64,000 nt of DNA from Candidatus Binatia bacterium (GTDB lineage: Bacteria > Desulfobacterota > Binatia > Bin18): positions 1,824,001 to 1,888,000 of the forward strand of contig OY761159.2 in assembly GCA_963664395.2 (NCBI GenBank). Direction: 5' to 3'. The notes under the pieces are model-generated. The model was not told where the DNA came from and ran no database searches. It saw only the letters and a program-made list of their open reading frames with translations. The position numbers were made by a program, and so were the translations under genes. Every line of letters starts with the position of its first letter. Positions within the stretch are counted from its first letter, which is position 1. Shown one piece after another: positions 1 through 64,000 of this stretch.

Positions 1-648
1 AAAGAGCCGGAACAGGTCGAGGCCATCCCCGGTCCGACCACACACCGCCTCCAGGATTTGGCAACCCAACTCGGGATTCACCTGTTGGCCGGCTCCTTCC
101 TCGAAAAATCGGACGAAGTCCGCGCCTATAATACCAGCCTGCTGATCAACCCGCAGGGCGAGCTGCTGGCCCAGTACCGCAAGATCCACCTCTTTGATGT
201 TGATATCCCAGGCCAGGTCAGCATCAAAGAGTCCGCCAGCATGAAGCCGGGAGAAGAAGTCGTCGTCGCCTCCACGCCGCTCGGCACAATAGGGCTGTCA
301 GTCTGCTACGATCTCCGTTTCCCGGAACTCTATCGGGGGCTCTCCCGCAAGGGCGCAGAAATCATTTCCGTTCCCTCCGCGTTTACCTTTCCGACCGGCG
401 CGGCCCATTGGGAAGCCCTCCTGCGGGCGCGGGCCATTGAGAACCAAGTGTATCTCATTGCGCCGAACCAGATCGGGAAAAACGTGTATGGCTTCGCCGA
501 TTATGGTAACTCCATGATTATTGACCCGTGGGGCAAGATTATTGCCCGGGCGCCCGACAGAGAGTGTTTTATTACCGCAGAGATTGATCTCGATTATCTG
601 GAAAAAGTAAGGAAGGAATTGCCGTGCCTCGCGCATCAACGGCTCTAG
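1..648 (+). CDS. Carbon-nitrogen hydrolase (Nit1/deaminated glutathione amidase-like), 5'-truncated by window edge
   Basis: Frame open from base 1; motifs YRKIHLFDV, VCYDLRFPE, RARAIENQ, YGNSMIIDPWG. Confidence 0.9.
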   Translation, partial: KEPEQVEAIPGPTTHRLQDLATQLGIHLLAGSFLEKSDEVRAYNTSLLINPQGELLAQYRKIHLFDVDIPGQVSIKESASMKPGEEVVVASTPLGTIGLSVCYDLRFPELYRGLSRKGAEIISVPSAFTFPTGAAHWEALLRARAIENQVYLIAPNQIGKNVYGFADYGNSMIIDPWGKIIARAPDRECFITAEIDLDYLEKVRKELPCLAHQRL

Positions 649-1913
649 CCCCGGCCCCGGTCAAAGCCTTTTTTCGGGTCGTGACCTCCGAGGAAGCGCG
701 CATCCAGCTTGCCGCCTTTGCGCCACAGACCAAAAGCGAAAATATTCCGGTGCTCAACGCATGCGGACGGACGCTGGCTACTGCCTTGACTTCGCCGGTC
801 GATCTGCCTCATTTCAACCGGACGAATATGGACGGCTATGCGGTCCGGGCCCAGGATACCTTTGGGGCGTCGGCCAGTCTGCCGGCCTATCTGAAACTCG
901 TTGGGACCATCGAGATGGGCTCGGAAGCGAAACGCCGGCTCAAGAAGGGCGAGACCATGCGGATTGCGACCGGCGGTATGCTCCCGCCCGGCGCGAACTC
1001 CATGGTCATGGTGGAATACACCGAAGAGCTGGGCGACAGTACGGTCGAGGTCTTACGCAGTGTCTCGCCGTGGGAAAATATTCTCCGCGTTGGCGAGGAT
1101 ATCAAAAAGAAGAAGTCGATTTTTCCGGCCGGGCGGCGCCTGCGCGCGCACGATATCGGAGCCCTCACCGGGGTGGGGATTACGAAAGTTCCGGTCTATA
1201 AACGCCCGACCGTTGCGTTGATTTCCACTGGAGATGAAATCGTTCCCCCTTCAAGCTCACCCCGACCCGGCCAAATCCGGAATGTGAACCAATACTCTCT
1301 CCACGCCATGATTACCGAATGTGGCGGGACCGTGACGGACCTGGGTGTCATCAGAGATGATGCTCAGGCATTTACGAAGGCTCTGGCTACAGCGCTGAAA
1401 GTCGCCGATGTCGTGATGGTTTCCGGTGGCAGTTCGGTAGGAATCAAAGATATGGCGCTTGATGTCATCTGTTCATTCCCACGCTCGGAACTGTTCTTTC
1501 ACGGTATTTCCATTGCGCCGGGCAAGCCAACGATCTTTGCCCGCGCAGCCGGTAAGCCGGTCATGGGTCTGCCCGGTCACCCGGTGTCGGCGCTGGTCGT
1601 CTTTGCCCTCTTTGGCGCGCCGCTCGTTCGGATGATAGGCGGAGAGTCCGCCCACACGGCCTTTGTGCCGCTGCGCACGACCCGAGCCCGGCTGGCCCAA
1701 AACATTGCCTCTGCCCCCGGACGGGAGGATTACGTCCGGGTCAGGCTGCAAAACGCCTCCCCAAATGGAGAGCGGGGCTCCCAGCTTGCCCAGCCGCTGC
1801 CCGGCAAATCCGGCGCGATCTTCAGCTTGGTGCAAGCCGACGGCATGGTGTGCATTCCGCATAATGAAGAAGGGCGAGAAGCTGGAGAAGAAGTTGAAGT
1901 GATTCTGTTCTAA
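624..1913 (+). CDS. moeA: Molybdopterin molybdenumtransferase MoeA (gephyrin-like)
   Basis: MDGYAV, IATGGMLP, STGDE, SGGSSVG, PGKP, GLPGHPVSA. Confidence 0.93.
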   Translation: MPRASTALAPAPVKAFFRVVTSEEARIQLAAFAPQTKSENIPVLNACGRTLATALTSPVDLPHFNRTNMDGYAVRAQDTFGASASLPAYLKLVGTIEMGSEAKRRLKKGETMRIATGGMLPPGANSMVMVEYTEELGDSTVEVLRSVSPWENILRVGEDIKKKKSIFPAGRRLRAHDIGALTGVGITKVPVYKRPTVALISTGDEIVPPSSSPRPGQIRNVNQYSLHAMITECGGTVTDLGVIRDDAQAFTKALATALKVADVVMVSGGSSVGIKDMALDVICSFPRSELFFHGISIAPGKPTIFARAAGKPVMGLPGHPVSALVVFALFGAPLVRMIGGESAHTAFVPLRTTRARLAQNIASAPGREDYVRVRLQNASPNGERGSQLAQPLPGKSGAIFSLVQADGMVCIPHNEEGREAGEEVEVILF

Positions 1914-1920
1914 TGAAGAA

Positions 1921-1956
1921 CCCCTCACCCTAGCCCTCTCCCCTAAGGGGCGAGGG
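1921..1956. repeat. Short palindromic intergenic repeat (CCCCTCACCCTAGCCCTCTCCC...GGGGCGAGGG)
   Basis: Imperfect stem ccctctcccc/ggggcgaggg immediately after the moeA stop. Confidence 0.55.
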
Positions 1957-1966
1957 AACGAGAAAC

Positions 1967-2082
1967 GTAGGGGCAATCCCCTGTGGTTGCCCGGTCCCCC
2001 GGAGACCGTCGGTCGCATGGATTGCACCCCACTTCCAAGGGACGAGGGCATGAAAAACGTAGGGGCAATTCATGAATTGCCC
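1967..2082. repeat. Two GTAG-type REP-like palindromes (1967-1992, 2059-2082)
   Basis: GTAGGGGCAATCCCCTGTGGTTGCCC and GTAGGGGCAATTCATGAATTGCCC; the second contains a perfect 20-bp palindrome. Confidence 0.7.
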
Positions 2083-2097
2083 GTGAGAGCGACCCAC

Positions 2098-4071
2098 ATG
2101 CACGGACAACACACCGTCCCAACCGACCGCAAGCGTTATCTCAAAAAGAAATCGTTGGCAGACGCCCTCGACATTTTTCTTAGCGCCGTACCACCCAATC
2201 CGAAAACCGAACGCGTCCCGGTCGAAAAAGCACTCCACCGCACAACAGCCGAACCCATTTTTGCCGTCCTGTCCGCCCCGCATTACCACGGCGCAGCCAT
2301 GGATGGCATTGCCGTGCGAGCTGAGGATACTTTTGGAGCAAGTGAGTTCTCTCCGCTGACGCTCAGGCGGATCGCAAAAGATGACACGCCGCGCCAGAAG
2401 AAGAAAGGCGCTTCCGCCCAGCCCCCGTTTCAGTATGTCGATACCGGCAACCCCCTTCCAACCTGGGCCAATGCGGTCGTCATGATTGAACGGGTGTTTA
2501 GAAAAAGTGACACCGAAGTGGAGATTCGTGACTCTTCAACGCCGTGGCAGCACATCCGCCTCGTCGGCGAGGATATTGTTGCCACAGAGCCGCTGCTGCC
2601 ACGCAGCCATAAGCTCCGGCCGTACGACCTTGGTGCGCTACTGGCCGCCGGCCACACGGCAATTCCAGTCATTGTGCCCCCAACGGTCGGCATTATTCCA
2701 ACCGGCTCCGAACTGATTGAACCCGGCGACCCGGCCGAGCCGGGCCAAATTATTGAATTCAATTCCCGCGTTACCGGGGCTTTTGTTGAAGAGTGGGGTG
2801 GCACGCCAAGGCGTTTGCCCCGGGTCGTCGATGATCTCAAAACAATTACCCGCGCGCTGGCAAAAGCGGTCAAGCGTCATGACATCGTTGTTATCATCGC
2901 CGGCTCCTCGGCCGGCGAGCATGACTTTACGCTGCGAGCCTTGGAGTCGCTGGGCGAAGTCCTGGTCCACGGCATTGATGTCATGCCAGGCAAGCCCGCG
3001 ATTCTGGCGGTTATTGACGGCACGCCGATCATCGGCCTGCCCGGCTATCCGGTTTCTGCGGTCGTTATCTGTCAGCAGGTCCTGCGCAAACTGATCGCCC
3101 ATTCTCTCGGTCGGCTCGCAGAAGAGCCCCACAAGATCACGGCGGTCCTGCCACGCAAGGTTCCGTCGCGGCTCGGCCTGGAAGAGTTTGTACGGGTGAA
3201 CCTCGGTCAGGTTGGAGACAAGATCGTTGCCAACCCAATCGGACGCGGAGCCGGGGTCATCACGACCATGGTCAAAGCCGATGGGGTGTTGCGCATTCCG
3301 TCCTTGGACGAAGGGTTGAACGCCGGCGCACAGGTGCAGATCGAACTCTTACGACCAGCAGAGGAAATCGCCAACACGATTTTGTTTACCGGCAGTAACG
3401 ACCTGACCATCGGCGTCCTTGACGACCAACTCCGCGCCCAGCATCCGGGTCTCAAAATATCGGCCAGCAATATCGGTTCACTCGGCGGCCTGGTCGCCCT
3501 GAGACGGGGGGAAGCCCATATTATTGGTACGCATCTGCTTGATCCTGCCACAGGGGTGTATAATCTGCCCGACCTCAAAAAGCAGCGGCTGCTCACCAAG
3601 TCCGTTGTGATGAATCTGGTCATTCGGGAACAGGGCCTGATTGTTCCGCAAGGCAATCCCAGGAAGATCAAAAACCTCAGAGACCTCACGCGAAAAGACA
3701 TTACTTTTATCAATCGCCAGCCCGGCGCCGGCACACGCGTCCTGCTGGACTACAAGCTCGGAAAACTCCGTATCAAGCCGGAACGCATCAACGGCTACGA
3801 ACGCGAAGAAACCACCCATATGGCGGTCGCGGTGGCTATTGCCAGCGGTCTGGTGGATACCGGTCTCGGCGTCAAATCAGCCGCCAGAGCCCTAGGGCTC
3901 GACTTTGTTCCCATCGAGCGTGAGGAGTACGACCTCGTCTTTCACACAGACTTCTTCAACAGTGAAAAAGGCCGGCAGCTTGTCGCAGTCATCCGCTCCG
4001 ACTCTTTCAAACACGCCGTCGAACAACTCGACGGATACGATACGGCCAAAACCGGAACGGTCAAGGCGTAA
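2098..4071 (+). CDS. moeA: MoeA fused to a C-terminal PBP/LysR-substrate-binding-like domain
   Basis: AAMDGIAV, PTGSE, MPGKP, GLPGYPVSA followed by GSLGGL, INRQPGAGTR, EETTH. Start moved to ATG 2098 because 1987-2097 is REP sequence. Confidence 0.9.
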   Translation: MHGQHTVPTDRKRYLKKKSLADALDIFLSAVPPNPKTERVPVEKALHRTTAEPIFAVLSAPHYHGAAMDGIAVRAEDTFGASEFSPLTLRRIAKDDTPRQKKKGASAQPPFQYVDTGNPLPTWANAVVMIERVFRKSDTEVEIRDSSTPWQHIRLVGEDIVATEPLLPRSHKLRPYDLGALLAAGHTAIPVIVPPTVGIIPTGSELIEPGDPAEPGQIIEFNSRVTGAFVEEWGGTPRRLPRVVDDLKTITRALAKAVKRHDIVVIIAGSSAGEHDFTLRALESLGEVLVHGIDVMPGKPAILAVIDGTPIIGLPGYPVSAVVICQQVLRKLIAHSLGRLAEEPHKITAVLPRKVPSRLGLEEFVRVNLGQVGDKIVANPIGRGAGVITTMVKADGVLRIPSLDEGLNAGAQVQIELLRPAEEIANTILFTGSNDLTIGVLDDQLRAQHPGLKISASNIGSLGGLVALRRGEAHIIGTHLLDPATGVYNLPDLKKQRLLTKSVVMNLVIREQGLIVPQGNPRKIKNLRDLTRKDITFINRQPGAGTRVLLDYKLGKLRIKPERINGYEREETTHMAVAVAIASGLVDTGLGVKSAARALGLDFVPIEREEYDLVFHTDFFNSEKGRQLVAVIRSDSFKHAVEQLDGYDTAKTGTVKA

Positions 4072-4072
4072 T

Positions 4073-4106
4073 CCAGCCCCCGGCTGGTGCGTGGGGCGTA
4101 CCCTAC
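4073..4106. repeat. Hairpin plus inverted GTAG-type REP between convergent genes (possible terminator)
   Basis: ccagcc-ccc-ggctgg stem; reverse strand reads GTAGGGTACGCCCCACGCACC. Confidence 0.5.
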
Positions 4107-4170
4107 AATAATTATTCGCTCCCAGAGGGTGGCTCACTCTTTTCCCCTGGGCTGGGGGGTTGCGCTACGC

Positions 4171-5175
4171 TCACACCAGGAGCTCTCGGGCAGCGTGGGC
4201 AGCGCCGACTTGGGCCGCTTTGGGATTCAAGATGATGCGAACCGGCATATCTTGCAGGAGCCGGCTAAAGCGCCCTTTGTCCATAAAAGACCGCATAAAT
4301 AAACCAGCCGTCATTTTGGGGAGCAGCTTGGTCACGATCCCCCCGCCAATATACACCCCGCCAATACTCATCACCGTTAAGGCGAGATTGCCGGCTTGAG
4401 CCCCATACAAACTCACAAACATATCCACCGCTTCCACACAGGTCTGGCAGGTGCCGGCTACGCCGGCTTCACCGATGACTGCGGCTGCGTCTTCGGTTTG
4501 CAGGCGTGCCCGGAGGGTCTCTGCCACCGGGCGCTGTAGCACCTGATGCAAAAAATTGAAGATGCTCACCAGGCCGGGACCGGACAGAATGCGCTCACAG
4601 GACACCCGCCCGTTGTACTGCTTTCTGAGGAAGTGCAGCAACTCCACTTCCTTTTCGTCCCGAGGCGAGAAATCAACATGGCCGCCTTCCGTAGCAGCCG
4701 GCATATGGCGCTGTCCATCCCAAAAGAGAAATGCCTGCCCAAGGCCGGTTCCGGCCGCAATCACCGCACAGTTGCCACGCCGGAGTTTGCCCGTATTGAG
4801 AATCCGGACTTCATCCGCCGGCAGGAACAGGACACCATAGGCTGTTGCCTCAAGGTCGTTCATGAGCCGTACTTGGCCACCCCCTATGGCCCGGCGTATG
4901 CCGGGGGCTTCAACTTTCCACGGCAAATTTGTCGCCTCGACTGTTCCGTCAAGAACCGGCCCGGCAATACCAAATGCGCCGGCCGCTATTGATTTGTCTG
5001 CCGCCTTATAGCGAAAGTCAGCAATGACTTCCTCCAGCCCGGTATAATGCGCACTCGGAAAAGACGCTTCCCGAACGAGGGAGAGCCCTTTCCGCCCTTC
5101 AACCGCATACAGCGCATACAGGGCCAGGTTGGTCTTGGTTCCGCCAACATCACCGGCCAGGACATGGGTTGTCAT
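4171..5175 (-). CDS. glk: Glucokinase
   Basis: LAGDVGGTKT, GIAGPV, TNLPW, MNDLEA, GTGLG, EGGH. Confidence 0.93.
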   Translation of the reverse strand: MTTHVLAGDVGGTKTNLALYALYAVEGRKGLSLVREASFPSAHYTGLEEVIADFRYKAADKSIAAGAFGIAGPVLDGTVEATNLPWKVEAPGIRRAIGGGQVRLMNDLEATAYGVLFLPADEVRILNTGKLRRGNCAVIAAGTGLGQAFLFWDGQRHMPAATEGGHVDFSPRDEKEVELLHFLRKQYNGRVSCERILSGPGLVSIFNFLHQVLQRPVAETLRARLQTEDAAAVIGEAGVAGTCQTCVEAVDMFVSLYGAQAGNLALTVMSIGGVYIGGGIVTKLLPKMTAGLFMRSFMDKGRFSRLLQDMPVRIILNPKAAQVGAAHAARELLV

Positions 5176-5223
5176 GACGGCTTTCTCGCATGCCGGATTG
5201 TTTCCCGCAAGTCGTACTGCGCC

Positions 5224-6198
5224 TCATGCCTGTGGCGGCTCAACGTGTCCGCCGAACTTGAAGCGCAGGGCCGATAAGACTTTCTCGGCAAAGGTATGCG
5301 ACTGGCGCGACCGAAAGCGCGCGTAGAGCGCCGCCGATAGTACGTCGGCAGGAACAGCTTCCTCAATGGCGGTCTCAATCGTCCAGCGGCCTTCGCCTGA
5401 ATCCTGGACTTCGCCGGAGAAGTCGGACAGCGCCGGGCTTTCGACCAGCGCCATGGCAGTCAAATCCAACAACCATGAGCCAACGACGCTGCCGCGGCGC
5501 CACACTTCGGCAATATCCGGCAGATTCAACTCATAGTGATATTCGAGCCCTCCGGCACCGGCACCACGCATGATATCAAAGCCTTCGGCATAGGCCTGCA
5601 TGAGCCCGTACTCGATGCCGTTATGGACCATTTTCACAAAATGTCCCGCGCCGGCTGGGCCGCAGTGCAAATAGCCCTCCTCAGCCGTGCCTTTTATATG
5701 TTCACGCCCTGGCGTTTTTGGAACGCTCCCCTCGCCGGGGGCTAAGGTACGGAAAATCGGATCGAGCCGCCGGACCGCCTCGTCCTCACCGCCGACCGTC
5801 AGGCAATAGCCGCGCTCGACCCCCCACACCCCACCGCTCGTCCCAATATCAACATAATGGAGACCTTGAGATTTGAGGGCTTTGGCGCGTCGAATGTCGT
5901 CCTTAAAATGCGAGTTCCCGCCATCGATAATAATGTCGTCCGCCTCCATTTTTTCAGCCAGGGCGTTCACCGTTTCATCCGTCGCTGCGCCAGCCGGCAG
6001 CATGACCCACACGGCGCGGGGCAGCGTGAGTTTCCAGATAAAATCCTCGAGTGAAGAAGCACCAGTCGCCCCCTCTTGCTCGAACTGTTTGACAGTATGA
6101 GGATTCCTATCAAACACCACACACGCATGCCCGCCGCGCATGAGGCGGCGCACCATATCTCCACCCATCCTGCCTAAACCAATCATACCGAGTTGCAT
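5224..6198 (-). CDS. gnd: 6-phosphogluconate dehydrogenase, decarboxylating (short form)
   Basis: [48 protein letters not shown]. Confidence 0.93.
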
Positions 6199-6223
6199 CG
6201 TGCTGACTCCTCTGCGTTTCAGA

Positions 6224-6290
6224 GGGGAAGAGGGGGAACCCACCCCGGCCCTTCGACAATCTCAGGACCACCCCTCCGAGGAGGGGATTT
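6224..6290. repeat. Intergenic palindromic repeat remnant
   Basis: cccctccgaggagggg palindrome within a CACCCC-rich segment resembling the element at 1921. Confidence 0.4.
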
Positions 6291-6359
6291 TGCACGGGGT
6301 CATACCGAAGGGACACTTTCACCTGATGGGCATGGACAGCCCACCAACGTGACTATGGG

Positions 6360-7520
6360 CTATTTTGCCGCAGTCCGAACGCCAATCGCGCCGCTTCCTC
6401 GGAGTTGCTCAAGCTCTCCGGTATCAAAGCCCCAATCGCGTAACGCCTCTTCCGTATGCTCGCCCGGATTAGCAGGGGGGCGTTGGATAGCACTCGGGGT
6501 ACGGCTGAAGCGCGGGGCCGGAGCCGGCTGAGGGACGCCCTCAACCTCAACAAAAGTGCCGCGTTCTTTATTGTGTGGATGGTTAGGCGCATCGGCCATA
6601 TTGAGTACCGGCGCGTAGCAGATGTCGCTTCCCTCCAGGAGTTCGTTCCACTCCGTCAGGGTCCTGGTCTTAAAAATCGCGGCCAGTTTCTCGGTCAGCG
6701 CCGGCCACTCGGCCCGCTCATTCTGGTGGGGCAACTCGTCTTTCTCCAGCCCGGTCAAACGCAGCAGTTCCGCGTAGAACTTCGCTTCAATCGAACCGAT
6801 AGAGAGATACTGGCCGTCACTGGTCTCATACACATTGTAGTAATGCGCCCCGGTGTCCAAAATGTTTTCCCCACGCTTGTCCGTCCACTTGCCGGCCGCG
6901 CGCAGACCATAGATTCCGGTCATAAGCGAAGCCGCACCATCAATCATGGCCACGTCGATGACCTGGCCTTTGCCCGACTTCTGGGTTTCCAGCAGGGCGC
7001 CGACCACGCCAAGAGCCAGGAACACGCCGCCGCCGCCAAAGTCGCCAACAAGATTCAAGGGTGGAACCGGCGCTTCGTCTTTACGCCCAATCGAATGGAG
7101 CGCACCAATCAGGGCAATATAGTTAATGTCATGACCAACCACGTTGGCCAGCGGTCCCTCCTGGCCCCAGCCGGTCATGCGCCCGAAGACCAGGCGTGGG
7201 TTGCGGGCCATACACACCTCGGGGCCGAGCCCCAGCCGTTCCATCACCCCAGGCCGGAAGCCTTCGATAAGCGCATCAGCTTGGTCAATCAGCTTGAGCG
7301 CCGCCTCAGTCCCTGCCTGCTTCTTGAGGTCAATCGCAACAGAGCGGCGACCACGTCCGAGCAGGTTAAACTTGGCGTCGGTCGGCACGCCGAGGTCGGC
7401 ATCTTCAGCCCGGTCCAGACGCAGCACCTCCGCGCCCATATCCGAGAGCAGCATCGCACACATTGGAGCCGGACCAATACCCGCAAATTCAACAACTTTA
7501 TATCCAGATAATACGCCCAT
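6360..7520 (-). CDS. CaiB/BaiF CoA-transferase family III (alpha-methylacyl-CoA racemase-like)
   Basis: GIGPAP, EGFRPGVMERLGLGP, GHDINY, NLVGDFGGG, PAPAPRFSRTP. Confidence 0.92.
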   Translation of the reverse strand: MGVLSGYKVVEFAGIGPAPMCAMLLSDMGAEVLRLDRAEDADLGVPTDAKFNLLGRGRRSVAIDLKKQAGTEAALKLIDQADALIEGFRPGVMERLGLGPEVCMARNPRLVFGRMTGWGQEGPLANVVGHDINYIALIGALHSIGRKDEAPVPPLNLVGDFGGGGVFLALGVVGALLETQKSGKGQVIDVAMIDGAASLMTGIYGLRAAGKWTDKRGENILDTGAHYYNVYETSDGQYLSIGSIEAKFYAELLRLTGLEKDELPHQNERAEWPALTEKLAAIFKTRTLTEWNELLEGSDICYAPVLNMADAPNHPHNKERGTFVEVEGVPQPAPAPRFSRTPSAIQRPPANPGEHTEEALRDWGFDTGELEQLRGSGAIGVRTAAK

Positions 7521-7671
7521 AGTTTCCCCTTCCCAGGTTTGTTCAGTGGCCGTTCAGGCGGCCAGATAAGGCGTTATTATACAGGTATTTTTTGTGATGA
7601 GAACCAGCAGATGGGTGCCTGGATTTGAGAACCACAAGAGCCGGATGAGACATTATGGCTGGCGCACGCGG

Positions 7672-10600
7672 TCAGGGAATGATTACAAAGTTCTGGAGCG
7701 ACTCTTCCCACCGTAGGCGTTTGGTTTCCCCAGGGCGGGGGAAATCCGGAACGGGAAACATGCCATTCAATCCCCGCGGGAACGGCTCCTCCCCAAAGGT
7801 GGTCACGCGCACGGTCGTGTTGGCAAACTCCTGCCCGTCAATCAGGGCACGAACCGTATGCTCCCCCGTTCCCAGGTTGTTCCAGTTCCACAACAGGCTG
7901 AAACCGTTGTTGGCATCGCCACAGACACTCCGGGTATCCTCTCGTGTGGTTCCATAGCCTGCTTGCAGTGGCATCCCGTCCAACTCAATGACAATCTCTT
8001 CCGCCTCGCATGCCCAGCCCGAGATGACACCCAGCCCGCTTTGTGCCGACCCCAACGACGGGTTTTCCAAGATGGCGCTCACGCCCGCCACTTGGTTATA
8101 CCCTCCACCTCCGGCAGGGCTGCCGTCGGTAATCACAAAGTTCTGGAGTGACTCTTCCCACTGGACGACGGTGGTCTCGCCGGAGGTGGGGAAGTTGGGC
8201 AGGTCGAAGAGCCCGCTCAATCCCCGCGGGAACGGATCCTCCCCAAAGGTGGTCACGCGCACGGTCGTGTTGGCAAACTCCACCCCGTCAAGCAGCGCGC
8301 GGACCGTATGCGTCCCCACCCCCAAATTGTTCCAGTTCCACAGTAGGCTGAAACCGTTATCCGTATCCCCACAGACACTCCGGGTATCCTCTCGTACCGT
8401 CCCGTATGCGGCTTGTAGCGGTATCCCGGCCAGTTCAATGACAATCGCTTGAGCGTTGCATGCCCAGCCCGAGATCACCCCTATCCCGCTCTGGAAGGAG
8501 GCAGACGACGGATTTTCCAATACGGCTTGGATTTCTTCCGGTGTGACGAAATCTGACGATGATACGGCCACGTCGTCGATCGTCCAACCATCTGCGGTCT
8601 CACTGGTCTCGAACATCAGATGGAAGGCGAGGCGTATGCGCGATCCAATGTAAGGACTCAAGTCAATTGACGTCTTCTTCCAGGTCGTCTGGGTACCCGT
8701 AAAGGTTCGTAAAACTCCGCTAAAATACCGTCTATACGTCACTAATACGTGGCCCCGGTCACCGTTAGCAAAGTCGTACCGATGCCAGAAGGTCAAAGTT
8801 GCTGAAATGACCTCGGTCAGATCGATAACCGGAGACCAGATAGTAGAGGAGCGCGAACGTTGATCATTCCGATAATTGCCCCCAGGACTATCCGTCAAGG
8901 CATGTGCCTCGCTCCGTGAGGAAGCTATGGTCAGAGCCCATGGAGTGTGCTCAGAAGACCATCCATTTGCTCCGTTCTCTAGGTCATCTTCAAACAAGTT
9001 CCCGTTGACTCCTGTCTGGAGCACGGTAAAGGGCCGGCCGGCGATGGTAAGCGTACCTGTCCGGGCATTGAGGTTGGGATTTGTCGCAACCGTGTAGCTG
9101 ACGTGCCCACTGCCCCGTCCGCTGTTGCCATCGGTAATTCTGATCCATGGGTTATTACTCGTTGCCGCCCAACTACATTCACCCGGAGCCACCACCTCTA
9201 CACGGGCGTTCCCACCATGCCCGACAAACAATTGCTGTGTGGACAGGAGTGATTCAGAACAGGGAGTAAAAGTAGCAGGATTCGTATTGATGGTAACCTG
9301 AAAACCAGTTGAGGAGGTCGCATCGACGGAGACCTGTATCCCGTTTTCAGAGTCGGTAAAAATATCGCCCAGTGTCCACATTGCGCCTTCGTCGTTCGGG
9401 TTGCCGTTGTTGTCAATGTCTACGACTTGGGCCAGCCGGTCTTCCCGCGTGGTATCAACTTTATGGATGACGATCGCTTCATTTGGGATGCCGTCGTCAT
9501 AGCCGGCAAACAGCCGAGTTTCGACGGTGTAGAAGTCGGTGGGGGAATCACCAATTGGAATCTGGGCTATCAGATAGCCGTCAGGGTCAGGCTGGGCCAG
9601 CCTGACGAGCGTAATCGTACGCCTGCTATTGGGCGGGGCGACATACTTCCGAGCCGAAGGAATCCAGCCCAGAAAGTCCTTGTGGTAGGCGATAGTATGT
9701 ACGCCCAGGGAGCCGCCGTATCCAGGATGATAATGATAAGAAAAAAATTCTCCCCCACTCATGACATCCCAGTCAGAGTCATAGGTGGTGGGACTTGATG
9801 GGGGGTCATCTTGACCATAGGGGCCGGAGGAGTGCTGCAAACCAAACGCATGGCCCATCTCGTGTGCCCAGGCTTTCTGGTTGTCATGTGCCCATTCCGG
9901 CAGCCAGGTGGTACCCCAGCCGCGCCTTTGCCCATCCAGCGTGAGAAACGAGCTTCCTCCTAGGGCGCTACTAGGGTGGTTGGGAGTACCAAAATTCTGA
10001 TTAAAAGCAATATTAATCCCATCAAAATCAGGGAAGAAGACATCCGCATCGGCCGCGGCCGTGCAATCCTCCTCTATTTTCCGGGTATCAAAGTTCCTTG
10101 TTCCCTGCTCATAATACGATTGAGGCTGGGGCAGGTTATACCAGCCCACTACTACGCTACCAGGCAAATTTATATTTCCGTCAGAAATTTCTCTCCAATA
10201 GTGATCCAGGCCGGGATAGGACGAGCCCATCAGTTGCTCATAATGACTGACCGGGTACGGAGTGACGTCAGTCGCATCTGCAAACCGACACAAGATGGTC
10301 ACCCACGCCTGGGAGCCGCGCACATGGGAATCGGTCTCGGCGGCCGGGAGCGCCGACCTGGGCGGGGGTGGCTCATCTGGAAACAAGTCGGGAGCGAAGA
10401 TCCCCTCCGGTGAGGTGGGCGACGGTGACGGAGCCAAATCGATGGAGTAGACCCAGAACTTTTCTGTTTCGTCAGGCCCGACCTCCTCCCACTCTCCTCC
10501 TACCGTCACCCGTTTGCGGTTCAATGCCATCGGACCGCCGAGCGGCTGTATGAGTTCGATATCAATCAGGAGTTCGTATCGTGCGCCCGAGTCCTCAGTC

Positions 10601-10800
10601 AACGTGTAGGTGATTTCAGAGGCAAGGCCGGACTCGGGCGGGTAATCGGCAACGATAAAGGTGAACCAGCCGGTGAGGGTCTCGTCTTGGGCTGTGGCGG
10701 GCGGAGCACTGACCGCCCACACTCCTAGCAGGAACAGGATAAGACTGAGTTTTATACTCGCAGATAGGCTGCCCGTGCACATAGGCGGCACCCATATCAC
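7672..10800 (-). CDS. Secreted metzincin metalloprotease (M6-like) with BACON domain, beta-sandwich domain and two C-terminal 150-aa repeats
   Basis: Signal-peptide-like N-terminus; HEMGHAFGLQH; Met-turn WDVMS; CSWAATSNNPWI...RTGTLTIAG (BACON-like). Start codon uncertain. Confidence 0.8.
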   Translation of the reverse strand: MIWVPPMCTGSLSASIKLSLILFLLGVWAVSAPPATAQDETLTGWFTFIVADYPPESGLASEITYTLTEDSGARYELLIDIELIQPLGGPMALNRKRVTVGGEWEEVGPDETEKFWVYSIDLAPSPSPTSPEGIFAPDLFPDEPPPPRSALPAAETDSHVRGSQAWVTILCRFADATDVTPYPVSHYEQLMGSSYPGLDHYWREISDGNINLPGSVVVGWYNLPQPQSYYEQGTRNFDTRKIEEDCTAAADADVFFPDFDGINIAFNQNFGTPNHPSSALGGSSFLTLDGQRRGWGTTWLPEWAHDNQKAWAHEMGHAFGLQHSSGPYGQDDPPSSPTTYDSDWDVMSGGEFFSYHYHPGYGGSLGVHTIAYHKDFLGWIPSARKYVAPPNSRRTITLVRLAQPDPDGYLIAQIPIGDSPTDFYTVETRLFAGYDDGIPNEAIVIHKVDTTREDRLAQVVDIDNNGNPNDEGAMWTLGDIFTDSENGIQVSVDATSSTGFQVTINTNPATFTPCSESLLSTQQLFVGHGGNARVEVVAPGECSWAATSNNPWIRITDGNSGRGSGHVSYTVATNPNLNARTGTLTIAGRPFTVLQTGVNGNLFEDDLENGANGWSSEHTPWALTIASSRSEAHALTDSPGGNYRNDQRSRSSTIWSPVIDLTEVISATLTFWHRYDFANGDRGHVLVTYRRYFSGVLRTFTGTQTTWKKTSIDLSPYIGSRIRLAFHLMFETSETADGWTIDDVAVSSSDFVTPEEIQAVLENPSSASFQSGIGVISGWACNAQAIVIELAGIPLQAAYGTVREDTRSVCGDTDNGFSLLWNWNNLGVGTHTVRALLDGVEFANTTVRVTTFGEDPFPRGLSGLFDLPNFPTSGETTVVQWEESLQNFVITDGSPAGGGGYNQVAGVSAILENPSLGSAQSGLGVISGWACEAEEIVIELDGMPLQAGYGTTREDTRSVCGDANNGFSLLWNWNNLGTGEHTVRALIDGQEFANTTVRVTTFGEEPFPRGLNGMFPVPDFPRPGETKRLRWEESLQNFVIIP
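7678..8520 (-). repeat. Intragenic tandem duplication, 450-bp period (7678-8070 and 8128-8520)
   Basis: LENPS...GVISGWAC...WNWNNLG...WEESLQNFVI occurs twice; 7791-7830 is identical to 8241-8280. Confidence 0.95.
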
Positions 10801-10899
10801 AACTGGCCTTCCCTGAGCAAAAGGGACCAGAGGTGATTACCGTTCTTGACAAATTGACGTTTGCATCCTCAAATTGTCAGCATTCTGAAGGAGGGAATT

Positions 10900-11268
10900 A
10901 TGACACAGGAAGAACGCAGTCTTGCGGTCGCTCAGGCATACGAGGATATGTACAACAACGATATCGAACGCTTTGTCTTTGAAGTCTACACGCCTGACTG
11001 CGAAGTGAATGGGGGCTTTATTCGCGGACACGAACAGTTCATCGACATTGAACAGCAGGTCCTCCAGGCCGCCCCACAGCGAAAGATGCGGGTGGACCGC
11101 AAGCACGCAAGCGGCAACGTGGTCGTGGTTGAGGCCGTGCTGCTCGACCCGGACCAAGGCGCGGACTGGAACCTGCCCTTCTGTGCCGTGCTCACCTGCC
11201 GGGACGGGAAAATCGCTACGGATTGGACCTATGCGGAATTCTCGAAGTGGCCGGGGCTCCAAATCTAG
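10900..11268 (+). CDS. SnoaL-like / NTF2 family protein
   Basis: GGAGG RBS; 122 aa; C-terminal FCAVLTCRDGKIATDWTY pattern. Confidence 0.75.
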   Translation: MTQEERSLAVAQAYEDMYNNDIERFVFEVYTPDCEVNGGFIRGHEQFIDIEQQVLQAAPQRKMRVDRKHASGNVVVVEAVLLDPDQGADWNLPFCAVLTCRDGKIATDWTYAEFSKWPGLQI

Positions 11269-11288
11269 CCGCGGTGAAGGAAGTGTGA

Positions 11289-12305
11289 ATGGATTCCAGT
11301 GACCGCTATGTCGTCGTCGGCCAGAACGGCTCGCCCTATTCCATGAAACTCCGCGCCGTCATGCGCTATCGTCGCCTGCCTTTTGACTGGGTTCTTCGGA
11401 CCGAACGTAATATGGTCGAGTTCGCTGCGGTGAAGCCCCTCCTCATGCCCATGATTCGCTTTCCCGGCGAAGAAGAGTGGAGGAGTGATTCAACGCCGAT
11501 TATCGATGCTTTGGAGCAGCGCCACCCTGGCCAGCGGTCTGTCATTCCTGACTCGCCCGGCCGTGCCTTCCTCGCTTACCTCATTGAAGACTTTGCCGAC
11601 GAATGGCTGACCAAGGCCATGTTTCATTACCGCTGGGCCTATGACGCGGACATTCAGTACGCCTCGTTCTGGATCGCCGATGACTTTTTCCCCGATCAAA
11701 AAGGAGACGCGCGCGCCGCTGCGGCCCAGCGTTTTGCCGAGCGCCAGATCGAACGCATGCCGCTCGTGGGCTGTACTCCGCAAAACGCGCCGATTATCGA
11801 GGCAACCTATACCCGCACGCTGGACCTGCTCGAAAGCCATGTCGGCCTGCACGACCACCTCTTTGGCAGTCGCCCGTCCATTGCCGACTTTGGTCTGCTG
11901 GGCCAGCTCAAAACACTGGCCACCGATCCGACGCCCCTGGCGATCATGCGCGAGCGTGCCCAACGTACCGAAAGCTGGACGCGCCAACTCGACGATGCCT
12001 CCGGTCTGGAAGGCGAGTGGTATCCCGCTCACGTCGCACTGCCCGAGGCGACGGTCGGGCTGCTGCGCCTGGCGGCAGAAACGTATCTGCCGTTTCTGGT
12101 TGCCAATGCGGCGGCGGCAGAGTACGGCGACGAGAAATTTGAAGTCAAACTGCTCGGCCAGACGTATATCCAAGCCCCGTTCGGCTATCAGCGAAAATGT
12201 CTCGCCGCGCTTCGGAAGCGATTTGCCGCGCTGAACGCTACCGGTCTGGACGAGATTGGTCCGCTATTGGAAGAGACGGGCTGCCTACCATACCTCAGTC
12301 ATTGA
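11289..12305 (+). CDS. Glutathione S-transferase domain protein
   Basis: SPYSMKLRAVMRY, DSTPII, EDFADEW, FGSRPSIADF. Confidence 0.85.
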   Translation: MDSSDRYVVVGQNGSPYSMKLRAVMRYRRLPFDWVLRTERNMVEFAAVKPLLMPMIRFPGEEEWRSDSTPIIDALEQRHPGQRSVIPDSPGRAFLAYLIEDFADEWLTKAMFHYRWAYDADIQYASFWIADDFFPDQKGDARAAAAQRFAERQIERMPLVGCTPQNAPIIEATYTRTLDLLESHVGLHDHLFGSRPSIADFGLLGQLKTLATDPTPLAIMRERAQRTESWTRQLDDASGLEGEWYPAHVALPEATVGLLRLAAETYLPFLVANAAAAEYGDEKFEVKLLGQTYIQAPFGYQRKCLAALRKRFAALNATGLDEIGPLLEETGCLPYLSH

Positions 12306-12337
12306 GGGAGCCCGCAGGGCGACCCGCCCAGATCTGT

Positions 12338-12898
12338 TTACTCTTTATCACACTGACAGATGACATAGTAACACTTCTCGCACAGCTTCATCGGACGCAG
12401 CCCCGGATGGGAGATGCTCTGCCTGCTGTCCACAAACTGGGTCGCCGCCTCCAGGTCTATGTCCATCAGCGGTCGCTTGGCGCACTGGACGCAGCCCTTG
12501 GTGCGGGTGTTGTTTTCGATACACCAGCGCAGCAGAACCGTGGAGCGACAGCCAATGGTCCGGGACGACTCCATCCCGAAAAAATGAAACCCGGTGCCCT
12601 GACGATTGGTGACATAATCCAGCCGCGTTCCCTGGAGGTGCTGGGCGCTGGGCGGGTCGAGGAAGGCTTTAACCCCGTCCTGCACGACCACCGCATCGTC
12701 CACCTGCGCGGTCCGCTCCAGGTTTAGGCTGTACTGGAAGCCTTTGCAGCCGCTGCCTGCGACCGTCATCCGAATACCGCCGTCCCGTAGGCCCTTCAGC
12801 CGCATGGTGTGCTTAATCATCTCGACCGCTTTAGCGGTAAAGGCGAGCAATGGCTCGGCTGTCCGGTCCGAGCTTTCGGTCTGTAGACCCTGCTCCAT
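12338..12898 (-). CDS. HesB/IscA-like Fe-S assembly accessory protein with atypical Cys-rich C-terminal extension
   Basis: FTAKAVE, GSGCKGFQYSL, DPPSAQHLQGTRLDY; CGCG motif replaced by IGCR. Confidence 0.75.
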   Translation of the reverse strand: MEQGLQTESSDRTAEPLLAFTAKAVEMIKHTMRLKGLRDGGIRMTVAGSGCKGFQYSLNLERTAQVDDAVVVQDGVKAFLDPPSAQHLQGTRLDYVTNRQGTGFHFFGMESSRTIGCRSTVLLRWCIENNTRTKGCVQCAKRPLMDIDLEAATQFVDSRQSISHPGLRPMKLCEKCYYVICQCDKE

Positions 12899-13010
12899 AT
12901 TCCCCCCTTTGCGTGCAGCCTCTCTGCAAGCCCTTAGCGTGCTAACGCGCCGGCTGTCAATCTTCAGGACGGTCTGCTCTGCCCGAGCGCTGCTTCTCCC
13001 TTTCTTCTCG

Positions 13011-13307
13011 GCGCACGAAGCGATTGCCTGTCATCTTGAAGGGCTGCTGATGAACGGAGAAACGATTCCCGAGCAAGCGCCGCTCGAAGCCCACCGCGCC
13101 CACAAGGAACACAGAGGCGGAACCTGGGCCCTGGTGTCGATTGATATCTCGAAGCTGTCGAGCCAAACCAAACGAGTGAACATCACCATACCGGCACGGG
13201 TGCTGGCGATCGTGGACGAAGCTGCCGCCCGTGAAGGAGAAACGCGCTCGGGCTTTCTCGCTCGCGCGGCGCTCAGCTACGTGGAACGGCATGCGTTCAA
13301 ACCCTGA
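13011..13307 (+). pseudogene. 5'-truncated HicB-family antitoxin
   Basis: AHEAIACHLEG...RVNITIP...VDEAAAREGETRSGFLARAA (RHH tail); no HicB N-terminus, start or hicA. Confidence 0.75.
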
Positions 13308-13369
13308 CTTTCCTCCGACCTCTTGAAATCGGCGCCCCCCGCCACTCCGTCTCTCGCCGTCTCAAATCG

Positions 13370-15592
13370 TCAGGGCCGAGGCTCATGGGACGAGAAACGA
13401 CGCAGCACATTCCCCGTAATACGCGAGACTGTGTTGTCATAGTTGTTGTGAGACAGCGCTCCGCACCAGGCAATCGAGCCTGTTGAGAAAACGGCGCCGC
13501 CGTTTGGATATTCAAAGTAGACCATATCGGACCGCACCTTGCGATTGACACTGCCGCCTTGCTGAGAATCGCTCATCAGAACTTCCTCAATCACATGCTG
13601 ATACGAGTCGGAGTGCCCAAACGAAGTAGCCAGAACAAGCGCGTGGTCCGGGGTTCCCAGGGTAGTATCCGCACGGTCGAGCTCAAAGCCTGCCGCTCCG
13701 TGGTGTAAGACCAGGGAATCGAAGTCGCCGATCATCTCTTGTTCGCCAACGCCTTCAAAAATGAATGCCGCACGGGGGTCAGTGCTGTCCGTCTGACGAC
13801 GATAGGGCGCGCTCGTGTCAAAACCTTGCGAGATAAACCCAACGCCGACTAAGCGTTGGGGCGCTTTGCCTCGGGTGCGCCACATCCCCCCAGGTTCCCC
13901 AGTCGTACTGAGATGATGTTCTCCAGGCTTGGCATCCCAGCTGCGGGTTCCACCCCAGCGCCGGACTTCCACTACATGCGGCCGTTCTGGGTCAAACGCC
14001 GTCACCCAATAAAAGCCATTGCCACCCAGATACATCAGCCGCCCACCCCGTTGCAGATAGGCTTCCAACGCGGTCAGCATAGGGCCGGACCAATACTCCG
14101 GGTGACTGCCGGTGATGATGACTTTATAGGGCGAAAGAAGATCAACACCTTCAAAATGCAGGTTCTCATCTGTGATCACATCACAAGGCTGATCCTGCTG
14201 TTCCAACCAATCGATGAGGTGTAAATCAGCCGGGAATTGATGCGGACAGTTGAGGGCACGCATGTGATAGCGCGGTCGCATATTGAGAATCGGTCGCAGC
14301 CGCGTCGAGTAACACACCCCACTGCCATCAGTATGATGGTCGTACAGACTCAGTAAGCCATTCTCTATCGCATATTGATCGTCGGGCGAGGGAGCGCCCT
14401 GCTTTTGATTGGGAAATAGCTCCGGCGGCAGGTCGGTGAGTTGTTCGTTGGCATAGGCCAGATAGCTATTAGTCGGAGCGAGGAAGGCGATGCTGGCAGA
14501 CGCCGCGCCTTTAGGAGGCCGGACAAAGAAGGGGATATGATCTTCGCTGTCCCCAGCTCTGAGGCGCGCCGCATAGACGCCGCTCTTCAATTGCGCGGGC
14601 AGCGTCCATTCAAAGTCTACCTGCCAGCGTGCGTCATCCAGATCATCAGCATGAAAATGAATCGCGCCATACTCAGGCAAGGCATTCCGGAAATCCGTCT
14701 CCTGCCCGCTCCAGTTATAGCCGGTCATTGCCCGAGCCGGCATGTTGATGGTTTGCCCGTGCAAGCCGTGCGGCGAGGTGTCAGACACTTTTTGTGAAGA
14801 AATATCTTTGGAGAACTCCCAGGCGGCGGCAAGCGCATCGCCAAAGGCCAGCGGATCGGCGCCTCTCTGCAACGACACAAGCTCTGCCTGACTGAGCGCC
14901 CGGTTGAACACGCGTGGCCGGTCGATCTTGCCGTTGAAATGGCTGCTGATACGCGGGGCGCCGTCCTCTTCAGCCTGCCCCATGCCGGCCATCACAAAAA
15001 CCGTGTCGTTTGCCTGAACCGTTTTGATCTGGGTTGATGCTTCTACAGTGGTCTCATCACCCGGCCACGCCCGTACCGGCTCTTGATACAGACACACCCT
15101 GGAACCATACGCATCATACGTTGCCGCCACAAAATACCACTCTGCAGGACGGAGCGGTGAGGTCAGTCTGACTTTTTCAGTCCGGCCGTCTTGATCGCTC
15201 AGCCAGAGGGCCAGCACTCCGCTTGCGTCAATGCAGAGTCCATACCCCCCTCCTTCGGCCCCCCACTTGGACAGGAGACCCTGTACGCCTTTTTGGGGGG
15301 TAGTGGGATAGATCCAGGCTTGCAAGGTAAAGCCATACGGCATCCGCAGGACGGGAGTATCCGGCACGACCACGTGAGACCCGGTATGGATCTCCTGCTG
15401 ACGGCCCGGATATTCCTGACTCACTGGCGTAGAGATAAATGCTTCCTTAAAGCCCGGGCCCTTGGGGTTGGGGTCGCCGTGGATCAAGCGTACAATGTCC
15501 GCCTGGTAGGTGGGCTGTTGACAGCTCACATAAAAGCGCAGGGTTTCCCCTGGCGCGACGCTGAGTCGATCAGCATAGCCAACAACTTCCAT
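13370..15592 (-). CDS. N,N-dimethylformamidase large-subunit family protein with LamG-like insert
   Basis: GYADRLSV.PGE, YGAIHFH.DD, SYLAYAN, HPEYWS, YLGGNGFYW, GGAVFSTGSI.W. Confidence 0.88.
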   Translation of the reverse strand: MEVVGYADRLSVAPGETLRFYVSCQQPTYQADIVRLIHGDPNPKGPGFKEAFISTPVSQEYPGRQQEIHTGSHVVVPDTPVLRMPYGFTLQAWIYPTTPQKGVQGLLSKWGAEGGGYGLCIDASGVLALWLSDQDGRTEKVRLTSPLRPAEWYFVAATYDAYGSRVCLYQEPVRAWPGDETTVEASTQIKTVQANDTVFVMAGMGQAEEDGAPRISSHFNGKIDRPRVFNRALSQAELVSLQRGADPLAFGDALAAAWEFSKDISSQKVSDTSPHGLHGQTINMPARAMTGYNWSGQETDFRNALPEYGAIHFHADDLDDARWQVDFEWTLPAQLKSGVYAARLRAGDSEDHIPFFVRPPKGAASASIAFLAPTNSYLAYANEQLTDLPPELFPNQKQGAPSPDDQYAIENGLLSLYDHHTDGSGVCYSTRLRPILNMRPRYHMRALNCPHQFPADLHLIDWLEQQDQPCDVITDENLHFEGVDLLSPYKVIITGSHPEYWSGPMLTALEAYLQRGGRLMYLGGNGFYWVTAFDPERPHVVEVRRWGGTRSWDAKPGEHHLSTTGEPGGMWRTRGKAPQRLVGVGFISQGFDTSAPYRRQTDSTDPRAAFIFEGVGEQEMIGDFDSLVLHHGAAGFELDRADTTLGTPDHALVLATSFGHSDSYQHVIEEVLMSDSQQGGSVNRKVRSDMVYFEYPNGGAVFSTGSIAWCGALSHNNYDNTVSRITGNVLRRFSSHEPRP

Positions 15593-15628
15593 ATCTCCCC
15601 TCCTTCCTATCTATACGGAACGGACAGG

Positions 15629-16249
15629 CTAATGCCCGAGTCCTGGAATTTCTTCCAAATGCGGCAAGGGGCGGCCAATCACATCGGAGAACAAGGTCAG
15701 GACACGTAAGGTGATACCCCAGATCATCTGGTTCTGAAAACGGATCGCCGGATAGTACAGCGTCTTGCCGTCCGCGGACAATTTCAGGTGGGTGGCGTTC
15801 CCGACCTCCCAGGGATGCGCCAGCGGCATCCAGTAGGCTTCAGCGACCTCGTGATTCAGCGTCAAGGCCGGGATGGCCAGCCCCAGGTAATAAACCGAAG
15901 GGAACAGGGCTAAGGGCTGGTCCCGTCCGCTCAGCCAGATGGCGAGTGGGGCGAGCGAACCCAGACGGTGGGCCGGGTCTAGGCGCAGACCCACTTCTTC
16001 GTGCGTTTCGCGCTCGGCCGTGACGCGAAGGTCGGCATCTCCGGGAGAAAAGCGTCCACCCGGAAGGGCCATATGGCCCGACCATGGGTCACCCGATTTT
16101 TTAGCCCGCCGGATCATACACAGTTTTAGGTTGTCTTCCTGTCCCACGAGTATCATGGCTACAGCAGCACAGCCGCGATGGCCGTCGAAACGACTCGGCG
16201 TGGGCTGATGGGCGGTCAGGGCGTTCCGGATTGCTTCAACGCTCAACAC
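15629..16249 (-). CDS. Nudix hydrolase, CoA-pyrophosphatase type
   Basis: WSGHMALPGG, Nudix box AERETHEEVG, IWGIT. Confidence 0.88.
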   Translation of the reverse strand: MLSVEAIRNALTAHQPTPSRFDGHRGCAAVAMILVGQEDNLKLCMIRRAKKSGDPWSGHMALPGGRFSPGDADLRVTAERETHEEVGLRLDPAHRLGSLAPLAIWLSGRDQPLALFPSVYYLGLAIPALTLNHEVAEAYWMPLAHPWEVGNATHLKLSADGKTLYYPAIRFQNQMIWGITLRVLTLFSDVIGRPLPHLEEIPGLGH

Positions 16250-16279
16250 AACGGACCTCCAGGGCTGTGCATCATCAGC

Positions 16280-17281
16280 CTAGAACAGTGCCAGCGGATT
16301 GAGCGGCGAGCCCGTTCCGCCAGGGACCCGCAAGGGCGCGGCCACAAAGAGAAAGGTCCAGCGCTTGCGCGCTTGCGCTTCGCGGGCCAGATCTTCGAGG
16401 TTCAGATTATCCAGCAGCGGCATACCCAGGGCGACCACGGCCAGCCGGTGAATCGGAAACGGCATGCCCTCGATCCCGGAGGGGAAGACTTCATTCGTGC
16501 CGTCAGAACCAACCGTCGCCACGTCGCGCGCCTTGAGCCAGGGGACGACCGCAGCGTGCAGGCCCGCGGCCCGCTCGGTGAAGTTCCAGGAGCCGACCTC
16601 GTGGTGCCGTTTGTACAGCCCAGTGCGCACCAGCAGCACATCGCCGCTCGCTATGTGGATACCGGTTTTTCGTTCCCAGGCTTCCAGGTCTTCGACGCGG
16701 ACCGCTGTACCCGGTTCGAGATAGGATACGTCTTTCAGCCAAGGGACATCCACCAGGACTCCCCGCGTAAAGATGCCCTGTTTCATAGCCTGCACGCCGA
16801 GCTGCTCCGCGCCGTCGGGTTTCACCGCCGAGCGCGGGAAACCGTTATACATCTTGCCTTGATGGAAAATATGACACAGCGCGTCCACATGCGAATGGGC
16901 AAAGCCATGATAACGGATCGTATAGGTATCCTCAGCAAAGACGCCGCCGTCATTCTCATGCACCCGGAGGCTGTGCTCAAGCGGAAACTCATTATTCGTG
17001 CTGGCCTCTTTCGCCAGGTCAAAGGCCAGAGAAACCGAGACGCCCTCGGTCACCAGCCCGGCCGCCTGACGCCGCTTCTCGGGGGTAATCAGATTGAGCG
17101 TGCCGAGTTCATCGTCTTTTCCCCAGCGTCCCCAATTTGAGAGTGTAGACATCCACTGCTCAAGCGTCGCTGCCGTGAGCTGAGGGAGCGCGTCTGTGGC
17201 GTGAGCAACACGCGGACGTGCCAGCATAAAAGCAGCCACCAGGATCATGCTCACCGGCAATACCAAGGCTCGGTATCTCAT
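16280..17281 (-). CDS. Cyclase / kynurenine formamidase family metal hydrolase with signal peptide
   Basis: NWGRWG.DDELGTLN, HGFAHSHVDA, GDVLLVRTG, GTGSPLNP. Confidence 0.87.
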   Translation of the reverse strand: MRYRALVLPVSMILVAAFMLARPRVAHATDALPQLTAATLEQWMSTLSNWGRWGKDDELGTLNLITPEKRRQAAGLVTEGVSVSLAFDLAKEASTNNEFPLEHSLRVHENDGGVFAEDTYTIRYHGFAHSHVDALCHIFHQGKMYNGFPRSAVKPDGAEQLGVQAMKQGIFTRGVLVDVPWLKDVSYLEPGTAVRVEDLEAWERKTGIHIASGDVLLVRTGLYKRHHEVGSWNFTERAAGLHAAVVPWLKARDVATVGSDGTNEVFPSGIEGMPFPIHRLAVVALGMPLLDNLNLEDLAREAQARKRWTFLFVAAPLRVPGGTGSPLNPLALF

Positions 17282-17469
17282 AGCCCCCTCCTCGGCGGTT
17301 CAGTCCTACTGCTGGCATGTGTACGCGGGATGAGACTGAAGAGCAAGACAAGATAGGAACGTACGCGGCGGAATCCGACGCCGGGAGAGTCTTTTGCAGC
17401 GGCCCGGCCACGGGTAAGCTGTCCCGGTATGGACGGGATGGATGCGAGGGACAAAAGGAGTCAGAAAAC

Positions 17470-18267
17470 ATGACACGCCTGAGCAAGCTGAGTCGATCAA
17501 TCACAGGAAAAATCGCGTTGGTGACCGGAGCCGCCAGCGGCATGGGACGGGCAACCGCCCATCTCTTTGCCGACGAAGAGGCCCAGGTTGCCGTATTGGA
17601 CAGAAACGCGGAAGGCGTTGCCCGCGTCGTCGAGGAGATTACCCAAGCCGGCGGTACGGCCACAGGCTGGACCCTGGACCTCGCCAACGCTGCGGAGATC
17701 GAACCGACGCTGGCCCGGATTGTCGAACATTTCGGCGGGCTCGACATTCTGGTCAACAATGCCGGTATCGATGCCTCTGCCCGTATTCAGAGCAGCAAAT
17801 ACGAAGAGGTCTGGGAGCGCTGTTTCAGCGTGAATCTGACGGCCCACCAGCGTCTCATTCGCGCTGCGCTGCCCTATCTCACAAAAAGCGGGGCCGGACG
17901 GATCGTGAATATTGCTTCGACCGAAGCGGTCGGCGGCAGCGCCTTTGCCAGTCCCTATACCGCAGCGAAACACGGCGTTGTGGGCTTGACCCGGGCGCTG
18001 GCAGTCGAGTTGGCCACCCAGGGCGTCACGGTCAACTGCATTTGTCCGGGCGCGATTCATACCGGCCTGACCGCCACCATCCCGGAGAAAGCAAAAGACA
18101 TCTTCGCCCGCCGGCGCGTGCCGCTCAAACGCTACGGCGACCCGGAAGAAGTCGCCCACGCGACGCTGAGCCTCGTCCTGCCGGCAGCGTCGTACATCAA
18201 TGGAGCCACGCTGGTTGTTGACGGAGGCTTTACGATTCAAAATAACGGTGGTGCGTTGAGTCGTTGA
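17470..18267 (+). CDS. SDR family oxidoreductase
   Basis: TGAASGMG, NNAG, YTAAK; AGGAG RBS upstream of ATG 17470. Confidence 0.9.
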   Translation: MTRLSKLSRSITGKIALVTGAASGMGRATAHLFADEEAQVAVLDRNAEGVARVVEEITQAGGTATGWTLDLANAAEIEPTLARIVEHFGGLDILVNNAGIDASARIQSSKYEEVWERCFSVNLTAHQRLIRAALPYLTKSGAGRIVNIASTEAVGGSAFASPYTAAKHGVVGLTRALAVELATQGVTVNCICPGAIHTGLTATIPEKAKDIFARRRVPLKRYGDPEEVAHATLSLVLPAASYINGATLVVDGGFTIQNNGGALSR

Positions 18268-18288
18268 AGCGGTCCGCGCCGCAGTTGA

Positions 18289-19620
18289 CTATTTCCCTTG
18301 CCCTGCACGCGCCCGTCGCGCAGCCAGCCGCTTCACCTGGCCGGCCACCACGCGCACCTTGCGCGGGCTGGCGAGCCACATGCTGCCGATTGAGACAAAA
18401 GCGAAGAGCATGGCGATCCGGAAGGCAGTTGTATAACTCCCAGTTTGGTCGAAGAGCAGGCCGGTCACCCAGGGTCCGGTCCCGCCGCCCAGACTACCGG
18501 CAATCGTCAGCGTGCCGTAGATACGACCGTACTGTTTGCCCTGAAATATCTCAGCCGGAATAGCACCGAACACCGAGACCGTGCCGTAGCCCAACATGCC
18601 TTGGGCCGTCACCATCGCATATAACAGAACGAGGCTCGGCTGCTCGGGCATGCCCAGTAATATGACGTAGCACAGGACAAAGCCCATCATACTGATGGTC
18701 CAGACCCACTCGCGTCCGATCCGGTCGGAGAGCATACCCAGCCCAATCTGACCGCCGCACGCAGTCAGCCCAACCAGCCCGAGGGCAAAGGCCGCTCTTT
18801 CCGGCGAAAAGCCACTATCAGTGAGATATTTGGTTTGGTGCACCTGGATGGCATACCAGGCGTACAAACTGCTGAAAAAAGAGACGCCCAACCACCAGAA
18901 ACGGGAGGTGCGCATGGCGCGGGCCAGGGTCCAGTCCGTCGCGGCCCAGGCATGGTCCACGACATTGTCAGCCGGGCGCTGCCCACCGTGAGCGCTGCTT
19001 GGGGCGATATCTCCGTCGGGCGCTAAGCCGAGATCCTCGGGCCGGCGGCGTTGCAGGATCATGTTTAACGGCAATACGATCACTACCAGGAGCCCCGCCA
19101 CGACCCAACACGCCTCCCGCCAGCCGGTCTGGTCAATAATGCGCTGGATCCACGGAAAGAGAATGATGGAGCCGACGCCCACGCCGGAAAAGGCAAGCCC
19201 CAGGGCCAGCCCGCGGCGGCGCACAAACCAGTAGGGTAAAAACAGGGAGTGACCGAGATAGCTGATAGACGTACTCGCGCCGCCGACCAGGATGCCAAAG
19301 GCCAGATACAGGTGCCACGGCTGAGAAACAAAGGTGATCGCGACCATGCCGCTGCTCACCACAACCGCGCCCAGCGGGATGACCACGCGCGGCCCCCAGC
19401 GATCCATGAGCATGCCGACCATGGGAGCGTACACGGTTGCCGCCAGAAAACCGCAGGAAAACGCCGCGGCCGTACTGCCCCGGTCCCAACCGAACTCCGC
19501 CAGAATGGGCGGAAACAGTAAGGAGAAAGTTGTGCGCGTATTCACGCCGATAGCCAGGGTGACAAAGGCCACGGCCACGACCGCCCAGCCATAATAAAAG
19601 GGAAATTCTTTTCGCTGCAT
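18289..19620 (-). CDS. MFS transporter
   Basis: FYYGW N-terminus, DRWGPR and SDRIGR loop motifs, about 12 hydrophobic segments. Confidence 0.9.
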   Translation of the reverse strand: MQRKEFPFYYGWAVVAVAFVTLAIGVNTRTTFSLLFPPILAEFGWDRGSTAAAFSCGFLAATVYAPMVGMLMDRWGPRVVIPLGAVVVSSGMVAITFVSQPWHLYLAFGILVGGASTSISYLGHSLFLPYWFVRRRGLALGLAFSGVGVGSIILFPWIQRIIDQTGWREACWVVAGLLVVIVLPLNMILQRRRPEDLGLAPDGDIAPSSAHGGQRPADNVVDHAWAATDWTLARAMRTSRFWWLGVSFFSSLYAWYAIQVHQTKYLTDSGFSPERAAFALGLVGLTACGGQIGLGMLSDRIGREWVWTISMMGFVLCYVILLGMPEQPSLVLLYAMVTAQGMLGYGTVSVFGAIPAEIFQGKQYGRIYGTLTIAGSLGGGTGPWVTGLLFDQTGSYTTAFRIAMLFAFVSIGSMWLASPRKVRVVAGQVKRLAARRARAGQGK

Positions 19621-19777
19621 CGGATATCGTCGTGACGGAAGAGTAAGCGCGCACCTTACACAAAGTCGACGGCTTTGTCTGTGGCCGACCCGCCCGTTGT
19701 CTTCCGCCCTCGGAGCGATTACCCTCCTGCCATCACGCTGATATTCACGTGAGCGGCCACACACAAGGAGGGAGCGT

Positions 19778-20632
19778 ATGGAATTCGAAACCTTGGCCAG
19801 CGGCTACGGACTCGTCGAGGGTCCCCGGACCGACGCTCAGAATCGGCTCTATTACAGTGATGTGCGCGGCGGCGGGGTCTTCCGACGCAGCCCCGACGGT
19901 GAGATTGAAGCCTTGCTGCCGGATCGTAAGTTTGTCGGCGGGATCGCCTTAAATGCAGGCGGCGGGATAGTGGTGACCGGGTTGTCTCTGGCCCAGTGGA
20001 ACGAGCAGTCCGGTGAGTTACGGGAGATATTCGCCGAGTGGCAGGGCAAGCCCTTATTTGGCCTGAACGACCTCACCATGGACGACCAAGGCAGTATTTG
20101 GGTTGGCTCGTTTGGTTGCAATATCCATGAATTCGATTTTAAGAGCACACCGCCACCTGGGTCGCTCTTCCGCATTGACCCGCCAGGTCAGATTACGCAC
20201 ATGTGGGAAGGGGTCGAGGTCACAAACGGTCTGGGTTTCAGTCCGGACCGAAAACTCCTGTACCACTGTGATTCAACCACCCGAGCAGTCTGGGCCTATG
20301 AAGTGCGTGCAGACCGCACCGTCAGTGATCGCCGACGCTTTGCCGAACTACCCGAGGGCATGCCCGACGGCATGACCGTTGATATCGAAGGCGGGGTATG
20401 GGTCGCCACGGTGGCCGGACGGGGTGAAATCGTGCGTTTCAAACCGGACGGCACGGTCGATCAACGCATTAAGGTACCGGCCAAAACGGTCACCAGCGTG
20501 GCTTTTGGTGGGCCGGACATGTCGGACCTGTACGTGGTCACCGCCAACAACGATCAACGCGAGCTCAAGGGCAGCGTCTTTCGGGCGCGTTCGGACATCC
20601 CTGGGCTGCCGGTGCCCCAGGCGCGCTTCTAA
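19778..20632 (+). CDS. SMP-30/gluconolactonase/LRE family protein
   Basis: EGP, LND, NGLGFSPD, PDGMTVD.EG, SVAFGG. Confidence 0.9.
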   Translation: MEFETLASGYGLVEGPRTDAQNRLYYSDVRGGGVFRRSPDGEIEALLPDRKFVGGIALNAGGGIVVTGLSLAQWNEQSGELREIFAEWQGKPLFGLNDLTMDDQGSIWVGSFGCNIHEFDFKSTPPPGSLFRIDPPGQITHMWEGVEVTNGLGFSPDRKLLYHCDSTTRAVWAYEVRADRTVSDRRRFAELPEGMPDGMTVDIEGGVWVATVAGRGEIVRFKPDGTVDQRIKVPAKTVTSVAFGGPDMSDLYVVTANNDQRELKGSVFRARSDIPGLPVPQARF

Positions 20633-20642
20633 GGAGGAAGCC

Positions 20643-21311
20643 ATGTTAAAGTTTATGGCTGCTGTTCGGCGTCTGGAGCATGTTTCGCACGACGAGCTGG
20701 TCCACGCCTGGGAACACATTCACGCTCCGCATGTCGTTTCGCTGGTCAAGCCGGAACGCTATCGCATCACCTTCTTTGACCCGCCCTCGGACAACGCCGA
20801 TGCGGACAGCCGTCCACCGGACGGTATGGCCGAGCTGTGGTTTCGGGATCGAGAACATTTTGAGACCACGATCGGACGGCAGGCCCCGCCCAATATCGAC
20901 GCCGACAAATTCAGCACCTATGCCGCCATCCAACCGGGCTGCAATCTGTTTGTGACCGAGCATCTCAACGTTGATGGTCCGACGACGCGCGACACCACCA
21001 AGCTCGTCTTCTTTATCAAGAGACGCCAAGGAATTGAGCGCGCCCACCTGGACGACTACTGGCTGAACGTCCATGTGCCAAACGTTGTTGCGGCCATCAA
21101 TAATACGCCTGACGCGGTGCGTTATTCCGTGGACCTGGTTGACCTGGACGATTCCGAGCGAGAGCGCACCTACGACGGTGTAGCGCAAATCTGCGTCGAT
21201 CATCCCAACGCCACCTTCGCCGACATCCAGGGCTATGAGCCCGACGATTTCGGCGAGCTGGTCGAACCCATGCTGGTATGCAGCGGACACGAGGTGCGTA
21301 TTGTGGGCTGA
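20643..21311 (+). CDS. Tandem EthD-domain protein
   Basis: AGGAGG RBS; two repeats of RR..G....W...H.P and DG(M/V)A(E/Q). Confidence 0.75.
   Translation: MLKFMAAVRRLEHVSHDELVHAWEHIHAPHVVSLVKPERYRITFFDPPSDNADADSRPPDGMAELWFRDREHFETTIGRQAPPNIDADKFSTYAAIQPGCNLFVTEHLNVDGPTTRDTTKLVFFIKRRQGIERAHLDDYWLNVHVPNVVAAINNTPDAVRYSVDLVDLDDSERERTYDGVAQICVDHPNATFADIQGYEPDDFGELVEPMLVCSGHEVRIVG
21249..21311 (+). repeat. Left copy of 63-bp imperfect direct repeat (EthD gene 3' end)
   Basis: 54/63 identical to 26638-26700 by manual alignment. Confidence 0.9.
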
Positions 21312-21314
21312 TTG

Positions 21315-21330
21315 GTGTCGGGAACGACAC
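21315..21330. terminator. Hairpin between convergent genes
   Basis: GTGTCG-GGAA-CGACAC; no U-tract. Confidence 0.35.
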
Positions 21331-21332
21331 GC

Positions 21333-21584
21333 TCAGTTTTCATCCGCGAGAAGCGCCTTGAGTCTCGCTTCCGTCAAGCCGTTCTCGGCTGCTCTCTCGC
21401 CTAAGGTGTCCATCGTCATTGTCAGACGTTCCCAGGTAGCGCCGTGAAGTCGCTCGTAGTGTTGTACCGACATCATTACGCCGACCGCCTTGCCTTTCTT
21501 GGTCACACGCACGGGCGCACTCTGCACGGCATCCAGCAAATAGCCGAAGCGATTCCTGGCATTCCTGGCGGTAATCTCTTTTAT
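21333..21584 (-). pseudogene. Phd/YefM antitoxin, orphan, start codon reads ATA
   Basis: (I)KEITARNARNRFGYLLDAVQSAPVRVTKKGKAVGV; no toxin partner. Confidence 0.75.
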
Positions 21585-21609
21585 AATGGGTTTGTGACAG
21601 AGTCTGTCA

Positions 21610-22809
21610 TCAGGAGTCTTCTAATTGAAGGACGGCTACTTCAGGAATGCGGGGTAACCCCTGACGTTGCAGATACAGGGCAAATCGCTGCTGGATTCTG
21701 GTCAGAAAAGGGTGCAGTAGACGACCGATACGCTTATCCTTTAGAGCCGAATATTTCTCTATGCGGAGTTTTTTGAAGTCGAACCGTATGCTTTTCCTAT
21801 CGTAAATGGAGAATGCGATGCTCTCCCATATTCGCTCGGAAAAGTGCCCGTTTTGTCTTTGATAGCTATCAGAGAGTTGCTTGTCGCTCATCTTTTTTCC
21901 CTCGATGCAATACAATTCCACCTCGTCCGATTCTCCGTCTCTTCTGGGAACGCAGTCGCAGTCCGGTCGGAGATTGAGCAGAAATTTCCCCCGGGGCTGT
22001 CTGAACAAGTCGCCGCACCTGATCTCGTCTTCCGGCAAGTTATTCTGTGCGCGGAAACTGGTTTCGCCGACCAGCGCACGCAAATCCTCCCTGGGAACCT
22101 CAGCATAAGGAGCGGCGAGAATTTCCGTCTCGAACGCGCTCGTCCGCATGCGCCCCCGCAGGCTGTCGTTGATCAGATGCGTGAGGGACGAACTCGGGTC
22201 CACGCTGTCGTCTTTGTACGCTTTCCAGAACACCCTGGGCCAGTCCGAGCTTCTTGCGTACATCGAACCGAACAGCTCTTTCTTAGCGGCATAGAATGCC
22301 TGTTCCCAGGTTTTCAGGGTATACACTGACGCGTTTTTCCTGACCCAGCCTTCGATGGTGCTGGAATTTAGTGAGCCGTCGTCGGACAGGAGGTTGCCCT
22401 TCCGCTGAATGAATACGAAACTCTTCTCCGACGATTCCTCCGGGTAAATGTCCTTAGGCAAATTGCTCTTAATATAATCAGGACTCTCATTGGTGAAAAT
22501 GAAGACCGGCACGAAGTAGTCTTTTGCTTTTTTAAGGAACTGAATGTTTTTCTTGACGCCCGTCCGCTCTAGTTCGGAAGCACCGCGCGGCCATAGCTCC
22601 CAGTCCAGGAGGACGAAACTAGCGGCCTGCAGCAGATTGGGCCAGGTCTTCTCCGGTGGCATCTCTTTAGCCTTGTAGAATGGCAAGTCCCATTCCTGTT
22701 CGACTTGTTCAACGATCTTGACAATTCGATCTTCGGTCCCGTCTCCACCGTCTTCGATTTTGTCGTCAATCACAACGGCGATGCCGGACATCAGGCTTTT
22801 GAGTTCCAT
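21610..22809 (-). CDS. Receiver (REC)-domain protein with uncharacterised C-terminal domain
   Basis: IAVVIDD, FVLLDWEL, PVFIFT; C-terminal RCGDLF...RPDCDC; TAATG overlap with the kinase gene. Confidence 0.75.
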   Translation of the reverse strand: MELKSLMSGIAVVIDDKIEDGGDGTEDRIVKIVEQVEQEWDLPFYKAKEMPPEKTWPNLLQAASFVLLDWELWPRGASELERTGVKKNIQFLKKAKDYFVPVFIFTNESPDYIKSNLPKDIYPEESSEKSFVFIQRKGNLLSDDGSLNSSTIEGWVRKNASVYTLKTWEQAFYAAKKELFGSMYARSSDWPRVFWKAYKDDSVDPSSSLTHLINDSLRGRMRTSAFETEILAAPYAEVPREDLRALVGETSFRAQNNLPEDEIRCGDLFRQPRGKFLLNLRPDCDCVPRRDGESDEVELYCIEGKKMSDKQLSDSYQRQNGHFSERIWESIAFSIYDRKSIRFDFKKLRIEKYSALKDKRIGRLLHPFLTRIQQRFALYLQRQGLPRIPEVAVLQLEDS

Positions 22810-25010
22810 TAAGTATCTTCCTTTACAAAGCTAACGACGAAGTTAGCACCAGGCAGAAATTGCTGATGAGCCTCAGCGGCAGCGATACGGTAGTCGTGCC
22901 GCTCCAATAGCTGGCGGGCGATGTACAGACCTAGACCTCGCCCTTCCTGTCCTTTCCCGGAGTAGAACGGCTCGAATATATGTGGCAGATCTTCCGGATC
23001 GATGCCGGGACCGTTATCCGAAAAAATCAACTCTCCTTGGTCTCCGTCGATGGTAACGCGGATTTCCCGCTCAGCGGAGTTAAGGGTGTCCAGCCAATAA
23101 GAGGCGTTGTCAAATAGGTTGATCAAGACCTGCATGACCACCCCGTCCGTGGTGCTGGCCACCAGTGGTGAACCGCCTACTTTGACCTTTTGATAGTGGA
23201 TATCTCTTTGTTCAAGCAGGCTCTTGTAAATTTGGTATATCTTGTCCAATACCGGCTCGACTTTAAGGACCTTCCGCCTTTGCCGCGACGACTTGAACAG
23301 ACTCTGCACGTCCCGCATCCCGTCTGCGATCTGCTGCAACACCCCGACCAGCATGTCCGCCTGCTCCTGGATTTCGTCGTCGCCCACCGTCCGCGATGTC
23401 CGGGCGAGCCGCTTGCCTATGTCCTGAGCACGATTCATCAGGAGCATGATGTCGTGGGAAGCCATTTCCACGGACAGGCCGACACCGGCCAAGTCCTCGG
23501 TCATCTCGGCGCGTCGCGATAGATACTCTTTCTCCCGCTCATACTCCGCTTTGATCCTCGCAACCTTACGAACCTGGGATTTGTGCCCCGCCCTCTCAAG
23601 TCCCTCCTTCAGGTCCACCAAATTCTGAGCGACCACCCCCTCGCGTACAAACCGGGCGGTGTTGCGCTGTATCTGTTTCTGCTGATAGCGCGCGAACGGA
23701 TGCTGCTTAATATAGGATAAGAAAGCCTGGACCAAGAAAATGAAATCACCCGCTGCACCGCCAATCTCGATTAAGCCCTCCCGGCTAGTCTTATCCCGCA
23801 GTTCAGGATTACCTTCCTGGGTAATGTCGACCCAGCCGATGATCTGATCGTTGCTGAAAAAATCGCCCGCTCGCCCGGTGCCACGAGTTACATCGATGTT
23901 CAGCCAGTCGTCATCTGGATCGCCGTACGGATACACCCTCACACCGTCTCGGTACAGATAGATCCGATGGTCCTTGAGCAGGTCCTTTTCATCTTGGCGC
24001 AACGCATACCGGCCATCGATACCGCGTGAAAAATCGAAAATGTAGAATTGGAATGCAAAATCCCCGCATTTGTATTTTTGGGCTGCTGCTATACGGACGC
24101 CAGCTTTGCCGAAGCGCTGCCGCCATATCCATAGGCCCTTGATTTTTGCGTCCTCCAAGCCGATTTTCTCGTTGTCTGCGTTGGTCTTGAATAAGAACGC
24201 GTTTTCCTCGGACTGAAAGCGACCCTGGATGTTCAGCACCGACTTGTCTTCGATTAGAGCCTTCAGCGTCTCCGTACTGTCGGATTCGACTGACCGGCGC
24301 TCACCGTTGCAGAAAATAGCGACCTCGAAGCGGTCGGCGGCCTTGCGGTGCGTAATCCGTGAGACAGGGTCTGTCAAATTCGAGACATCCCGGCACAGTT
24401 GCTTAATGATACTGTTGTTCCAGACGCCCTTCAGGTTCTGAATTTCGATAACAGTACCGTGCTTTACGCCCGGCAATTTTTCGGGTTTGGACTGCGAACA
24501 ATCGATTTTTATCTCATCCAGGAAAATTTCTTTCTCTTTGCCGTTCTCCAACACAAAATCGTCGTCGAACCGGGAAAAGTCGTAAGCCAGCACGGTCTCA
24601 AAGTCCACTCTACGCGGGCGCGTTGTGACCGTGATCACTCTGCCCAGTTTCAGGACTGCAAAGCGTCCAATACCCTTTTCGCCTTGGATTACTCGCTTCT
24701 TACCAGGCGTTTTTGCCTTTCCCTGCTGCTTGTCGAGATATTTTTGCGGCGCGGCAGGATTCATCCACTGGGTCCGCACGGTCTCGGGCGTCATCCCGGT
24801 GCCGTTATCCCGCACCACGATGCGTGAATACCCCTCGTGCGACATGTCCTCGTTGAAATCTTCGAACAACACCTTGACCCGGCTGGCGTCCGCGTCGTAG
24901 GCATTCTTTATCAGTTCGACCAGCGCGATCCTCTCATTCTTGATTAACTGGTCGCCCAGCATGGTCAGCAGCCGGGCGTAAGGGCGAATCGACAGCGCTT
25001 CGGGCTTCAT
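22809..25010 (-). CDS. GHKL (MutL/MORC-like) ATPase fused to a histidine kinase
   Basis: N-terminal ELIKNAYDADA, DNGTGM, GEKGIGRFA; C-terminal ASHDI, NLFDNA, DNGPGI, FEPFYS, GRGLGL. Confidence 0.87.
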   Translation of the reverse strand: MKPEALSIRPYARLLTMLGDQLIKNERIALVELIKNAYDADASRVKVLFEDFNEDMSHEGYSRIVVRDNGTGMTPETVRTQWMNPAAPQKYLDKQQGKAKTPGKKRVIQGEKGIGRFAVLKLGRVITVTTRPRRVDFETVLAYDFSRFDDDFVLENGKEKEIFLDEIKIDCSQSKPEKLPGVKHGTVIEIQNLKGVWNNSIIKQLCRDVSNLTDPVSRITHRKAADRFEVAIFCNGERRSVESDSTETLKALIEDKSVLNIQGRFQSEENAFLFKTNADNEKIGLEDAKIKGLWIWRQRFGKAGVRIAAAQKYKCGDFAFQFYIFDFSRGIDGRYALRQDEKDLLKDHRIYLYRDGVRVYPYGDPDDDWLNIDVTRGTGRAGDFFSNDQIIGWVDITQEGNPELRDKTSREGLIEIGGAAGDFIFLVQAFLSYIKQHPFARYQQKQIQRNTARFVREGVVAQNLVDLKEGLERAGHKSQVRKVARIKAEYEREKEYLSRRAEMTEDLAGVGLSVEMASHDIMLLMNRAQDIGKRLARTSRTVGDDEIQEQADMLVGVLQQIADGMRDVQSLFKSSRQRRKVLKVEPVLDKIYQIYKSLLEQRDIHYQKVKVGGSPLVASTTDGVVMQVLINLFDNASYWLDTLNSAEREIRVTIDGDQGELIFSDNGPGIDPEDLPHIFEPFYSGKGQEGRGLGLYIARQLLERHDYRIAAAEAHQQFLPGANFVVSFVKEDT

Positions 25011-26251
25011 CGCTTTCTCCCGATGACGACGAATTCTTCACCGTACACCTGACGCTGCGTCGAATCCCGAGTGAACCGACCCCGGGCATCCCGGTATGGA
25101 GTCATGATCTTCAACGAAATTTTGCGTGGGATAGTTTTTACGCCGAGAAAATCCGCGCGCTCCATGCAGTCCACCAAATGTTTAGCATTGTCGATCTTGA
25201 CGTTTTTGTACTGCGTGTTCCCGATCACGAAAACCGCCATCCCGCCGTCATTCAGCATACGCTCGCACTTGGCAACCGCTTTGTCCATGTCGAGAAAGTA
25301 GCGCGCCACTGAATGCGCCTTTCGTCGGTCTTCGTGCAGCAGGCCACGATAGGTTTCCTCAGCGGCCGCTCCGAGACCTTCAACCGCGGCGGGTTTGGGC
25401 GGTTCCACACCATACTGGTTGCCGAGCATATTTTTCCGTAGCACGCGATAGTCGGATGCATAGCGCAGCCACAGTGTCGAAAGCTGATGGATACTCGCAT
25501 AGTCGTATGAAGTGACGTACGGCGGGCTGGTGACGATCAGATCGGCCCTCCAGTCCGGCTCCGTAGACGCCAGAAAATTCTGCGTCCGGATGCGGACTCG
25601 CGGGCTGGGGGTCGGGAAACAGTTCTGCTGGTTTGCGTTTCGCATTAAGACGAACTGCTCCTCGAACGCCTCCATAACTCGGCTCGGTGACTTATGCGGA
25701 TCGAGTTGCGCCTTGATGGACTTCGTCAGCCATCGGGAGGTCGGCTTCAGGATATTCGAGAACCCACAGAGAAAAAATTTCCGGTACGCACTGCGGGCTG
25801 GAGTCTGCTGTCGGATCGCTTGGTCGAGCCGGATCAAGTCTTCGATGTTGCGTTCCTCGAACCAGTACCGCATCCGGTCGCTAATTCGTACATGTTCCTC
25901 CTGGGTGGGCTCTACGCGGCGAAATTCGTCCTTGATGGCGTCAAAGTGCCGCGCCAGAACTGCGTCCTGGTAGTGATGGGTTTTCACCTGCGCGATCAGC
26001 ACAGCGACGGGGTTGATGTCGCACCCCCAGAATTTTTTTCCGTTCCTTTTCGCTTCTACCGCAGTGGTGCCACATCCACAGAAAACGTCTGCAACGACTC
26101 TCACGTTCACGCCTTGCTGTTCGGCGTACCGCAGGGCCTTGGTAGTGATAAAAGCGGGAAATTTTGCAGGATAGCTGTGAATCCTGTGGATCGGATCCTC
26201 TCTATCTTCTCCAAAATTCCAGTATGAGGTTGAATTGTCGGAACTACTCAT
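25007..26251 (-). CDS. DNA methyltransferase, probably N4-cytosine, alpha motif order
   Basis: IHSYPAKF, DVFCGCGTT (motif I) precedes TSPPY (motif IV); ATGA overlap with the downstream gene. Confidence 0.88.
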   Translation of the reverse strand: MSSSDNSTSYWNFGEDREDPIHRIHSYPAKFPAFITTKALRYAEQQGVNVRVVADVFCGCGTTAVEAKRNGKKFWGCDINPVAVLIAQVKTHHYQDAVLARHFDAIKDEFRRVEPTQEEHVRISDRMRYWFEERNIEDLIRLDQAIRQQTPARSAYRKFFLCGFSNILKPTSRWLTKSIKAQLDPHKSPSRVMEAFEEQFVLMRNANQQNCFPTPSPRVRIRTQNFLASTEPDWRADLIVTSPPYVTSYDYASIHQLSTLWLRYASDYRVLRKNMLGNQYGVEPPKPAAVEGLGAAAEETYRGLLHEDRRKAHSVARYFLDMDKAVAKCERMLNDGGMAVFVIGNTQYKNVKIDNAKHLVDCMERADFLGVKTIPRKISLKIMTPYRDARGRFTRDSTQRQVYGEEFVVIGRKR

Positions 26252-26288
26252 GACCCCCACCGCCCACTGTTCTCACCGGATAAAGTCC

Positions 26289-26471
26289 TTAGGCAGCACA
26301 TAGAGAGTAGCAACCGACCAAAGGACGGCACGGGGCGATTCCACTCATCGACTCCAAGGATGACAGCCCGGGTTTGCCGTAGCGGGTGATGATCACCGTC
26401 TCTCCATGCGCCGCGCCTTCTACCAGGGCTGACAGCCTAGCCTTTGCGTCGCGTAATTGAACCTCGTACAT
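26289..26471 (-). pseudogene. Frameshifted Phd/YefM antitoxin
   Basis: MYEVQLRDAKARLSALVEGAAHGETVIITRYGKP; the continuation AVILGVDEWNR.VPSFGRLL lies in another frame. Confidence 0.75.
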
Positions 26472-26637
26472 GATGTCCCTCAAGATGAACGTTACAATAA
26501 ACCGTGGCGCATTGTGGGACAACGGTCTTGTACGATCGCGACCGTACAGAGGTCACGGTTGCCGGAGCGATGGTTCACGGCGCAGCAACCCATCCATTTA
26601 GATGGCCCTGCCTGCTGTCAGGGTTGGGCCGGGCGGT

Positions 26638-26700
26638 TTTGGCGAGTTGGTCGAACCCATGCTGGTAATCAGTGGGCATGAGGTTCATATTGTGGGCTGA
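26638..26700 (+). repeat. Right copy of EthD 3'-end direct repeat (gene remnant)
   Basis: Encodes FGELVEPMLVISGHEVHIVG* versus FGELVEPMLVCSGHEVRIVG*. Confidence 0.9.
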
Positions 26701-26736
26701 TATAGGGGAGGCGGAGAAACCCATAGGGAAATCTAC

Positions 26737-27945
26737 ATGAGGCAGAGCACAGGCAAACATTCTGGCGTATTTCTCTGCCTCCTCCTCTCCCATCTCCTGC
26801 TTGCTCCTTCGCTCTCTTCCGCGCAGGACACAGACGATCAGACACGCGGGCTGCAACGTGACGGGTGGCAGGGAACGCGGCCAGCGCCGCAACAAACTCC
26901 CCGGCCCTCTTCCCCGCAACGCTATGCCCCCGTCCAGCCCCAAGTCCTGGAACTGCCGCCGGTCTCGCAACCGTCTATGCAGGCCCTTCCGCGTCAACAG
27001 GGTATTCCGCCTACGCATCTACAAAAACGGACTCCAAGACCAATCCAACTTCTCACTGTCACGGTGACTGATCAGAACGGTCAATATATTAACGGTCTGA
27101 CTCCCGAGGATTTTATCATCTACGAAGGGGGCCAGTCTCAGCTCATTACCTATTTTAATACCGGCCAACAGGAGCCGGTCAGTCTGGGTCTCCTGGTTGA
27201 CATGAGTGAAAGCATGTACGGCAAACGGCGCCGGGCCGTCCTTGCCCTGCGGAGTTTTGCGCAATCGATTAAACCCGGCGATGAGGTTTTTCTTCTTGGG
27301 TTTAATCACCAGCTCACGCTCTTGCAGGACTTTACCGATAGCCCCAGCCTGTTGACGCAGGCTACGTCCGGTCTCCAGCCTAGCGGCGATACGGCCCTGT
27401 ACGACGCCGTGTTGGGCGGTCTGCAACGCATCCAACACGGCCAACGTCAGAAGAAAGCCCTCATCCTCATGAGTGATGGCCTGGATACCTCAAGCACGGC
27501 CTCACGCGAAGACGCTTTTCGGGCGGCGCGGGAAGCCAACATTCTCATATACACCATCGGTATCGGTAATCTCAGCCAGGGTGTACGAAGCCAGCGGATG
27601 CCCATGTGGGGGTTGGGCGGCGGGATGGGACGAATGGGCGGGATGGGCGGTCCCTTCATGCCCAGTCGGGGCCAGCCTAATTTTGGCTCGGTGGATGTTG
27701 ACCTGCTGCAATCGCTGAGTGACACGACCGGCGCCCAACATTTTTTTCTGAGTACGAAAGATATCCTGGGGAGCCACACTGTACTCGAACAAGCAACCCA
27801 GACCATTGCCCACGAACTTCGCCAGCAATACAGCATCGGCTACCTCTCACCCCTCAAGGGAGATGTCTACCGCGACGTTCAAGTCGAGACACGACATCCA
27901 CAACATCAAGGACTCATCGTGCGGACGCATAAGGGGACGGGGTAG
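26737..27945 (+). CDS. Secreted VWA-domain protein (VWFA-related acidobacterial type)
   Basis: Signal peptide, P/Q-rich linker, VTVTD..G..I.GL..EDF, MIDAS DMSES, GDTALYDA, SDG.D, ELRQQYSIGY. Confidence 0.85.
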   Translation: MRQSTGKHSGVFLCLLLSHLLLAPSLSSAQDTDDQTRGLQRDGWQGTRPAPQQTPRPSSPQRYAPVQPQVLELPPVSQPSMQALPRQQGIPPTHLQKRTPRPIQLLTVTVTDQNGQYINGLTPEDFIIYEGGQSQLITYFNTGQQEPVSLGLLVDMSESMYGKRRRAVLALRSFAQSIKPGDEVFLLGFNHQLTLLQDFTDSPSLLTQATSGLQPSGDTALYDAVLGGLQRIQHGQRQKKALILMSDGLDTSSTASREDAFRAAREANILIYTIGIGNLSQGVRSQRMPMWGLGGGMGRMGGMGGPFMPSRGQPNFGSVDVDLLQSLSDTTGAQHFFLSTKDILGSHTVLEQATQTIAHELRQQYSIGYLSPLKGDVYRDVQVETRHPQHQGLIVRTHKGTG

Positions 27946-28015
27946 CCCTCGCTTCCCCTTGCCTCATCCGCCTGTCTCTTGTACTTCTGGTGTTCTCACA
28001 TAAGGAGGACAGACT

Positions 28016-29365
28016 ATGCATTTCATGTGGTTCACAGAACGCGCCTATCACTACGACCCGGAAGAACATCCGGAGCAATACCGCGATCTCGAAAACGAGA
28101 TTATTCGCAAACGTAGCTTTTTCGGGACGCCGAACCGCTATTTTAATCGCCAGCATGGCGCGCGGCTGCTCAATCAATATCTCGACGAGAAGATCTACAC
28201 CGACCAGGAGCTGATGAACTTTGACGGTATTATGCTCAACGAGCACCATGCCAATCCGTTCTGCCTGGGCGCGGTCATGGATGTCGAAGCCTCGGTATTA
28301 GCCAAGACGACCAGCCGGGTCAAAATGGCCCTGCTGGGCAATCCGGTTCCGACCGTCTCGAATGCGCTCCGGCTGGCCGAAGAGCTGGCCATGATCGACC
28401 TGATTTCAAACGGTCGCTTGACCACTGGCTGGGTACGCGGCGCCGGCAGCGAGCAACTCGCCAACAATACCAACCCGGCCTATAACCGTGAATACTTTGA
28501 AGAGGGCATCGACTTTATCGTCCAGGCGTGGACCAAGCCGGGCCCGTTTCGGTATGAAGGCAAACACTTCCACTTCCGGCACGTCAATCCCTGGGTGCTG
28601 CCCGTCCAAGAGCCGCATCCTCCCTTCTGGATTCCCGGTCTCATCAGCCCCGAGACGGTTGCGTGGTGCGCCAAGAACCGCTACCCCTACGTGGCCCTGG
28701 CTACCCGACTCGAACCGACCTTGGAACTGTGGGATTTCTACAATACAGCCGCAGCCCGTGAGGGCTATCAGGCCGGGCCGGAGAATTTTGGCTATCTGCA
28801 ACCCGTCATGGTCGCGGATACGCAAGAGCGCGCGGAAGAAATGGGCAAGCGCATTCTGTACGGCGGCGCCTTTGCGCATTTCGCCCGGCCCGAATGGATG
28901 TTTCCGCCGGGCTATAACTCGAAAGCGGCGACCCGCCGGCTGGCCCGGACGAACTTCGGCGTCAATGCCTCTGCCGGGCCTCTGTACGGTGAGGGTGGAG
29001 AAACGACGGTCGAAGAGATCGAAGCCGTCAAAAAGACCATTTATGATAGCTATCCCGGTGTCCTCAAAGATATGGTCATGATCGCGGGTACGCCGGACAA
29101 CGTGATTCCGAAGCTCAAGAAAATCCAGGATATCCTGCGTCCGGGCATCTTCTCCTTCTGGCTGGACGGCCCGGTCCCGGCCAAGGACCGGATGCGCTGT
29201 CTGGAACTGCTCAACCGCGACGTCATTCCGGCCATGCGCGAGCACGGCAAAACGCTGGGTCTGGTTGACCCGTTTGAGCAAAAACCCGGCTCACGGCCCC
29301 TGACCAACGGCAAGCCCGAACCCGTCAGTGACCCGCAGATACTCGCGGAACTCATGGCTGCCTAG
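28016..29365 (+). CDS. LLM-class flavin-dependent oxidoreductase
   Basis: LNEHH, RLAEELAMID.ISNGRL, EGKHF, P.QEPHPP.W, AGTPD.V. Confidence 0.88.
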   Translation: MHFMWFTERAYHYDPEEHPEQYRDLENEIIRKRSFFGTPNRYFNRQHGARLLNQYLDEKIYTDQELMNFDGIMLNEHHANPFCLGAVMDVEASVLAKTTSRVKMALLGNPVPTVSNALRLAEELAMIDLISNGRLTTGWVRGAGSEQLANNTNPAYNREYFEEGIDFIVQAWTKPGPFRYEGKHFHFRHVNPWVLPVQEPHPPFWIPGLISPETVAWCAKNRYPYVALATRLEPTLELWDFYNTAAAREGYQAGPENFGYLQPVMVADTQERAEEMGKRILYGGAFAHFARPEWMFPPGYNSKAATRRLARTNFGVNASAGPLYGEGGETTVEEIEAVKKTIYDSYPGVLKDMVMIAGTPDNVIPKLKKIQDILRPGIFSFWLDGPVPAKDRMRCLELLNRDVIPAMREHGKTLGLVDPFEQKPGSRPLTNGKPEPVSDPQILAELMAA

Positions 29366-29419
29366 TCCGGCGGCCTGTTCTGGGAACGTCCGCAGACCAT
29401 ATGCAGGGGGAGGTTAGGC

Positions 29420-30229
29420 ATGAGTGATTTCGATCCCACCCAGCGCGGATTTGTCAGCTATATTGACAAATCACGCGAGCATTATCTCGCCCAGGGCTAC
29501 AGTAATCCCTACCGCTGGGCGTCCCACCCGGACGCCCCGTTCACGCCGCTGACAAAACCGCTCGCTGAAAGCCGGGTCGCTCTGGTCACCACCGCGGCCC
29601 CGGATTTGCAAGGCGGGCGGAAGCGCAGCCTGTATGCCGCGGCCACCCGACCGGTGCCCGCGGCGCTCTACACCCGGCATCTGTCGTGGCACAAAACGGC
29701 TACCCATACCGACGATGTCGAAACCTTCCTGCCTGTTCGCCGCTTAAATGAATACGGGGCCGAAGGCCGGCTCGGCAGCCTGTCGCCGCGCTTCTATGGC
29801 GTGCCCACGGTCTATAGTGTGCGCCAGACTGTGCACGAGGATGCCCCGGCCGTGCTCGACTTCTGTCGTGAGGATGGGGTCGATATTGCCCTGCTGGTCG
29901 CCCTGTGACCGGTGTGTCACCAGACCGTGAGTCTGGTCGCCCGACATCTGGAGACGCAGGGCATCCCAACGGTCGTCCTCGGCTCGGCGCGCGATATTGT
30001 TGAGCAGTGCGGCGTGCCGCGTTTTGTCTTTACCGACTTTCCCCTCGGCAATCCATGCGGCAAGCCCGACGACAAGGACATGCAGCGAGCTATCGTCGGG
30101 ATGGCGCTCGACCTGCTTGAGACCGCGCGCTATCCGCGCACGACGCTACAAACGCCCTTTCAGTGGGACGAAACCGGCGAGTGGCGCGAGACGTATATGG
30201 AGCTTGCTGAGGACACGCAAGCGGCGTAG
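29420..30229 (+). CDS. GrdB/PrdB-like selenoprotein with UxxC (in-frame TGA 29906-29908 read as Sec)
   Basis: The two track ORFs are in one frame, separated only by TGA-CCG: ALLVAL-U-PVCHQTVSLVARHLE..GIPTV; SECIS-like hairpin downstream. Confidence 0.82.
29909..29951 (+). promoter_or_regulatory. Bacterial SECIS-like stem-loop
   Basis: ACCAGAC-cgtga-GTCTGGT 7-bp upper stem; 17 nt between UGA and loop; G at loop position 2; extendable lower stem. Confidence 0.75.
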
Positions 30230-30236
30230 GGCTATA

Positions 30237-30338
30237 ATGAAGTACAAAGTTGTAACGACGCCATCACGTGAAGAACTGCAACGACGAGATGAGAAGTGGA
30301 GTGAGGAGAGAGGAGTTCAACAGATCAGAGGTGGCTGA
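30237..30338 (+). pseudogene. Possible degenerate RelE/ParE toxin N-terminus
   Basis: MKYKVVTTPSREEL...W.EER...Q resembles ParE starts; only 33 codons. Confidence 0.4.
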
Positions 30339-30374
30339 ACAGGCTTGACATTGTAATAAAAGGAGAAACTAGAA

Positions 30375-31184
30375 ATGGCGGGGAATACAAAAATTTCCCT
30401 CCGCATCCGGGGGCCAGATAATGATGACGGGCACGTTCGGTTTGATGATTTTATAAGCCAACTTGCCTCTATTAGAAAGGCACTGGTTGTTACTGACCAT
30501 ACTGTCTCAGATAAAGCCTCGACTTATTTTCGTGTCGTTGATCTTCAGCATAACAGCCCAGCTCTGGTTGTATTAGAAGCGGTTCCTATCCGTCCAGCAC
30601 TCGATAATTCAGAGAAAGTTGTTGGCAGATTTTTTCGCAGCCTTGGGGACATAGAACGAGGCGTTGCCCCAGACGGATTCGGCTTTTCCGACTTTCAAGC
30701 GTTTAAGGAAGTCACGAACTTATTGGACAAGGATAGGATAACCGAGTTAGTTATCTCTCGTGACTCAGAGCAGACAAAACGATTGACGTCCCTGTCTCCG
30801 CAGATAGAAAAAATACTGGGACCGGATGAGTACGAGATCGGTTCAGTAACTGGAATGCTAGAGCAGATTAACGTCCATGCAAATCAGAATGTGTTTACGA
30901 TTTATCCAACTTCGAAAAGGCGGAAACTTCGATGTATCTTCCCCTCCCATCTCCGCCCTCAAGCGACTCAGGCGGTTGACCAATATGTAAGGGTATATGG
31001 ACGTATGAAGTATAAGTCGCACCTTGAGGAGAAGGAACCGTATGAGATGATTGTAAAGGACCTGGAAGTACACATCCCTGAGGCAGAATTGCCGACTCTC
31101 GGGTCACTAAGGGGCATAGCAAGCGGTACAGGTGAGGGCACTCCAAGTGAGGATCTCGTACAGAGAGTCCGCCATGAGTGGTAA
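30375..31184 (+). CDS. Hypothetical protein (possible OB-fold-like C-terminus), partner of the PIN gene
   Basis: AGGAG RBS; 269 aa; AT-richer than flanks; 11-nt overlap with the next gene. Confidence 0.75.
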   Translation: MAGNTKISLRIRGPDNDDGHVRFDDFISQLASIRKALVVTDHTVSDKASTYFRVVDLQHNSPALVVLEAVPIRPALDNSEKVVGRFFRSLGDIERGVAPDGFGFSDFQAFKEVTNLLDKDRITELVISRDSEQTKRLTSLSPQIEKILGPDEYEIGSVTGMLEQINVHANQNVFTIYPTSKRRKLRCIFPSHLRPQATQAVDQYVRVYGRMKYKSHLEEKEPYEMIVKDLEVHIPEAELPTLGSLRGIASGTGEGTPSEDLVQRVRHEW

Positions 31185-31692
31185 TGATGATCTTGTATAT
31201 TTTGACTCATGTATCTTCATCGCTCACCTCAAGAGTGAAAACCGCCATGACCCTAACGATATGGCAGGCGTTAATGAACTCGTGGACAAGATCGATCGTT
31301 CAGAAATTCAGCTTGTAACTTCTGTTCTTTCATTTTCGGAGGTCTTAGAGAGTGGTGTCCCGACCAATACCCGGGAGCAGTTTAAGCTATTGTGGGGGCG
31401 GCGCAATTGCCATCTTGTAGATGTGAGTAGAGAAATTGCCGAGATTGCTCACAATATTCGAGACTACTATCGGAGACAACAAGACGGCCTACCTACTCTT
31501 ACAACGCCCGATGCCCTTCACCTAGCAACGGCGATTTCCTTTGGCTGCGCGCGACTCTATACGTTCGACCAAAATGACGAACCTGGAAGAAGAAGGGGGC
31601 TGATCCCCCTTAGCCCAACAATTGCGGGGCAGTATACTCTGACTATCAAAAAACCTGCCCCGGAAGGGGATCAAGCCCCGTTATTTCCATAA
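31174..31692 (+). CDS. PIN-domain (VapC-like) nuclease
   Basis: YFDSCIFI, TSVLSFSEVL, DALHLATA, YTFD acidic tetrad. Confidence 0.85.
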   Translation: MSGNDDLVYFDSCIFIAHLKSENRHDPNDMAGVNELVDKIDRSEIQLVTSVLSFSEVLESGVPTNTREQFKLLWGRRNCHLVDVSREIAEIAHNIRDYYRRQQDGLPTLTTPDALHLATAISFGCARLYTFDQNDEPGRRRGLIPLSPTIAGQYTLTIKKPAPEGDQAPLFP

Positions 31693-31754
31693 TAAAGAAT
31701 GTATGGACTAGACTATCGTGAAATAGTTCTAGGGCTACTCTCTCCTCCCGGTCG

Positions 31755-33059
31755 CTATCCGGTCCGGTCCAGCACATGCTCGCGCAGGGTCGTGCCCGTG
31801 TAGTCGTTTCGATATACCCCGCGTTTCTGGAGTTCCGGGACGAGGAGATTCACCAGCTCTGCATAATAGTCGGGCGCGTAAAACGGTGGCGTAATCTGAA
31901 AGCCGTTGCCGCCGCCCGCTTCGAGGAAGTGCTGCATGGCGTCCGCCACCTGCGCAGGGGTGCCGACCAAGGGATTGGTATCGCTGCCGGCCAGATACGT
32001 TTTCGCAATATCACGCAGCGTGATGTTCTCATCGTATTTTTGATACATCTCAAACAAGCCTCGCGTACCGGGCACGTCCAGGTCCTGGACCGGCACGTCA
32101 AGGGCAAACTGAGACAGGTCGAGATCAAAATGCATCGACATTTGGGCCAAAGACGCTTCGAGCGGAATCCGGGCGCGAATGGCGGCATAGCGTTCACGCG
32201 CTTCCGACTCGCTGTCTGCCACGAGCGGCTGGCCGGCCCACATGATGGGGATGTCGTTCGGATTACGCCCCAGGCGTTCTGCCCGGCTGGCAATATCCTC
32301 ACAAAATGCCCGCATCTGCTTGACGCCGCGAGCGGCACTGAAGATACCCTCGGCGTGTTGGGCGGCAAAGGCCCGCCCACGGTCCGACTGGCCGGCCTGA
32401 AACAGAAACGGACGCCGGCGGACAGAGGGCATCACCGTAAATGGTCCCTGGGTCTTATACCACTGCCCCTGAAAATCGACCCGGTGGACTTTGGACGGAT
32501 CGGCAAAGACCTTATGCTCCATGTCCATCTGCACCGCATCCGCGTCCCAACTGTTCCACAGGCCGTGACAGACCTGCATATACTCGTCGGCGCGCTCATA
32601 GCGGTCGTTGTGCGCCGGCAGGCTGTCCATACCGAAGTTTTTCGCCTCGGCCGTTGAGGTCGAAGACACGATATTCCAGCCAATCCGCCCTTGGGTGAGA
32701 TGGTCGAGCGTCGATAAAGTCCGGGCCAGCAGAAACGGCGGGTAAAAGGTCGTGGACATGGTGACGGCAAAGCCGAGTTTTTTGACCACCGCCGAGAGAT
32801 AGGTCACCAGAGAGACCGGGTCGTGACTGGGGAATTGGATCGCATAGCGCACTTGATCGGGTTGCGTTCCACCAGCCAGGCTATCCGCGAAAAACAGCAT
32901 GTCGAACTTGCCGCGCTCCAGCGTGTGCACCACGGATTCCCAGTATTCGCCCTCGTACCACTTGTGACGGATTTTCTCACGCGGATAGATCCAGGACAGC
33001 GGCATATGCGGAGCTGGGGTAAAAAGCGCGAAGCCGGCAAGATGGATTTGCTTGGGCAT
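31755..33059 (-). CDS. NtaA/DmoA/SoxA family FMN-dependent monooxygenase
   Basis: ERGKFDMLFFAD, TLDHLTQGRIGWNIV, FQAGQS.RG..FAA.HAE, VPELQ.RG.YR.DY.G.TLRE. Confidence 0.9.
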   Translation of the reverse strand: MPKQIHLAGFALFTPAPHMPLSWIYPREKIRHKWYEGEYWESVVHTLERGKFDMLFFADSLAGGTQPDQVRYAIQFPSHDPVSLVTYLSAVVKKLGFAVTMSTTFYPPFLLARTLSTLDHLTQGRIGWNIVSSTSTAEAKNFGMDSLPAHNDRYERADEYMQVCHGLWNSWDADAVQMDMEHKVFADPSKVHRVDFQGQWYKTQGPFTVMPSVRRRPFLFQAGQSDRGRAFAAQHAEGIFSAARGVKQMRAFCEDIASRAERLGRNPNDIPIMWAGQPLVADSESEARERYAAIRARIPLEASLAQMSMHFDLDLSQFALDVPVQDLDVPGTRGLFEMYQKYDENITLRDIAKTYLAGSDTNPLVGTPAQVADAMQHFLEAGGGNGFQITPPFYAPDYYAELVNLLVPELQKRGVYRNDYTGTTLREHVLDRTG

Positions 33060-33176
33060 GGCCGAATCCTCATGAAAGAGACACGAACTTTTACGCTACA
33101 GTACTGCGTTGATGGCGGCCTTGTCGAGCGTCTGTCAAGTGTTGCTCTGAACAACGAACAGTTTTATGCTGAGCGC

Positions 33177-33539
33177 ATGGCACGTAAAAGACACCCAAGG
33201 CGGATTCAACGCAAACGCACGAAGGACTGGAAGATGCCGAAAAACGCCGTCTATGTCGGACGGCCCGGCAAGTGGGGCAATCCGTTCTTTCGCCTCAAGG
33301 AAAAAACAGACATGGCCACAGACCGGGGCTTTCTTGTTGCCGTGTACAAGCTGTGGCTGAATGACCAATTGGTCCCAGGGCTGGCAGCGCTTTTTCAGAG
33401 CGGCGACACGCTCCCGCCCCCGCCTTCACGGGAGACCATTCAACAACAATTCAAAGGGAAGAATCTTGCCTGCTGGTGTCCGCTGGATGATGACTGCCAT
33501 GCGGATGTGCTGCTCGCAATCGCAAACGAGGGAGGATGA
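33177..33539 (+). CDS. DUF4326-like protein
   Basis: RIQRKRTK.WKMP.NAVYVGRPGKWGNPF, GKNLACWCP...CHADVL. Confidence 0.85.
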   Translation: MARKRHPRRIQRKRTKDWKMPKNAVYVGRPGKWGNPFFRLKEKTDMATDRGFLVAVYKLWLNDQLVPGLAALFQSGDTLPPPPSRETIQQQFKGKNLACWCPLDDDCHADVLLAIANEGG

Positions 33540-33555
33540 TAAACAGTCGCTCCAG

Positions 33556-33792
33556 TTACCACCACCCCAGCTCAAACGTATGGATGGCGCGCCGCTTGTA
33601 GTCGTAGAGAGACGTGCCACAAAATCCACACCGCAGCGAAGACCACACCGAGCGCGGGCGAATCGCCGCATGGAGTGGCTTCATATAGTTCTGGTTATCT
33701 TCCAGCAGATCCGCGGTGAGTGCCCAACGCGTTATTTCATATAGCGCATAACCGCACGTCGGCTCTGGGCAGGTCAGGATCATCCCGGCCAT
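33556..33792 (-). CDS. Small Zn-ribbon-like hypothetical protein
   Basis: CPEPTC ... CGFCG; 78 aa; start uncertain. Confidence 0.55.
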   Translation of the reverse strand: MAGMILTCPEPTCGYALYEITRWALTADLLEDNQNYMKPLHAAIRPRSVWSSLRCGFCGTSLYDYKRRAIHTFELGWW

Positions 33793-33838
33793 AAATGGCC
33801 GATTCGACGCTACACCAACCAAATTATTGCACGCCCTT

Positions 33839-34612
33839 TTACTTGGCTGCGCCAAGTCGTTCCTGCAAACGATTCATGCCTTTGATCCAGCGATCATAGT
33901 CTCCGGTTTTGCGACGCATATATTCCAGGACTTGGGGATGCGGCAAAATCAGAAAACGTTCCTCCCGGAGGCCCTCGACAACAACCTCAGCCAACTCCTC
34001 CGGCTCCATCAAACCGTCAACACTCGCCGCTTGGGTACTCTCATTATTCTCAAGCATCGGAGTTCTGACCGCTTGCGGACACAGCAGTGAGACCTTAATG
34101 CCTTGATGCGCGTGCGTCAGCGCCAACCACTCACCAAAGCCGACCGCGGCATGTTTGGCCACGCCATAGGAGGCCGAACCGATCTGATTGAGCAAACCCG
34201 CGGCAGAGGCGGTATTCAGCAGATAGCCCCCACCACGGGCAATCATGCGCGGCACCAGCGTGCGGGCGGCATAGATGTGTGACATGACGTTGACATCCCA
34301 GCTCTTCTGCCAGACCCCGTCCGAGGTTTCCACGCCACCGGTCACAGCAATGCCGGCATTGGAACAGAACAGATCGATCGGGCCGATGTCATGCTCGGTG
34401 TGGTCAATCACGTTCAGGATGTCACTCTCTTTGGAGACATCGGCCGTCATTGCGACCGAGCCAAGCTCAGCCGCGACTTCAGCCGCTCCGCCGGCATTCA
34501 TGTCCACCACAACCACTGCCCGCGCGCCCTCGGCCGTAAAGCGCCGACACAGCGCTTTGCCAATACCACTCGCCCCACCTGTGACAACGATGATTTTATC
34601 TTTGAGTTCCAC
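33839..34612 (-). CDS. SDR family oxidoreductase
   Basis: TGGASGIG, SNAG, YGVAK; GTG start preceded by GAGG. Confidence 0.9.
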   Translation of the reverse strand: MELKDKIIVVTGGASGIGKALCRRFTAEGARAVVVVDMNAGGAAEVAAELGSVAMTADVSKESDILNVIDHTEHDIGPIDLFCSNAGIAVTGGVETSDGVWQKSWDVNVMSHIYAARTLVPRMIARGGGYLLNTASAAGLLNQIGSASYGVAKHAAVGFGEWLALTHAHQGIKVSLLCPQAVRTPMLENNESTQAASVDGLMEPEELAEVVVEGLREERFLILPHPQVLEYMRRKTGDYDRWIKGMNRLQERLGAAK

Positions 34613-34632
34613 GCCCAGCCTCCTCTGCAACC

Positions 34633-35757
34633 TCAGCCCAACTGATACACCCGGGCGGCATTACCACCAACAATCTTGGCCCACTCTTCTTCAGTGCAGT
34701 CGGCCAGCAGGTCGCTGAGAAACTCCTGGCTCTTGGGAAAAGTCGATTCCTGATGAGGGTAATCGGAGCCCCACAACAGGCTGTCCACGCCAATGACCGC
34801 CCGGTCGCGAATACCCATCTGGTCTTCCTGAAAACTCAAAAAGACGTGGCGATGAAAGAACTCACTCGGCAGGACAGCCTCTTTGAAGCGTGCCCCGGCA
34901 ATCTCCCGCGCGCGCTGAGTGTAATTGTAATCCATGCGGTCAAGGAAGTGCGGCACCCATGACAGCTCCATTTCTACCGATCCGACTTGGAGTTTGGGAT
35001 AGCGTTCAAACACGCCGCTAAAAATCATGTCGGTCAGGCATACCCGTGGCCAGTGATCCAGATTGACAAAAAAGGAGGGCTTGGCCGCATCCAAAAGGAG
35101 GGCTCCAGGGTCATTCGGGTCAGGCCGATTGGTGGTCACATGCAGGCTGATGGGCAGGGCTAAGTCCTGGGCCGCAGCCCAGACGGGTTCGTATTCCGGT
35201 CTGTCGTAGCTCCTGCCGCTCAAGGGCTGAATGGTAACCATGATGCCGCGATGCCCCTGTTTGGCGCAGCGTTCCATTTCCTTGACCCCCGACGGGATAT
35301 CGTCGAGGTTGATCATGGCGATCCCCCTGAGACGGTCCGGAAAGGTGTCGCAGAACTCGGCCAGCCAGTCGTTATAGGCTCGAAACAAGACGGTCAGTAA
35401 CTCGCTGTCCTGAATCCGCTGGTAGAGTTGCAGACCAACGGTTGGATACACCAGCCCCATGTCTATGCCATCGACGTCCATATCTTTGATGTGCTCTTCG
35501 GGGATGTACGCGCCGAGCCGGATATTCTCCACTTTATCCTTAAAGCTCAGGCTGTCCGGGTCCTCGAAGCGCAGGCCGGCCTGGGCGCCGGCCGCCGCGG
35601 TCTGGATTTTGATGCCCTCGCAATACCACCAGTCGTCGCCTTCCTCCGGGATTACCCGTGGGGCGCGCTCGCGAAATTTTTTGTCAAGCCGAGTCGTCCA
35701 CAGGTCGAGAGGCTCATAAATGTGATCGTCCGACGAAATAACTTTGTGCTTTTGCAT
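34633..35757 (-). CDS. Amidohydrolase_2 family protein
   Basis: ISSDDH, AYNDWL.EFC, SLH, GVFER.PKL, WGSDYPH. Confidence 0.9.
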   Translation of the reverse strand: MQKHKVISSDDHIYEPLDLWTTRLDKKFRERAPRVIPEEGDDWWYCEGIKIQTAAAGAQAGLRFEDPDSLSFKDKVENIRLGAYIPEEHIKDMDVDGIDMGLVYPTVGLQLYQRIQDSELLTVLFRAYNDWLAEFCDTFPDRLRGIAMINLDDIPSGVKEMERCAKQGHRGIMVTIQPLSGRSYDRPEYEPVWAAAQDLALPISLHVTTNRPDPNDPGALLLDAAKPSFFVNLDHWPRVCLTDMIFSGVFERYPKLQVGSVEMELSWVPHFLDRMDYNYTQRAREIAGARFKEAVLPSEFFHRHVFLSFQEDQMGIRDRAVIGVDSLLWGSDYPHQESTFPKSQEFLSDLLADCTEEEWAKIVGGNAARVYQLG

Positions 35758-35923
35758 ATGCTCCCTCCTTACGGAAACGGGCTGTTCTGTCCGCATTATC
35801 TGTCTGGAGGGACAATCTTGTCAATCGAGAGTGGGAAAATTCTGTCTCATGCCTTCATTGACCTTTTGGTCCTGCGGCGCTACAGGGAATCTTAGGGATC
35901 AATATTCTTTACAGGAGGAGACT

Positions 35924-36286
35924 ATGGAACTCAAAGTGACCCGTTGGAATAAACCCGAACCACCCACGCAGTCAGAGTTGGCCCGCGCCATGGAGGCCGA
36001 AGGGCTGGCTGCCTATGTCGAAGACGATGAACCCAACCATTCCTATGAGGCGCATATCCACCCGAATGATGAGGTGCTCGTTGCCGTCCTGGGTGAGATC
36101 ACGCTGGGTGTCGGAGACCAGAAGTGGGTGCTCAAACCCGGCGATCGACTCGACCTCCCAGCCAACACGCTGCACTGGGCCGCAACTCCATCAACCGGCC
36201 CGATCCGTTTACTGGGCGCGAGTATTGGAGACAAGCCCGACCCGACCCGAGCAGACCGTTCGGAGGCAACCCGCGCACATCCGTAA
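35924..36286 (+). CDS. Cupin domain protein
   Basis: AGGAGG RBS; HIHPNDE...LKPGDRLDLPANTLH. Confidence 0.8.
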   Translation: MELKVTRWNKPEPPTQSELARAMEAEGLAAYVEDDEPNHSYEAHIHPNDEVLVAVLGEITLGVGDQKWVLKPGDRLDLPANTLHWAATPSTGPIRLLGASIGDKPDPTRADRSEATRAHP

Positions 36287-36309
36287 GACAGCGCACAGAA
36301 AGGACTCCC

Positions 36310-36711
36310 ATGCCGGCTCGAACCCCTCAGGAAGTTGAAGACCTCTTCCCGAAGGCAATGAACGCCCGCGACATTGACGCGATGCTGGCGCTCTACGAGC
36401 CGGACACGGTATTCGTGCCCGAACCAGGACAGGCTCCGGTCCAAGGAGAGCAGGCTTTACGCGCGCACCTGCGCACGTTTACCGAGGCACATCCTGAGCT
36501 ATCGACTGAGGTCATACACGTCGTGCAGGCTGGCGATATCGCCCTGTCCTGGATTCCCTGGAGTATGAAGCGCACGAGAGCCGACGGTACGCAAGAAACC
36601 ATCTCTGGCCGGGCCGTCAATGTCGTGCGCCGCCAGCCTGACGGCACCTGGCGCACGCTGATCGACAATCCGTTCTTCGAGGCATACTGGGAAACACCAA
36701 CCGAGTCGTAG
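36310..36711 (+). CDS. SnoaL/DUF4440 (YybH-like) protein
   Basis: DIDAMLALYEPD, GDIAL, VRRQPDGTW...DNP. Confidence 0.82.
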   Translation: MPARTPQEVEDLFPKAMNARDIDAMLALYEPDTVFVPEPGQAPVQGEQALRAHLRTFTEAHPELSTEVIHVVQAGDIALSWIPWSMKRTRADGTQETISGRAVNVVRRQPDGTWRTLIDNPFFEAYWETPTES

Positions 36712-36724
36712 ATGCTCCGCAGGG

Positions 36725-37918
36725 CTACTTCATCGGTGGCGGAATCTCATGCGGATCGAGGTCCAGTTCTAGCGACCCGAGGCTGGACAGGCAGAAATCG
36801 CTGGGCGGAAACTGAATGGCCCCGACCGTGCCATCCCGGAACAGCCGTTCCAGCGGCGAACTCTTAAACAGAGTATGCGCGCCGCCGAGGGTCAGGGCGT
36901 TGCGCCCGATGCGAGCCACAGCTTCGCCAACCAGATATTTCGCGCGGTAGAGGGCCGCGACAGCATTCTGCGTCGGGCCCTCGGTATCGCTCAACCACGC
37001 CGAGTGGTACACACTCAGTCGCGCCGATTCGAGGTCCGCGTTCATCTCAGCAATCTTGCGCCGCACGTCAGGATGATAAGCCATGGCTTGGGTAAAGCCC
37101 TTCGGCACCCGCTCCTGAACGACCTTCAGGATTTCTGTGTAAATAGCAGCGGCCACACCCAAATAGACCGCCGTATACGAGGCCCAAAACCAGTTGGCCC
37201 CCCGCGCAATTGAAGGAAAGAAATCGTCCGTGTCAAAAACAACCGCCTCTTCCGGCACAAAGCAGTCTTCCAAAAGCAAACAATCACTCCGTGTCCCACG
37301 CATCCCCAAGACATCCCATACGTGTTCTATGGTTTGCCCTGGGGCGTCACGCGGGACCAGAAAAACTATCGCCGCTCCGGGAGTTGTCGCGTCCTCACGG
37401 CGCGCTGGCACCGCCCGAAAGTCGGCCGCACCGACCATGGAAGAAAACATCTTCTTGCCGTTTATGACAAAGCCGCCTTCCACTTGTCTCGCCTGTGTAG
37501 CAGGGGCATACGAAGCCAACAGCGCAGACGTTGACGCCTCAGAAGTCGAGCCGGCAACAAGTATATTGCCATTCACCACCCAGTCTGCTACGCGTTGCTT
37601 GACATCAGATTCAATTTCAATATTTTCCATCAGATAGCCGACCCAGGCCAAATGCATATTGAACGACAGAGCCGTGGCCGGGCAGCCTTGGGCAATCTGT
37701 TCCATTGCGAGCGAGTGGCCGAATAGCTTTTCACCCCAGCCTCCCAAGTCTTTGGGGATATTGAGAGTGTGAAACCCGGCCTCACGCAGCAAAGCATAAT
37801 TCTCAACCGGATTGGTCGCCTCGCGATCGTGCTCAGCCGCCCTGGTTGCAAAGTCTGTCGCCAGTTCCTGGCACTGGGCTTGAATGCGCTTGTGGTGTGT
37901 CGTCAGCTCAAAATTCAT
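36725..37918 (-). CDS. Acyl-CoA dehydrogenase family flavoprotein
   Basis: FNMH, INGKKMFSS, WDVLGMRGTRS, LERLFRD. Confidence 0.88.
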   Translation of the reverse strand: MNFELTTHHKRIQAQCQELATDFATRAAEHDREATNPVENYALLREAGFHTLNIPKDLGGWGEKLFGHSLAMEQIAQGCPATALSFNMHLAWVGYLMENIEIESDVKQRVADWVVNGNILVAGSTSEASTSALLASYAPATQARQVEGGFVINGKKMFSSMVGAADFRAVPARREDATTPGAAIVFLVPRDAPGQTIEHVWDVLGMRGTRSDCLLLEDCFVPEEAVVFDTDDFFPSIARGANWFWASYTAVYLGVAAAIYTEILKVVQERVPKGFTQAMAYHPDVRRKIAEMNADLESARLSVYHSAWLSDTEGPTQNAVAALYRAKYLVGEAVARIGRNALTLGGAHTLFKSSPLERLFRDGTVGAIQFPPSDFCLSSLGSLELDLDPHEIPPPMK

Positions 37919-38058
37919 ACGCTCCCCTTTGCTCTGCTCGGATGCTAGTCTTCGTCATGCACCACAGTCAAGAGAAAAACGCTTTAGCTATCGTCCCCGG
38001 TCGTGGTAAGAGACAGGAATGCAGGCGATGATTTCAGATGATCTCACAGGAGGAGCGC

Positions 38059-38874
38059 ATGGGTATCGTTGATTTTTCTTTAGACGGCAAAGTCGCCATT
38101 GTGACAGGTGGTTCAAAAGGCATCGGACGGGCGATTGCATTGGCTTTTGCAGAACATGGCGCCGATCTTGTTCTTGCCGCGCGCAGACCGGAAGCACTAG
38201 AGCGAGCGAAACAGGATGTCGCCGCGACGGGCCGCCGCGTTTTGACCGTACAGGCAGACATGTCGATCAGCGCGGACTGCGACAAGCTGTATCAGGCAAC
38301 GATTAAGGAGTTCGGCGGTGTCGACATCCTGGTCAATAACGCCGCCGGCGTTTCACTGGTGACCCTGGCCGAGGAAAACGAAGCGGATTTCCTCAGAGTC
38401 ATGAAGACCAATGTCTGGTCGCCGCTGCATTTGGCCCGCTTGTGTCGGGAGTCCATGCGCCAGCGCGGCGGGGGCGCGGTGATTAACATCACGTCAAATG
38501 AGGGTGTCCGGCCGTCCATGGGCATCGGCACGTATGCCCTGTCCAAGGCGGCCCTCATCAATATGGCCCAACTCTTGGGCAAGGAATGGGCGGCCGATAA
38601 AATTCGGGTGACCTGTATCGCGCCGGGTCTGATCCGGACTGACCTGGCAAAGGAATTGGTCGAAGCGGTTGAGACCAGTGGCTCTCCGATCAACCCGCAG
38701 AAGCGGGTAGGCGAACCACACGAAATCGCCGGTTTGGCCGTATTTCTGGCCAGCCCGGCCGGGGCCTTTGCGACCAGTATGACCTATGTGGTTGACGGCG
38801 GTGAGATCAGTGCCGGGCCGGGCGATGTGGTGGTGATGACAGCCGAGGAAACGGTCGCGCAGAGGAAGGACTGA
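38059..38874 (+). CDS. SDR family oxidoreductase
   Basis: TGGSKGIG, NNAA, YALSK. Confidence 0.9.
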   Translation: MGIVDFSLDGKVAIVTGGSKGIGRAIALAFAEHGADLVLAARRPEALERAKQDVAATGRRVLTVQADMSISADCDKLYQATIKEFGGVDILVNNAAGVSLVTLAEENEADFLRVMKTNVWSPLHLARLCRESMRQRGGGAVINITSNEGVRPSMGIGTYALSKAALINMAQLLGKEWAADKIRVTCIAPGLIRTDLAKELVEAVETSGSPINPQKRVGEPHEIAGLAVFLASPAGAFATSMTYVVDGGEISAGPGDVVVMTAEETVAQRKD

Positions 38875-38915
38875 AGAACGAGTATTTCTAGCGTCTGTTG
38901 TATAGAGGCCGACGG

Positions 38916-39152
38916 CTAACCCAACGCTTGCCGAATGACGCCGGCCACACGCTCCTGTTCTTGCGGCACCTCCGTGGGCTCAACCGGAATCGGCAATCGA
39001 TCCAGCTCGTCTTTGATGACGCCGGTAAGTATCTCTGCCTCACGGGCCGAGAGCTGCCACTGGGCAACGATATCCTCAGGGCTCCACTGGACGACCTGCC
39101 GAAAGCCGTAATCGGCCACCGCTTTATTGGTAATCTCGATTAACTTGTCCAT
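38916..39152 (-). CDS. Small helical protein, NHLP-leader/LigA-like pattern
   Basis: GGGG RBS; KAVADYGFRQ....PE.......LSAREAEIL. Confidence 0.6.
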   Translation of the reverse strand: MDKLIEITNKAVADYGFRQVVQWSPEDIVAQWQLSAREAEILTGVIKDELDRLPIPVEPTEVPQEQERVAGVIRQALG

Positions 39153-39161
39153 ACATCCCCC

Positions 39162-39932
39162 TTAGAGCCGACTTGCAACGGACCATGAACCCCCATCAAC
39201 AATAAAGGTTGAACCGCTGATATAGGAAGCTTCATCAGAGGCCAAAAAGAGAATCGTGTTCGCAATCTCCTCGGGCTGACCAATGCGGCCCATGGGATGA
39301 TAGCGGGCCGCTTTCTCTATGGCTTCCGTACTCTGCGTACTCCCTCGGGCCTGCGGTGTGTCTACGAAACCCGGTGCAATGCAGTTCATCCGAATGCCTT
39401 GGGAAGTGTATTGGCTGGCTGCGACTGAGTTGAGATGGATGATCCCGGCTTTACTGACCGCATACGGCAGAGACTGGCTGTAGGCTTGAACACCAGCCAT
39501 AGAGGCAATGTTCACGATTGATCCGCCGCCATTCTTCAGCATGGCCGGGATGGCGGCTTTGCAGCAAAAGAAGAGTCCTTTGAGATTAGTCGACATAATG
39601 AGGTCCCAGTGCCGCTCGTCTACTTCTGCCAGCGGCGGCGTCAGGATGAGGACCCCGGCGGCGTTGACCAAAACGTCAAGGCGGCCAAAACGGTCAACCG
39701 CGTGGTCAACCATATGCGCTACCTGGTCCAGCTTGGACACATCTACGGCAACGGTCTCGATATCCGGACTGATCTTCTGAGCCAGATTTTTGGTCTGCTC
39801 CAGACCACCCAGGTTCCGGTCGGCGGCCACTACCTTGGCCCCCTCTTCGGCAAAGCGGAGGACCGTAGCGCGACCAATACCTGAAGCGCCACCGGTCACA
39901 ATAGCAATTTTGTCTGTCAATCTACCGGCCAT
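39162..39932 (-). CDS. SDR family oxidoreductase
   Basis: TGGASGIG, NAAG, YAVSK. Confidence 0.9.
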   Translation of the reverse strand: MAGRLTDKIAIVTGGASGIGRATVLRFAEEGAKVVAADRNLGGLEQTKNLAQKISPDIETVAVDVSKLDQVAHMVDHAVDRFGRLDVLVNAAGVLILTPPLAEVDERHWDLIMSTNLKGLFFCCKAAIPAMLKNGGGSIVNIASMAGVQAYSQSLPYAVSKAGIIHLNSVAASQYTSQGIRMNCIAPGFVDTPQARGSTQSTEAIEKAARYHPMGRIGQPEEIANTILFLASDEASYISGSTFIVDGGSWSVASRL

Positions 39933-39998
39933 CTTCTGCCTCCTCTCACGATGTTGGACACGGGTATTCTCGGGCTCTTTTCCGAGACATTCCAGCGC

Positions 39999-41042
39999 TT
40001 ACACAGGCGCGCCCCACGTCAACACGCGCCGTGGATTCTCCACGATCAACGTGTTGATCTGTTCTTCACTGAGTCCGCTTCGACTCAGCATGGGCACGAC
40101 ATTCTTGACCAGGTGAGCGTAGCCCCAGCCGCCGTAGCGGGTGAGTTGGACCTTCATCGCAATATCGTGGGACAGGAGCAATCGCTCTAAACAGCCTGCG
40201 TCAATCAGACGTTTCAGAGCGACGACACTCCCGGCGTCCGAACCCAGGTAGCGGCCAACGCTATCCACATAGAATTCCATGCCAAAGAAATCATACTCAA
40301 CATAAGCGCCACGTGCGGCCAGCGTCGTATGATATGCGATGTCGTCACTGGTCGGACTGAGATGACACAAGATCACCTGATTCGGATTTGCGCCTTCGCT
40401 TTCAAGAATATCAAGGACTTCGATCCCGTTTTTCTGCCACGGCAGCAGATGGACACTAATCGGCGCTCCGGTTCGACGCTGAGAGCGCGCGGCGGCGCGT
40501 AAGACCTTCTGTTCGTTCTCGCGGACCTTGAAGCTGGTGCCTATCTCGCCGATGAGACCGGAGCGCACCCCCGTATCCGCAACGCCTTGCGTGAGATCAC
40601 GTTCAATCTCATCTGCGATCATGTCAACGGACCGATCAAGCATGTCATAGGGATGGGAACGGCCAATATAATAGCCGGAACCCATAATAATATTGATCTC
40701 AGTAGCCTGGGCAACTTCTTGTAAGCCAAGCGGCGTGCGTCCGAGGCCATTATTCGTACAGTCCACCACACTGCTTCCACCGGCAGTCTTGAACCGGCGC
40801 AGTTCCTCAATAGCCAGGGCCGTGTCATCCAGAATACAGTTATCCAGGTTGCCAAAGGGTTCCCGACGAATTGCTCCGAGCGTCGACATTTCTACCGGAG
40901 CATGTACGAATGCCTTTTGCTCCTCGTCTTCCGGTTCTTCACACCACACCCGCAGATCAGTGAGGAGGTGTTCGTGCGTCAGGGTAATCCCCAGTGCCTC
41001 GGGCTCAATCGGGCCAAGAACGGTCATCACTTTGCCTTGCAT
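39999..41042 (-). CDS. Phosphotriesterase-related protein
   Basis: MTVLGPI, THEHL, GLIGEIG, SVH, CH, LLSHD, NPRR. Confidence 0.9.
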   Translation of the reverse strand: MQGKVMTVLGPIEPEALGITLTHEHLLTDLRVWCEEPEDEEQKAFVHAPVEMSTLGAIRREPFGNLDNCILDDTALAIEELRRFKTAGGSSVVDCTNNGLGRTPLGLQEVAQATEINIIMGSGYYIGRSHPYDMLDRSVDMIADEIERDLTQGVADTGVRSGLIGEIGTSFKVRENEQKVLRAAARSQRRTGAPISVHLLPWQKNGIEVLDILESEGANPNQVILCHLSPTSDDIAYHTTLAARGAYVEYDFFGMEFYVDSVGRYLGSDAGSVVALKRLIDAGCLERLLLSHDIAMKVQLTRYGGWGYAHLVKNVVPMLSRSGLSEEQINTLIVENPRRVLTWGAPV

Positions 41043-41200
41043 TGCTCTTCCTCCGCCGGAGTCATATTGAGGGAATAGTATTATTGAGGTAGAGGCAGGC
41101 TATACCAACTCATCTTTCAAAGAAAAGAGCGCCAGGTATTTTCTCTCGGTCTTCTTTTTGCAGAGAATCGGTCGCGCTCGGATGACAGGAGGTCTCCAGC

Positions 41201-41749
41201 ATGGCGAACAGTACACGACGCATCGTGACCGGACATGACACACACGGGCGGGCAATGGTCCTATACGACACCCCTGCGCCAGTATTCCACCCAAAGAACA
41301 GGCCGGGTGTTGAGGTAACCACGCTGTGGGTGACAACAGAGACACCCACGAGTGTGACTGACGCAACGGACCGTACGCAGGGTCAGGTCGCCCTGATTCC
41401 TCCCGCGAACGGCACGGTCTTCCGTATTGTCGAGTTTTCGCCGGAAAAAGAGTGGATCGATCAGATAGACCGGGAGGCCGCGCGGGAAAGCTTCGCTTCA
41501 TTCGGTGCGGAGCAGGCTCTGGATGACTCCGAGCAGCCCCGACATCCGCTCATGCACAAGACCGAAACGATTGATTACGCGATTGTCCTTTCGGGTGAAT
41601 GTTATCTGGTACTGGATGATTCTGAGGTACTCGTCACAGCTGGTGATGTCATTATCCAACGCGGCACCAATCACGCCTGGAGCAATCGCTCGGATCAGCC
41701 GTGCCGGATTGCGTTTGTTCTGATAGACGGAACTACTTCCGAGGCATAA
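41201..41749 (+). CDS. Cupin domain protein
   Basis: RRIVTGHD..G, MHKTETIDY, QRGTNHAWSN. Confidence 0.88.
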   Translation: MANSTRRIVTGHDTHGRAMVLYDTPAPVFHPKNRPGVEVTTLWVTTETPTSVTDATDRTQGQVALIPPANGTVFRIVEFSPEKEWIDQIDREAARESFASFGAEQALDDSEQPRHPLMHKTETIDYAIVLSGECYLVLDDSEVLVTAGDVIIQRGTNHAWSNRSDQPCRIAFVLIDGTTSEA

Positions 41750-41806
41750 GGGAACCACGAAGTCCTATTGCCGTAACTCCCCAAGTTGCTTAGGCTGGCA
41801 CCTCAT

Positions 41807-42315
41807 ATGAAGAAACGCCTGCCATTTATTTGGCCGTGGACGCCGAAAAGCTTGAGCAAATGCGTATCATCCTGGACAAATATACGATTCGCGCTCCGTG
41901 CAACTGCACGGTTCAGACCCGTTTGATTCGAGCCGGTGAGTACGTCAATCCAGGGACGGGTATTGCGACCCTGCTCGACCCGCTCGATAAATATGTCCGC
42001 GTCTACGTCCCTGTGCCCGACTTGGACAAAGTCCATGTTGGCGACAGCGTCACTATTGAACCTGACGCCCTGCCTGGTGTGCTTATTCCCGGTGAGATCA
42101 GCTTCATGGAAGACATCGCCCAGTTCACGCCCAAAAATATTGAAATCAAGAGCGACCGGATTACCCAAGTATTTGCGACCAAAGTGCGCATTTTAGACCA
42201 ACTCGAACGCCTGAAACCGGGTATGGAAGGAACCGCGTACTTGAACAGCGCGCGTCAGACCGAGCAGCCTGACGAGCCGACGGAGCGTCTCCAAGAGGCG
42301 CAGGCCTCGCCATGA
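41807..42315 (+). pseudogene. HlyD-family membrane fusion protein with large internal deletion
   Basis: MKKRLPFI start (41807) is out of frame with the C-terminal IRAP...GEYV.PG...QFTPKN...LKPGM; TM anchor and coiled coil are missing. Confidence 0.7.
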
Positions 42316-43226
42316 CAACAGCGCCCCAGACACCAGTTGTCGCCCTGACTCAGCTCCATAAACAGTTCGATGCTACCATCGCTTTAGACGGGATTGATCT
42401 CGTCATTGATCGGCCGTGCATCTTTGGTGTGGTCGGCCCGGATGGCGCTGGCAAGACCACCCTTTTGCGTTCTCTCGTTGGACTGCTGGAATTTGAGGCC
42501 GCCCAGGCTCACATCCTGGGCTACGATGTTGTGCGTGAACCGCACCGCATCCGAGAACGTTTAGGCTATGTGCCGCAAGCGTTCGGCCTCTACCCTGAAT
42601 TAAACGTTCTGCATAACCTCAAATTCTTTGCTGATATTCACGGCATTACCGCTTCCACGTTTCAGCAGCGCTCAGAAGAGCTGCTGACTATTGCCGGTCT
42701 CGAGGACTTCCAAGCCCGCGAGACCGGCGCCCTGTCGGGCGGGATGAAACAAAAGCTGGCGGTGATCTGTGCGTTGATCCATCGCCCCCAGCTCCTGATT
42801 TTAGACGAGCCGAATAGCGGCGTGGATGTCATTGCCCGGGGTGAGGTGTGGGAGATCCTGCGCCATTTGCAGGACGTGACCATTATTATGTCCACCGGCT
42901 ATCTCGACGAGGCCGAGCGGTGCGATGAGCTGATCTATCTGTATGAGGGCCGTATCCGTACCCGTGGCACGCCGGATGCTATTCGATCGAACTACCCGTA
43001 TCAGGCATATAGTCCGGTCGGCAGAAACGTAGAGGCGGCGCTCGCCGCCCTCCAGCCTGCGGCCTGGCTCGTCCGAACGCAAACGCTGGCCGGCAGCGTC
43101 GTGCTGGAGTCAACGGCTAAGATTGCCCAGGTTCGCGCCGGGCTGCACGAGCTGGGCACGACAGAGGTTTGGGTCGAGCCGCTGGCAGGCCAAGCTGGCG
43201 CGCCTCCTGACCCTGCTGTGGCGTGA
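42312..43226 (+). CDS. ABC transporter ATP-binding protein (C-terminus probably altered)
   Basis: GPDGAGKT, LSGGMKQK, ILDEP. Confidence 0.85.
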   Translation: MTTAPQTPVVALTQLHKQFDATIALDGIDLVIDRPCIFGVVGPDGAGKTTLLRSLVGLLEFEAAQAHILGYDVVREPHRIRERLGYVPQAFGLYPELNVLHNLKFFADIHGITASTFQQRSEELLTIAGLEDFQARETGALSGGMKQKLAVICALIHRPQLLILDEPNSGVDVIARGEVWEILRHLQDVTIIMSTGYLDEAERCDELIYLYEGRIRTRGTPDAIRSNYPYQAYSPVGRNVEAALAALQPAAWLVRTQTLAGSVVLESTAKIAQVRAGLHELGTTEVWVEPLAGQAGAPPDPAVA

Positions 43227-44319
43227 GTCACTGGAGTTGCGCCGTGACCGTTTTACGCTGGGCGTCTTGTTTCTGATGCCAGTCATGCAACTGGTGCTGT
43301 TCTCCTACATCATTACCACCGACTTCGATCATCTGCCCCTGGGCGTCCTGGACCAGTCCCGTACCCGTCACAGTCGAGCTTTGCTGGAGGCCATTGAATC
43401 CACCGGATACTTCACCGTTTTGCCGCTGCGTGACCTGGACGAGGTGCATCACATGTTCGGCCGAGAACAGAGCCGGGCCGCTTTGGTGATCCCGCCAAAC
43501 TTCAGCGAGACCATCGTCAACGGGAAAGAGGTCCGACTGGGACTCTTGCTGGACGGCTCAGACACAACCTTAAGTACCAGCACCGAAGGGTTTCTCACCG
43601 CTATTGCGACGACCTATTACACCCAGAGTCGTCTGGAGCGCAGCCCGCCCACGGAACGCAATCTCCGACCGGTCGGGCAGGTGACGGCGACACGACGGGC
43701 GCTGTTTAACCCCAGCCTGTCCGGAACAGCCTATATGATCCCCGGCCTGCTGGGTTTGATCACCCTTTTTGTGACTGTGCTCAATACCACCCTGGCCATG
43801 GTCCGTGAGCGCGATGCCGGCACGCTCGAACAACTCCTGGTCACACTCGTGACGTCGACCGAGGTGGTGTTCGGGAAGATTCTGCCTTTTGGCGGGGTCG
43901 CCCTAGTGGCGGCGATGCTCATCGTGGTGGTGGGCTGGCTGTTCTTTGGCGTTATTCCCAAGGGGAGCCTGCTGCTGCTGTTTGCCATTGCTCTGGTGTT
44001 TATGCTGGCGACGCTCGCGTTTGGAATTTTCTGCTCTGCGTGGGCAGACAACCAGCAGCAGGCGATTTTTCTGAGCTTCTTTGTGATGTTTCCTTCAGTG
44101 ATTATCACCGGCATCCTTGTCCCAACCGAGAATTATCCACCCTTCGTCAGCTTCCTGTCCCACTGCCTGCCCGCCCGTTATTTCGCCCATGCGCTGCGGT
44201 CCATCATTCTGAAAGGCGCCGACTTTGCCGCAGTTGCCCAGGATTTGATTTTCCTCACGAGCTTTTTCCTGGTCGCGTTGTGGGCAGCGGTCAAGGTGAC
44301 AAAGCCGAAGTTGGGGTGA
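43123..44319 (+). CDS. ABC-2 type permease (start uncertain or lost)
   Basis: RESLELRRD, IPGL, VRERDAGTLEQL, GKILP; only a TTG inside the ATPase gene is available as a start. Confidence 0.8.
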   Translation: MPRFAPGCTSWARQRFGSSRWQAKLARLLTLLWRESLELRRDRFTLGVLFLMPVMQLVLFSYIITTDFDHLPLGVLDQSRTRHSRALLEAIESTGYFTVLPLRDLDEVHHMFGREQSRAALVIPPNFSETIVNGKEVRLGLLLDGSDTTLSTSTEGFLTAIATTYYTQSRLERSPPTERNLRPVGQVTATRRALFNPSLSGTAYMIPGLLGLITLFVTVLNTTLAMVRERDAGTLEQLLVTLVTSTEVVFGKILPFGGVALVAAMLIVVVGWLFFGVIPKGSLLLLFAIALVFMLATLAFGIFCSAWADNQQQAIFLSFFVMFPSVIITGILVPTENYPPFVSFLSHCLPARYFAHALRSIILKGADFAAVAQDLIFLTSFFLVALWAAVKVTKPKLG

Positions 44320-44455
44320 CAGGGTGCCTGCTTGGGCAGTCACGAAAAGAATAGTGTACCATTGCTGCGAAAATAGAAATCCATTTGGCGAGTTCTACTT
44401 ATCCTGAACGAACGCGATTGTCCCTCGTCGTCTCATTCCGATCACAGGAGAAAAT

Positions 44456-45262
44456 ATGAGCAAAGAGCTAGATATAAAGGCATATAGAGAAGCAAAGAGA
44501 TTCCTTCTTCGCAATACTCCTAAGGAGGTTACGCGCGAAGTTGTAGAGTCTTATCTTGATCCCGATTCTGCCATTAAGGTCTCTACGGTCAACGATCTTT
44601 ACTACCGAATTTTAGTTTCAGCGCAGAATGCTAATAGGAAGCCGAAAGTAATTGGGGAGTCCATTGGTGGTGTGGAAAAACTGGCATCCGTACTCTTTGG
44701 TTTTTGTCCCTCAGAAGTATTAGCAAAATACGAAGGGAATCCAGAAGGCATTCTGGAGACGATAATTGAAAAGCTCAGGCCAAATGGAGAGATAGGACGA
44801 ACACCAAGAAGCATTTGGCCCCAATATTGTCAAACCATTCTTTCAGCGGCCGAGTTTTTCTCACAGTTTGAAAGTTCCAAAGACTTTTTTGATTGGGCCA
44901 AACATTTTCCTAGTGACAAAAGATCATTCACGGCATTGCCCTTGGTGTTGGCGGCCGAGATTTATGGGATAGGGTTCCCCCTTGCGTGTGACTTCCTGAA
45001 AGAGCTTGGATTTGACTTTGGCAAACCTGACGTACATATCGTTTATCAATTCAAAGCGTTAGGATTAGTTAAAAAAAATCCATCGGAATACCTGGTACTC
45101 AAGGCTATAAAGAGAGTTGCCGAGCACGTAGGGGTCTGCGCATACAATGTGGATAAGGTATTCTGGCTTATAGGGAGTGGGAATTTCTATAATCATAAAT
45201 CTATTGGTACTATAGGCAGTATGAAGAAAGATTTTATCAAACAGTGGAAAACTATGGCATAG
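44456..45262 (+). CDS. HhH-GPD superfamily DNA glycosylase-like protein
   Basis: AGGAG RBS; EIYGIGFPLACDFLKELG...KPDVH; markedly AT-richer than flanks. Confidence 0.65.
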   Translation: MSKELDIKAYREAKRFLLRNTPKEVTREVVESYLDPDSAIKVSTVNDLYYRILVSAQNANRKPKVIGESIGGVEKLASVLFGFCPSEVLAKYEGNPEGILETIIEKLRPNGEIGRTPRSIWPQYCQTILSAAEFFSQFESSKDFFDWAKHFPSDKRSFTALPLVLAAEIYGIGFPLACDFLKELGFDFGKPDVHIVYQFKALGLVKKNPSEYLVLKAIKRVAEHVGVCAYNVDKVFWLIGSGNFYNHKSIGTIGSMKKDFIKQWKTMA

Positions 45263-45271
45263 AGGAATCAC

Positions 45272-46768
45272 ATGTCGTTCAAGCTGGAAGAAACCACCAT
45301 CTCAAAAATTCACACCGCCCTACGCGCCGGTGAAACAAGCTGTGTCGATCTTGTAAACGGCTATCTTGCCCGAATTGAGGCATACGACCGGAGCGGCCCG
45401 ACGATTAATTCTATCGTAACCGTGAATCCGCACGCTCGGGACGAAGCCGCCCGGCTTGATGCTCAGCTCGCAACGTCCGGCCAGTTGTCAGGCCCGTTGC
45501 ACGGCATTCCCGTTGTCGTGAAGGATCAGGCGGAAACGGCCGGGATTATGACCTGCTTTGGCTCGATAGCCTTGGACGGTTATATTCCTACCAAAGACGC
45601 TACCGCTATAGCCAAGCTCCATGCAGCCGGCGCAATCATTCTGGCCAAGACGGCTATGCCGGACTTTGCCACCTCCTGGTTCGGATACTCGTCCAAGTCC
45701 GGCACAACCAGGAACCCGTATGATCTGGCCCACGATCCGGGCGGCTCAAGCGGCGGCACCGGTGCGGCGGTTGCGGCTAATCTGGGTGCTATTGGGTTGG
45801 GTGAGGACACCGGCGGCTCGATCCGTTTGCCGTCTTCGTTCGATAATCTGGTCGGCCTCAAGGTCACACCCGGCCTCATCAGTCGGGCGGGTATGTCGCC
45901 ACTTGTAGTCTTCCAGGACTCTGCCGGCCCCATGTGTCGTACAGTCACGGATACGGCAAAAATGCTTGAGGTATTGGTTGGATTTGATCCAGCCGACCCA
46001 TACACGGCGACGGCTGTTATTGCAGGCGCAGTCAAATATTCGGAACGGCTCGACAAGGCCGCCCTCTCGGGTGCCCGGATCGGTGTGGTCCGCCAGGTAT
46101 TTGGGGATGCTTCCGACCCGCAGGCCGCCGAGGTCAATGCGATCATCGAAGCGGCACTGGCAGCGATGGTCACCGCCGGCGCAACTCCGGTTGATATAGC
46201 GATCCCCGATCTACAGCACTATATCGAATTATCTTCGATGTACGTCACGCATTCGCGCCACGATATCGACGGCTTTTTGGCAGCCCGCCCTCAACTGCCG
46301 CTGAAAACGCTGAAAGACATCGTCGATGCTAAAAAATACCATCCCAAATGTGACCTCATTGATGCCCTGGTCGAAGGCCCCGAAGACCCCTACTCCGACC
46401 CTGAGTACTATCAGCGCTATACCGCCCGCGAACAGTTCCAGCGGGTCGTGATCAATGAGATGGCAAAGGTAGGGGCAACAGCGCTCGCCTTTCCAACCAC
46501 ACAAGTACCCTCACCGTCGAGGGCGGAGCTTGATGCGGGTAAATGGCCCCTGCTGGATTTTCCGACCAACACGCTCATCGCAGCCCAGACCTGGATGCCG
46601 GCCGTGAGCGTACCGGCGGGCTTTACCCCCGGCGGTCTACCCGTGGGTTTGGAGATCGTCGGCCTGCCGTATCGTGAAGCCGAGCTCCTTTCGTTAGCCT
46701 ACGCGTATGAACAGCTCAGCCGGCATCGCACACCATCCGCCCACGTTCCCGAGTTGACGGGGGAGTAG
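45272..46768 (+). CDS. Amidase signature family protein
   Basis: GPLHGIPVVVKD, GGSSGG, GEDTGGSIRLPS. Confidence 0.92.
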   Translation: MSFKLEETTISKIHTALRAGETSCVDLVNGYLARIEAYDRSGPTINSIVTVNPHARDEAARLDAQLATSGQLSGPLHGIPVVVKDQAETAGIMTCFGSIALDGYIPTKDATAIAKLHAAGAIILAKTAMPDFATSWFGYSSKSGTTRNPYDLAHDPGGSSGGTGAAVAANLGAIGLGEDTGGSIRLPSSFDNLVGLKVTPGLISRAGMSPLVVFQDSAGPMCRTVTDTAKMLEVLVGFDPADPYTATAVIAGAVKYSERLDKAALSGARIGVVRQVFGDASDPQAAEVNAIIEAALAAMVTAGATPVDIAIPDLQHYIELSSMYVTHSRHDIDGFLAARPQLPLKTLKDIVDAKKYHPKCDLIDALVEGPEDPYSDPEYYQRYTAREQFQRVVINEMAKVGATALAFPTTQVPSPSRAELDAGKWPLLDFPTNTLIAAQTWMPAVSVPAGFTPGGLPVGLEIVGLPYREAELLSLAYAYEQLSRHRTPSAHVPELTGE

Positions 46769-46771
46769 GGT

Positions 46772-48061
46772 CTACACCCGCTCCGTGTCAAAGAAGCGCA
46801 GCAATATCCGGCTCAGATGAAACGCGTCGGCGGTCCCCGCAACTTCCCGAATGGAATGCATCGCCCACTGTGGGACGCCGACATCTATGGTTCGCACCCC
46901 AATCTCGGCCGCGGTCAGTGGCCCGATAGTGCTGCCGCAGGCCATGTCGCTCCGCACGACAAAGGCCTGGACCGGTACGTCCGTGTCCGCGGCCAATTTG
47001 TGCAGGATAGCGCTGGTTTCGCTGTTGCTCGCATAGCGTTGGTTGGCATTGAGTTTAATGACCACGCCGTGATTCAGGCGGGGGCCGTGGTTGTCGTCGT
47101 GCCGGTCGGAAAAGTTCGGATGCACGCCGTGGGCATTATCGGTCGAGATCAGCATGGAGCGGGCCAGGGCGCGTCCGCGCTCTTCCGCGTCCGGCATGAC
47201 GCGTTCCAACATATGTTTCAGCATGGGCCCACACGCACCGGACGCCGACGTACTGCCGACCTCTTCGTGATCGTTGCACACCAGCAGCGCGCCGTGTTCG
47301 CTAGCGCTCGTCGTGAGGGCCTGGAGGCCGACAAAACAGCTCAACAGGTTGTCCAGGCGGGCCGAGGTGATGAATTCGTTTGCCAGGCCGACAAGCTGCG
47401 GCGGCTGGGTGTCATAGAAAAACAGTTCATAGTCCAGTACCTGACGGACATCCGTGACGCCGTTTGCTTCGAGCCGTTTCTGCAGGAGAGCTTTGAAATC
47501 CAGCTTGTCATCAGCTTGGCCGACGATGGGCGGCAGATAGGTCTGGGCGTTGATTGAACGGCTCTTATTCGCCTCGCGGTCGAGATGAATGGCCAGACTG
47601 GGAATAACGGCCAGCGCTTGGGCGAAATCGAGCAGCGCGTGGGCCACCTCGTTCTGCTGACTCAGATAACTGACCCGCCCGGCCAGTGATAAATCACGAT
47701 CAAACCAGGGATTGAGCAACGCGCCGCCATAGACCTCGACCCCGAGTTGCAGATAGCCGTGGCGATGTAATTCGGGCTGGGGCTTGACCTTCAGGCCCGG
47801 CGAATCCGTATGGGCGCCGACCAGGCGAAAGCCACTCTCGGCCAGGGGGCAGCGCGTCGGCATCCTCCAGGCAATAAGGGCCGAGTCATTGCGGCTGAGC
47901 CAATAGCGACCGCCTGGGACGAGCTGCCATGCCTCGGCCTCGTCCAGGCGCTCAAAGCCCGCGTCCGACAGCCGCGCGGCCATCTGGGCGACCGCGTGGA
48001 ACGGAGTTGGTGATGATGCTAAGAATTCGATCAGGGCTTGGTTGAACTGGTCTTGATCCAT
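46772..48061 (-). CDS. M18 family aspartyl aminopeptidase
   Basis: SPTPFHAV, GAHTDSP, RLDNL, DHEEVGS, DNAH.HPN, CGSTIGP, MHSIRE. Confidence 0.93.
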   Translation of the reverse strand: MDQDQFNQALIEFLASSPTPFHAVAQMAARLSDAGFERLDEAEAWQLVPGGRYWLSRNDSALIAWRMPTRCPLAESGFRLVGAHTDSPGLKVKPQPELHRHGYLQLGVEVYGGALLNPWFDRDLSLAGRVSYLSQQNEVAHALLDFAQALAVIPSLAIHLDREANKSRSINAQTYLPPIVGQADDKLDFKALLQKRLEANGVTDVRQVLDYELFFYDTQPPQLVGLANEFITSARLDNLLSCFVGLQALTTSASEHGALLVCNDHEEVGSTSASGACGPMLKHMLERVMPDAEERGRALARSMLISTDNAHGVHPNFSDRHDDNHGPRLNHGVVIKLNANQRYASNSETSAILHKLAADTDVPVQAFVVRSDMACGSTIGPLTAAEIGVRTIDVGVPQWAMHSIREVAGTADAFHLSRILLRFFDTERV

Positions 48062-48182
48062 TACTCCCTCCGCTCGTCACCGGGTGTGTATATATGGACG
48101 ATTCTCCAATACCATGAAGCGCCCAATGCGAGCCACGGCTATGAACGGCTATGAAAAGAAAACTGGGCGCGGGGAGGCTGAT

Positions 48183-48382
48183 ATGCACGGCATAACACTG
48201 GCATTGATCGCGTGGGCGTTTTACTTCCGTGCCTGACGCCGTCCTGGGCCTATGCCCATAGGGGCTTCGGACCGGCAGAATTGGGCCTGCCGCTCGGGGC
48301 GACGGTGGGGCTCGGCGTGGTGTGCTATTGGGTCGTGATGCTCTGGCCCGCGTCGAAGAAGAAGGACTCCTCGGAACGGTAG
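48183..48382 (+). pseudogene. Possible frameshifted small membrane protein
   Basis: GGAGG-ATG 48183 (MHGITLALIAWA) and, in another frame, AYAHRGFGPAELG...CYWVVMLWP, ending in the REP. Confidence 0.3.
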
Positions 48383-48406
48383 GGGCGACGCATGCATCGC
48401 CCCTAC
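48379..48406. repeat. GTAG-type REP palindrome
   Basis: GTAGGGGCGACGCATGCATCGCCCCTAC, near-perfect 28-bp palindrome 2 nt past the FadB-like stop. Confidence 0.75.
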
Positions 48407-48408
48407 TC

Positions 48409-50499
48409 CTAATGAAACGTGCCGCCCTCTTCGGCCAGTTTCCTGAGCAGCGGCGCCGGCTGCCAGGATGAGGGATCATGCTCGGCAAAGGCGCAGACGC
48501 GCTCATATACCGCTTTGAGGCCAACGCTGTCGGCGTAAAACATGGGACCGCCAAGATAGGCCGGGAAGCCATAGCCATAGACGTAGATGACATCAATATC
48601 GCTGGCGCGCTGGGCAATGCCTTCTTCCAGAATCTTGGCTCCCTCGTTCACCAGGGCGTACATCAACCGCTCGACGATTTCCTCACGGCTGATGGAACGC
48701 CGGGTAATTCCCTTTTCTTTGGAGGAGTTGACAATCAACTCCTCAATGGCCGGGTCGGGCCGGGGGGTACGATCACCGGGTGCGTAGGTGTAATACCCAG
48801 CGCCGGTCTTTTGGCCGTAGCGTCCTTGCTCACAGATACGGTCGGGAATCGCGCAGTAGCGCTCGCCTGCGGGCAGGCTGTCCGGCAGCCCTTTCCCCTG
48901 TCGAATGCGCCAGCCCACGTCGAGACCGGCCAGGTCGCCCATGGCGAAGGGCCCCATGGCCAGACCCAAGTCGTAGACCGCGCCATCCACATCTTGGGGT
49001 AAGCTGCCCTCTTCCAGCAGGTATTGGGCTTGCGCGCTGTATTTGTGCAGCATGCGGTTGCCGACAAAACCGTCGCACACTCCAACCACCACGCCGATTT
49101 TTTGAATGGCCTTGCCGACCGCCTGGGTCGTGGCCAGGGTATCAAAGCTCGTCTCGGCGCCGCGGACGATTTCGAGCAGACGCATGACATTGGCCGGGCT
49201 GAAGAAATGCGTACCGATGACTTTGTCCGGGCGCGTGGTCACCGAAGCAATTTCATCCACGTTGAGCGTGGACGTATTGGTCGCCAGGATACACTCGGGC
49301 TTGGTGACCGTATCCAATCGAGCGAAGACTTGCTTTTTGATCTCCATGTTCTCGAACACGGCTTCCACAACCAGATCAACCTCGCCGAGCGCTGCGTGGT
49401 CCAAGGTTGGCGTGATGAGACCCATGCGCTCTTCAACCTGTTCCGGCGTGAAGCGGCCTCTCTTGGCGCTGCGTTCATAGTTGGCCCGTACTACTGCCAG
49501 GCCCTTGTCCAGAAATTCCTGGCCGGTTTCGAGGATGGTGACCGGGATACCAACATTGACGAAATTCATGGCAATGCCGCCACCCATCGTGCCGGCACCA
49601 ACGATCCCAACTTTTTGAATGGCGCGGGTCGGGGTGCCTTTCAGCATGTCGCCGACTTTCGCTGCGGCCCGCTCGGCAAAGAAAATATGGCGTTGGGCAG
49701 CCGACTGCTGACTGGTCAGGACCTGGCGGAAGAGTTCTTGCTCTTTGGCCAAGCCGGCATCAAACGGCAGGGTGCAGGCCGCTTCGATACAATCGATGCA
49801 ACGCTGGGGTGCCTCAAAGCCACGCCGCGTCTTGCTGGCCTGTTTGCGGGCGGCGTCAAAGATGGCCAGGTCAACGCCGGTCACCTTGTCGCTCAGGTCT
49901 CGCACTTTTTTGAGTACGGCCCCGTCCGCGACGAGCTGACGGGCAAAGGCTTTTGCGCCGTCGAGCAGACTACCCTCGCTCACGATCTCGTCAATCACTC
50001 CCAGGCGATGCGCCTGGCCGGCCTGCAGCGGTGTACCCGAGGTGATGACCTCAAGGGCGGCCTCGGGACCGATCAGCCGCGGCAGGCGCTGGGTTCCGCC
50101 GCCACCCGGTAACAATCCGAGGCTGACCTCAGGCAGCCCCACCCGCGCGGACGGCACGGCCACACGGTAATGGCAGCACAGCGCGGTTTCGAGGCCACCG
50201 CCCAAGGCGGTGCCATGAATGGCCGCCACAACCGGCTTGGAGAGGCTCTCAATGATCTCCATGGTGTCGAGAAAATTCGGCGGCTGGAGCGGTTTGCCGA
50301 ATTCGGTAATGTCCGCACCGGCGATAAAGGTCCGACCGGCGCAGATGAGAACCGTCGCGATGGTGGCGTCTTTGTCGGCTTGGGTAAAGCTCTCCGACAG
50401 GCCCTGGCGCACATGCTGGCTCAGCGCGTTCACGGGCGGATTGTTGACGGTGATGATGCCGATGTCGTCCTCTTTAGTATAGCTAACCGAATGACTCAT
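48409..50499 (-). CDS. Bifunctional enoyl-CoA hydratase / 3-hydroxyacyl-CoA dehydrogenase (FadB-like)
   Basis: [45 protein letters not shown]. Confidence 0.93.
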
Positions 50500-50580
50500 A
50501 GTGCCACCTTCCTTCACTCTTGCTTCTCTCTTCCTCTGGGTTTGATGTCGAGTTCTTCCGCGCTGGCCAGCCTGCGACTC

Positions 50581-52653
50581 CTACAGCTCGCGACCACATT
50601 GCTCACCGTCAAAAATGGCCGCCGTTACATCTCGCGGGGCGGCCACATCACCGATTCTGACGACTTCCGGGAAGGCGTCTTTGGCCGCGACATAGAGTTC
50701 GTCGTTGGGTACGCGAAGAATCGACATCACCACGCTATCGATCCGCTCTCGGGTTTCCAGCACTTCCGGCCCGGCCCAGATATCATACACGTCGACTTCG
50801 CCAGGACGGATCGCTTCGACAAAATATTGCTGGGTAATCCGTACGCCCAGCTTCTTCAGCCTGGGGAAGATATACATGATATCCAGGTTGCGAAAGAGGC
50901 GTTCGCCGGCAAACATGCGCGGGCTGAGGATCTCGACCTCCACCCCTGCTTTGGCCAGAACCTGGGCCAGGGCAAAAGGTAAATGGCTACCTGTTTCATC
51001 CAGGATGAGCACGCGTGAGCCGAGCGCCTGGGCGTCTTCGAGGGCCTGCTTGGTCGCGGTGCCGACATCAAGCACGTGGGATAAATCAGTGCCGGGAATC
51101 TCTTCGCGTTCGGGACGATAGAGACTCAGGCCGGTGCGTTCGTAAGCGGCACCGGTTGCAACAACAACGCTGGAGGCCTCGATATTCCGGAGTGATTGCC
51201 GGGTGACCTCAATGCCGCAGCGGACATCGACCCCCGCATTTTCGACCTCTCGCTCCAGGTTGTCGATCGCAATCGACCAGTCTGTCATTCCTGGCAGTTG
51301 TTCCAGCACACGCAAATGGCCGCCTAGCTTGTCGGCGCGTTCAAGCAAGGTGACCGCGTGACCGCGCCTGGCAGCCACCGCGGCGGCCTTCATACCGGCG
51401 GGCCCGCCACCGATGACCACAATATGCTTTTGATCTGCCTCCGGGACTCTCTTCAGTGAACCCTCTCCCCAGTAGGCTTCTCTGCCGCTGACCGGATTCA
51501 GGGTGCAGACGAGTTCACGGTGTTCAAACAGACGCGCCCCGCATTCATTACACCGGTTGCAGCGGATGATTTCGTGTTCGCGGCCTTCACGCGTCTTTTT
51601 CACCGTAAAGGGATCGGTCAGGAGCTGTCTGGCCAGTGCGACCATGTCTGCCGCGTCGCTTGCCAGGATGGCTTCCGCCGTGTGGAGATCACGGATCTTG
51701 CCCACCACAAAGACCTTGCCTCGGCCGCCCACGATTTCCTTGGCGCGTTTGCTGAACGGCGCCAGCCAGCCGTCTGGCTCCTCCCCTTCCATACTGGGTA
51801 GCGCCAGATGGAGGGTGTGGTAGCCGCCGGCCGAGATGTCGAAGAAGTCAAACAAGCCGGTCGCCGCCAGCACCTCGACCTGTTCTTCTGCCTGCTCCGG
51901 GGTAATCCCACCTTCGGGGCCAAGGAATTCATCCCACGACAGCCGCACCCCCACCACAAAGTCAGCCCCGACCCGCTTCCGTACTTGCTCGGCACATTCG
52001 ATGAGCAGTTGACAGCGCTTGGCCGGTGTCCCGCCGTAGGCGTCGTCGCGTTTATTGTAGGTCGGGCTCATAAACTGGCCCAGGCCGTAACTATGCGCCC
52101 CGTGCAACTCGACCCCATCCAGCCCGGCGCGCTTGACGTTTGCCGCCGACTGGCCGAAGTCGCGGGTTAATTCCGCGATCTCGTCGGTCCCCATCACCAG
52201 GGGAATTTCGTTGTGGACGACCGAGGGGATACGCGACGCGCCCCAGATGGGTTTGTTGCGGTCTATGAACATCCGGCCGCGGTCGTGGACGCCCATGGAG
52301 GCGAGCTGGACAAAGATGCTGGTGTCATACTGATGCACGGCGTCGGCCAGCTTGCTCATGGATGGAATACAACCCTCGTTCCAGACATCAACGATATGGA
52401 AAAACGAGCCCAGCGCGCTCCGGGCGGCCGCAACGGTTTCGGTAATGCACAGCGCCACGCCGCCTTTGGCGCGCTCGCGAAAATACGCGATCTGTCGGTC
52501 AGAGAAAACATGGTCGCGCGGGTCGCCGTGCTGCGAGCTATGGGCGGGTTGCAGAATGCGATTCCGCAGGGTGAGATTGCCGAGTTGCAGCGGCTCCCAC
52601 ACGCGTGACAGCTCGCTACTTTTTGCTCCACTCGGTTGTGCCGACGTGCTCAT
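50581..52653 (-). CDS. FMN/Fe-S/FAD oxidoreductase, OYE / trimethylamine-dehydrogenase-like
   Basis: RERAKGG, ELHGAHSY, SP.YNKR.D.YGG, CNRCNEC-x11-C, GGGPAG, ATGA. Confidence 0.88.
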   Translation of the reverse strand: MSTSAQPSGAKSSELSRVWEPLQLGNLTLRNRILQPAHSSQHGDPRDHVFSDRQIAYFRERAKGGVALCITETVAAARSALGSFFHIVDVWNEGCIPSMSKLADAVHQYDTSIFVQLASMGVHDRGRMFIDRNKPIWGASRIPSVVHNEIPLVMGTDEIAELTRDFGQSAANVKRAGLDGVELHGAHSYGLGQFMSPTYNKRDDAYGGTPAKRCQLLIECAEQVRKRVGADFVVGVRLSWDEFLGPEGGITPEQAEEQVEVLAATGLFDFFDISAGGYHTLHLALPSMEGEEPDGWLAPFSKRAKEIVGGRGKVFVVGKIRDLHTAEAILASDAADMVALARQLLTDPFTVKKTREGREHEIIRCNRCNECGARLFEHRELVCTLNPVSGREAYWGEGSLKRVPEADQKHIVVIGGGPAGMKAAAVAARRGHAVTLLERADKLGGHLRVLEQLPGMTDWSIAIDNLEREVENAGVDVRCGIEVTRQSLRNIEASSVVVATGAAYERTGLSLYRPEREEIPGTDLSHVLDVGTATKQALEDAQALGSRVLILDETGSHLPFALAQVLAKAGVEVEILSPRMFAGERLFRNLDIMYIFPRLKKLGVRITQQYFVEAIRPGEVDVYDIWAGPEVLETRERIDSVVMSILRVPNDELYVAAKDAFPEVVRIGDVAAPRDVTAAIFDGEQCGREL

Positions 52654-54842
52654 CTGCCTCCTCCTCTTTGGGACAACGACTCAGAAGCTGCTCTCTGCTC
52701 AGGCTCCCCGGATTCAGGTAGAGCAAAGGGGAGAGGGTCGGCAAAGCGGCGCACCACATTGGCCGTAATCTGAGCAATATCGTTGTCATAGCCGTTGCGA
52801 GCAAGCGCCCCAAACCACGAAATCGAGCCAACTGAAAACACGGCCCCACCGGCCGGTGTCTCAAAAAACACAAGGTCTGCCCGGACAACCGGATCAGGGG
52901 AGGGCACGACGGTCGACGCCTGGAGCTCTTCTTTGGTCCGGGTCATGTCAGGCCCAAACTCGGTTGCAGAAGCGAGGATAAGCGCGTGGGCGGGGGAACC
53001 GAGCGTTTGGCTGTAGCGATCAACCTCCTGACCGGCAGCCCCGCCGCCGAGCCCTGAGGTGCCAATCTCTTCAGCCGTCACACCTTCAAATATCCAGGCG
53101 GCACGAGAGGTATAGCTCTCCGGACTGCGCTGATAGCCGATGGCCCGTTCAAAGCCCTGAGCGGCAAACCCCACTCCCACGAGGGTATTCGGCGCCCGAC
53201 CCAAGCGCCGCCACAAGCCGCCGTACTCACCGGTAAAGGCGTGGTAAGACTCTCCCGGCTCGGTTTGCCAGTTGCGCACACCGTCCTCGGCCCGCCGTAA
53301 TTCGACTGCCCCAGGCCAGGCATCGCTCAGCGCCACACGCCAATAAAATCCGTTGCCGCCGAGATACATCAACCGCCCCCCACGCCGCAGCCATACTTCA
53401 AGGGCGTCGAGCATCCTGGTTGACCAATACTCCGGGTGAGTGCCAGTCACAATGACACGGTACGGAGCCAGCGCGGCTATCCCTTCGGCGTGGACATCTT
53501 CGTCAGCGAGGATATCGTGACCAAGCTGGAGATGATCGAGGAAGGCGTTAATATCCGTGTCCGGGGTGAAATTCCAACCGTCAGCCCCCGGTCGGAGTTG
53601 GAGCACGGGGCGGCGTCGAGAGCTGAACATGACTCCACTGCCATCCGTATGTTTCTCGTAAGTAGATCGACCAACTTCAGGATGGTGGCGCAGATATTCG
53701 TGCTCAGGCCGCAGGCGGGAGCGCGTGGCGATAAAGTCTGCGCCTTCAAACAGCATGCGGTGATTGGCGTAGGCCATATAGGTGCAGGAGGACATGAGCA
53801 GGGCGACGTCGGCCGTTGGTGCCTGGCGGGCGGGACGAACGAAAAACGGCACCCGATCCTGGCCCTGAGCCGTGCGGAGGCGAAAGGCATAGATGCCGCT
53901 GGCAAGATCAGCCGGCAAGGTCAGCTCTGCGATGGCCGGCCAGCCGGCGTCATATACATCGTCAGTATGAAAATGAATGGCGTCATAATGCGACGGCATA
54001 GACGTCCAGGCTTGATGGCTGCCGTCCCAATCGGGACCGGTGACCGCCCGAGCGGGAAGCTGGTGGAGGAGGCCATGGCGTTCATTGCCACTGACGTCAA
54101 CGATCTGCCTCCCTCCCATGTCTTTGGAGAAGTCCCATTCCAGGGTCGTCGCATCAAGGGTCAGCACGGGTCTGGCAAGGCGACCGTCGAAGCGAGCGCC
54201 CTCAGCGGAAGCCGCGAACAAGCAACAGCGGAGCGGTCCCGGTGGTGTTTCGCTGAGTGAGGTGGAAGCGGTGCGTGGCCCGAATCGCTCAAAGATGTCC
54301 TGGCCAGGTGAACGGCTCGGCTGTGGGGTGAGGGTTCCGGTGACAACTCTCTCCCTCAGGTCTGCTGTGATTTCGACCTGGTACCAGCGCTTGGCCTGGA
54401 GGGGTTGCTCTCGGAGCAGCAGCTCGGTTCGCCCAATGCGAGTAACAAGACGCCTCTTCGACAGCGTAAGTACCAGCAGCGGTCCTGATTCACCGACGAC
54501 CGAAAACAGGGTCTGATCTTGATCCGGTCGCGTCGCGAAGACGTGCACCTTGAATTTCGTCTGTCGTGTGACCGAGAAGCCTGACAGATCGACTTCGCCG
54601 TAAGAGCCGGGCTGTAAGCGTTGCTGCGTAAGCACAACCTCGGTGGGGAGATCGCTCGGGACTGCTATTTCTTTGAAACCAGGTCCGCTCCGGGTCGGGT
54701 CGCCACAGATAATACGGACGAGATCGAGTCGGGCAGGACCGGGCGTGTGGCTGGAGGCCATACAGCGGATCGATTCCCCGGCGCGGAGTGAGAGTGGTTC
54801 ACAGTAGCCGGTAATGGCCTTTGTGTCCTGGGGATCGTCCAT
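52650..54842 (-). CDS. N,N-dimethylformamidase large-subunit family protein (second paralogue)
   Basis: GDPTRSGPGFKE, YDAIHFH.DD, TYMAYAN, HPEYWS, YLGGNGFYW, GGAVFSVGSISW. Confidence 0.88.
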   Translation of the reverse strand: MDDPQDTKAITGYCEPLSLRAGESIRCMASSHTPGPARLDLVRIICGDPTRSGPGFKEIAVPSDLPTEVVLTQQRLQPGSYGEVDLSGFSVTRQTKFKVHVFATRPDQDQTLFSVVGESGPLLVLTLSKRRLVTRIGRTELLLREQPLQAKRWYQVEITADLRERVVTGTLTPQPSRSPGQDIFERFGPRTASTSLSETPPGPLRCCLFAASAEGARFDGRLARPVLTLDATTLEWDFSKDMGGRQIVDVSGNERHGLLHQLPARAVTGPDWDGSHQAWTSMPSHYDAIHFHTDDVYDAGWPAIAELTLPADLASGIYAFRLRTAQGQDRVPFFVRPARQAPTADVALLMSSCTYMAYANHRMLFEGADFIATRSRLRPEHEYLRHHPEVGRSTYEKHTDGSGVMFSSRRRPVLQLRPGADGWNFTPDTDINAFLDHLQLGHDILADEDVHAEGIAALAPYRVIVTGTHPEYWSTRMLDALEVWLRRGGRLMYLGGNGFYWRVALSDAWPGAVELRRAEDGVRNWQTEPGESYHAFTGEYGGLWRRLGRAPNTLVGVGFAAQGFERAIGYQRSPESYTSRAAWIFEGVTAEEIGTSGLGGGAAGQEVDRYSQTLGSPAHALILASATEFGPDMTRTKEELQASTVVPSPDPVVRADLVFFETPAGGAVFSVGSISWFGALARNGYDNDIAQITANVVRRFADPLPFALPESGEPEQRAASESLSQRGGGR

Positions 54843-55424
54843 TTAACGAATTGTCCCTGCTGCGGTTGCTTCGGGCACCTCTTCAAGCCTGCCCGTTTTG
54901 ACGTCGTAGATATAACCGTAAATGGGGATGTCGCCGGGAACCAGGGGATGATTGCGGATGCGCGTCACGTCTTCGACAACGCTCTGTGTGCTATCGGCGA
55001 TCGTCAGCCAATCGATATAGCTGCCCTCTGTCGAACCGGGCCCCTGACCCGAGTCCTGCCAGCCGGAATCACCTATACTGGCGGTCCGGAGGCTGCTGGC
55101 CAGGAGACGGCGCATCACCTCATCGGTGAAGGTTGCCATGCCGCACTGCGTATGATGAATCACAAACCACTCCCGCGTCCCCAGGAGTTTATACGAAATC
55201 ACGAGGGAGCGGATGGCGTCATCACTCGCCCGTCCACCCGCGTTGCGGATCACATGCGCGTCGCCCTCCGCCAAGCCGGCGTATTGGGCGGGATCGAGCC
55301 GCGCGTCCATACAGGTCAGAATGGTAAAACGTCTACCGGGCGGGACAGGCAAGTCGGCCTTCTGGTCAAAATTCTTGGCATAGGTGGCGTTGGCTGCAAG
55401 GACTTCATCTCGGATCTGACTCAT
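54843..55424 (-). CDS. Beta-class carbonic anhydrase (clade D)
   Basis: TCMDAR, RNAGGR, HHTQCG; GGAGA RBS before ATG 55424. Confidence 0.9.
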
Positions 55425-55565
55425 CGATCGTCTCCTTTGCTGACACGTTGGTATACCGGATTGTCGGGTCGCTGTCGTCGGTCCGTGCCTGGGTGGGCCA
55501 TCAGGCAGACCTTGGCCGTATAACATGATATGCCTCGACGGAAAGTAACGGAAAGGAACCCAAGC

Positions 55566-56180
55566 ATGGCAAAATCGAAGCTGTACGGAATTTCGGGCTC
55601 GCGGGCGATACGTTCGCTCTGGGCGATTGAGGAAGTGGGCATCGAGTATGAGCACGTCGCGGTCAATTTCATGGACGAGTCGAAGAAGCCGGAGTATCTG
55701 GCGGTGAATCCGAACGGTCGTATTCCCGCCTTACAAGATGGCGATGTGACCCTGTTTGAGTCCATGGCGATTAATCTCTACCTGGCCAAAACCTACGGCG
55801 GTGATCTCTATCCCCGTAATCCTGCCAATGAAGCCCTGGTTTGGCAATGGAGTGTATGGGTCATGACCGAGATCGAGTCGGCGCAGATGGACATCGTGGT
55901 CCAAAAGTTTTTTACGCCTGAGGAAAAGCGCGACGCGACGGTTCTCGCCGCTGCCGAGAAAACGCTGGCCCGACCCTTGAAGGTGCTTGATGATACCTTG
56001 GCCAATAAAGACTGGCTGGTTGGGGATGCCTTCAGCATTGCCGACCTTAACGTCTCCGGGGTGATGCTGCTTTTAGCGATGGTGAAATTCGATTCCTCGG
56101 CCTACGCCAACGTGCAGCGTTGGACAGAGGCGTGTTATGCCCGGCCCTCGCTTGATCGGGCCAAGGCGGTGGGCAAGTAG
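55566..56180 (+). CDS. Glutathione S-transferase
   Basis: SRAIR, NPNGRIP, LFESMAI, FSIADL. Confidence 0.9.
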
Positions 56181-56200
56181 GCTGACGGAGACGCTCCGTT

Positions 56201-57154
56201 TTACAGGCCGCGTAAAAAGCGCAGGATGCACTCGGTTGTTTCCTGCGGCTTTTCCGCCTGCACCCAATGCCCGGCGCCGTCAATGATTTCGAGAAAGCGC
56301 AGGTCTTCGAACGAATCTGCAAACGTGGCGCGCCAGTTGGGATCGTAGAGCAGGACATCATCCGCCGCTCCGGCTACAAAGGCCGCCGGCTGGGAGAATT
56401 TTTTGCCTTCGAGTTCAGGCGTAATGCCGTTATTCGTCGGGATGTTGCGGTACCAATTCACCGGTCCTCTGAAACCGCTCGTCCGGTACTGCTCGACGTA
56501 ATAGTCAAGGTCTTCTTGAGTGAGCCAGCTTGGCAGCTGATCCGGCTCGGGCAGCGCGTCGAGCAGGCCGCTCGACCTGGGGTGCTCCAGTTGCTTCATC
56601 CAACTCTGCGCCGGCGCGTCGGCGCACAGCCCGTAATACAGGATGCGCAGGCTGCGTTCCAGGTCTTTTTCAAGCTCGGCTTCGACCCGGCCTTCTTCCT
56701 GAAAGTAGCGCATATACCAGAATTGGTCGTCCATGCCCGGCGGATTCAGCGCGGCATCCGTCATGCGCCAAAAGGGAACGGACAGGCCCATCACGGCCGT
56801 GCAGCTCTCCTCGTGGAGCAGGGCGGTATTCCAGGCCACAATACAGCCCCAATCGTGGCCGATGAGAGTGAATTCAGCATAGCCCAGGGCCGGAGCAATG
56901 CCGGCCACATCGGCGGCCAGCGTGCGAATATTGTAATCCGAAATGTCGGGCGGACACTCACTGCCGCCATAGCCGCGTTGGTCGGGCACGGCGACGCGAT
57001 AGCCCGCAGCCACGAGTGGGTCAATCTGGTGTCGCCACAGATACCAGCACTGCGGCCAACCGTGGAGCAGAATAACCAGCGGTCCGTCGCCCTCTACGAC
57101 GGTGCGTAGCCTGACCCCGTTTGTTTGAAGCATTTCGAAATTGCGATTGATCAT
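56201..57154 (-). CDS. Epoxide hydrolase (alpha/beta hydrolase)
   Basis: HGWP, PDQRGYG, GHDWG, NWYR, GHW. Confidence 0.9.
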   Translation of the reverse strand: MINRNFEMLQTNGVRLRTVVEGDGPLVILLHGWPQCWYLWRHQIDPLVAAGYRVAVPDQRGYGGSECPPDISDYNIRTLAADVAGIAPALGYAEFTLIGHDWGCIVAWNTALLHEESCTAVMGLSVPFWRMTDAALNPPGMDDQFWYMRYFQEEGRVEAELEKDLERSLRILYYGLCADAPAQSWMKQLEHPRSSGLLDALPEPDQLPSWLTQEDLDYYVEQYRTSGFRGPVNWYRNIPTNNGITPELEGKKFSQPAAFVAGAADDVLLYDPNWRATFADSFEDLRFLEIIDGAGHWVQAEKPQETTECILRFLRGL

Positions 57155-58083
57155 AGATTCCCCTTGTCTGCGGCGTCCGCGCTTGTCACTCCGGTCAGGC
57201 CGGTCGCGTTTTGGATTTCTCGACGTAACTCCGCGCTGCCCAGGCCCTCTCCGTCTTCCTCTCGGCCCAGGGCGTATTGTGGCCCGATGGACTCGGGGCC
57301 TTCTCCCGGTGGTAGCGGAGGCGTGTAATAGCCCAGGGCGTAACTCCCAAGCGTATAGCCGAGCAGGTCCTGCAATTCTACTGATAAGGTTTTTGCGATC
57401 TCAGGCGGACAGGAAAGATACTGGTTCTCCTCTTGGCGTAACCAGGCCAGCGAGTACGTGATGTTCATACCAATGCGATCGCTGGCCGACTGATTCGCGC
57501 CCGCGGCGTGAAAGACCGAGCCGGTATACAGCAGCACCGAGCCGCGCGTCATCTCGGCCTGGGTCATTTCATCCTTGTCCGCCCGGCGGCCGTCCGGCCA
57601 GTCCATACTGCCCGGAACCACCCGCGTGGCTCCGTTTTCACGGGTAAAATCCGTCAGCGCCCACATGGTGTTGAACTGGGGCTCGACGCCTTTCAGATAG
57701 GTTCCCCAGGCCCAGCGGTCACGATGGATCGCCTGCTTGGGTTGGCCGGGCCGGATACGAATAATCTGGCCGAGATGGAGTTGAATGCGGGAACAGTAGG
57801 GCGCCAGAAAGGTCTGGGCGGCTCTGAGCACCGATGGACTAGTCACCAGATCACAGCACGCCGGCGAGCGGGCCACCAGCGCACCCGTGCGTGTGGTCAG
57901 AAGGCCAACGAAAGGGTCTTGGCCGTTTCGCGTGGCGTCAATATACGGCTCGGTTTCGCTCAGCACCTGATTAACTTCGGCAGGGGTGAGCATATCCTTC
58001 AGGATAACCGCCCCGTCTCTTTCAATGATCGGGAGAATATCCGCGGTGTCTGCCGTTGCCGGAAGGGTTGTCAGCTGTGCCAT
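57151..58083 (-). CDS. Phytanoyl-CoA dioxygenase (PhyH) family 2OG-Fe(II) oxygenase
   Basis: HRD, WALTDFT.ENGAT..VPGS, H.AGAN, WLRQEENQY. Confidence 0.88.
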   Translation of the reverse strand: MAQLTTLPATADTADILPIIERDGAVILKDMLTPAEVNQVLSETEPYIDATRNGQDPFVGLLTTRTGALVARSPACCDLVTSPSVLRAAQTFLAPYCSRIQLHLGQIIRIRPGQPKQAIHRDRWAWGTYLKGVEPQFNTMWALTDFTRENGATRVVPGSMDWPDGRRADKDEMTQAEMTRGSVLLYTGSVFHAAGANQSASDRIGMNITYSLAWLRQEENQYLSCPPEIAKTLSVELQDLLGYTLGSYALGYYTPPLPPGEGPESIGPQYALGREEDGEGLGSAELRREIQNATGLTGVTSADAADKGNL

Positions 58084-58151
58084 TGCTCTCTCCTTCTAAA
58101 CGATCTCCTGATCTCGGATTCCTGCAAATCCAGAAGTCGCATGTTCACGTA

Positions 58152-58556
58152 TTATTCTCCAAACGCCGCTTCCTGAAGCGCCCGTACCTGCGCCTTCACA
58201 AATGCGTCCGGGAAGTCAACCGCATCGTCGTACTGGGCGCGCCGATTTTTCCCGTTGATGTACGAGAAACACGCAGCCTGTCCATCGTTTCCTACCAGGA
58301 TCAAAACAGAAGACGCCGCGCCCGGTGACTTGAAATACAGCGCGATCTCGCCGTCCGTCGTGGGGTAGACGGTCGGGGCGATAGGCTGGTTTTCGAGTGC
58401 GAGAATCATTCGCCGAGCATGTTTCCTGGTATCGGCATGAATCTCCGGCAGGGCATCCTCTGCCACCTCGTCGCCTATGTGCTCCAACTCCTCTATCGCG
58501 TCCGTAATCCACTGTGCGCCTGGGCTGTCAGCCGGAAGTGTGGTGAACTGTGCCAT
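58152..58556 (-). CDS. Hypothetical protein whose first ~9 codons and RBS derive from a phyH homologue
   Basis: MAQFTTLPA versus MAQLTTLPA; remainder (APTVYPTTDGEIALYF...) is unrelated to PhyH. Confidence 0.65.
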   Translation of the reverse strand: MAQFTTLPADSPGAQWITDAIEELEHIGDEVAEDALPEIHADTRKHARRMILALENQPIAPTVYPTTDGEIALYFKSPGAASSVLILVGNDGQAACFSYINGKNRRAQYDDAVDFPDAFVKAQVRALQEAAFGE

Positions 58557-58576
58557 TCTTTTCTCCTGACCCATCG

Positions 58577-58609
58577 TCACGAGTTGCACGACAGCAGCGA
58601 ACAGCCCGG
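58577..58609 (-). repeat. Remnant copy of the selO 3' end
   Basis: PGCSLLSCNS* versus PGCSMLSCSS*; 27/33 nt identical to 58923-58955. Confidence 0.85.
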
Positions 58610-58634
58610 ACCGTCCGGAATTGTCACTACCCCT

Positions 58635-58883
58635 CTAAACGGTCTCCGGTGCAGGTGGCGGTTGAGATGTCCAAGGCTCATAGTGCAATACCATGATCTG
58701 ATCCGGGCGGAGGCCAACCGACTCGTATGTCCGGCCTTCTCGATCACAAAATTCGACTTCAAACGCTGCACCATCCGCCATAATTTCTACAATCATCCCA
58801 ACCTGCCCACGCCACAGCTTATAGTCAGGCAAGTCAACCGTGAGGGCCACTACGTCGAACAGTTTTATTGGGATTGTTATCAT
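58635..58883 (-). CDS. DUF4926-like protein
   Basis: LFDVVALTVDLP...RGQVG.IVE....AFEVEF.D..G.TY; GAGG RBS. Confidence 0.8.
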   Translation of the reverse strand: MITIPIKLFDVVALTVDLPDYKLWRGQVGMIVEIMADGAAFEVEFCDREGRTYESVGLRPDQIMVLHYEPWTSQPPPAPETV

Positions 58884-58922
58884 CCACCTCTTTACCGCGC
58901 GGTGTTCGGATTTATCTGAGGC

Positions 58923-60542
58923 TCACGAACTGCACGACAGCATGGAACAACCGGGACGCTGGCGGGCCCAGTCGGGCCGTTTTTTCGCGTAGGCTTCTTT
59001 GTCGGGTTGTTCGTCATAGGGATGACGGAGGAGTTCCAACAGATCATGCACCAGGGAGAGGTCGCCCTGCTCGGCCTTGTCGATAGCGAGTTGGGCGAGA
59101 TAGTTGCGCAGCACATATTTGGGGTTGACGGCGTTCATGCGTGTCCGGCGCGTCTCGTTATCCGTTCCATCTTCTCTCACCCGGTCGTGATAGCGGCGTA
59201 GCCACGCGGCAATGCGGGCCGTTGTCTCCGGGGTCAACTGCTCCGGGACGTAATAGGCGTCCAACAGCGGTTCTATAAAAGCGGTATCGCCGATCTGGTC
59301 TACAGGTTTGGCGTCGAGATCACAGCTCGCCAGCCGTCGATAGAAGATGGTCATGTCGGTCTCGGCCAGTTGCAAAATTTCCAGCAGGCCGCCGACCAGG
59401 CTGTCGTCCAGGTCGGGCTTGAAGGACTGGAGCCCCAGTTTGTGGGCCATCGTGGTCTGCCAGCCCGACTCAAATTCCTGGACATAACTGCCCAGCGCTT
59501 TTTCCAGGGGTTCCGTCTGTTCAATCAGGGGGTAGAGCGCGTTGGCAAGCTGGACCAGGTTCCAATGGGCAATCTGGGGTTGTTTGCCAAAGGCATAGCG
59601 GTGACTCGCGGCATCGGTGGTATTGGGCGTCCAGTTGGAGTCATAGTCTTCCAGCCAGCCGTACGGGCCGTAGTCAATCGTCAATCCCAGGATGGACATA
59701 TTATCCGTGTTCATGACCCCGTGGACAAAGCCGACCCGCAGCCAGTGTACAATCATCCGGGCGGTTGTCCGACAGACCTCCTCGAACCAGGCCAGGTAGG
59801 TCGAATGGGATGGCTCGCCCAAATGAGGAAAGTCGGTGCGGATGGTGTAATCCACCAACTGTTGTAAGACGTCGATTTCTCCGCGGGCGGCAAATATCTG
59901 AAAATTGCCAAAGCGCACAAAAGACGGCGCGACCCGGCACACCACGGCTCCCGGCTCGAGTTTGGGGTTGCCATTATAAAACATATCGCGGACGACGTGT
60001 TCACCCGTCGAGACCAGGCTGAGCGCGCGGGTGGTTGGGACACCGAGATGGTGCATGGCTTCGCTGCACAGGAACTCGCGGATGGACGAACGCAAGACAG
60101 CCAATCCATCCGCGCTGCGCGAATATGGTGTTAGACCGGCACCTTTGAGCTGGACCACCCAGCGCTTTCCGGTCGGACCGATGAGCTCGCCCAGGTTAAT
60201 GGCCCGGCCGTCTCCGAGCTGCCCGGCCCAGTTGCCGAACTGATGCCCGCCGTAACACATCGCGTAGGGGTCCATGTCGTCCAAAACCCGATTCCCCGAG
60301 AAGATATGGGGAAAATCGTCCGACTCGCAAAACGTGCGGGACAGACCCAATTCCTCGGCAACTTCCCAGGCGTAGGCAACCAACTGTGGTTGAGCGACTT
60401 TCGCAGGCTGGACACGGGAATAACACGCCTGCGTGACCTGACGGCGGGTGTTTCCAGTTTCTGGGTCGGCCGGCAATTCCCGCGTAAAGCGATTATCGAA
60501 GATGAGTGTCTCTTGCGGCTGGTATTCCTGTTGGGCGTTCAT
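58923..60542 (-). CDS. selO: Protein adenylyltransferase SelO/YdiU
   Basis: YGGHQFG.WAGQLGDGRA, QLKGAG.TPYSR, HGVMNTDN, DYGPY, C-terminal SCSS. Confidence 0.95.
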   Translation of the reverse strand: MNAQQEYQPQETLIFDNRFTRELPADPETGNTRRQVTQACYSRVQPAKVAQPQLVAYAWEVAEELGLSRTFCESDDFPHIFSGNRVLDDMDPYAMCYGGHQFGNWAGQLGDGRAINLGELIGPTGKRWVVQLKGAGLTPYSRSADGLAVLRSSIREFLCSEAMHHLGVPTTRALSLVSTGEHVVRDMFYNGNPKLEPGAVVCRVAPSFVRFGNFQIFAARGEIDVLQQLVDYTIRTDFPHLGEPSHSTYLAWFEEVCRTTARMIVHWLRVGFVHGVMNTDNMSILGLTIDYGPYGWLEDYDSNWTPNTTDAASHRYAFGKQPQIAHWNLVQLANALYPLIEQTEPLEKALGSYVQEFESGWQTTMAHKLGLQSFKPDLDDSLVGGLLEILQLAETDMTIFYRRLASCDLDAKPVDQIGDTAFIEPLLDAYYVPEQLTPETTARIAAWLRRYHDRVREDGTDNETRRTRMNAVNPKYVLRNYLAQLAIDKAEQGDLSLVHDLLELLRHPYDEQPDKEAYAKKRPDWARQRPGCSMLSCSS

Positions 60543-60623
60543 GCGAACACGTTAGCCCAGCGTGGTGTGCTGCTCAAGGCGTGCCGCACCAGGAATCCTC
60601 TCAAGGGTACTGACTTTTCAACC

Positions 60624-60720
60624 CGCAGCCCGGATGGAACGGAGTGAAACCCAGGGAATGTGAGCGGAGTCTTCCACGTGAGTTGTCCCTGGACTCTACT
60701 TCGCTACATCCAGGTTATAC
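60624..60720. repeat. Degenerate REP doublet (long imperfect inverted repeat)
   Basis: gcagcccggatggaacggagtgaaacccaggga ... tccctggactctacttcgctacatccaggttat. Confidence 0.6.
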
Positions 60721-60734
60721 GACTGCCGGGTCTT

Positions 60735-61229
60735 TTACCGCGTCTCCGCTTCTCCATAGAGCGGTTCTGCCACTGGCTCGGTGTCATACTTGCGCATCAA
60801 CTCAAGAAGGGCGCGTTGGTCTGGCGGTTTTCCATCTTTGGTGAGTTCGGCCAGACCCTCGAAGTATTTTTCGCGTGAGTCGGCCGGACAAAACATAACC
60901 AACAACACCGAGCGCTGCGCACCTGGGTTGGAAAAGGCATGGATCGCTTCCTTGGGGACGAGGGCGGTCGTTCCGGCCCGGGCCGTCATCTTCTCATCTC
61001 CGACAAGAAGTTCGATTGCGCCCTCGACCACGTAGAATATTTCCGCCATCTGACGGTGAATATGGCGGCGCGGGCCTTCAGTCCCAGGTTCCATCGTATA
61101 CTCGAACAGACCGAAATGACCCTCGGTGTCCTTTCCCCTGACCTTAAAGGTACAGCGGGTGCCGGTCCCAATGGCTACCGAGTCGCCCTCTCCCCGCTGA
61201 AGCACGATTGCAGAATCAGGCAGCGTCAT
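60735..61229 (-). CDS. Cupin domain protein
   Basis: HIH...EIFYVVEG, VP..AIHAFSN; AGGAG RBS. Confidence 0.85.
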   Translation of the reverse strand: MTLPDSAIVLQRGEGDSVAIGTGTRCTFKVRGKDTEGHFGLFEYTMEPGTEGPRRHIHRQMAEIFYVVEGAIELLVGDEKMTARAGTTALVPKEAIHAFSNPGAQRSVLLVMFCPADSREKYFEGLAELTKDGKPPDQRALLELMRKYDTEPVAEPLYGEAETR

Positions 61230-61239
61230 CCGGCTCTCC

Positions 61240-62400
61240 TTACACGACCCCGAAGACCTGTTCGACCGCGGCCTGAATGGGCTTGAAGGCAAGCGTGGGA
61301 TTATGGATCATCCGGTTGTGACAGATCGCAACCGCCAGGCGCGCGTCCGGGTCGGCCCACGCAATCGCTCCGCCGGCACCCGGATGAAACACCGTACGCG
61401 GATTCAAACCTGCAAGGCGGAACGGGTATTTGGAATCTTTCACTCCGCCAAGCCACAGCCCTGCCGTACCTAGACGGATCGGCATGCCCAGCACCGTGTC
61501 CGGCTGATCAGTATCGGGACGCGGAGTGCTGAACGTCTTCACCCGCTCTTCGGACAGTAAGCGCACGCCGTCCAGTTCTCCACCATTGGCCAGCATGGCA
61601 AACAGCCGGGCTGAGCTGCGGGCGTTCATAATGCCGTGTGCACCCGGAATGCAGCCGCGCCGCATATCCGAACGGCCGAAGACTTCCTCGGTCGCTCCGA
61701 CCTGAGGCGGCATGGCGCGCAGGATCGGCGCATCTGCCGGTAAGGGCAGTGGAGGCGCGTTCTTCAGCCGGGCCACGCGCGGTTCGGCTTCTTCAGGAAT
61801 CCCGATCCAGAGATTCGTCATGCCAAGGGGCGCACAGATCTCTTCCTGTACGAACGTGCTGTATGGCCGCTGTTTGGGATCGGTCCGGCGCACGCACTCG
61901 GCAATCACCCAGCCGAAGGTGTAGCACATATAGGCGTTCCGCGTGCCGGCCGTAAAGATTGGCTTCATGTTTGCCAGTTGATCGACCATCCAGTCATAAT
62001 TGCTCATGAGTTCGGGCGTGACGCCCTCGGGCATATACGGAATGCCCAGGCGGTGGCTCAGCGCATCCCGGACGGTTGCGGTGTCTTTGCCGTGCGCCGC
62101 GAACTCGGGCCAGTAGTGCGCAATCGGCGTATCATACTCAATCAAGCCCCGTTCGGCCTGGAGATGGAGCGCGGTTGCCGTGGTCGCCTTGATGACAGAG
62201 AAGGAGGGGAAGAGCGTATCCCCATCCACTGCCCGTCCAGTGGTCTCGTCAGCAATACCACCCCAGACATCCACGACTTGCTCGCCATCGAGATACACGG
62301 CGACTTGCATCCCAAGCTCGCCGTTCTCCTGGAGCGTGGTTGCAACGGCCTGTTGAAAAATGCTGTTTGCCTCTGGTTTACGTTCCGCCGTCGCTGGCAT
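61240..62400 (-). CDS. Serine hydrolase, beta-lactamase/EstB family
   Basis: FSVIK (SxxK), YWPEF, LSHR.G, H.GAGG...WADP. Confidence 0.9.
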   Translation of the reverse strand: MPATAERKPEANSIFQQAVATTLQENGELGMQVAVYLDGEQVVDVWGGIADETTGRAVDGDTLFPSFSVIKATTATALHLQAERGLIEYDTPIAHYWPEFAAHGKDTATVRDALSHRLGIPYMPEGVTPELMSNYDWMVDQLANMKPIFTAGTRNAYMCYTFGWVIAECVRRTDPKQRPYSTFVQEEICAPLGMTNLWIGIPEEAEPRVARLKNAPPLPLPADAPILRAMPPQVGATEEVFGRSDMRRGCIPGAHGIMNARSSARLFAMLANGGELDGVRLLSEERVKTFSTPRPDTDQPDTVLGMPIRLGTAGLWLGGVKDSKYPFRLAGLNPRTVFHPGAGGAIAWADPDARLAVAICHNRMIHNPTLAFKPIQAAVEQVFGVV

Positions 62401-62434
62401 GGATTGTTCCCCCCTTTTTTCTGACTTACACGCC

Positions 62435-62560
62435 TTACTGCTGGTTTGACTCTTCCCCCTGAGCCGCCTCGTCCCGTATCCGGTCTGCCCGTTGGGCGAG
62501 CAGGCCGACCAGAACCAAAGCGATAAGAAAGAACGCGGTTATCGCAAGGATGGTAGTCAT
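62435..62560 (-). CDS. Small single-pass membrane protein (41 aa)
   Basis: AGGAGG RBS; hydrophobic ILAITAFFLIALVLVGLLA. Confidence 0.5.
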   Translation of the reverse strand: MTTILAITAFFLIALVLVGLLAQRADRIRDEAAQGEESNQQ

Positions 62561-62649
62561 GAAACCCTCCTTTATCCAACTCTTGCAGTCTCTTCTTTCC
62601 TCTCTACTCCTTCTCAATACTGGAAATCAACGCTTTCGAGCGAGTTTTG

Positions 62650-63924
62650 TCACGGTCGCGCGGCATCCACGCTATGCCGGTTGGGATCGAGGACTTCGGT
62701 TTTGATCGTCACGATCGACGTGAACCACCGCTCCATGCTGGCCGCGTCCATATGCGACCAGTCGGGAATTTCCAGGACGAGCGCCCGCCCGAGCTGATTG
62801 CCAAATCTCACCAGGTCGTTGTTCGTATCGGTCCGGGTTGTGTCCCACTGGCTGAGCGCTGCTTCCAAGGAGGTATGGGTGGTGAGCGCTTCGCCGAGCG
62901 CGATGGCATCGTTAATCCCTTTGAGTGCGCCGGCGGCCGTGTGTGGGCGGGCGAAGGCCCCGGCGTCGCCGACCAAACAGATCCCGCCTTTGCGGTAGGC
63001 TGGGACTTCACAATCATAAATGGCGTAGGCAAATGTGTCCTGGCATTTATCGACGATCTCAGCGTAATAGTCGGGCAGCCGTTCGTGGGCGAGCCGTTTC
63101 AACTCGGTTTCAGTGGCGAGCGACATGCCGCCTGGGGGGAGCGAGCCTGCATGCGCGTGGCCGTCTTTGTCAGTCAGAAAATCCGTCAGTCGGGAGGCGG
63201 CAACCGGGACATACAGACCCCAATTCACCAGCCGCTTGCCCGGCGCAGTCGCTCCGTCCAAGCCCGGCACGAAGTAAAAAATACCGTGTCCGCCCGGATA
63301 GCCCAAACAGCGCACGCCGCTTTCGAGCGGCTGTGATTCTTCAAGTTCCTCCTCAAGCAGAAAGCCCCGCCACAAGACATAGCCGGCATACCTCAGGGTA
63401 CTATCGGGAAAGAGGGTCCGCCGACCAAGCGAGGTGTAGCCATCGGCACAGACCACCAGGTCAAATACCGACGTGGACCCATCGGCCAACTCTACTCGGA
63501 CCGTTCCATCGGGTCGCTGGTGTAAGGCCATGGCGCGCTGCCCTGAGCGGTACACCCCATCCGGAACGCGTTGGCGCAGGTTTCTATACAACCCGCCCCA
63601 GTTGAGCAAAGCCAGATTTGCGGGCTGGTCCCAGGCAAGATAGCCGTAGCGGCGCTCTGTTTCTGTGCGCCATATACGCGTGAACGCATGACCGGCGAAG
63701 AAGGGGGTATCGGCATCAACCAGGTCGCGTTCAATGAACGTATCCATGACCGAGGGCGGAACGCCGATGCCCGCCCCTCTATCCTTCAAGGTGTCGCCCG
63801 TGCGCTCCAAAAGCGTGACCTCGCAGCCCGACCGCAGCAGTTCGATAGCCGCAGTACAGCCGGCAATTGACCCGCCGATGATGCCGACTCGGAGTCCTTG
63901 TGTGAGTGTGCTGTTTGTTGGCAT
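62650..63924 (-). CDS. FAD-dependent monooxygenase (2,6-dihydroxypyridine hydroxylase-like)
   Basis: GGSIAG, RGAGI, CADG, YAGYVLWRG, LVGDA...RPHTAAG..K. Confidence 0.85.
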   Translation of the reverse strand: MPTNSTLTQGLRVGIIGGSIAGCTAAIELLRSGCEVTLLERTGDTLKDRGAGIGVPPSVMDTFIERDLVDADTPFFAGHAFTRIWRTETERRYGYLAWDQPANLALLNWGGLYRNLRQRVPDGVYRSGQRAMALHQRPDGTVRVELADGSTSVFDLVVCADGYTSLGRRTLFPDSTLRYAGYVLWRGFLLEEELEESQPLESGVRCLGYPGGHGIFYFVPGLDGATAPGKRLVNWGLYVPVAASRLTDFLTDKDGHAHAGSLPPGGMSLATETELKRLAHERLPDYYAEIVDKCQDTFAYAIYDCEVPAYRKGGICLVGDAGAFARPHTAAGALKGINDAIALGEALTTHTSLEAALSQWDTTRTDTNNDLVRFGNQLGRALVLEIPDWSHMDAASMERWFTSIVTIKTEVLDPNRHSVDAARP

Positions 63925-64000
63925 GGCCCTCTCCTATTGCGTGGTGTGGCTGTCCCCCCCTACCACAAGTCCCTATAGAAATCACCGTTTCTCCTGTCTT

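Follow-up and report, generated by a model that had tools for sequence, protein, structure and literature searches.

A probable selenocysteine codon in a PrdB-like gene of Candidatus Binatia located apart from reductase genes

Within a 64-kb stretch of a Candidatus Binatia genome (hereafter, the window), a frame resembling the selenoprotein subunits of amino acid reductases is interrupted by a UGA codon. This locus raises the question of whether the codon is translated as selenocysteine (Sec) and, if so, what the product might do outside of a reductase operon. Translation table 11 cuts the frame 29420-30229 into pieces of 162 and 105 amino acids, the latter being an ORF with a GTG start past UGA163. 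Reading the frame through with TGA as U confirmed the layout proposed in the preliminary description, namely the L-TGA-P-V-C-H junction, the 269-aa product and Sec at codon 163: translation starts at the ATG at 29420, the sole internal stop is codon 163 in the motif VAL-U-PVCHQ, and the frame ends with TAG at 30227-30229 (Table 1). A promoter scan upstream of the gene gave nothing above chance.

Table 1. Features of the PrdB-like locus and flanking genes (positions in the window)
Feature	Position	Strand	Basis or remark
Predicted PrdB-like (UPVCHQ subfamily) selenoprotein gene, 269 aa	29420..30229	+	Homology, HMM, TGA/Cys comparison
U163-P-V-C166 motif, TGA 29906-29908 as putative Sec	29906..29917	+	Aligns with clostridial PrdB U151-G-T-C; N-terminal end of modelled helix 164-179
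Shine-Dalgarno-like GGAGGT	29409..29414	+	5 nt before ATG; read from sequence
Candidate bacterial SECIS core, 7-bp stem, loop CGUGA	29919..29937	+	Folding, bacterial model constraints, conservation
Upstream luciferase-like monooxygenase (LLM, PF00296)	28016..29365	+	Context, not a conserved partner
NtaA/DmoA-family monooxygenase, convergent (TIGR03860, 470 bits, cut-off 280)	31755..33059	-	Context; syntenic in 16 of 16 close loci

Comparison with related sequences makes it very likely that this region is one gene in which UGA163 is read as selenocysteine under the direction of an in-frame SECIS hairpin. The preliminary description had expected Cys at this position in homologues. Among the best 120 of 5925 protein matches, 106 are full length, and 105 of these indeed have Cys at column 163; the other one (P0076) has Trp, probably due to a gene caller using another code. 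The remaining 14 of the 120 are the closest database proteins (82-96% identity), and each of them is exactly 162 aa long, ending at the UGA position. Among the 150 listed representatives of 50% clusters, 83 span the site (74 with CxxC and nine with another motif), 27 end at it, nine begin just past it, and 31 are other fragments. A genome scan for relatives of the gene yielded 27 loci, in which codon 163 is TGA (22 loci) or TGC (five loci), and all of the TGA frames stay open for another 102-135 codons. Sixteen close loci, 84-95% identical to the query, are titled Ca. Binatia (15) or Thermodesulfobacteriota (one), and the other TGA loci are titled Chloroflexota (four), Cellvibrionaceae (one) and Pseudohongiella (one). 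A TGA codon at the catalytic Cys column therefore recurs across genomes down to 52% identity. For the window and the 16 close loci (17 orthologues), the pooled pairwise dN/dS was 0.132 before the UGA and 0.087 after it, and the second half is therefore a constrained protein.

The second line of evidence is the SECIS-like hairpin, for which the preliminary description had listed a 7-bp stem, a CGUGA loop, a 10-nt spacing and a G in the loop; all of these details were borne out. The stem pairs ACCAGAC (29919-29925) with GUCUGGU (29931-29937), starting 10 nt past the UGA and opening into the loop at 17 nt, and it was recovered in all five segments folded. The bacterial SECIS model, as given in PMC13188914, has a loop of 3-9 nt, a stem of 4-16 bp, a G in the first two loop positions, a UGA-to-loop distance of 16-37 nt and an MFE of -7.5 or lower. 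The hairpin agrees with this model in four out of four constraints, having a loop of 5 nt, a stem of 7 bp, a G at loop position 2 followed by U, a UGA-to-loop distance of 17 nt and an MFE of -16.9 (42 nt).

Taken in one sequence alone, the hairpin is not beyond chance (about 7%): folding z-scores range from -0.5 to -2.0, an equally long stem with a G-containing loop lies downstream of 143 (7%) of all 2016 TGA triplets of the window, and when the peptide is recoded synonymously, this stem arises in 6.7% of cases. It is the conservation pattern that is beyond chance. Codons 167-172 demonstrate zero synonymous change in 17 orthologues, the lowest value among 257 six-codon windows (median pS 0.26). 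The stem in the same register has 7 bp in 20 of the 23 TGA copies, 6 bp in one and 5 bp in two, versus 0-1 bp in all seven Cys copies, with the caveat that the Cys loci also encode different residues at 169-171. Paired cells make up 95.5% in the TGA copies vs 65.7% in five Cys loci. Two compensatory pairs were observed, both from a single sequence (L015), and nine of 500 shuffles scored as high. The Pseudohongiella copy, whose protein is 52% identical, has a stem-loop identical to that of the query.

As judged from this gene, the comparison suggests that the Ca. Binatia lineage decodes Sec, and we regard this as good indirect evidence. No sel genes were found within the window, including by the SelD and YedF searches described below; ARAGORN predicted no tRNA genes there, and Rfam gave no matches in the window and one ordinary tRNA in nine of the 27 loci scanned. 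A scan for in-frame TGA in UxxC or CxxU motifs followed by a hairpin found no second credible selenoprotein in the window or the 16 close loci; a candidate at 4990(+) in the window was rejected as antisense to glucokinase. The only credible additional candidate across the loci is a TlpA/ResA-like lipoprotein gene with an in-frame TGA in FWTY(S/T)-U-INC and an 8-bp hairpin, found about 3 kb from the family gene in L023 (4243-5109, minus strand) and L018 (4117-4977, minus strand). We predict that it encodes a second hidden selenoprotein; its in-frame UxxC motif and hairpin therefore support Sec use in those hosts. It should be noted that L018 (titled Cellvibrionaceae) and L023 (titled Anaerolineae, of the Chloroflexota) are collinear for about 8 kb and form sister branches of the tree, and one of these contigs may be mis-binned or transferred.

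To which family the product belongs was addressed by profile searches. The best HMM is PrdB (TIGR04483), with 104.7 bits (E 5e-30), below the equivalog cut-off of 300, and the GrdB/GrdF/GrdH models matched the C-terminal part with 32-42 bits (E 4e-8 to 4e-11), below the family cut-offs of 65-800 bits; Pfam gave no match to the query protein (P0001) at E 0.01. The PrdB/GrdB-like character assigned in the preliminary description is thus supported, the protein being closer to PrdB. PrdB is likewise the best HMM for all 101 aligned family members. The query is 26-30% identical to four annotated PrdBs, with U163 aligned to U151 (30% over 219 aa), but it has UPVCHQ where true PrdB has UGTCHR, and the MGGGG loop is replaced. 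In a quick tree of 73 rows, the family is split from true PrdB by a branch with support 99. The Sec forms occupy two places among the Cys forms of this tree, and we therefore tentatively suggest that Sec and Cys were switched more than once in the family. Beyond UxxC, the invariant residues are Y22, Y31, W33, D99, S133, R135, T137 and W255. The C-terminus varies: 22 of the 23 Sec copies terminate 102-109 residues past U (106 in the query), and 105 of the 106 full-length database homologues and all seven Cys loci are longer (median of 133 residues past the motif), with a charged C-terminal segment that the Sec copy L025 also retains.

The structure model (pLDDT 91.8) contains an alpha/beta domain, in which U163 follows strand 156-160 and opens helix 164-179. 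The fold matches listed are of the Rossmann/LacI/SDR type, generic alpha/beta proteins (best Z 9.1, rmsd 3.6, 137 aligned), and such generic matches do not show a new fold. Foldseek gave no match at E <= 0.001, and no thioredoxin-fold protein occurs among the matches listed. Sequence searches for a solved relative yielded none with the single sequence and one irrelevant designed protein with a profile; a phage collection contained no match to the protein. The product is thus modelled as a PrdB-superfamily protein consisting of one alpha/beta domain, in which the predicted U-x-x-C centre lies at the N-terminus of a helix.

The genomic neighbourhoods of the family differ from those of true prdB genes, in agreement with the preliminary description, which had placed the gene outside any reductase operon. 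Searches by tblastn with proteins from true prd clusters (two PrdA, PrdC/D/E/F/H, SelD and YedF) found no match in the 64-kb window or in 29 loci (L001-L029), and the SelO control matched; this test has a limited reach, since tblastn missed TauE genes that Pfam found. No grdA or grdE was seen near the gene. Among the true prdB loci, prdA adjoins in three of four; the RefSeq-annotated prdB on a Peptoclostridium acidaminophilum plasmid (L030, 6010-6723) lacks a prdA in the 6 kb flanking it in each direction. The recurring neighbours elsewhere in the family are TauE (three loci), a glyoxalase-family gene (four) and SelO (three). The TauE sulfite exporter gene follows the family gene in three of the 11 distant loci, which are related to each other and one of which may be mis-binned. 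SelO/YdiU genes are convergent to the family gene or one gene away from it in L016 (2147-3754) and L021 (4390-5997), both Chloroflexota, and in L028 (6899-8371) from Roseomonas. The window also has a SelO gene (58923-60542, minus strand), at a distance of 29 kb from the selenoprotein gene.

Several other features of the window were observed. Between the selenoprotein and NtaA/DmoA genes, the segment 30375-31692 (plus strand) encodes a 269-aa protein without a Pfam match, followed by a PIN-domain protein; with a GC content of about 0.51 and no counterpart among the 27 loci, this pair looks like a toxin-antitoxin-type insertion. A lower-GC block at 21610-26260 (minus strand) encodes an N6/N4 DNA methylase, a 733-aa protein and a 399-aa protein without a family match. 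The 733-aa protein has two HATPase domains, with a weakly BbrUII/HgiDII-like N-terminus and a histidine-kinase-like C-terminus. The block is missing from the relatives, save for a 46-aa remnant in L010, and is possibly a restriction-modification-linked defence island. There are also two genes similar to the beta subunit of N,N-dimethylformamidase (PF20254), at 13370-15592 and 52650-54842 (both on the minus strand).

The gene is not accompanied by one for the pyruvoyl subunit PrdA, and we therefore conclude with considerable confidence that the product does not belong to a D-proline reductase of the Stickland type. We somewhat favour a stand-alone Sec oxidoreductase that would act on a small molecule other than D-proline. 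D-proline reductase binds its substrate through the pyruvoyl group of PrdA, and the alpha carbon is attacked by the Sec of PrdB; both are needed, and the U151C variant of PrdB is inactive (PMC11229817). Related systems without a pyruvoyl group are described as acting on substrates in which the bond is already polarised (PMC10838667), and a PrdA-less PrdB-like protein should therefore attack a bond that is already electrophilic. By analogy with PrdB, the most likely course would be an attack of the selenolate on a bond of this kind in a small molecule, resolution of the resulting adduct by Cys166 to give a selenenylsulfide, and re-reduction of the latter by a thioredoxin-type system.

Natural gene fusions hint weakly at organosulfur catabolism. 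Our survey of 20 longer homologues comprised 19 family fusions and one fusion of true PrdA and PrdB (P0291, 687 aa). Ten of the 20 are fused to an acyl-CoA ligase (two clades, about 34% identical), three to a methylthioribose-kinase-like domain and one, a single cluster, to a 3-mercaptopropionate dioxygenase (E 2.5e-57 against the enzyme of solved structure); two have CoA-transferase pieces that are apparently frameshift-derived, and one each has a LysR domain, a hydrolase and an extension with nothing recognised. All 19 family fusions belong to the distant Cys branch with the NCPVCHQ motif (40-57% identity) and none to the Sec clade, where fused forms would be split by gene callers and hence invisible to this survey. 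The known 3-mercaptopropionate route from dithio- and thiodipropionate involves Mdo, CoA activation, a desulfinase and sulfite export (PMC6370202, PMC5373536), and methylated sulfur compounds are among the substrates described for Binatota (PMC8262859). Because the fusion partners overlap this route and because of these substrates of Binatota, the substrate may tentatively be sought among low-molecular-weight organosulfur compounds with an S-S or activated C-S bond, perhaps a CoA ester, whose product would feed thiol-dioxygenase, CoA-ligase and sulfite-export catabolism. The two organosulfur proteomics papers searched (PMC6370202, PMC5373536) never mention the family. A broader proposal, which we put forward as speculative, is that the marine 'proline reductase', one of the most abundant selenoprotein families of the sea, is mostly not a proline reductase and would instead be a PrdA-independent Sec/Cys reductase of aerobic bacteria that breaks S-S or C-S bonds of small organosulfur compounds, possibly CoA-activated. 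If true, the PrdB fold would have acquired a new use as a single subunit, and a step now missing from organosulfur catabolism in the sea would be accounted for.

The main rival to an organosulfur role, which we consider unlikely, is that the selenoprotein serves general redox housekeeping, such as the reduction of peroxides, sulfoxides or mixed disulfides of proteins and glutathione, and has no catabolic function. The very wide spread of the family (5925 matches) with changing neighbours is consistent with such a role, as are the nearby SelO/YdiU genes in three loci, given that SelO modifies redox proteins, and the TlpA/ResA-like UxxC selenoprotein gene predicted in L018 and L023. In addition, the marine surveys of 2005 and 2008 placed 'PrdB' with its UxxC motif among thiol-redox proteins (PMC1088965, PMC2398784). 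However, the predicted fold is Rossmann/flavodoxin-like, with no thioredoxin fold among the matches listed, the many invariant residues outside of UxxC suggest a specific pocket, and the family was repeatedly fused to small-molecule enzymes.

It is improbable that the protein is the Sec subunit of a two-subunit amino acid reductase, in the role of PrdB or GrdB, with a pyruvoyl subunit encoded elsewhere in the genome. The preference of every aligned family member for the PrdB model fits this scenario, and the P. acidaminophilum plasmid demonstrates that such separation occurs. Identification as a true PrdB is nevertheless rejected by the HMM score far below the cut-off, the low identity, the different motif, the replaced MGGGG loop, the well-supported separate clade and the occurrence of prd genes in none of 30 neighbourhoods, as opposed to the usual adjacency of prdA to true prdB. 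Furthermore, Binatota are described as aerobic, and the main text of the same paper makes no mention of proline reductase or Stickland reactions (PMC8262859).

In an equally improbable scenario, the protein would be dedicated to the LLM monooxygenase encoded upstream, for instance by reducing or recycling what that enzyme has oxidised. The preliminary description had taken the adjacency of these genes as a clue to function. The adjacency itself is correct: both genes are on the same strand with a gap of 54 bp between the LLM stop at 29365 and the ATG, no terminator-like site lies between them, and they are possibly co-transcribed. As a functional clue, it proved weak. LLM is immediately upstream in 13 of the 16 close loci, which at 84-95% identity share gene order by descent, but inserted genes of about 5 kb separate the two in L009 and L022, a remnant of 26 aa is left of LLM in L010, and an orthologue is missing from all 11 distant loci, by which an obligate partnership is rejected. 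Conservation of the LLM and NtaA/DmoA genes is ordinary synteny, with the link to LLM confined to the lineage. Finally, a real stop at UGA163 (a split gene or pseudogene) or its reading as Trp or Cys by a genome-wide code change is extremely improbable, since the GTG-started ORF and the Trp of P0076 that fit it are outweighed by recurrence of TGA at the catalytic Cys column, by purifying selection and the conserved SECIS past the UGA, which reject a pseudogene, and by the use of TGA as an ordinary stop in six of 23 genes of the window alongside 141 TGG codons, which argues against a code change and rejects UGA as Trp.

The preliminary description presented a hidden selenoprotein as a surprise, and this part did not hold, as this subfamily had already appeared among the selenoproteins of the GOS survey of 2008 (PMC2398784). 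Reinstating the mis-called gene as a selenoprotein gene is correct but was to be expected from a subfamily already in print. PrdB is listed among the most widespread bacterial selenoproteins in reviews (PMC9312934, PMC13188914, PMC1794560), and 'PrdB' selenoproteins numbered 42 in the Sargasso survey (PMC1088965) and 235 in GOS (PMC2398784). In GOS sequence supplement 3 (PMC2398784), which opens under a 'Proline reductase' heading, UPVCHQ occurs 86 times, PLUPVCHQ 25 times, SYIDKSRE three times and UGTCH not at all, and the same N-terminal, UPVCHQTVSLVAR and DFPLGNPCG motifs are present. The query fits this UPVCHQ subfamily by its UPVCHQ, Y-x-W-A, S-Q/V-R-x-T and D-F-P-L-G-N-P-C-G segments, as compared by eye without alignment; this comparison covered 14 of the 86 UPVCHQ places plus 28 for narrower motifs, several of which plainly belong to the subfamily.

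A literature search with most subscription journals outside its range yielded neither a functional study of the PrdA-less form nor a report that Binatota use Sec. A term search for the family and for Sec in Binatota added nothing from the main texts of PMC9999580, PMC13326102 and an Actinomarina preprint; the main texts of a 2026 review and of BSepDB do not mention Binatota, and that of the Binatota genome paper (PMC8262859) does not mention selenium. In RefSeq, Cys homologues with 45% identity are named 'glycine/sarcosine/betaine reductase selenoprotein B family protein'. The evidence argues against a proline or glycine reductase name, and this large family is probably misnamed; metabolic reconstructions in which Stickland reactions are deduced from its presence are therefore probably wrong. 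The function of the family is open to testing through the Cys homologues of cultured Bradyrhizobium and Roseomonas.

Compared with known systems, the closest are the 'PrdB' proteins of the Sargasso and GOS surveys, which belong to the same subfamily; those are reads without host or gene context, whereas the present loci come from chromosome-scale Ca. Binatia assemblies. Most of the GOS sequences shown have a C-terminal extension of about 25 aa similar to that of the Cys forms, which the Binatia clade lacks (106 residues past U vs a median of 133). Clostridial and enterococcal PrdB (TIGR04483) share with the query homology over the full domain, UxxC in the same position and an in-frame UGA. The query differs from them in an extra N-terminal helix, a C-terminal W-x-R/W segment, the many Cys forms in its family, a score below the equivalog cut-off, and surroundings without prdA/C/D/E/F/H or sel genes. 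The likeness to GrdB/GrdF/GrdH (PF07355, TIGR01917/TIGR01918) is limited to a weak C-terminal match: GrdB has about 430 aa vs 269 in the query and a second CxxC (UxxCxxC) that the query lacks, and neither grdA nor grdE was seen near the Binatia gene.
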